A DNA stretch of 64,000 nt from Enoplolaimus lenunculus. Lineage: Eukaryota. Both the position numbers and the translations under genes were made by a program. Shown here piece by piece: positions 1 to 64,000 of this stretch. Under the pieces are notes generated by a model, which worked only from the letters and a program-made list of their open reading frames with translations, made no database searches and had not been told where the DNA came from. The stretch covers positions 248,001 to 312,000 of the forward strand of contig JASANG010002365.1 of the NCBI GenBank assembly GCA_030248215.1, in the 5' to 3' direction. Numbering within the stretch: position 1 is the first letter of the stretch; each line of letters opens with the position of its first letter.

Positions 1-12527: not shown

Positions 12528-12723
12528 CAGGTGCAACCGAAATTCCGGCTTTGATAGGGAATTCCGGTATTTTTCATATCCGGTTCATTATATTACATTA
12601 TTTCATAAGCCTTTTGTAAGTAATCGACCGTTACTAAAGCTTAAATATTTCTTACAATTTTTACTGTAAACAGGTATTTTTTACTTTCCGGTTCCGGTGT
12701 TTTGTGATTCCGGTTGCACCCTG
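12528..12723. mobile_element. hAT-like MITE (GGAACC family), short copy
   Basis: CAGGTGCAACCG..CCGGTTGCACCCTG; degenerate TSD GCCGTTTA/GTCGTTTG. Confidence 0.7.
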
Positions 12724-13267
12724 GTCGTTTGTCACTTTTGTATTTGTTTTATATTCCCGTTGTAATGTTGTGATGCTGTCTGTATTATTGTATATACGTA
12801 GTGAATAACAGGCTTGGGTTTGCCTACAGCCATTTTTAATACTGCCAGGTCAGACGAAAGGTCAACTGTCGTACCAAATTTGATTTAAAATATATAGCGC
12901 CCTGGTTATTTCTCCACATCGATTGAATTCGCAGCGTAGCTTAGGAATAAACCCAATTCTGATATTCACGTTTGTGTTGTATGGAATAAAGAGTGGTTTG
13001 TAGTTCAATCAAACGAGACGTGAAGAATGAAATGTAATATTAATCCATGCAACATTCATAGCTTCCTGCCTCTAAGATTGAAAGTGTTTCATCCCTGCTT
13101 CATTCACCATGTTATCAACTGAAATAAACTGAACTGGTCACACCCGATAAAACGTTAGGTATAGCGCTCATCCAAAACTGACAATGAAAACTTTAATTTT
13201 TTATAAAAGATAAGAATCGTACGACCTTCAAAACAGATGCATGTAAGTGTGCTTTGGCCGATTTTTG

Positions 13268-13758
13268 TGTCGGACCCACGTGACCGTACACTCGACCTGC
13301 ACAAAGAATGTCCGAGAGTTCTGCTAAAGACTAAAGACGTCTTTTAACAGTCAGCTAGCTAATGCTTTTAGTCCGTAACCATCTTTAGCTAGCTACGGAC
13401 AAAATACAGTTTCTTTGAAACTGTGTCCGGAAACCAAAAAAATAACTGTTGGACATCACATCTTAAAAATATAAAGATTAATTTGCTTAGTTTAACTGGG
13501 AGACAACTAGAAGATAAATTCTTATTTTGTTTTGGTCTAGTAAAACAGAAAGAAAAGAACTAAACCAAAAACAACTTCTGTTTGTGCAAACTATGCGCAA
13601 ACATTTCACCAGAAACTCCGAACCATGTGCGGACATAGGAGCTAGCTAGTGTAATTGTCCGGACATAGTTTCTGCAATACTGTTTTGTGACCGTATACAA
13701 GTGAAATTATGCGGGCATATTTTGTGCAAGTCAAACGAATGGTAACGTGTGACCGACA
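13268..13758. mobile_element. Old foldback/MITE-like element
   Basis: Imperfect terminal inverted repeats TGTCGGACCCACGTGACCG..TGCACAAA / TTTGTGCA..CGTGTGACCGACA, with internal inverted motifs. Confidence 0.45.
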
Positions 13759-14123
13759 TTACATCATCACGACTGCTGCATTGGCACATCAAATATAGCA
13801 ACAGTTCATACAGAACCGCCACGAAACAGTATCCATAGATATATTACTGACCTCAGGTCAGATTTAAGAATACAGTACCAAACGGAACATGCAATAAAAT
13901 ACCGTTGTTCATATTTTCAATAGCTCAACTACGAGGACAGTGAAGAAATAGCATCCGCGATCTGAAAGTTTTCTGGTTTTCCCAAGTGCTGTTAATGTTG
14001 GCAAAAATTCAGTCTGCTTCATTGACAGGGATTCGCTATAAGTTGCCGTATCAAAATCTAACAATTATTTACACCAGTGTTTGTCAGAACTTAAGAATCT
14101 TATTAGATGTATAACGTTACGCC

Positions 14124-14493
14124 CAGCGATGGGAGTCTCAGTATCGGCAAGTCTCGGTATTTGGAAAGTCTCGGTCTCGCTTTTTTGAGTCTCGGTGGTC
14201 TGGTCGCAGCAAATATATGACAGTATTGTTTATGTGACGGCTGATGGATAAAATTTTTTCTGTGAAATTATGAAATTTCATAGTTACGCAATAATTACGA
14301 GCAGATATCAAAAAAAGCTATGAAAAACACAAACGATAAATAACACAACAAACTACGAAAAAGCATTAGAAATAATTTATTTGAAACTAATTATTTTTGG
14401 TGATGATCAAAAATTGACCGAGACCGAGAGTTTTTTGGCCGGTCTCAGTAGTCAGGTGTCGTTCTCGGCTTTAACCAAGATCGCCCATCCCTG
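14124..14493. mobile_element. hAT-like MITE (GTCTCG/CGAGAC repeats)
   Basis: CAGCGATGGG..CCCATCCCTG termini; degenerate 8-bp TSD GTTACGCC/GTTATGGC. Confidence 0.6.
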
Positions 14494-14546
14494 GTTATGG
14501 CACAGATATTTGATAGCACGCTTCTAACATAATTAATTATATATAC

Positions 14547-15452
14547 TTTAATCACAGTTGAGGAACACTATATACTCATTGAGACCAATCAGAAACACAC
14601 TAATATTGACTAGAAAACGAGATGCAGTAAGTTTACGCTCGTAAGAAGACTCGTATATAACAGATCAGGACAAAGCAGCGTAGTTAGCAATTACAATAAG
14701 TATCTCCAGAGGCTCTGAAAAAGAGAAAAATAATTAGACTACACACAAAATTCTTAAATTGGGTCGAAATGGACATTCGCTTAATGTTCAGCACAAGCAT
14801 GCGAACCAAACGGATAGTTATATGCTGTCTGGGCTGAGAAATTTTAAAACATAACTGAATACGTGCTAACACGATTTTCTAATGAAAAACAAGATTTGCA
14901 TATATGTGAGTCGAAAGTAAAAATAGCATCGGAACAGCCCCTTTTCGATTTTCGTAAAACTTGTTAACGTGCCAAATATTACTGATTGAATAGAGGACTT
15001 TTAATCACAGTTGAGGAACACTATATACTCATTGAGACCAATCAGAAACACACTAATATTGACTAGAAAACGAGATGCAGTAAGTTTACGCTCGTAAGAA
15101 GACTCGTATATAACAGATCAGGACAAAGCAGCGTAGTTAGCAATTACAATAAGTATCTCCAGAGGCTCTGAAAAAGAGAAAAATAATTAGACTACACACA
15201 AAATTCTTAAATCGGGTCGAAATGGACATTCGCTTAATGTTCAGCACAAGCATGCGAACCAAACGGATAGTTATATGCTGTCTGGGCTGAGAAATTTTAA
15301 AACATAACTGAATACGTGCTAACACGATTTTCTAATGAAAAACAAGATTTGCATATATGTGAGTCGAAAGTAAAAATAGCATCGGAACAGCCCCTTTTCG
15401 ATTTTCGTAAAACTTGTTAACGTGCCAAATATTACTGATTGAATAGAGGACT
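14547..15452. repeat. Near-perfect 453-bp tandem duplication
   Basis: 14547-14999 repeated at 15000-15452; I see one substitution (14760 T vs 15213 C). Confidence 0.95.
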
Positions 15453-15898
15453 TAAATTATTGTACGAAAAGAATTTATATGAAATTATTCTATTTTGGAT
15501 ACAACGCGCTCCTGCTGCTAGGTAAAAATAAGATTTTTGATACTTTTCAGATATTGACCAAATTTAAACATTTTGTAACAAAAGTGCACTTATATGCGCG
15601 GAACCTGACATGACCTACGATTAATTCTAATTGCACTGTTACATATCTACATGTAGTTAAGTAAATGAAACGCACGTTTTCGTTCAATCTCGTTCGAGAA
15701 CCAGTTATGGCTAGCTACTATCCGGCAAGTCATTGCCTACCCTTGAGGTTCTATATATTGCATTAACACATGTACGTAGATAACACATTACTAACATACT
15801 TGAGTAGCTTGGTACTTTGTATTACATAAATTAACAATCATTGGACGTTCACCGGACAGACGAGTTACGTATGTATAATACGAATGACAATCTTATAA

Positions 15899-16321
15899 TC
15901 ATGACTTTGAACTGTTGCCAAATTTAGCCGTTAATTCCATTTTAATAAATGTCTTTAAACAAGGATCCGATAATTTAGCGTCAATTTCGCGCATAGCTTC
16001 CTGTAGCCCACGTTGTTGGTACTGTTTCATCAAGCGTTCAGTGTAACCAATCCAAACACAGTTCGCACATCCTGACATGCAACAATTGTCCGGTGGTTCT
16101 TCCACATGACAAGTAACTGTGGTTTCCTTTTCAAAATTAGTCTGTAAGTCCTGTTTATTTACAAACGAATTCGTTGTTTCTTTATCAGTTTCCGAGTGTT
16201 TAGTTCTTGTCATTGCAAAATTCGGACTTTCTGACAGTTTGCTTCGTATTACGGACAGTCTCAAACGCCGAAATACACCCAGGAAGGCTTTCTCTGAACC
16301 GCCCAGCAAGCGAAATTCCAT
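15899..16321 (-). CDS. OXLD1: Oxidoreductase-like domain-containing protein 1 homolog, probably mitochondrial
   Basis: 140-aa ORF with the Oxidored-like motif EEPPDNCCMSGCANCVWIGY and C-terminal DPCLKTFIKMEL; Arg/Ser/Leu-rich N-terminus resembles a mitochondrial presequence. Confidence 0.88.
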   Translation of the reverse strand: MEFRLLGGSEKAFLGVFRRLRLSVIRSKLSESPNFAMTRTKHSETDKETTNSFVNKQDLQTNFEKETTVTCHVEEPPDNCCMSGCANCVWIGYTERLMKQYQQRGLQEAMREIDAKLSDPCLKTFIKMELTAKFGNSSKS

Positions 16322-17570
16322 TAGAATAACGGCAACCCAAAATAGTACCAGAAGTACAAAACATTACGCTCAAACTATAAACTATAAATACCTCACTCTT
16401 AGTTAAATCATTCTGTAAATAAATATACAACACTCGATATTCACACGAATTGCACGTGATCACCACGTTTACTAAGCATTTAGAACGAAGCTCAATTCAT
16501 TACAATACACTTTGCTTTATTGCGTTAAAAAGGACACTAGCTAAGGGATTTTCAGTTAATAATTACACTTGATTAATAACTTAATAATTAATGCACATAA
16601 AGATTACAACACGTCAGTAATCCCTGGATGTAATGAAAAGTTGTGGTTGCTTGTAGTGGTCAATAACCTCATACACACATTGCTTTATAGTAATATTTCG
16701 GTGTAGGTGAACCCCGTATAGCACACCACAAATCTCCGTGGGTTGCTTTTAGGTCTGTAACTTAAGATTAGTAATTTCGAGCGTAAAAACGTTTTTCCTG
16801 CATCACGTATTCAGTTGACACTAAAAGTTACTTACCTGTATACTCTATGCGCGATATGGTTAATATGGGTCATCCACGCAAAGTGCGCACACTAGTGTAA
16901 AAATTGTCCAGGTGTGCGTAAAAGGACCTTTGTCATTTTCAAGAACTCTGTAGGAAGGACGAACTAGTCTCTTTGCAACATCTTTCATCGAGCACACAAT
17001 TGGTAAAAGTGAATCCAGCAACAGTGCACAGCGCACAATCTTTAACAGTGAATACGCATATGCGCAGTTCAAATTTCCCACATGACACTACGTTTTTCAT
17101 AATAAAATGATCAAAGTTTTAGGTTCTACTTTTACCACCGTCCCACTGTTTTGTTCAACTTTAAACCAGTGTAATGTAGATTTCTGTCAGCTTTGTCTTA
17201 GCTAGGATTGGCCCTAGGCTTTAGGCTTCGATTGACACTTATTTTACTGTTAACGATAGGATTAGGCCTTGGAATATGCTTATAATAGAGAGTTACGTCC
17301 TATAAAAGTATCAATTTCTAGCTTGCGAGAAATTTGACGGAAGGTCGAGCTTACCATAAAAGTATTAGTTGCTGGATGCGAAGACGAACTTGTGCGGTTG
17401 TGCACTGGTGTGGTGTATGGGGTCGGTCAAAAACGCAACACCCGGTGGTACATTTTGTTCTAGACGAAACCTCGAATAAAAAGGCCAAAAATATGCTTGC
17501 AAGCATGTAAGACATGCTTGTCCTGGTGCATATGCAATATATGCAATGCATATCGTGTACTATGGTTGCA

Positions 17571-17760
17571 GGCAGCTGACGGTCGATAAATATAGTCGAC
17601 GCTAAAAGTAGTTGGACAGCCGGGCTACTTGGCGGCGCAATGGTAACGCTTCATTCGGAATCTGTGGATCGCTAGTTTGAAACCAGCCGTAATTCGCTTT
17701 TCCAGTTGCTTTATGAGGTCTGGAGCCCCGGTTCCTATCCAAACTCACAATGCCTATTAA
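17571..17760 (+). mobile_element. tRNA-derived repeat copy including the upstream GTCGAC segment
   Basis: GGCAGCTGACGGTCGATAAATATAGTCGACG..GTAGTTGGACAG..CGCTTTTCCAG..CCGGTTCCTA matches the reverse complement of 2800-2982. Confidence 0.7.
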
Positions 17761-19271
17761 GGGTATTGTTTATTCATTATTGCGTAGAAGAACGCGACAA
17801 AAAAGCAACCGTTGATCTATGAGAACGTCAAAATTTGACTCACTATTTATAATTTACCATTTTCTTTGCTGCGGGTGCAGAATGTCGGCGCGGCATAATT
17901 TTGAGGTATATTTAACAGAAATTTTTTTTTGAAAATTTAAAAGTAAACAGTTGTCACATCGTTTACCACCTAAAACCAAGAGGTGCTCTCAGTTTTGTAT
18001 GGCATATGAAAAAACAATTTTTCGATTCATTTACAATCAGGCACACTTTTGTGCACCCGAAATCGTCGCCGTCGTTGTTGTTGAATTTTTGAATACGCAG
18101 CAATTCTGAGAGGTATACATTGTTATTTTTTCATTTTACAATGACGCAAAACTATTATACTTTAATACAGTTGCAACTATTTTTGTATGAGAACAATTAA
18201 GGATCGGCCCTGTGTTTATTAATGATACTTTGGTTATAATAAACTGGCTATTAAATGTGCTCGTATCTGTGCTGGTTTTAAGAAGTTTTTGTAAATTTTG
18301 GAATTTAAAAGATATATCAAAATGAAACCATTAAATTTCATCAAAATGGTCGTTGTCGCAACGGACCGACACCTTTATTGGTTGTGATTTAATTTTTTTA
18401 CGGATGGAACGTTTGTCGGTGTGCCCACAGCAAATACGCAATAATTCAGCAATTACATTGCGATTGTGGGAGTGTGCCATTATGTATGGTAATCATGCAT
18501 ATGTACTATGCAGTGAGAAATGGAAATGTGCCAGATTCTGGCAAAAATTTTGACCAATCAGGTTTAAACTGAAGGAGTACTAATGTGAAGTACAAGGTTA
18601 CCGTTGTTGTTGTTTTGATTAGCCACTGTGACAATTGATATTAATTGCTAGCGATATTGGCGATGTGGCTGAATGATTGCCATGGATTCAAAATGTACAT
18701 AAACGAGACGAAATGTCGCATATTTCCGCAAAATCAAACCTGCCAGTTCATATACTGTAGTGACCCAAATATGAGGGGGGCATTGATATTTAATATTTCG
18801 CTTCTCCAAAGGGTACTCCACCTTGTTATTTGGGGTTTTTGCGTGAACCAGTAATCATACGCTTGGACAGTTTAGTATTAACGATTTTGACAAGTGGGAA
18901 CCAACTGAATTTACTGTATCAGGTTTAAGTTTTTCACAAACGTTATTCTAAAACAAATGAAAATGTTAAAAGTAAAAAAAGTGTTTTTATTTTTGACATT
19001 TTTCGTAACTTTTAGAGACAATTGAAAATCTTTGTATTCCTGTTCTCATAAACGCTGCTTTACAGGGCCGTACAATTAATCATTCAAAACGAAAGATAAT
19101 TCTTACACCGGCTGTCAACTTGGGTGACACAATCGCATATTTGATTGTGTTCCTTTAAAAGGAGCGGTTCCTTCGAAGGCACCAAAATTGTTCATAAGTT
19201 TAATATTTTAGCGGCTGCGTTAAAATTGGCACAAATCTTGTAATTTCAATATTTTGAAACGATTCAGGCAT

Positions 19272-19735
19272 CACTGTAAATTGCAATGAGTTGCTTACTC
19301 TCAGAATGAGTTGAAACCACTCAGAAGCCGGAACTCTAGAGTTAAAAAGCATCAGAACACTGAATTCTGGATAGATTGAACGCATTCTGAGTTAATTAAT
19401 CAACTCACCTAATATTATTAACTCAGCTCAGAGCGAGTTTATGTTTCGTGTTAATAACTCAAAAATAACCAAAAATGACTAATTTCTCTCCCTGAGTTGA
19501 TTGATCAACTAGCCAATGTTACTTTAAGGGGCGTAATAGTAGATTAAGCGTATTTCTAAGCCTAGGCCTAAGCCTAAGCGTTGCAAAAACGAGTTCCTGA
19601 GCGTAAAGCATAAGCCTAAGCCTAAAGCAAAAAAATATGTAATCTAGAACCTAGTCCTACTATTACACCCACCCGATTGCCGGACGCCCCTTAAAGTGTC
19701 ATGGGCCGATCAACTCATCAGAATTGTCGACAGTG
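19272..19735. mobile_element. CMC/EnSpm-like MITE (CACTGTAAA ends, GAGTT/AACTC repeats) with a nested TTAGGC MITE
   Basis: CACTG..CAGTG termini; homologous to 23247-23494 and 26006-26263. Confidence 0.65.
19511..19707. mobile_element. TTAGGC-bearing MITE with GGCC termini and 8-bp TSD
   Basis: Perfect TSD GATCAACT; TIRs AGCCAATGTTACTTTAAGGGGCGT/ACGCCCCTTAAAGTGTCATGGGCC; internal GCCTAA repeats. Confidence 0.85.
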
Positions 19736-21517
19736 TATATACCTACCTATAACACCGAAAGCATCATGAGTAAAATTAGTTCTCAGTTGAGGCAACAGAA
19801 AATTTGTATAAGTACCTTTCATTTTGCTCAACCGCTGGTTGCCGTAAACACAAGAAGTAAAAAAGCCTGACATAACAAACCAAACAGGTAAAAACTTAAG
19901 TTAGTCAAAACCCATGACACTAGCCGAATCTCGTGCCAGATGGGAGAGGGCGTGAGAACAACTATTAATACGAAAGGATTGATACTGATATTTATTTGGC
20001 CTGTACAGAGGGTATCAACACTTGAGCGATATAATGCAAGGTATTTTTAGAAATGTACTTTCAAACCTTAAAATACGCTTTAAAGTTTCGTACTAAACTT
20101 TATTTGGTTCTGGAGTCATTTTTATGCAATATATTTCAAAACATAATCCTATACAAATACAATACAAAAAACTTGGGAACAAAGCGAGCGAGAAGCTAAA
20201 CGCTATTTTAGTCCTAATCATTGATACAAAATGTTTGTTGGTATCTCTATCGGTCGCAAACAAGGCCGTGGAAACACACATTTTGGAAGCCTCACAGTGA
20301 ACAACTGTTTAAATTGTAAGAAGATGTGGCTAAAAATTGCTGCCTGTTGTTCTTATCCTTTGCGTATACCCTGCAGTTAAAACATTTTTTAATTATTAAT
20401 TGCAATCTATTATCGCATTATGTAGGCGATGATGGTGCCGAGTGTTGTTGCAACGGTATTTCTTTATTTTTTGCTTATGATACACAACTGAAAAATTCGC
20501 TGTAAAGCTGTCCCAGTTTAAAAATTGCAAGATAGCGATTCTTGTTAGGTATATTAAATTATTTTCACTAAGGAAAACTATGAATTAGAAATTGGTCTTT
20601 GCTATAGGATTAGTCGTCAAAACACTGTGTTGTTATAGTTTCACAGACCTGACGTTGCAACGAATCCGGATATAGTCTACTTGTGGCGCTATACTTGTAG
20701 ACTATAGTATTGCAGTCCGGTGCCGTCCGGTGTGGCTCGTCATCGTTCGACCTCGTCCGGTGTCACGAAAAATTTTGGCACCCAATCAAAATATGCCCCC
20801 CTTCAGCCAAATTTTTATATAAAACTTTTAATCCTTTCTCACATGAATATTTTCGATTCGCCCCGTTGGAACTTTTAACTGCAAAATTGCAATTTTTTTA
20901 CACCTTTAGTATGAAATTTTAATATTCGGTCAAAAAATTTGCCACAGCAAAGTTCCACCAAAGAAGGAAAAAATTTCGATGTTGCAGCCCCAGCAAAGAT
21001 TTCGGCTTCTGTTTTCCAGATACCAAGAATTTAGAGATAGTCAAATATTCCGAATATTTTGCTGAAAATACGCGTGAAGTTTTTGCTTGAAGGTTTAGAC
21101 ACAATTTTGGTCATTTCATTTTATTATTAATATATGGTTTCTAAATGTGTTGATGAATAGTTTGGCCCATTTGAAGATCAGTGCCTTTCTTACGTTTAGG
21201 CTTGAGAATATGCTTATTTTAGCCAAATGTGGACTTGGCAGTAGGATGCAGCGTTAAACAGGCCCTTTTATTTTGGCGAGCCATGCTTCCCGAGTCAGGT
21301 TGAGAAAGGGTTGGTACTAAACGCCGTAATAATACTAACGGCGCATTTGAATAACTTTTATTCGACAAGTCTGACAATGAATACACAACTGTTAAACCTC
21401 CACTGGTCGTTGAGCAGATTTATCTCACAATAAAAGTTTAAATTGTCTGGATGAGGGGAGGCAAATTTATATAAAGAGGGGCACTTTTTCATCTATTAAG
21501 TTTTCTGTAAAAATTTG

Positions 21518-21684
21518 GGCCAGTGTTAATACTTTTAGGGGCGTAACAGTAGATTAAGCGTATTCCTAAGCCTAAAGCCGAAGTCTCAGCCTAAACCGAA
21601 GCAAAAAATATTTAATCTAGAATCTAAACCTACTCTTTTATAGACCCAACAGAAACCTGAACGCCCCTTAAAGTAACATGGGCC
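21518..21684. mobile_element. TTAGGC-bearing MITE with GGCC termini and 8-bp TSD
   Basis: Perfect TSD AAAATTTG; GGCCAGTGT..ACATGGGCC. Confidence 0.85.
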
Positions 21685-22371
21685 AAAATTTGCCCGGGGG
21701 GGCACATTTTTAAACGAAAATTTGCCCGGGAGCACATTTTCATGGGGAGATTTTGGTGCATGACGCCGACACCGTACTGCAACGCGCGTTATTTATCGTA
21801 TGGCACTACTGCATGTCAATTTTTCAACAAAGTTTTACTTACGGGAAGGCATAACGCCGTACGACAAGTGTTGCGTCAACCCGTAAAGTATATATTTTTG
21901 CTTAGGTACTAAAGTGACCATGTGTTACTTTAGTTCTGTTTGCAATAATCGCACTGTAGATTTGAAGGATTTGCTTTTTGCAAGCGGACGCAAAGCAAAA
22001 CTTTAAAGTCGAGTAAATCATTAAATGTATTCACATCTGCATCCCGGTCCGATTCAACCGTGTTTATAGTAATTTCTCGTTTAAAATTTCAATATGAAAT
22101 TTTTTTACAGAAAAATATCGTTAATATAATGGAAATAATAATTAAAATTAATGTATTACAATTAATAAGTAACTGTAATGTTGCAATTTATAACAACAGT
22201 ACGTCAGAGTTGGTGGCGTCAATTGCCAGCATTCCAACATAATTAATTTGTGCTCGCCAAGATTGGCATTGGTATTTGTAAATTAATAATTTTGAAATAA
22301 AACTGTAATTTTAAACTTTTAAAATATTCGAAATATTAAATAAATTTGGTGTTTTTTTCGCCAGAAAAATC

Positions 22372-25300
22372 ATGGCGTCGTTTATGCTGGCACAGCGACA
22401 TTTAGTCGTTCCAACAACCGCAGGCGACCGTGATTCTGAACTCCGACGCTCCATATCGCGAGAGTTGTCTCAAATTTCATTGGACTCATTGATTAGCAAA
22501 GTTTCTGGTCGACGAGGTGGAGCCAGTGATACTGACCGTAAAAGCTGAATTTGTTTGTTTGCTACATTATTACCTAGTTTTAACCGTTTCTCACATGAAT
22601 ATTTTCGATTTTCTTTTGCGAAATCGAGTTTTAGGCTTTTAAATTTAAATCAGGAAATCTGGCTCGAGAAGCTTTTCATACTAAAACCAGAGTTAGAACC
22701 TACACTTAAAGTCGTTTTCTCTTCTCGCTCTTATTCCCTTTGGTACAACGATCTTACAATGTTAAGACTTTACACAGTTACCTACCTATTTTTTCATCCC
22801 CTTCAAGAAAAAAACACTTTACACATCAACTCCAAAACACATAAATAAAATTTAAAAAATCAAAATTAAGAGATTTGAAAAAAACCAAAAAAAAAATCAA
22901 AAAATTATGTTGTCAGGTTTTACTTTCAAACAAATATGAACGCAGCAAAATGTTAAATTTGACAAATTGTCAAAATCAGCAGGTATATAATATGGCATTT
23001 GTTCCAGAACCGTAAATATCCGGTATCCGGTAGTTTTATACCAGATACCGGAACCGGATACGGATATCGGTTTTTGTCGGATAGGTATGGAACTGGAACC
23101 GAATATCCGGTCGCAATTTGATATATAGTTACAGCTGGTGCAAGATTTACAACGCCAACGTATCAAAATATGTTTTACAGACCGCGGTTTTCTCAGCGAT
23201 TATTGAATAGAAGACAATGAAAGTTTAAAAAGTTAACAGAAACTTACACTGTAAATCCCAGTGAAAAAAACAACTCAGCAAGATAATTAGTTATTTCAGG
23301 TAATTTCTGACTCAATAACAGTAAATATCAATTCACATCTGAGCTGATTTAATTCCGGGTGAATTGATTAATTCACTCACAATGAGTTCAATCAATTCAG
23401 AATTCTGAGTTCTGAAAGACCTAATTCAGCGCTCAGACTTCTGAGTCGATTCAACTCATTCTGAGTTAAAACGAACTCACTTGGATTTACAGTGTAAAGC
23501 TGAAAATATGCGACGTCAAGTTGACATATTTGGCGTGAGCTCCCATTGATACAAATCTACCGAAACATATATACACTTATATTAACAAAATATATTTGTT
23601 CTATGCTGAAAACATGTATAAAATACGCATGTTGGGCGTTCCAGCTTTAATATTTTCTTTTAATATACTTTATCGCGTCTTCGGTAAACACTTTTAGGTT
23701 CATCACTATATCGAAGTGGAAGTCGTGATCGTGGCGGTTCGCAACTATTTGACGGTAGCGAATCATCGGTCGACAGTTTTACTACTAAATCGTTTTGTGG
23801 TAAACTAAAATATATTTACAAACACTACGGTCTCAGTCATTTGCTGCCAGTAATCCTATTGATAATATATTCGCTAATCGGTGGAGCAATGTTTTGGGCA
23901 ATTGAGCATCAAAACGACGTTGAGTTGATTAAAGCTCAAACTGGATTAATTGAAAATTATCGTCGAAGTTTCATTCATGAGTTGATCGATATCGTAGAAG
24001 CGACCGATATGGATACGTCAGCGAAAACGGTTCGCATGGCAACTGCGTTGTTTTTGTTTCAAGAACGCATGAATTGTACACCACCGGACGTACATTGGAC
24101 GTTCGCAACGTCGGTGTTTTATTCTGGAACCCTGTTTACAACAATCGGTATGGAATTGTGCCCTTTATATTGCATATAATTATAGTAACTCACCGAAAAA
24201 CCATGGCTATCTTATGCATTGACATAGTAGCAATTTCTATGCGAAAAAAAGAGCTTTTACTTTCAATTCTCCCAATCTGATTACATTCTATTTTATCTGA
24301 GATAACTTCCAAGATAGCATTTGAACCCCTGATTCTTGGATGGAAGGTGTTCGCGTACACCGTCACCACTTCACACTGCAAAAATGGTGAGTCAAATTGA
24401 CTCTCTCCGAAACAGGCATTTCGGGACTGCACAAACGGATTCAAATTCGACTCCGCCAGAGTCAAACGGGCGACTCAGTGATTCGAACACGACTCTGGTG
24501 GAGTCAAAGTTTGACTCAGTGATTCGAACGTAATTCTGGTGGAGTCAAATTTTGACTCAATTTGTGTAGTCTCGAAAAGCCTATTTCGGAGAGAGTCAAT
24601 TTGACTCACCATTTTTTGCAGTGTAGCTATAGAAGCACTGAAGTCTAAGCCCGAGTGGGCTGTCATGTCTTGTGAAGATTTCGTGTATATATTTGAAGGA
24701 TATAAGTTTGCGTGTTATAACAATGGCAAAACGATATTTTCAACATATGCGATCTTGAGTACTTTTTAGATTCCGACCTACTGGATTTTACATAAATTAT
24801 TGTTACTAACTAAAAATTGCATACTGGTTTTTTGTCCCGGCGGGGTATTTTTTCATATCCGGATATCCGACAATCCTTGACGGTCATATATCTGGATATC
24901 CGTAATTTAATTTTCTATTTCGGATGCCCGAAACTCAATTTTGTGCTTTTTTGGCTTCCGAACCTCAATTTTCGTTTCTTAAGCAATTGTTTTAACTGTT
25001 TGCTCTAAAAGGAATTCCCCACCCACAAAGTGATTATAAGCATAAAACGTACAATTCTAAAATCGTTATTTATTATGCGACTGCCCAAATAGCTCTGGAT
25101 ATTCGGTTTAGAAGATTGCTATTGACTAATAAATACGTGTCTTGGACATTTGAAATTGACTTATTTGGTTTGTGTCCGTCAGATTTAAACCACTGCAACA
25201 GAGATTCTATCGAATGTCACTCTTCCCTCGAACTATATAGTGACCTTACAATTATTTCACAAAAATGTTTCTGACTGGAGTGCCCGCTTTCTTATTAGAC

Positions 25301-28300
25301 CGCAATAGAGTAGGCTAAATTATAGACTATTTTTTGCGTGGGCTTAGGCTTTAAAGCTTTGCTATAGAGTTGTGTTTATTGCGCTGAGGTGACTTAAATG
25401 TAAGAATATGCTTTGGTTGTTACATCGTTAAAAGTAACATTGGTCCGATTCTTCAGGTCTCGATCTAGTCTTTAACGGAACATATGCCGATTTGACACCT
25501 CATAGCCTCCCCTGAGTATTTCAAATAAATTTTAATTTTTTAGACCTGGATATACTTTCACTTTTTGTGATCTTATATATGGACTACCACGGTACAAAAA
25601 ATGTATTTTCAAGTGTTCAGAAATCTATAATTTTGTCATGTATATATTACTGTGTATAAAATGCGACGCGTACAGTTGAACTGCGTCATTGTTTGCGTTT
25701 GGATGACTGGTTTAGCGCAGCTAAGACTATTATAAGCAGTTCAAAACGAAACCTACTCAAAAATCGTTAAGAATTTGGTTCAATATTCTGACTCAGATTT
25801 GAAAACACAATTTCTTTTCGTCAGGTCCAGCTACATTACTGGTGAAACTGCAAATTATTCAAAAAAAATTGCACAATAGCATTTCGGATATCAGGCAGAA
25901 ATCCGGATGTATCCGGATACATATTTATTTATGGATACATATCCGGATATTTTGCATATCCGACATATATATTAAAAGTTCATTTAGCTCACCTTATTTA
26001 TAGAACACTGTAAATTCCAATGAGTTGATTAATCAATTCAGCTAGCTTGTTGGTTATTTCTGAATTAATAAAACAATAACTTACTCAGAGTTTATAGTTA
26101 ATTCTTTTACTCTGAGATGAGTTTAATCTGGGTGAGTTGATTAATTAAGATTAAGACATTGAATTTGAATCAACTCTAAATTCTGAGTTCTGATACTCCT
26201 AACTCAGACTGACAACGATTCAACTCATTTTGAGTTAAAATTAACTCAGTAAAACTTACAGTGAAGTATATGGATTCGTTTACAGGATACGGAAACATTT
26301 CACCTCGAACTCTGGCGGGGAAAATAGCAACGATTATCTACTCAGTGTTTGGTATTCCGTTGGTATTGGCCATACTCGGTGATTTAGGCAAATTAATGTG
26401 CCGCTGGATGAGTGATTTCTGGTCTGCGTTATACGCGTGTTATCTCACGTCATTGAGAGCGATTCGTTCGATTTGGCGACATTTGAGATTAAGCATCAGA
26501 GTAAGTGATTTACTCCATCATTGATATCGCATCAGACACGTATTTGAAACTAATATTCGAAAGCCGGAATCTCGGGTAGAAGGCGTTAACCATCACCACT
26601 CAGATATGGCAACTTATGAAACTCATGCCGGCTCTCGCGACTTTTGCAGAATTTATACCACACACAAAAAAGTATTTCTAAATTTGTTCAGAAAAGTGTT
26701 TTCTGCGGAAAATCTGAAAGGTTTTGCTGATATTTGAGACAATTTTTCTAAAAATAACTGGAAAACGTTTATTTTGAGACTTTATTTCAAAACGTTTTTT
26801 TTTGAAAACATTTCTGTTATAACAGAAATACTTTTCAAGTGCACCTTGCTAATCATATTTCTCAAATGTAAGAAATTTTGTCTTAAATATCAGAAATATT
26901 ATTTTGAGTGCACATGTATTAATTGTTAAACATTGACTTGATTTTTAAAACCTTACTTAGCTTAAGTACCTAACTACTTTATGTCGCCGACTTAGCTAAA
27001 TACTTAAATTTTCGACCAAAACCAAATAAATGCCAAACGTCAGTCATTGTCGCAACAAGAGAGCAGTTCTGGAGCAGACAGGGCTGGTAGCTCTCCCCAA
27101 ACTCGCGACCGCAGCGAGCGAGAAGCCAGACGTATTTTAAAATTTCGGCGGTTTTCGTTTCAACAGGTTAGGGTGGGGGCTCGTTTAGGGGTGGGGCTCC
27201 CCAAATTGGAGGTATGGGTGTGGCTGTTTCAGCCCTGCAAGAATAATAGTTTTGCTATATATTATTAACCCTTTCTCACATGAATATTTTCTATTTCCCC
27301 CGAGACCTACTTTTATGCTAGGATTCGAACTCCAGTGACTGAAGTGGCAGGCGTATACCATCACCACTCAGCTATAGGAGCTTGACGCTCAAGCCCGAGG
27401 GGGCTCTCACGTCGTGTGGTGATTTAGTACTATGTATACGTGTTGCAATTGTTAAACACGGTGCGATATATACTATTTAACGTATATACACTGCGCTGAG
27501 TTGCCTATAGGCAACTCAATGTGAGAAGGGGTTATAGATAGTCAACCGAAAACTTTTCGCTTAAGGAGGCACAATGAGTCTGCATATTCAATTAGACCAA
27601 GGTTATAGTATGCCTGAACGGTTAATTTGTAATATATCAATTTAATCAGCGACTTAAGTATTTAATTAACTAAGTACGCTTTTAAAAAATGACAAAGTGA
27701 TTAAGTAATTGCTTTTAGCTCGTCCTTAAGTTTTTAAGTCGTACATAAGTAGGGTTTCAGAAAACCATTCAATGTACATTGCGTACTAATTAGTACAGTA
27801 GTACACTCTCTATGAGAATTAGGGTTATACCTAGACTGTAACGAAATATTGTTCGCATCAGCATAAAACAAACGTTTCAAATCAGTTCGATTTAAAGCTA
27901 AGATTTGAAATCCAGCTGCTACTTATATGAAATATACTGTAGTGACCTGAAGAAGACGGGTAATAAGATGAGGGGGCCACCATTTAGAGTACCAATCAAT
28001 AGGAGTCCGTATCCCTAATATTACAGTCCGTAAGCGGATTGAGTTTCTAAACCCTACATAGAGTCCATAATGTCAATAAAATAACATTCTCGTAACCGAA
28101 TAACAGGGGGTACCCTCTGGAGAGGCCAAATAAACATCAGTCCCAATCTTTAGTCGGGTCACTATAGTACTCAGCTTACTTATGGACCATGTTTACTTTG
28201 ACGGACGTACCATTTTTCTTCAGGACTGCAATAGAGTAAAGCTTAAGCTTTAGACTATCGTTTTACACATATTTAGGCTTAGGTCTATCTTAGACAACGA

Positions 28301-31300
28301 CTTTTTATGCGTAGGCTTACATTGAGGCTTTAGGCTTAGGAATATGCTTATATTACTGTTTACGCCCGTCAAAGCATTACACTGGCCATTAGCTACAGAA
28401 ACGTAATGCCGAGAGTATGTCGCGATACTACGACGTCGAAGGTATGATCGCAGACACTCTATTGCCGACTGAAGTTGTACAGCAAGCAGGCGGTCGTCAT
28501 CCAGGGGCTTTTCATGAAAAAACGAGCTTACTCGGATCGGATACTGACTTGAGCGGATCGATCGACGACACTCGACAAGATTTCATCCCGGCCGGACCGG
28601 CGATTGTGCTATCAGTCGCGTGGCTGCTATTTGTGTCGGGGCTGTTTTTGATTTGGGAACGAAATTGGTCGTTTTTCGATTCGTTTTATTTCTTTTTTAT
28701 TAGCGCTACAACAATTGGTCTCGGTAAGACTTGTAACAGCATCTGAGTGCCGATGATTATAGCAGAACAAGGCATCCTAGCCTGGGTAGAGCGTGCGAGT
28801 CCGGCACACGCCCGGTAGCCAGAGTGATTTCGGCACAGGACCGGTAGCCAGATCATATTGCTAGGGGGAGGGGGTTGACAAAATCTTCACGAGAGGAATG
28901 CAAGGATTTTCGTTGACTGTTAAAATATTTTCGAGGTGGGGTCAATATTTTTTCCAGGGACGTGAACCCTCGGGCCGCCCCTTGGCTACAGGGTTCGTTT
29001 CGCCATTGAAATAAATAAAAGTCCCGAGTAAATACATTAATTATAACGTATCGTATAAAAACTATGAAAATGGATCTAAAATCCCAGAATTTTTTCATTA
29101 TAACATAGCGTAGGTATTTTTCATTTGGGAGTCCCACTTTCTGTATCATAAACAAATCGCTTTGGGGACCTACGTAGAGTGGAATCCACTGGTGGCACCA
29201 TTTGCATCTTTGTATACTGGACCACCTATCTTACCCTAATGTTCATAAAAAACATGGATCCGGTTATGGATATTCAACACGACTTCCTGTGTATGAACTC
29301 TTTATTAAGCGATATTTTAGTAAGTAAAACAAACCATCCAAATATTAAATTAAATTATTTGCAATGTCATCTGTTACGCATTGTTGAACGTAATATTGAA
29401 CTCAATCTATAATAATTGTCGTTCAAACTAACTTCAACTAAGCAAGTATATAAACAGTAAACTGTTTCTTTAGGAGTTAAAACTTCAATATATACCAGGT
29501 ATCTTTGTTGGACATTTCACAATGTTATATAGAAACGAAGTGCAATGCTATCATTTTAATCTACTTATATATTAAAGTTGGAACACTTCACATACGTATT
29601 TTGGGCAGCGTTCGAGCAGCTTTGGATATCCATATGCAAATTTGCTTCTATACTTCTAAGTGAAAAAATCGTCAGATAGAAAATGTTGTTTACTTTTTTT
29701 ATTTTATTTTATAAGACGAAACCTGTTTGCTTTATGCTTACATTGTAAATGTATGTAAATTGTATATTGTCTTAAGCAGGCATCAATTTGGGACCAGCAT
29801 TTTCATTTGTGGATGGTGGATGCCGGAGTCAATCATTCCTACCGGACCCACACAGACTAAAAAATTTGTATTAGAATTGAATACACAATTGCCAGTCAAG
29901 TTGCAAGGCTTAACTACAGACTTGCTTGAACAAATCCTTTTAAACATACGCCAAAATACAGTGTATTTTAAGAGAGTTGCACATGTGTGAAACACGGATT
30001 ACTAGTATACATTATAGGTGATGTTGTTCCTGAACACCCTGATTATATGATTCTTAACTTCGGTCTGGTGATATTTGGTTTGTGTTTGATATCAATGTGC
30101 ATCAACATTATTCAAATGAAAATGGAACAATTTTTCTACAACATTTTGCTCAAAATACAAGAGGAATACCAGAAACTAATGGACGAAGAGGGTAAGTACA
30201 CTGCAGAAAATGGTGAGTCAAATTGACTCTCTCCGAAGTAGGCTTTTCGTTACTATACAAAACTGAGTTAAAATTCGACTCCACCCGGGTCAAATTCGGT
30301 TCACCGAGTCGAACGTTTGACTCTGCCGGAGGCGAATTTGACTCAGTTTGTGTAGTCCCCAAAAGCCCATTTCGGAAAGATTCAATTTGACACACCATTT
30401 TTTGCAGTGTATTTAATGTTGTTTTACGTTTTATTCAATTTCAAATTTTGTAAATTACGCTGAAATGTTTCATATACTTTTTTAATAAATCGACTATATA
30501 ATATTGCATACGTAGCACTCTCCTGTCGACCTTTACATTCCGATATTTTATCCAAACTAAATTTCAACTTTTAATTTAAAAAACAATGCTTAAGTGTAAA
30601 ATATTTCACTGAGTAATTGTCAATCTAAGGGTCGCGCTATACTTTTGATGACGTTTGGCAGCGTCTTTGACAGGTACTGGTGCCGCCCGTCACCGTACAG
30701 TACCATACTACAACACACATGTACTGGCGCATGACACATCATATGAAATTATGAACAAAAAATTTTTTGACGTCAGCTGCCGTCTGGCATTGAAAAGTAT
30801 ATGGCCACTCTATTTCCGCCGCAGGAACAAGCGTGCAATAGTGCGCTTTATCTTACAAATCATTTCTACCTATATTTTAATGATTTAAGTGCTGTTCCTG
30901 TACTACTAGCTTTAATTTCATGTACACTGCAAAAAATGGTGAGTTAAATTGACTCTCTCTCTCCGAAATAGGCTTTTCCGGACTACACAAATGGAGTCAA
31001 ATTCGACTCCGCCAGAGTCAAATTCGACTCACAGCGATTCATTGAGTCGAATTTGACTCTGGCTGAGTCCAATTTTGACTCAGTTTGTGTAGTCCACAAA
31101 AGCATGTTTCGGAGAGAGTCAATTTGACTCATCATTTTTTGCAGTGTTACTTGCATTATATATACTTAATTTCATGTAAGCTGCAAAATACTTAATGTCA
31201 TGTAGCATAATTATAACTTAAAGGTTGGGTTTCTGAAACAATCTTTAAGTAGGACTTAGCATTGAAGTACGTGCTAAGTAATTACTCAACCATTTTGCCA

Positions 31301-34300
31301 TTTTAAAAGCGTATATATACTTTTAAGTTAAGTAAATACTTAAGTCGCTGACTAAATTTGATAAATTACAAATTAACCATTCAGACATACTACCCCTGGT
31401 GTAATTGAAATTTCCTGTAATTTGCACGCTAGTTAATTTCATATTAACTTGCACAATATATACTTAATTGCATATAATTTGCACAATTAATACATAATAA
31501 ATTTACGCAAACTTTCATAATACGCCATCTATATATTAAACCTGGAATGCCCCAAACAGGTATTTTGGGCAACTTTCCAGCATTACTTTGTTTACAATAT
31601 TTTCTTAACACAGAAACGGTGATTGTTTATGTGAAACTAAAAATTGGCACGCAGATAGTTCTTCGCTAATTATTTGCGCATTACGCAAAACCGGCTGACT
31701 AGTTTCATCTAATTTGCATAAACAATCCTCAACAGGAATTGTAACTGAAAAAGACAAAGACAAAATACTGAATAAAGCGTGGAAAAAACAACCATGGTGG
31801 GCACGAAATATGATGCCTGCGGCGCTCGGCGAGCGAAAAACGAAAGAAATCGACCGCGCAATGACAAACACAATAATTCATGGACTTGGAACCGCAGTTA
31901 AATCGACACAAACGCCCGGCACAGCGTTGAGCTCGAGAACGTTTGAAAATACCGCAATTCAGTGTGATTTTTTGCCGGCTCGATTTTCAAAGGCCACCGA
32001 TGTTGACGAAAGACTATTTTCGTATTACGGTAAACGTTCATTGTGTTAGACGTTTGAGCCCATGTAACGATCAGGGGCAGAACGTGTTTCTGTGGGACTG
32101 CAATATAGTAAAGCTTAAGCTTTAGACTAATTTTTTGCTTTAGCAGAGGCTTAGGTGTCAACTCGTTCTTACGCTTCCGCTTAGGCTGTAGGCTTTAGGC
32201 ATAGGCTTGCCAATATGCTTATAATACTATTCCACCCCTTCAAGGTTCCGATATACTTTTACTGAGTCGCGTGCCTCTGCATTAAGAAATCGTTCCGGCC
32301 GCTTTGGCCCTTGTAAAGATCAGGGGCGGAACGGTTTTCTGTGGGACGAGAATACAGTAAGCTTAAGAACTAGACTAATTTTTTGCTTGGATTGGACTTT
32401 TTTTAGGCTTTAGGCTTAGCAATATGCTCATTCTAACGCTTACGCTTAGGTTTAGGCTTAGGAATATACTCATTTTTACGTTTAGGCTTATGCTTAGGCA
32501 TAACCCCTTCTCACATTGAGTTGCCTATAGGCAACTTAGCGCAGTGTATATACGTTAAATAATATATATCGCACCGTGTTTAACAATTGCAAGACGTATA
32601 CATAGTACTAAATCACCACAAGACGTGAGAGCCCCCTTGGGCTCGAGCGTCAAGCTCCTATAGCTGAGTGGTGATGGTATACGCCTCGCACTCCAGTCAC
32701 CGGAGTTCGAATCCTAGCATAAAAGTATGTCTCAGGGGAAATTGAAAATATTCATGTGAGAAAGGGTTAAGCATAGAAATACGCTTGTAATACTGTTCCG
32801 CCCCTGTTCTTTACACTGGCCACGGCTTTAAACAGATCGCTATGGTCAGAGCAGTACGAGACGTAAAAAAACTCTTAAGTGAATATTTCACTTTAGCTTT
32901 GCTTTAGGTCAGAAAACTGTGGAACTGATTTCTATTTGCCAAATTTAATAATTTGTCCTAGCAATTTTAGCAACTTTGATCTATACCAGCTTTGGCTTTA
33001 CATGATAGATATAAATCACTAAGAGTTTTGCATTTACGTATCGAAATACTTCGCGTCTTAGCGTCAATTTAGGTTTCTGACTCAAATTCAGAACCTGTTT
33101 TAAACTCAAGGATCGAGTTTCATTAGGTTTTCGTATTAACCGCCGGCAAGTTTTGCTATCACTGCATTGCTAATATATTGCATTACTGTGCCTTTGCCAG
33201 ATTTTCCTGAAACCAATTCGCAGATCTCGTCGCTAACTGGAAGCAACGAACCTCACCCATCCGATCCAGTATGGTTAGTGTCTGACGAAACACAAACCTC
33301 TGATGTGCCTGATATTGTGTTGGTACGTACGGCTAAACTGCTACTAAAGCATTTTTCAGCATATCGATGGAATACCCTATGAAACTCTATGAGAGACAAG
33401 AAAAAGACACTTTTATACACAGCAAAAAATGGTGAGCAAACAGTTTTGCTTTATACTTAAACTTACCACTTATATATCTTCAGATATTCCTAAAGTTGAA
33501 ATAAGTTAACCCACAAGTAAACACAGATTTCAACGACTCGTTTCGCTTCACAACCCAGTAAAAAGTTTAACCTGAAATAACGATGTGCGCTCTCAGTTCA
33601 AACTTCCACCGGAACATACGTACTTTAGGAACCGCTTGAAGAAGCGATTGAAATGTTCAATATGCCGCCGGAAATATTCGTCGCCGGAGACGACAACGAA
33701 GTAACGCTACTGCATACATCCGCTTCGCCTAATAGCGCACGTATGCATCCCAGTAACGATGCTAGCATCAGTCGATCAGTGACTCGACAACATAGTACAG
33801 ATACACGTGACACTTTAACACAAACAACGCGATCGTTAACAAATTTAGCAATTACTGATTTATTGCGAAATTTAGCACCCCAACTCGATGAACTCACTGC
33901 GAGGCCAACAAACGCCGATTTAAAATCGAAACCATCAATAGCTTATGTCAATAATGGCCATGGCGAAAATACTGACGTCATCAACTCAAAATACACACCC
34001 CTGGTTGATTTAATGAACTGGGTATCGTCTCCAAAAGCATCCGTTTCGTTCGCTGAACTGCCGGATTACAGCGAGATTGCCGATTACGTACGAACGCTTA
34101 CAGGCAACACCGGCAACTTGAGCGACTCGTCTGCTCAATCTTCAATTTCGTTGCTCAATTTAAGTTTCAGAAGCAGTCATCCTGGCTCAGATGTTTCGTT
34201 TTCGAACAGTTCGTGCTATTCTACAGATGACGACGTTATTAACGTGGAACCAAATAAGTCAAAAACACCCGAATCCGGCATTGATTCAGTGACATTTTTG

Positions 34301-36562
34301 CCTGCTGTGCACGCGTTACTCAGTGCAAACAGTCAAATTGTGCCAATCACCGCGAGCAAACGCCAAGATAAAGTACACAAAATATTGTGCGGCGAACAAT
34401 CGCATAAGTTATCGTCAGATTTAAACAAATCACTACAAACTAGCTGGTCTATGTTTGGTCTGAGCAACATTGACCAGCTTACAGCAAACAGTCATTCCGA
34501 AACTTCGATGGAACCTTTTCCAGCGTTGCTTTCATCGACTGCCACGCTTCCACAGTCCACAATCGCGAGCATTATGCTTGACTCAAACCAGCGTGGCATT
34601 GTCAAAGGAGCTAAGCAAATTGTGATCAAACAACCGTCGGTTGAACTGGAAAACTGTAACGAGCTAACATCGCTACATGACAATGAATCAACAACAACAA
34701 TACAAACAGCATCAAATCAAGATCGTTCACTTCAATTCGCTGAAATCCATATTCACCGAGAAAAGCCAATCAACCATCGACAAACTCAAAACAACGACAA
34801 CAAATCGACGCAAAAAGCAAACTGTGTAGCAACAGTAACCCAACCGCTATTACACCGCGAACGAATCATAGATTGTGGTTGGGAAAAATCTGCTCAAACA
34901 ACGCCAACAGTTGAATCGAAAGAAAACATCCGTCCAACGGCAAAACATCAATATTGTCAATCTCAACCGAACTGTATCGACGCTCAGAGTCAAACAGAAC
35001 TAAGGCTTCTACGAGAATACGCCAAACAATTAGTCATATCCGACGTCATGCCTCAACCAGAGATGCAACATCAACAAACGCTGACAACGTTCTATGGTGT
35101 CGACAAATCGATCCAAAGCTCTGATCCCGAGATCACTGGAGCAGATATCGGAACTGAAACGCAAACAGAGTTCGCACTCGCAAAACCGTTGATTACTGCG
35201 TTACTGCGCGGACTGCACGCGCGTGGCGAAATCATTCCGCTGGGTGAAGACGGTTGTCCACTGAGAACAATTCCTAATCTGGTTGATTGGTCTGCAATAT
35301 TGAATCGAATTCAAACGCTATCATTTGGCGAACCTGATCAAGATGCCAGTTCAAGCCAACGAGCAATTGCAGCAGCACGATACAACGATCCTGTAGCATC
35401 CAATACGTCACAGACTGAGCTTAAAACGTTTGAAGTAATCGACGTTAAATGCCAAACGATGGAATCGCTATTCGACAGCAACAGACAATCAATTGAAAAT
35501 TCAGTTCAAACGTCAATTTCTTTACTGGAATTAGCTTGCAAGCGGCCGCCACCCGACAACGATACCGGATGCCAAGTTGTCGAATCCGAACTCGAACGTC
35601 CTGAAGGTCCACTGATGACTGAACTACAAACAATGGCAGCTCAGACTGGACTGTCACTGGACGACATTGTCTCCAGTCTACCTCAAACACAAGACGATAC
35701 AACATGCAACGCGTCAACTCAACTACATCCTGAGCAACTATACGCCAGCATGCAGTTGCCGTCAATTTTCGATTCAAGTGAACTCGAAGTTCACACGCTC
35801 GGGCCTGGATTCACCAGTTTATATGGCGATTTAATATCTCAAACCGTTGAACAGTCCTGCCAAACGCTCCCGCGGCTTGTTGCATTGCAAAGTTTTGAAG
35901 ACTTCGAAGGATTTGACGAACCAGACGAACGTATCGTTCACATCGGCACGGATCAGTTTCAAATCCTTGGTATCGATGGTCCGTCGTTGGATCCGGCCCG
36001 CTACGCAATCGCAGGACCAACTGGCAAACGTCTTCGAACACGACAAATTGGAACGCAAAGTGACCACAAAAAATACTACTCTGCTGCAGTGCAAACGCTT
36101 CCGTTGCCAAATCCAAGTTTCTTTTCACAACGCACCAATCAAGGCCGACCGAGTTTGTACAGCCCACCTGGTAGCGCTTTGGCGAACATGTTACGGCTAT
36201 TCGGGCAACAACAACCAGCCTCACCGCAAGCGGCTGATTTTCCACGAAATAAAAAAGTCCAAACGGTCGAAGATTGGCCGTACATATCGCCAGCGCCTGA
36301 AGGATACATTGACGTCGCAGTTCAAACTCAAAATTCGTATTTGAGAGTTGCACGACGCCTTGGTGATATTCAAACAGCTAAATCTGGACTAAACCTAAAC
36401 GTTATGATGGCACCTAATATTAAGACTCCTTCTTCAAGTACGGTCGATTCAAGAACGCCGATAGCGGCGTATGCTGAAAACATTTCGCTGTATCCGGCCG
36501 CTGAACATCGCAACCGAATGCAAAAAGCGTTCAAAGCACTGGCTAATTTTGGCCGTTCGTAG
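22372..36562 (+). CDS. Two-pore-domain potassium channel (K2P / nematode TWK family) with a very long C-terminal tail, ~1559 aa
   Basis: Exons 22372-22537, 23698-24147, 26286-26500, 28399-28723, 30018-30191, 31736-32029, 33201-33322, 33629-36562 total 4680 nt with compatible phases. M1 LLIIYSLIGGAMFWAIE; pore 1 WTFATSVFYSGTLFTTIG|YGNISPRT; M2 ATIIYSVFGIPLVLAILGDLG; M3; pore 2 WSFFDSFYFFFISATTIGLG|DVVP; M4 MILNFGLVIFGLCLISMCINII. The channel core is secure; linkage of the last two exons is inferred from splice phases. Confidence 0.88.
23247..23494. mobile_element. CMC/EnSpm-like MITE (CACTGTAAA family)
   Basis: CACTGTAAATCC..GGATTTACAGTG, TA flanks. Confidence 0.75.
24374..24623. mobile_element. 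CMC/EnSpm-like palindromic MITE (CACTGCAAAA family, GAGTC/GACTC repeats)
   Basis: Long TIR CACTGCAAAAATGGTGAGTCAAATTGACTCTCTCCGAAA; copies at 30199-30409 and 30925-31146. Confidence 0.85.
26006..26263. mobile_element. CMC/EnSpm-like MITE (CACTGTAAA family)
   Basis: CACTGTAA..TTACAGTG with 2-bp AA flanks. Confidence 0.75.
27064..27237. mobile_element. GC-rich hAT-like MITE; second copy at ~36882-37066
   Basis: Both copies share CCCCAAACTCGC..GAAGCCAGACG..GGTTAGGGTGGG..TTTAGGGGTGGG; CAG..CCCTG ends. Confidence 0.6.
27269..27531 (-). mobile_element. piggyBac-like MITE with internal Pol III boxes (inverted copy)
   Basis: TTAA|CCCTTTCTCACAT..ATGTGAGAAGGGG|TTAT; near-identical reverse complement of 32504-32766. 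Confidence 0.85.
27937..28167. mobile_element. TA-flanked MITE (CTGTAGTGACC ends)
   Basis: TA|CTGTAGTGACC..GGTCACTATAG|TA; related ends near 18754 and 39920. Confidence 0.6.
28184..28387. mobile_element. TTAGGC-bearing MITE abutting the K2P exon-4 acceptor
   Basis: GGACCATGTTTACTTTGACGG..CCGTCAAAGCATTACACTGGCC with internal TTAGGC variants. Confidence 0.7.
29560..30005 (+). mobile_element. Non-autonomous Helitron
   Basis: A|TCTACTTATATTAAA 5' end; subterminal palindrome and CTAG|T 3' end; 5' part homologous to the 31528 and 44672 copies. Confidence 0.65.
30199..30409. mobile_element. CMC/EnSpm-like palindromic MITE (CACTGCAAAA family)
   Basis: TA|CACTGCAG..TGCAGTG|TA, inserted immediately after a GTAAGTA splice donor. 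Confidence 0.85.
30628..30810. mobile_element. PIF/Harbinger-like MITE (GCGCTATACTTT family)
   Basis: GGGTCGCGCTATACTTTT..AAAAGTATATGGCCACTC; related ends at 20683, 42327 and 59674-59792. Confidence 0.5.
30925..31146. mobile_element. CMC/EnSpm-like palindromic MITE (CACTGCAAAA family)
   Basis: Near-perfect palindrome CACTGCAAAAAATG..CATTTTTTGCAGTG. Confidence 0.85.
31528..31702 (+). mobile_element. Short non-autonomous Helitron
   Basis: A|TCTATATATTAAA .. hairpin TTTGCG-CATTA-CGCAAA .. CTAG|T; second copy at ~44672-44855. Confidence 0.8.
32306..32821. mobile_element. TTAGGC-bearing MITE with a nested piggyBac-like MITE (32504-32766)
   Basis: GGCCCTTGTAAAGATCAGGGGCGGAAC..GTTCCGCCCCTGTTCTTTACACTGGCC; degenerate TSD GCCGCTTT/ACGGCTTT; a truncated sibling lies at ~32056-32245. 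Confidence 0.8.
32504..32766 (+). mobile_element. piggyBac-like MITE with internal Pol III A/B boxes
   Basis: ATAA|CCCCTTCTCACAT..ATGTGAGAAAGGG|TTAA; A box TAGCTGAGTGG, B box GAGTTCGAATCC. Confidence 0.85.
33629..36562 (+). CDS. 2.9-kb terminal exon of the K2P gene: S/T/Q-rich, probably disordered region with many xQT motifs
   Basis: 969-aa stop-free ORF with an in-frame acceptor TACTTTAG|GAA at 33629. Confidence 0.8.
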   Translation, partial: EPLEEAIEMFNMPPEIFVAGDDNEVTLLHTSASPNSARMHPSNDASISRSVTRQHSTDTRDTLTQTTRSLTNLAITDLLRNLAPQLDELTARPTNADLKSKPSIAYVNNGHGENTDVINSKYTPLVDLMNWVSSPKASVSFAELPDYSEIADYVRTLTGNTGNLSDSSAQSSISLLNLSFRSSHPGSDVSFSNSSCYSTDDDVINVEPNKSKTPESGIDSVTFLPAVHALLSANSQIVPITASKRQDKVHKILCGEQSHKLSSDLNKSLQTSWSMFGLSNIDQLTANSHSETSMEPFPALLSSTATLPQSTIASIMLDSNQRGIVKGAKQIVIKQPSVELENCNELTSLHDNESTTTIQTASNQDRSLQFAEIHIHREKPINHRQTQNNDNKSTQKANCVATVTQPLLHRERIIDCGWEKSAQTTPTVESKENIRPTAKHQYCQSQPNCIDAQSQTELRLLREYAKQLVISDVMPQPEMQHQQTLTTFYGVDKSIQSSDPEITGADIGTETQTEFALAKPLITALLRGLHARGEIIPLGEDGCPLRTIPNLVDWSAILNRIQTLSFGEPDQDASSSQRAIAAARYNDPVASNTSQTELKTFEVIDVKCQTMESLFDSNRQSIENSVQTSISLLELACKRPPPDNDTGCQVVESELERPEGPLMTELQTMAAQTGLSLDDIVSSLPQTQDDTTCNASTQLHPEQLYASMQLPSIFDSSELEVHTLGPGFTSLYGDLISQTVEQSCQTLPRLVALQSFEDFEGFDEPDERIVHIGTDQFQILGIDGPSLDPARYAIAGPTGKRLRTRQIGTQSDHKKYYSAAVQTLPLPNPSFFSQRTNQGRPSLYSPPGSALANMLRLFGQQQPASPQAADFPRNKKVQTVEDWPYISPAPEGYIDVAVQTQNSYLRVARRLGDIQTAKSGLNLNVMMAPNIKTPSSSTVDSRTPIAAYAENISLYPAAEHRNRMQKAFKALANFGRS

Positions 36563-37062
36563 TTATACCAGCTCAAAATATATGTATATACCATAAGAAA
36601 ATAGTGAAATGTCTACGAGTATACTAAGAACGTACGGCTAAGGGTGACGTCACATTTGTCGTGTGGTGCTGTCCGTCGCCATCCGTCACCGTGCGTCAAA
36701 GTTCGTCACTGGACGGTATTGTACTTGAGTATAATTCGCGTACGATACCGCACGGTGACGGACTGGGGCGAACGTCGACGGACGACAACAGACGGCGACA
36801 GATGGCACCGGAAGGCACTGTTTGTTTTGTTGATTACCAAACAATTGTGATAAAGTTTGAAAAAAATGTTGATTAAAAAACCAGTGCAGGAGCACACAGG
36901 AGTGAGGGCTCCCCTCAAATTTTACAGTTGGGCCCCCTAAACTCGCTAGCAAGAAGCCAGACGCACTTTAAAACTTCGACTGTTTTTGTTTCAACCGGTT
37001 AGGGTGGGAGTTCCTTTAGGGGTGGGCCCCCCAAATGAGGGGTATGGGGTTGGCTGCTCCAG

Positions 37063-37496
37063 TCCTCGCGACTTACAGTTTTTCAATTTTAAACAACTCC
37101 AGATATACCACTCTATTCATAGTTCACAGGTTTGCGGTAAATCTTCAACTGTTGTTCTGTTGGAGATGGAATCGGTTTAACTTTATTTACCGCAGGCAAT
37201 CAAAACATGACATCGGCGTTAAATATTAATGTTTTGTAATCCATTAAAATGTGGCCAATGTAAAGAACAGGGGCGGAACTCCTCGCGACTTACAGTTTTT
37301 CAATTTTAAACAACTCCAGATATACGACTCTATTCATAGTTCACAGGTTTGCGGTAAATCTTCAACTGTTGTTCTGTTGGAGATGGAATCGGTTTAACTT
37401 TATTTACCGCAGGCAATCAAAACATGACATCGGCGTTAAATATTAATGTTTTGTAATCCATTAAAATGTGGCCAATGTAAAGAACAGGGGCGGAAC
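37063..37496. repeat. Near-perfect 217-bp tandem duplication
   Basis: 37063-37279 repeated at 37280-37496; one visible substitution (TATACCAC vs TATACGAC). Confidence 0.95.
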
Positions 37497-38036
37497 AGTA
37501 TTACAAGCATGTTACTAAGTCAATATACCTAAGCCTAAGCGTAAGAAAACGCATATTCCTAAGCCTAGGCCTAAGCCAAGCAAAAAATAGGCTAAAGCTT
37601 AAGGTTACTTAACTATACCCACAGAACGTTGCGTTTAATGTTTTGTAATCCGTTAAAATGTATAAAAATACTATGGTCAAGCGGTTACACTCATTTTGTC
37701 CGTTGGCTGGTGTTCAATGTCTAACAAACTGGACATTTTAAAGTTTCCGGTTTCTGTCAGAAAAACTATAGATGCATCAAATTTTCGTAAAATTTTGGCT
37801 AATAGGCCTTACAAATCTTAGAAAGCCCGGTGAATATTTGCAAGCCACAATTGTACTAACACAAAAAACATCTTTGACAATTTTACACTTCAATGTCAGT
37901 ATTCCGATTCTGTTATTATGGCTCACGATCCGTTTACATCCGGTTCACAAGTAATCAATCAGCTCAGAAAACTCCATTTGAATCTGTGACAATTTATTAA
38001 ATATTGTCAAATCCTATAGAACAAAATAGATGGAAT

Positions 38037-38223
38037 GATCCATGTAAAGATAAGCGACGGAACGTTTTTCTATGGGAGTAGAAGAGGAAGCTTAAGCTTT
38101 AGACTAGTTTTTGCTTGGCTTAGGCTTTAAGCTTAGAAATATGTTCATTCTTACCCTTTGTTTTATGTTTAGGCTTAGGAATACGCTTATAATACTGTTC
38201 CGCCCCTGTTCTTTACATTGGCC
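38037..38223. mobile_element. TTAGGC-bearing MITE
   Basis: TSD GATGGAAT/GATAGAAT; GATCCATGTAAAGA..TCTTTACATTGGCC. Confidence 0.8.
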
Positions 38224-40212
38224 GATAGAATTATGACATCATTATCACCGAGTGACATCATTCCATGCACTCATGCTGTTTCTGGCCCATGTTTCATTCG
38301 CGTGCATATTCGTCTTCGAAATATTAACTCGAAATTTTGCCAATATACGCACAATCATGAATTAAACTTTGAGCGTTGTAAAAAATCGCATTCTTTTCAA
38401 ATTCTCATAGCAATTCTAGTTATTTCGTAACTTATTTTTACTTTGACGATTTTCTAGTTATCATTCTTCACAAACAAAAGGAATATTGGTTGATTTGATC
38501 TCGTCATAATACTTGCAACTTGTGCTGTGTAGAGTCGAAGCGTGCAAAATTTTTTTCAAATTTACCTTGAAAAACACAAACGTGGACACTATTAATAAAA
38601 CATGGCCCCAATGAGGCACACTTTAATATATCTGAGAAGCGCAACCATGCAAATAAAACAATTTTCACACTTCATGAGTGGTTTTCAAAATATGACAAGC
38701 TATAACCCCATGGGGGGTGAAGTGGCGCTCACGTTATAACTGGGGCAACCTGGAACACGTTTTGTTCCTATTGCAATAGCGGGCAACATTTTGTTTGCTC
38801 GTTAATCCGCTATCAAATTCAAAAAATTTGAACTGTCTGCTATCCTGATGTGACATTCACTGTTTGTACTGCCATATTATATATTTCATATATTGTCTGC
38901 CATTATCATATGACGTTTGAAAATGTCTGCACGGTTGTGGTAAATTAGCCTCAACGTCCTGTAGCGTATATGATACCAAAATTTAAAGTTTGATTTATTT
39001 GCACCTAGGAATATATTTTGACAAAATTTCCGCCTGAAACGGAAACATATATAGAAACGAATTCAGTATTTATCTGACTTTTCATAATATAGTATGTACA
39101 AATTACACTGTCCTATATAATATAAATTTGATATTCAGTAGAATTTCGGAATATCGTATATTTCCATATATATGTTTTGCGGTATCATATGACATATGGC
39201 TGTTTGTACACGGAGTTGTACGACAATGTCGTGTGACATTCACATTTTGTTCGCATAACCGCTATTCAGATTACAATATTCCACGTTGACGTCCAATCAG
39301 CATGGGCAAAACGTGTTCTGTTGCCTCGGTTATATAAAACGCAAACCCCGCAATACCCTTACTGGTCCGTAACAGAGTCAAAGCAATAGAATGACTTAAA
39401 CTGCTCAAATATGTAACATACACTCAGACAACCCGCAAACTTTATTAAATCCACAAAAAGGTTAACGGATTTGGCAATCAACAAAAAACGCTTCGAAGCA
39501 AGTCAGTTTTATCCAAAAAAGAACATAAAAGAAAGGTATTAGGTCCAACTAACATTGGGTGAATTAAAAATAACACTACGTAACAGAATAACAGAGGGGT
39601 CGCATCCTTTTATTCGAGTCACTACAAATTTAGTTTACTTTGAAGAAGTACCGCCCCCCGTTATTCGGTTACGGACTATTTAAATCTACTTTCATGTCAG
39701 CCGCACCCATCAGCCTTCTTTATATTTCTTTATTCTGTGCCAATCGGACTTTCTCATAAGCATTTTTGTTGATTGTAATGTCCGTTAATATTTTTTCTGG
39801 AGTTAATAATGTTTATACGAGTTATCTGTGTGTCTGCACAATATTTAAGCAGCCTAAGAAATTTTTCCTTTGCTGTCGTTTATGGACTCTAATTAAGACC
39901 CAATTATTCGAGTCATTACAGTAGACCAAAGAAATAGAACTTGATAGCTCGTAGTTATAAAGGCGTCATAATGAACTACTACATACTAAAAGAACGTACC
40001 AAACACAATACATCACTTTTACACCATGCAATTACACGGTACATGGGAAAGTTAACGCAGACAATAAAAATAAGCACTGGAAAATAATGTGGAATGTATT
40101 AAAATAAAATAATAAACAAAAATATTGTTACTTATAATAGCAATGACAGAAAATTACAAACCAACACCGATTTGAAAAATATATTTCACCGAATGACATT
40201 TTGACAAAAACC

Positions 40213-40781
40213 TTTTAAATTTAAATCTTCCAATTAGATTTTTCAAAACTTTTAAATTTACATCTTCCAATTAGATTTTTCAAAACTTTTAAATTTACAT
40301 CTTCCAATTAGATTTTTCAAAACTTTTAAATTTACATCTTCCAATTAGATTTTTCAAAACTTTTAAATTTACATCTTCCAATTAGATTTTTCAAAACTTT
40401 TAAATTTACATCTTCCAATTAGATTTTTCAAAACTTTTAAATTTACATCTTCCAATTAGATTTTTCAAAACTTTTAAATTTACATCTTCCAATTAGATTT
40501 TTCAAAACTTTTAAATTTACATCTTCCAATTAGATTTTTCAAAACTTTTAAATTTACATCTTCCAATTAGATTTTTCAAAACTTTTAAATTTACATCTTC
40601 CAATTAGATTTTTCAAAACTTTTAAATTTACATCTTCCAATTAGATTTTTCAAAACTTTTAAATTTACATCTTCCAATTAGATTTTTCAAAACTTTTAAA
40701 TTTACATCTTCCAATTAGATTTTTCAAAACTTTTAAATTTACATCTTCCATTTAAAAAAACTTAAATTTACATCTTCCAAT
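40213..40781. repeat. 37-bp minisatellite, ~15 almost identical units
   Basis: Unit TTTTAAATTTACATCTTCCAATTAGATTTTTCAAAAC. Confidence 0.95.
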
Positions 40782-41408
40782 TTTACATTTTAGTTTGCAT
40801 TGCAGTAGTTGTTTCTATCTGCCATCAATAAACAATTCGCATTTGGACGATCTACCGTTTTAAATCGGTGTTCAGCACATAACATATTTATATGCTCACA
40901 TTATGCAACACAGTTTTGTTGCGGTCGTAGATCAGTAGACATCTCTGCAAACTTAACGAAGCCTAACACAGGACAGCAGGACCAAACACCGATTATCAGC
41001 TAAATATCAAATACAGTTTTTCCTGGCTGTAACTGTAAACCAAAACAACAACAATTTCAAAACTATTATTCAATTCCGCTAACGTTTCTGAAACCTTTGT
41101 CAAATATTGATTTATGTACTAAATATGTGTCAAAATATGAGATGCATACAATATCAAAAAGAATCAAATAATGCACAAAACGCATATTAACGTAGGCTAC
41201 GAACAATAAACAAAATATATTGAACAAATTTGACGATATAAACGACCAGATCGAAAGAAAAAGTAAATGTTAAGAGTCAAAATCACAGAAGATGTCGCTA
41301 AAATCACACGCACAAACTGTCACAGACATAATGGAATGAAGAGCACTGCGATAAAATAATAATTAGTATTTTAAACTGTGAAAAGTTATAAAATTACCTT
41401 CGCTTCAA

Positions 41409-41704
41409 CTCCATTCACACGTGCAAGTTTTTGCAGCAAAAACTTGCACGTAAAACTAGCATGTGCAAGTTTGGTCACAAAGCAGCTTTGAAGTTCTTGC
41501 GGCTGTAAATTATTCACTGGAATTCATGCTATTGAATTTAATTCGAACCTGTGAACGCAGTTGCATGTCGCTTGAATTTCTTGCACCTGCGTATTGATTG
41601 GTCAATCAAAATGTTCTTTTGAAAGTACAATTCTGCTGCAAGCATTTCGTACAAGCTGCAGCTGCGAGTTGTCGCTGCAAAAACTTGCACGTATGAATGG
41701 GGCC
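41409..41704. mobile_element. PIF/Harbinger-like palindromic MITE
   Basis: CCATTCACACGTGCAAGTTTTTGCAGC / GCTGCAAAAACTTGCACGTATGAATGGGGCC|TAA. Confidence 0.6.
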
Positions 41705-42803
41705 TAAATATATTAATCGAATTAAGACACGATATTATTATAGAAGAGATGTAGCCATTCGACGGGATGGTTTGGTTAGTTACCAATTGTAAAAGTTCCT
41801 AAAAACCTGGACAAAAATGTTAAAAGACGGCTTGACATCGAACTCAGCTACCAACGCTAATCAATATACACAACAGATCGAGCCAAAAACCAGAATAATT
41901 CGTTTCAAAGACGCTTAAGCGCAATAATGAAGCTAGCGTTGCGAATCTAATTGTAGCTAACGTACTTCAATGAAAATAATTACATTCCAGAGGAATTTGA
42001 CATTAAAACCTACATAGTACTCCGAAGCTTAACTATCGCAAATTCACAGCATCGGGATAATGTTTAGCGTAAACTGTAATTTGGAAAATCTCACGCACCT
42101 AAAATGTTGCTGCCAAAATGCAAAAAACAGTTTAGACTGCCATCATTTATGTAGAAGGGTTTAGCAACAAATATATATAATCTAACCGCGTTTCGCCCAA
42201 AATATATTACAGCTAAAATAATGTGCAGCGCATATATCATTGCTTTTACAAAATTTCACTTGTTCTATTCAAACATGAGCTTATAGCATGTGCTCTGCCG
42301 GTGCAGTGCCCTGAACGGCTAAGAAGAGTGGCGCTATACTTTTGATGGCGTCGCTACCGTCCAAACATACTATGTTACTGAATTACGAAACATAGTAATT
42401 ATTAAAATATGCTACATTCAGATATGCAGGTAATCTAACAAAACATCCACAAGATTTACATAATGCGAGACACCGAGTACATATTATGGTATGTACGTCA
42501 AAATTGTATTGAATATTACCTGTCGCCGTTATACCCAATACTCAACAAATAGTTGCCCATTAACACTGTCCGCTTCATCCTCGTGTCCGTTTACTTCTTT
42601 CCCAACGTAGAACACTGCAGCAGCCAAAATATTTCCGAAATATTGCACTGTTAATCCAAAGCTAATGCTCAAATTAAAAATGCTTTTTGCTACGCATCTA
42701 AATAATATACGGCTAACATCGATGTTAGGTCTTCTTACCAATGCCATAACCAGTAGTGCTATTTCGAAGCCAAACCTGCCATTTTAAGTCAACCTTCTAG
42801 CAC

Positions 42804-63492
<20,689 letters not shown>

Positions 63493-64000
63493 CTAAAATT
63501 AAATAAAATGAAATATTTTTCTGTTTTCATATCCCAAACTACTCAACGATACGCGTCTATAGACCATAATACAAATGTATTCGACTCAAATCACATATCC
63601 TCAAGCTTCAACATTGTGACACCCTTGACATACCATCGAAACCTTAACTTGTATTAGCGAAACAAAACATCTTGTAATCCTCAGAATAGACTCCAGTGAA
63701 ATATATCGTTAAATAGTAGGGTTCCAATAGCAAATATGTTTTCCCGGAACAGAAACATGAACAGGAATTGAATTTGTTTGCAGGAACCGCAACAAGAACA
63801 GGAACCGGAATTTGAAACTGTTGGATTTTACAAAACTTGCCAGCAAGCGGCTTAAAAGAATTTTCCCGCTATTTCATCATCAACTTTTGCGAAAACATAT
63901 CAGGAACAGTTTAGTAACAAAATTGAATTTATTGCAAAAACATTAATTTCGACATAAAAATGTTTCAAAAGACAAGTTTCCAACATTTAAATATTATTTC

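What the first reader, a model, noticed from the sequence alone, without database searches (positions are those of the whole stretch)
31736..36562. K2P channel with a ~1100-aa tail carrying more than 20 QT motifs: candidate multivalent LC8 (dynein light chain) hub
Seen: the channel's M4 exon splices phase-correctly through 31736-32029 and 33201-33322 into the 2.9-kb exon, leaving ~1140 aa after M4. I count about 23 QT dipeptides in this tail. Many sit in classic context (VKSTQT, SDETQT, EKSAQT, DAQSQT, GTETQT, DVKCQT, ENSVQT, SAAVQT, NKKVQT, DVAVQT), plus variants (DKSIQS, QIGTQS, NTAIQC, NASTQL). Known: LC8/DYNLL dimers bind (K/R)xTQT-like motifs in disordered regions, and multivalent arrays (e.g. 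ASCIZ, Nup159) zip two chains into a duplex; K2P channels are obligate dimers. Inference: the two tails of the channel dimer could be laddered by many LC8 dimers, coupling leak conductance or localisation to LC8 level. I know of no description of this architecture for a K2P channel.
Basis: partly seen in the sequence, partly recalled or inferred. Interest (0 to 1): 0.85.

Follow-up and report, generated by a model that had tools for sequence, protein, structure and literature searches.

The report
LC8 docking arrays on worm channels
This nematode potassium leak-channel gene, and its relatives across nematodes including the lab worm C. elegans, carry long tails with many short motifs that likely dock multiple copies of the hub protein LC8 and would zip the two tails of the channel together; we found no report of this for this channel family, and binding is untested.

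Summary
Observation confirmed. Eight GT-AG exons give a stop-free 1559-aa K2P channel with a 1141-aa tail holding 23 QT (shuffles: mean 6.4, max 16 of 10,000). No RNA was available, but homology ties the 2.9-kb exon to the channel: it carries a terminal block found in the same polypeptide as the pore in 47 homologs (E 1.4e-7). The gene is a basal member of the nematode TWK-31 clade (97/95). The array is family-wide: 38 of 47 full-tail orthologs are QT-enriched, three QT sites are kept in 37-43 of 44, and the sister clades carry arrays too (C. elegans TWK-11 group protein: 32 QT, often 12 residues apart). Flanks fit published LC8 preferences. Limits: only 15 of the window's 23 QT pass qualitative rules (7 well), position +2 is not enriched, spacing is irregular, disorder is borderline, and binding is untested. 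Best reading: a multivalent LC8 client that zips the two tails of the dimer. Closest known: Kir4.1 (one site), ASCIZ and KANK1 (arrays, not channels). Seven literature searches found no K2P-LC8 report. This scan noted LC8-type arrays in other proteins before, none on a K2P channel.

The parts
22372..22537 (+). Exon 1 (putative ATG; N-terminal cytoplasmic part); least certain exon
   Evidence: ATG and GT donor, phase 1 fits exon 2; no homology test hit it
23698..24147 (+). Exon 2: M1, cap, pore helix 1, first half of filter 1 (TTIG)
   Evidence: TWK-31 profile E 1.2e-29; 93 HMMER hits
26286..26500 (+). Exon 3: end of filter 1 (YG), M2
   Evidence: Pfam Ion_trans_2 E 3.1e-10; TASK2/TREK hits
28399..28723 (+). 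Exon 4: M2-M3 loop, M3, pore helix 2, filter 2 (TTIGLG)
   Evidence: Pfam Ion_trans_2 E 2.6e-06; profile E 1.5e-21
30018..30191 (+). Exon 5: M4 and start of the post-M4 helix
   Evidence: profile E 5.3e-26; phases fit
31736..32029 (+). Exon 6: conserved post-M4 helices and the first QT site
   Evidence: profile E 8.4e-08; aligned to the orthologs' first motif
31894..31917 (+). First QT site (Q502), at the position of the site kept in 39 of 44 orthologs right after the post-M4 helices
   Evidence: has K at -3, T at -1, P at +2 but V at -4, so it fails the qualitative rule
33201..33322 (+). Exon 7 (122 nt), bridges phase 1 to phase 0, holds one TQT site (Q573 at 33293)
   Evidence: no homology support, inferred from phase and splice signals
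33629..36562 (+). Exon 8 (977 aa to stop): bulk of the tail, 21 QT
   Evidence: open frame; single-copy depth and one DNA contig over 32796-36761; terminal block hit
34703..36376 (+). Dense part of the array: 19 of the 23 QT (residues 941-1498)
   Evidence: positions
36308..36415 (+). Conserved terminal block: QT site (Q1481 at 36323) followed by a predicted short helix
   Evidence: block profile E 1.4e-07 in six-frame window, next hit 0.069; QT in 43 of 44 orthologs; helix 978-992 in the C. elegans model

Best explanation
The gene encodes a nematode TWK-31-clade two-pore potassium channel whose long tail is likely a multivalent docking platform for the dimeric hub protein LC8 (DLC-1), which would zip the two tails of the channel dimer into a duplex. 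Shown by sequence: channel core, tail, QT excess, LC8-like flanks, conservation. Inferred steps: (1) the two subunits of the K2P dimer hold two identical tails in parallel, which supplies the avidity weak LC8 sites need; (2) LC8 dimers load on about 7-15 sites, giving a loose, variably occupied duplex here and a tighter rod in the sister clades with 12-residue spacing; (3) the last site pairs the conserved short helix behind it, creating a dimeric docking module held away from the membrane, so the main job would be to anchor, cluster or traffic the channel; (4) the first site, directly behind the post-M4 helices, could also bias gating.
For: QT 23 vs 6.4 shuffled; in-frame only. Given a QT, window flanks are biased as LC8 rules predict: -1 T/V/I 11/23 vs 0.19 (p 0.0015), -4 D/S/E/N/T 16/23 vs 0.37 (p 0.0018), Pro in -5..-1 2/23 vs 0.28 (p 0.037); rule-passing sites 22 vs 5.5, strong 7 vs 0.5 (rules from passages of PMC6607443). 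Orthologs: 38 of 47 proteins with the terminal block have QT p<0.05, median 7 QT; pooled flanks of 18 TWK-31, 7 TWK-11 and 10 third-group proteins show -4 D, -1 T/V/I, +2 D/E/P enriched and Pro depleted (rows related, so p-values are inflated). QT at C. elegans 491, 614, 975 kept in 39, 37, 43 of 44 while only 20 of 650 tail columns are that conserved. AlphaFold model of the C. elegans ortholog: folded core, tail pLDDT<50 except short helices, two of them starting just behind QT614 and QT975, the site-next-to-helix layout described for LC8 clients (PMC9282019 passage on Swallow). Gaps of exactly 12 aa: 27 of 153 (TWK-11 group) and 27 of 76 (third group); KANK1 motifs lie at 685, 697, 710. Precedent for LC8 on a K+ channel: Kir4.1. 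Control: 0 QT in the 704-aa S/T-rich ORF at 52763-54877.
Against: Window motifs are individually weak: +2 D/E/P 4/23 (background 0.19), +2 hydrophobic 8/23, -3 K/R 4/23 (p 0.13), -4 large hydrophobic not depleted (6/23); only 4 TQT; 8 of 23 QT fail the rules. Many anchor-bearing peptides do not bind LC8 (PMC6607443 passage). Spacing in the window is irregular and the TWK-31 clade has no 12-aa period (2 of 85 gaps). FoldIndex calls only 42% of the window tail's 51-aa windows unfolded (66% and 80% for the C. elegans proteins). 9 of 47 orthologs are not QT-enriched at p<0.05. Apart from the first and last sites, the window's motifs do not align with those of orthologs. Steps 3 and 4 have no direct evidence.
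Confidence: 0.65

Rival explanations
1. LC8 binds only the two or three conserved sites (after the post-M4 helices and before the terminal helix) and acts as a simple clamp; the other QT are weak, drifting extras with little function.
For: Only three sites are kept in 37 or more of 44 orthologs, others in 1-27; TWK-42-like and n2P24 relatives carry only 2-3 good-looking sites; window extras are poor at +2.
Against: A 3.6-fold QT excess with biased flanks in a tail that cannot otherwise be aligned needs continuing selection; KANK1 shows that weak sites bind well together; 12-aa period in sister clades.
Confidence: 0.17
2. The motifs hitch the channel to the dynein motor (or myosin V) through LC8 as cargo adaptor, for retrograde transport, rather than forming a motor-independent duplex.
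For: Suggested for Kir4.1 surface expression in the discussion of PMC11999606.
Against: Both grooves of an LC8 dimer are filled by two client chains (PMC5963919 Introduction), so a motor-bound LC8 is not free (inference); 20-30 sites are not needed for a cargo link.
Confidence: 0.07
3. The QT-rich tail serves another ligand: S/TQ kinase sites (ATM/ATR type), FHA phospho-sites, or an unknown strand-binding protein.
For: TQ is slightly raised (11 vs 6.4, p 0.047); LC8 specificity was not tested directly.
Against: SQ 8 vs 8.2 expected and only 7 TQ outside TQT; the fixed element is QT with V/I/T before it and D at -4, which is the LC8 pattern (PMC3078936 abstract).
Confidence: 0.07
4. Gene-model error: the channel ends at 32049 by read-through and exon 8 is a separate gene or a rarely used exon.
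For: No RNA joins the exons; exon 6 can read through to a stop at 32047-32049; exon 7 has no homology support; the exon-8 ORF alone finds no homolog at database scale.
Against: Exon 8 holds the TWK-31 terminal block, which sits in one chain with the pore in 47 proteins, including annotated C. elegans proteins and Logan proteins of 1138 aa on contigs of at most 3473 nt, too short to hold large introns; an in-frame stop lies immediately before 33629; no AATAAA within 370 nt behind 32049 (also none behind 36562, so weak). A short side isoform cannot be excluded.
Confidence: 0.04

Closest known systems
C. elegans TWK-31 (NP_001022884.1 / NP_001359517.1; name inferred from the clade with CBN-/CBR-TWK-31 and Pristionchus twk-31)
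   Same: Same clade (97/95); same layout: core, post-M4 helices, first QT, long low-confidence tail, terminal QT-plus-helix block.
   Different: Window tail is longer (1141 vs ~714 aa) with 23 vs 9 QT; internal sequence not alignable; middle QT-plus-helix block of Chromadorea not found. twk-31 appears in 2 papers of the library, without LC8 in the passages or listing seen.
C. elegans TWK-11 group and a third nematode clade (C. angaria CAI5448552.1, Trichinella, Romanomermis)
   Same: Sister K2P clades with QT arrays: 13-32 QT in 7 TWK-11-group proteins, 4-14 in 10 third-group proteins.
   Different: 12-residue period in their arrays; no TWK-31 terminal block; not described as LC8 clients in the searches run.
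Kir4.1-LC8 (PMC11999606; parts 1-2 of 4 read)
   Same: A K+ channel whose disordered end binds LC8 through a TQT motif, pairing neighbouring subunits and altering activity and stability.
   Different: One site, N-terminal, tetrameric Kir channel; here a dimeric K2P with many C-terminal sites; binding shown there, untested here.
ASCIZ/ATMIN (PMC5963919; abstract and Introduction read)
   Same: Long C-terminal tail with many LC8 motifs (11 in human), irregularly spaced, graded occupancy tuning activity.
   Different: Nuclear transcription factor, monomer until bound; here a membrane channel already dimeric, with up to 23-36 QT.
KANK1 linker L2 (bioRxiv 10.1101/2025.07.16.665182; parts 1-2 of 7 read)
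   Same: Many individually weak motifs, cooperative loading (14:2), rod reaching from the cortex; spacing 12-13 like the TWK-11 and third clades.
   Different: Adaptor, not channel; the window's own spacing is too irregular for a continuous rod.

Membership tests
K2P (two-pore-domain K+ channel) | Two pore domains with four transmembrane helices in one chain | tested here: met
   Ion_trans_2 hits on exons 3, 4 (and partial on 5); TASK2/TREK sequence hits; ortholog model matches TRAAK/TREK/TASK/TWIK folds, E 1e-7
K2P (two-pore-domain K+ channel) | Intact K+ filters (TxGYG / TxGLG) | tested here: met
   TTIGYG across exons 2/3 and TTIGLGD across exons 4/5
K2P (two-pore-domain K+ channel) | Dimeric assembly and K+ leak current | not testable with these tools
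   follows from family knowledge only
Nematode TWK-31 clade | Core groups with named TWK-31 proteins | tested here: met
   97/95 in the careful tree of 23 rows; SH-aLRT 98 and 97 in quick trees of 64 and 26 rows
Nematode TWK-31 clade | Terminal QT-plus-helix block | tested here: met
   E 1.4e-07 against six frames of the window
Multivalent LC8 client | Several anchor motifs (mid-size residue, Q, T) above chance | tested here: met
Multivalent LC8 client | Flanks fit LC8 preferences (-4 polar, -3 large, no Pro, +2 D/E/P) | tested here: inconclusive
   window: -1, -4, Pro met, -3 and +2 not significant; pooled orthologs met at -4, -1, +2, Pro. LC8Pred itself was not available
Multivalent LC8 client | Motifs in a disordered region | tested here: inconclusive
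   C. elegans ortholog tail pLDDT<50 with a 44-row alignment; window tail borderline by FoldIndex
Multivalent LC8 client | Motifs conserved in orthologs | tested here: met
   QT kept in 39, 37, 43 of 44 at three sites; enrichment in 38 of 47
Multivalent LC8 client | Measured binding of several LC8 dimers, lost on anchor mutation | not testable with these tools
   needs pull-down, ITC or SEC-MALS
Rod-forming LC8 ladder (KANK1/Nup159 type) | Close, regular spacing of motifs | tested here: not met
   window gaps 5-205 aa, median about 32; met in the TWK-11 and third clades (12-aa gaps)

The most novel reading that the evidence does not exclude
An ancient, nematode-wide branch of K2P channels (TWK-31, TWK-11 and a third clade, present from dorylaimids to C. 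elegans) uses LC8 ladders as a built-in structural subunit: up to 30 or more sites per tail, more than the 11 of human ASCIZ, turn the paired tails into an LC8-loaded tether of adjustable length and stiffness that anchors the channel, while the site next to the post-M4 helices makes leak conductance depend on free LC8. This would be the first multivalent LC8 client among ion channels.
Probability: 0.35. Interest if true: 0.85.

Novelty: new variant of a known kind. Interest (0 to 1): 0.7.

Why it matters
The long tails of these worm channels have no assigned function, and auxiliary subunits of K2P channels are few. The prediction names a partner, sites and a mechanism, and can be tested at once in C. 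elegans (twk-31, twk-11, dlc-1) by genome editing, pull-down and recording. It would extend multivalent LC8 scaffolds from nuclear pore, transcription and adhesion proteins to ion channels, and the array was found only in nematode rows of our set (six insect, tick, mollusc-type or unnamed outgroup K2Ps have short tails and 0 QT), including many parasites.

Tried and rejected
No whole genome held, so the species' own LC8 gene and a proteome-wide QT background could not be examined. No RNA holder listed; the three DNA runs of one study only confirm the genomic sequence; a finer look at variants in exons 7-8 was not obtained, and the six exonic differences listed (2 silent, 4 missense) are too few to use. 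Exon-8 protein alone: no hit among 7991 scored candidates, no usable Atlas hit, one Pfam hit below cut-off; word search with exon 2 found nothing, full HMMER did. Complex prediction of four LC8 chains (a metagenome stand-in, L003, Pfam Dynein_light E 2e-44) with two copies of window 36230-36391: no verdict, scores 0.14 and 0.27 against a mark of 0.34, controls not folded, peptides and disordered chains untested for that tool; not used as evidence. Single-sequence AlphaFold of exon 8: 929 of 977 residues under pLDDT 50, uninformative without an alignment. DNA-repeat origin of the QT excess rejected. S/TQ kinase cluster rejected. IQ calmodulin motif for the terminal block rejected by eye: no basic residue five places after the I/V-Q (consensus recalled). 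Middle QT-plus-helix block of orthologs not found in the window protein. Exon-7 skipping would need a weak alternative acceptor (e.g. 33642), not excluded. The looser motif pattern (44 of 47 orthologs) was written after seeing the sequences and is not relied on; the ELM-type pattern was recalled (1 match, p 0.04). In one search one control row (P0067) was counted uncut by error; it affects only the 'other K2P' group. Supplements of PMC9282019 (a DLC-1 motif scan of the C. elegans proteome; 2 files) hold no 'twk' or 'potassium', but list RNA-binding proteins only.

Full report
Gene model. The window holds a K2P channel gene on the + strand. Eight exons (22372-22537, 23698-24147, 26286-26500, 28399-28723, 30018-30191, 31736-32029, 33201-33322, 33629-36562) have GT-AG ends and matching phases and give 1559 aa without an internal stop. 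Exons 3-5 match Pfam Ion_trans_2 and exon 3 matches TASK2 and TREK chains; both filters are canonical. No RNA holder was listed. DNA contigs show exon 8 at the same depth as exon 2 (about 31-39 against 40 in run X1) and one contig over 32796-36761; that run may be the window's source and is not independent.

Is the QT excess real? The tail has 23 QT against 6.4 in 10,000 shuffles (max 16) and 6.8 in local 40-aa shuffles (max 15); it is the top dipeptide (z 6.6). The codon pair occurs 21 times in frame in exon 8 and 6 and 5 times in the other + frames, and there is no DNA tandem array, so the bias is in the protein. The other large S/T-rich ORF of the window (704 aa) has 0 QT. 19 of the 23 lie in residues 941-1498.

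Does exon 8 belong to the channel? Alone it finds no homolog. A full HMMER search with exon 2 gave 93 proteins, whose long members are nematode channels; a profile of 12 of them gave 145 hits, 120 listed, with named TWK-31 proteins of C. brenneri, C. briggsae and Pristionchus. Of 102 rows with two filters and a tail of 60 aa or more (one is the window model), 47 homologs carry a block near the C-terminus made of a QT and a short conserved stretch. A profile of that block, built without the window, hits exon 8 at E 1.4e-7 in a six-frame search of the whole window, next hit 0.069; the full profile hits six of the eight exons in order (not exons 1 and 7). So the end of exon 8 is the end of a TWK-31-type channel. 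A short read-through isoform ending at 32049 is not excluded.

Orthology. In a careful tree of 23 core sequences the model joins the TWK-31 clade at 97/95 and branches before Romanomermis/Trichuris and the Chromadorea; quick trees of 64 and 26 rows agree (eight rows were skipped by a pattern miss, three long-branch rows left out). The C. elegans names TWK-31 and TWK-11 are inferred from these clades; the source labels say only 'TWiK family'. The host is thus probably an early-branching nematode (inference from one gene).

The array is a family trait. 38 of the 47 full-tail orthologs have QT p<0.05 against their own shuffles (range 2-12, median 7 in a median 676-aa tail); the window has twice the density (2.0 against 1.1 per 100 aa). 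In a 44-row alignment only 20 of 650 tail columns are identical in 40 or more rows, yet QT is kept at C. elegans 491 (39 rows), 614 (37) and 975 (43); other sites in 1-27 rows. The TWK-11 clade has 13-32 QT in the seven proteins pooled (up to 36), a third clade 4-14, with gaps of exactly 12 residues in 27 of 153 and 27 of 76 cases, against 2 of 85 in TWK-31. TWK-42-like and n2P24 proteins have 2-3 sites; six outgroup K2Ps (two insects, a tick, two molluscs, one unnamed) have short tails and none.

Do the motifs look like LC8 sites? Published preferences (PMC6607443, 12 passages; consensus in the abstract of PMC3078936): buried mid-size residues at -1 and +1, polar -4, large -3, no proline before the anchor, D/E/P at +2. 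Pooled homolog sites fit at -4, -1, +2 and proline in all three clades, and at -3 K/R in TWK-31 only (rows are related, so the p-values overstate). The window's own 23 fit at -1 (11/23), -4 (16/23) and proline (2/23) but not at +2 (4/23) or -3 (4/23). A qualitative filter passes 22 sites (15 QT, 7 variants) against 5.5 shuffled, 7 strong against 0.5. So the realistic count is 7-15 usable sites, mostly weak alone. KANK1 shows that such sites can bind tightly together: peptides did not bind, the 126-aa segment bound seven dimers. Against this, many anchor-bearing peptides do not bind.

Structure. AlphaFold on the C. elegans ortholog with 44 rows folds the core (matches TRAAK, TREK, TASK, TWIK) and three post-M4 helices ending at 486, and leaves 489-1136 below pLDDT 50 except short helices, two of which start just behind QT614 and QT975. 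The first QT (491) follows the post-M4 helices directly. FoldIndex calls the window's tail only borderline disordered (42% of windows).

Mechanism. An LC8 dimer binds two parallel chains, one in each groove, and favours self-association of adjacent helices (PMC5963919 Introduction; PMC9282019 passage). A K2P dimer presents exactly two tails in parallel (family knowledge). The likely outcome is an LC8-beaded duplex, loose in TWK-31 and rod-like in the 12-period clades, that ends in a paired helix block acting as a docking module for anchoring or traffic; the first site could also constrain the post-M4 helices and so gating. Motifs, conservation and layout are shown; binding and all functional steps are inferred.

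Comparison with what is known. LC8 binds Kir4.1 through one N-terminal TQT and changes its activity; that paper names VDAC and Kv7.4 as other LC8-regulated channels without predicted motifs (parts 1-2 of 4). Multivalent clients are ASCIZ (11 sites), Nup159 (5), Chica and Bassoon (3) and KANK1. Searches for LC8/TQT/multivalent/potassium channel, K2P/dynein light chain/elegans/TWK (none of 20 listed of 33 held the dynein term), twk-31 (2 papers, one reporting developmental alternative splicing), DYNLL1/KCNK/LC8/K2P, dlc-1/twk (a name coincidence), LC8/ion channel/multivalent/nematode and DLC-1 proximity labelling (20 of 46 listed) showed no K2P-LC8 report; these were read as listings unless stated. 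The library lacks most subscription journals, bioRxiv supplements were closed, and interaction databases were not available. [quoted passage not shown] This scan's notes hold no K2P-LC8 finding and five LC8-type arrays in other proteins, unchecked.

Verdict. It is a new variant of a known kind (multivalent LC8 client on an ion channel), with binding still to be shown. Interest 0.7.

Noticed in passing
P0077, P0080, P0088, P0164, P0169, P0171 (C-termini): The third clade ends in its own conserved block (W-x-P-x-D-G-x-H-A-E-x-Q-x-P-V pattern) right after the 12-period QT array, from Trichinella to Caenorhabditis: a second candidate docking module.
   Followed up: no
P0197, P0207, P0208: Annotated C. 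elegans TWK-11-group isoforms differ in tail length and QT number (29, 32, 28); the two TWK-31 isoforms differ only behind the terminal block.
   Followed up: partly
P0005, P0008, P0009, P0025, P0043 tails: TWK-31 tails also repeat motif variants with E or M in place of Q (D-R-S-M-E-T type), which may be further weak LC8 sites or a second ligand's sites.
   Followed up: no
window 4095-11624 +: Beta-catenin/armadillo-like gene in several exons; Arm Pfam hit on the exon at 7541-7936.
   Followed up: partly
window 15899-16363 -: Small gene with Oxidored-like domain (PF09791, E 1.4e-11).
   Followed up: partly
window 52763-61760 -: Tomosyn/Lgl-like WD40 gene (label recalled from the exon translations) with one unusually large 704-aa low-complexity exon without Pfam match; used as negative control.
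   Followed up: no
window 27260-27535 and 32500-32775: 276-nt element in two inverted copies, 95% alike, in introns of the channel gene; summed contig depth about 4-6e5 against about 33 on exons, so a very high-copy repeat with a tRNA-like stretch (by eye; ARAGORN did not call it). Neighbouring repeats are rich in TTAGGC.
   Followed up: no
window 37063-37496 and 43428-44069: Exact 217-nt tandem duplication and a 45-nt tandem array open in several frames.
   Followed up: no
window 2856-2931 -: tRNA-Val(GAC) call by ARAGORN; may be a repeat-derived look-alike.
   Followed up: no
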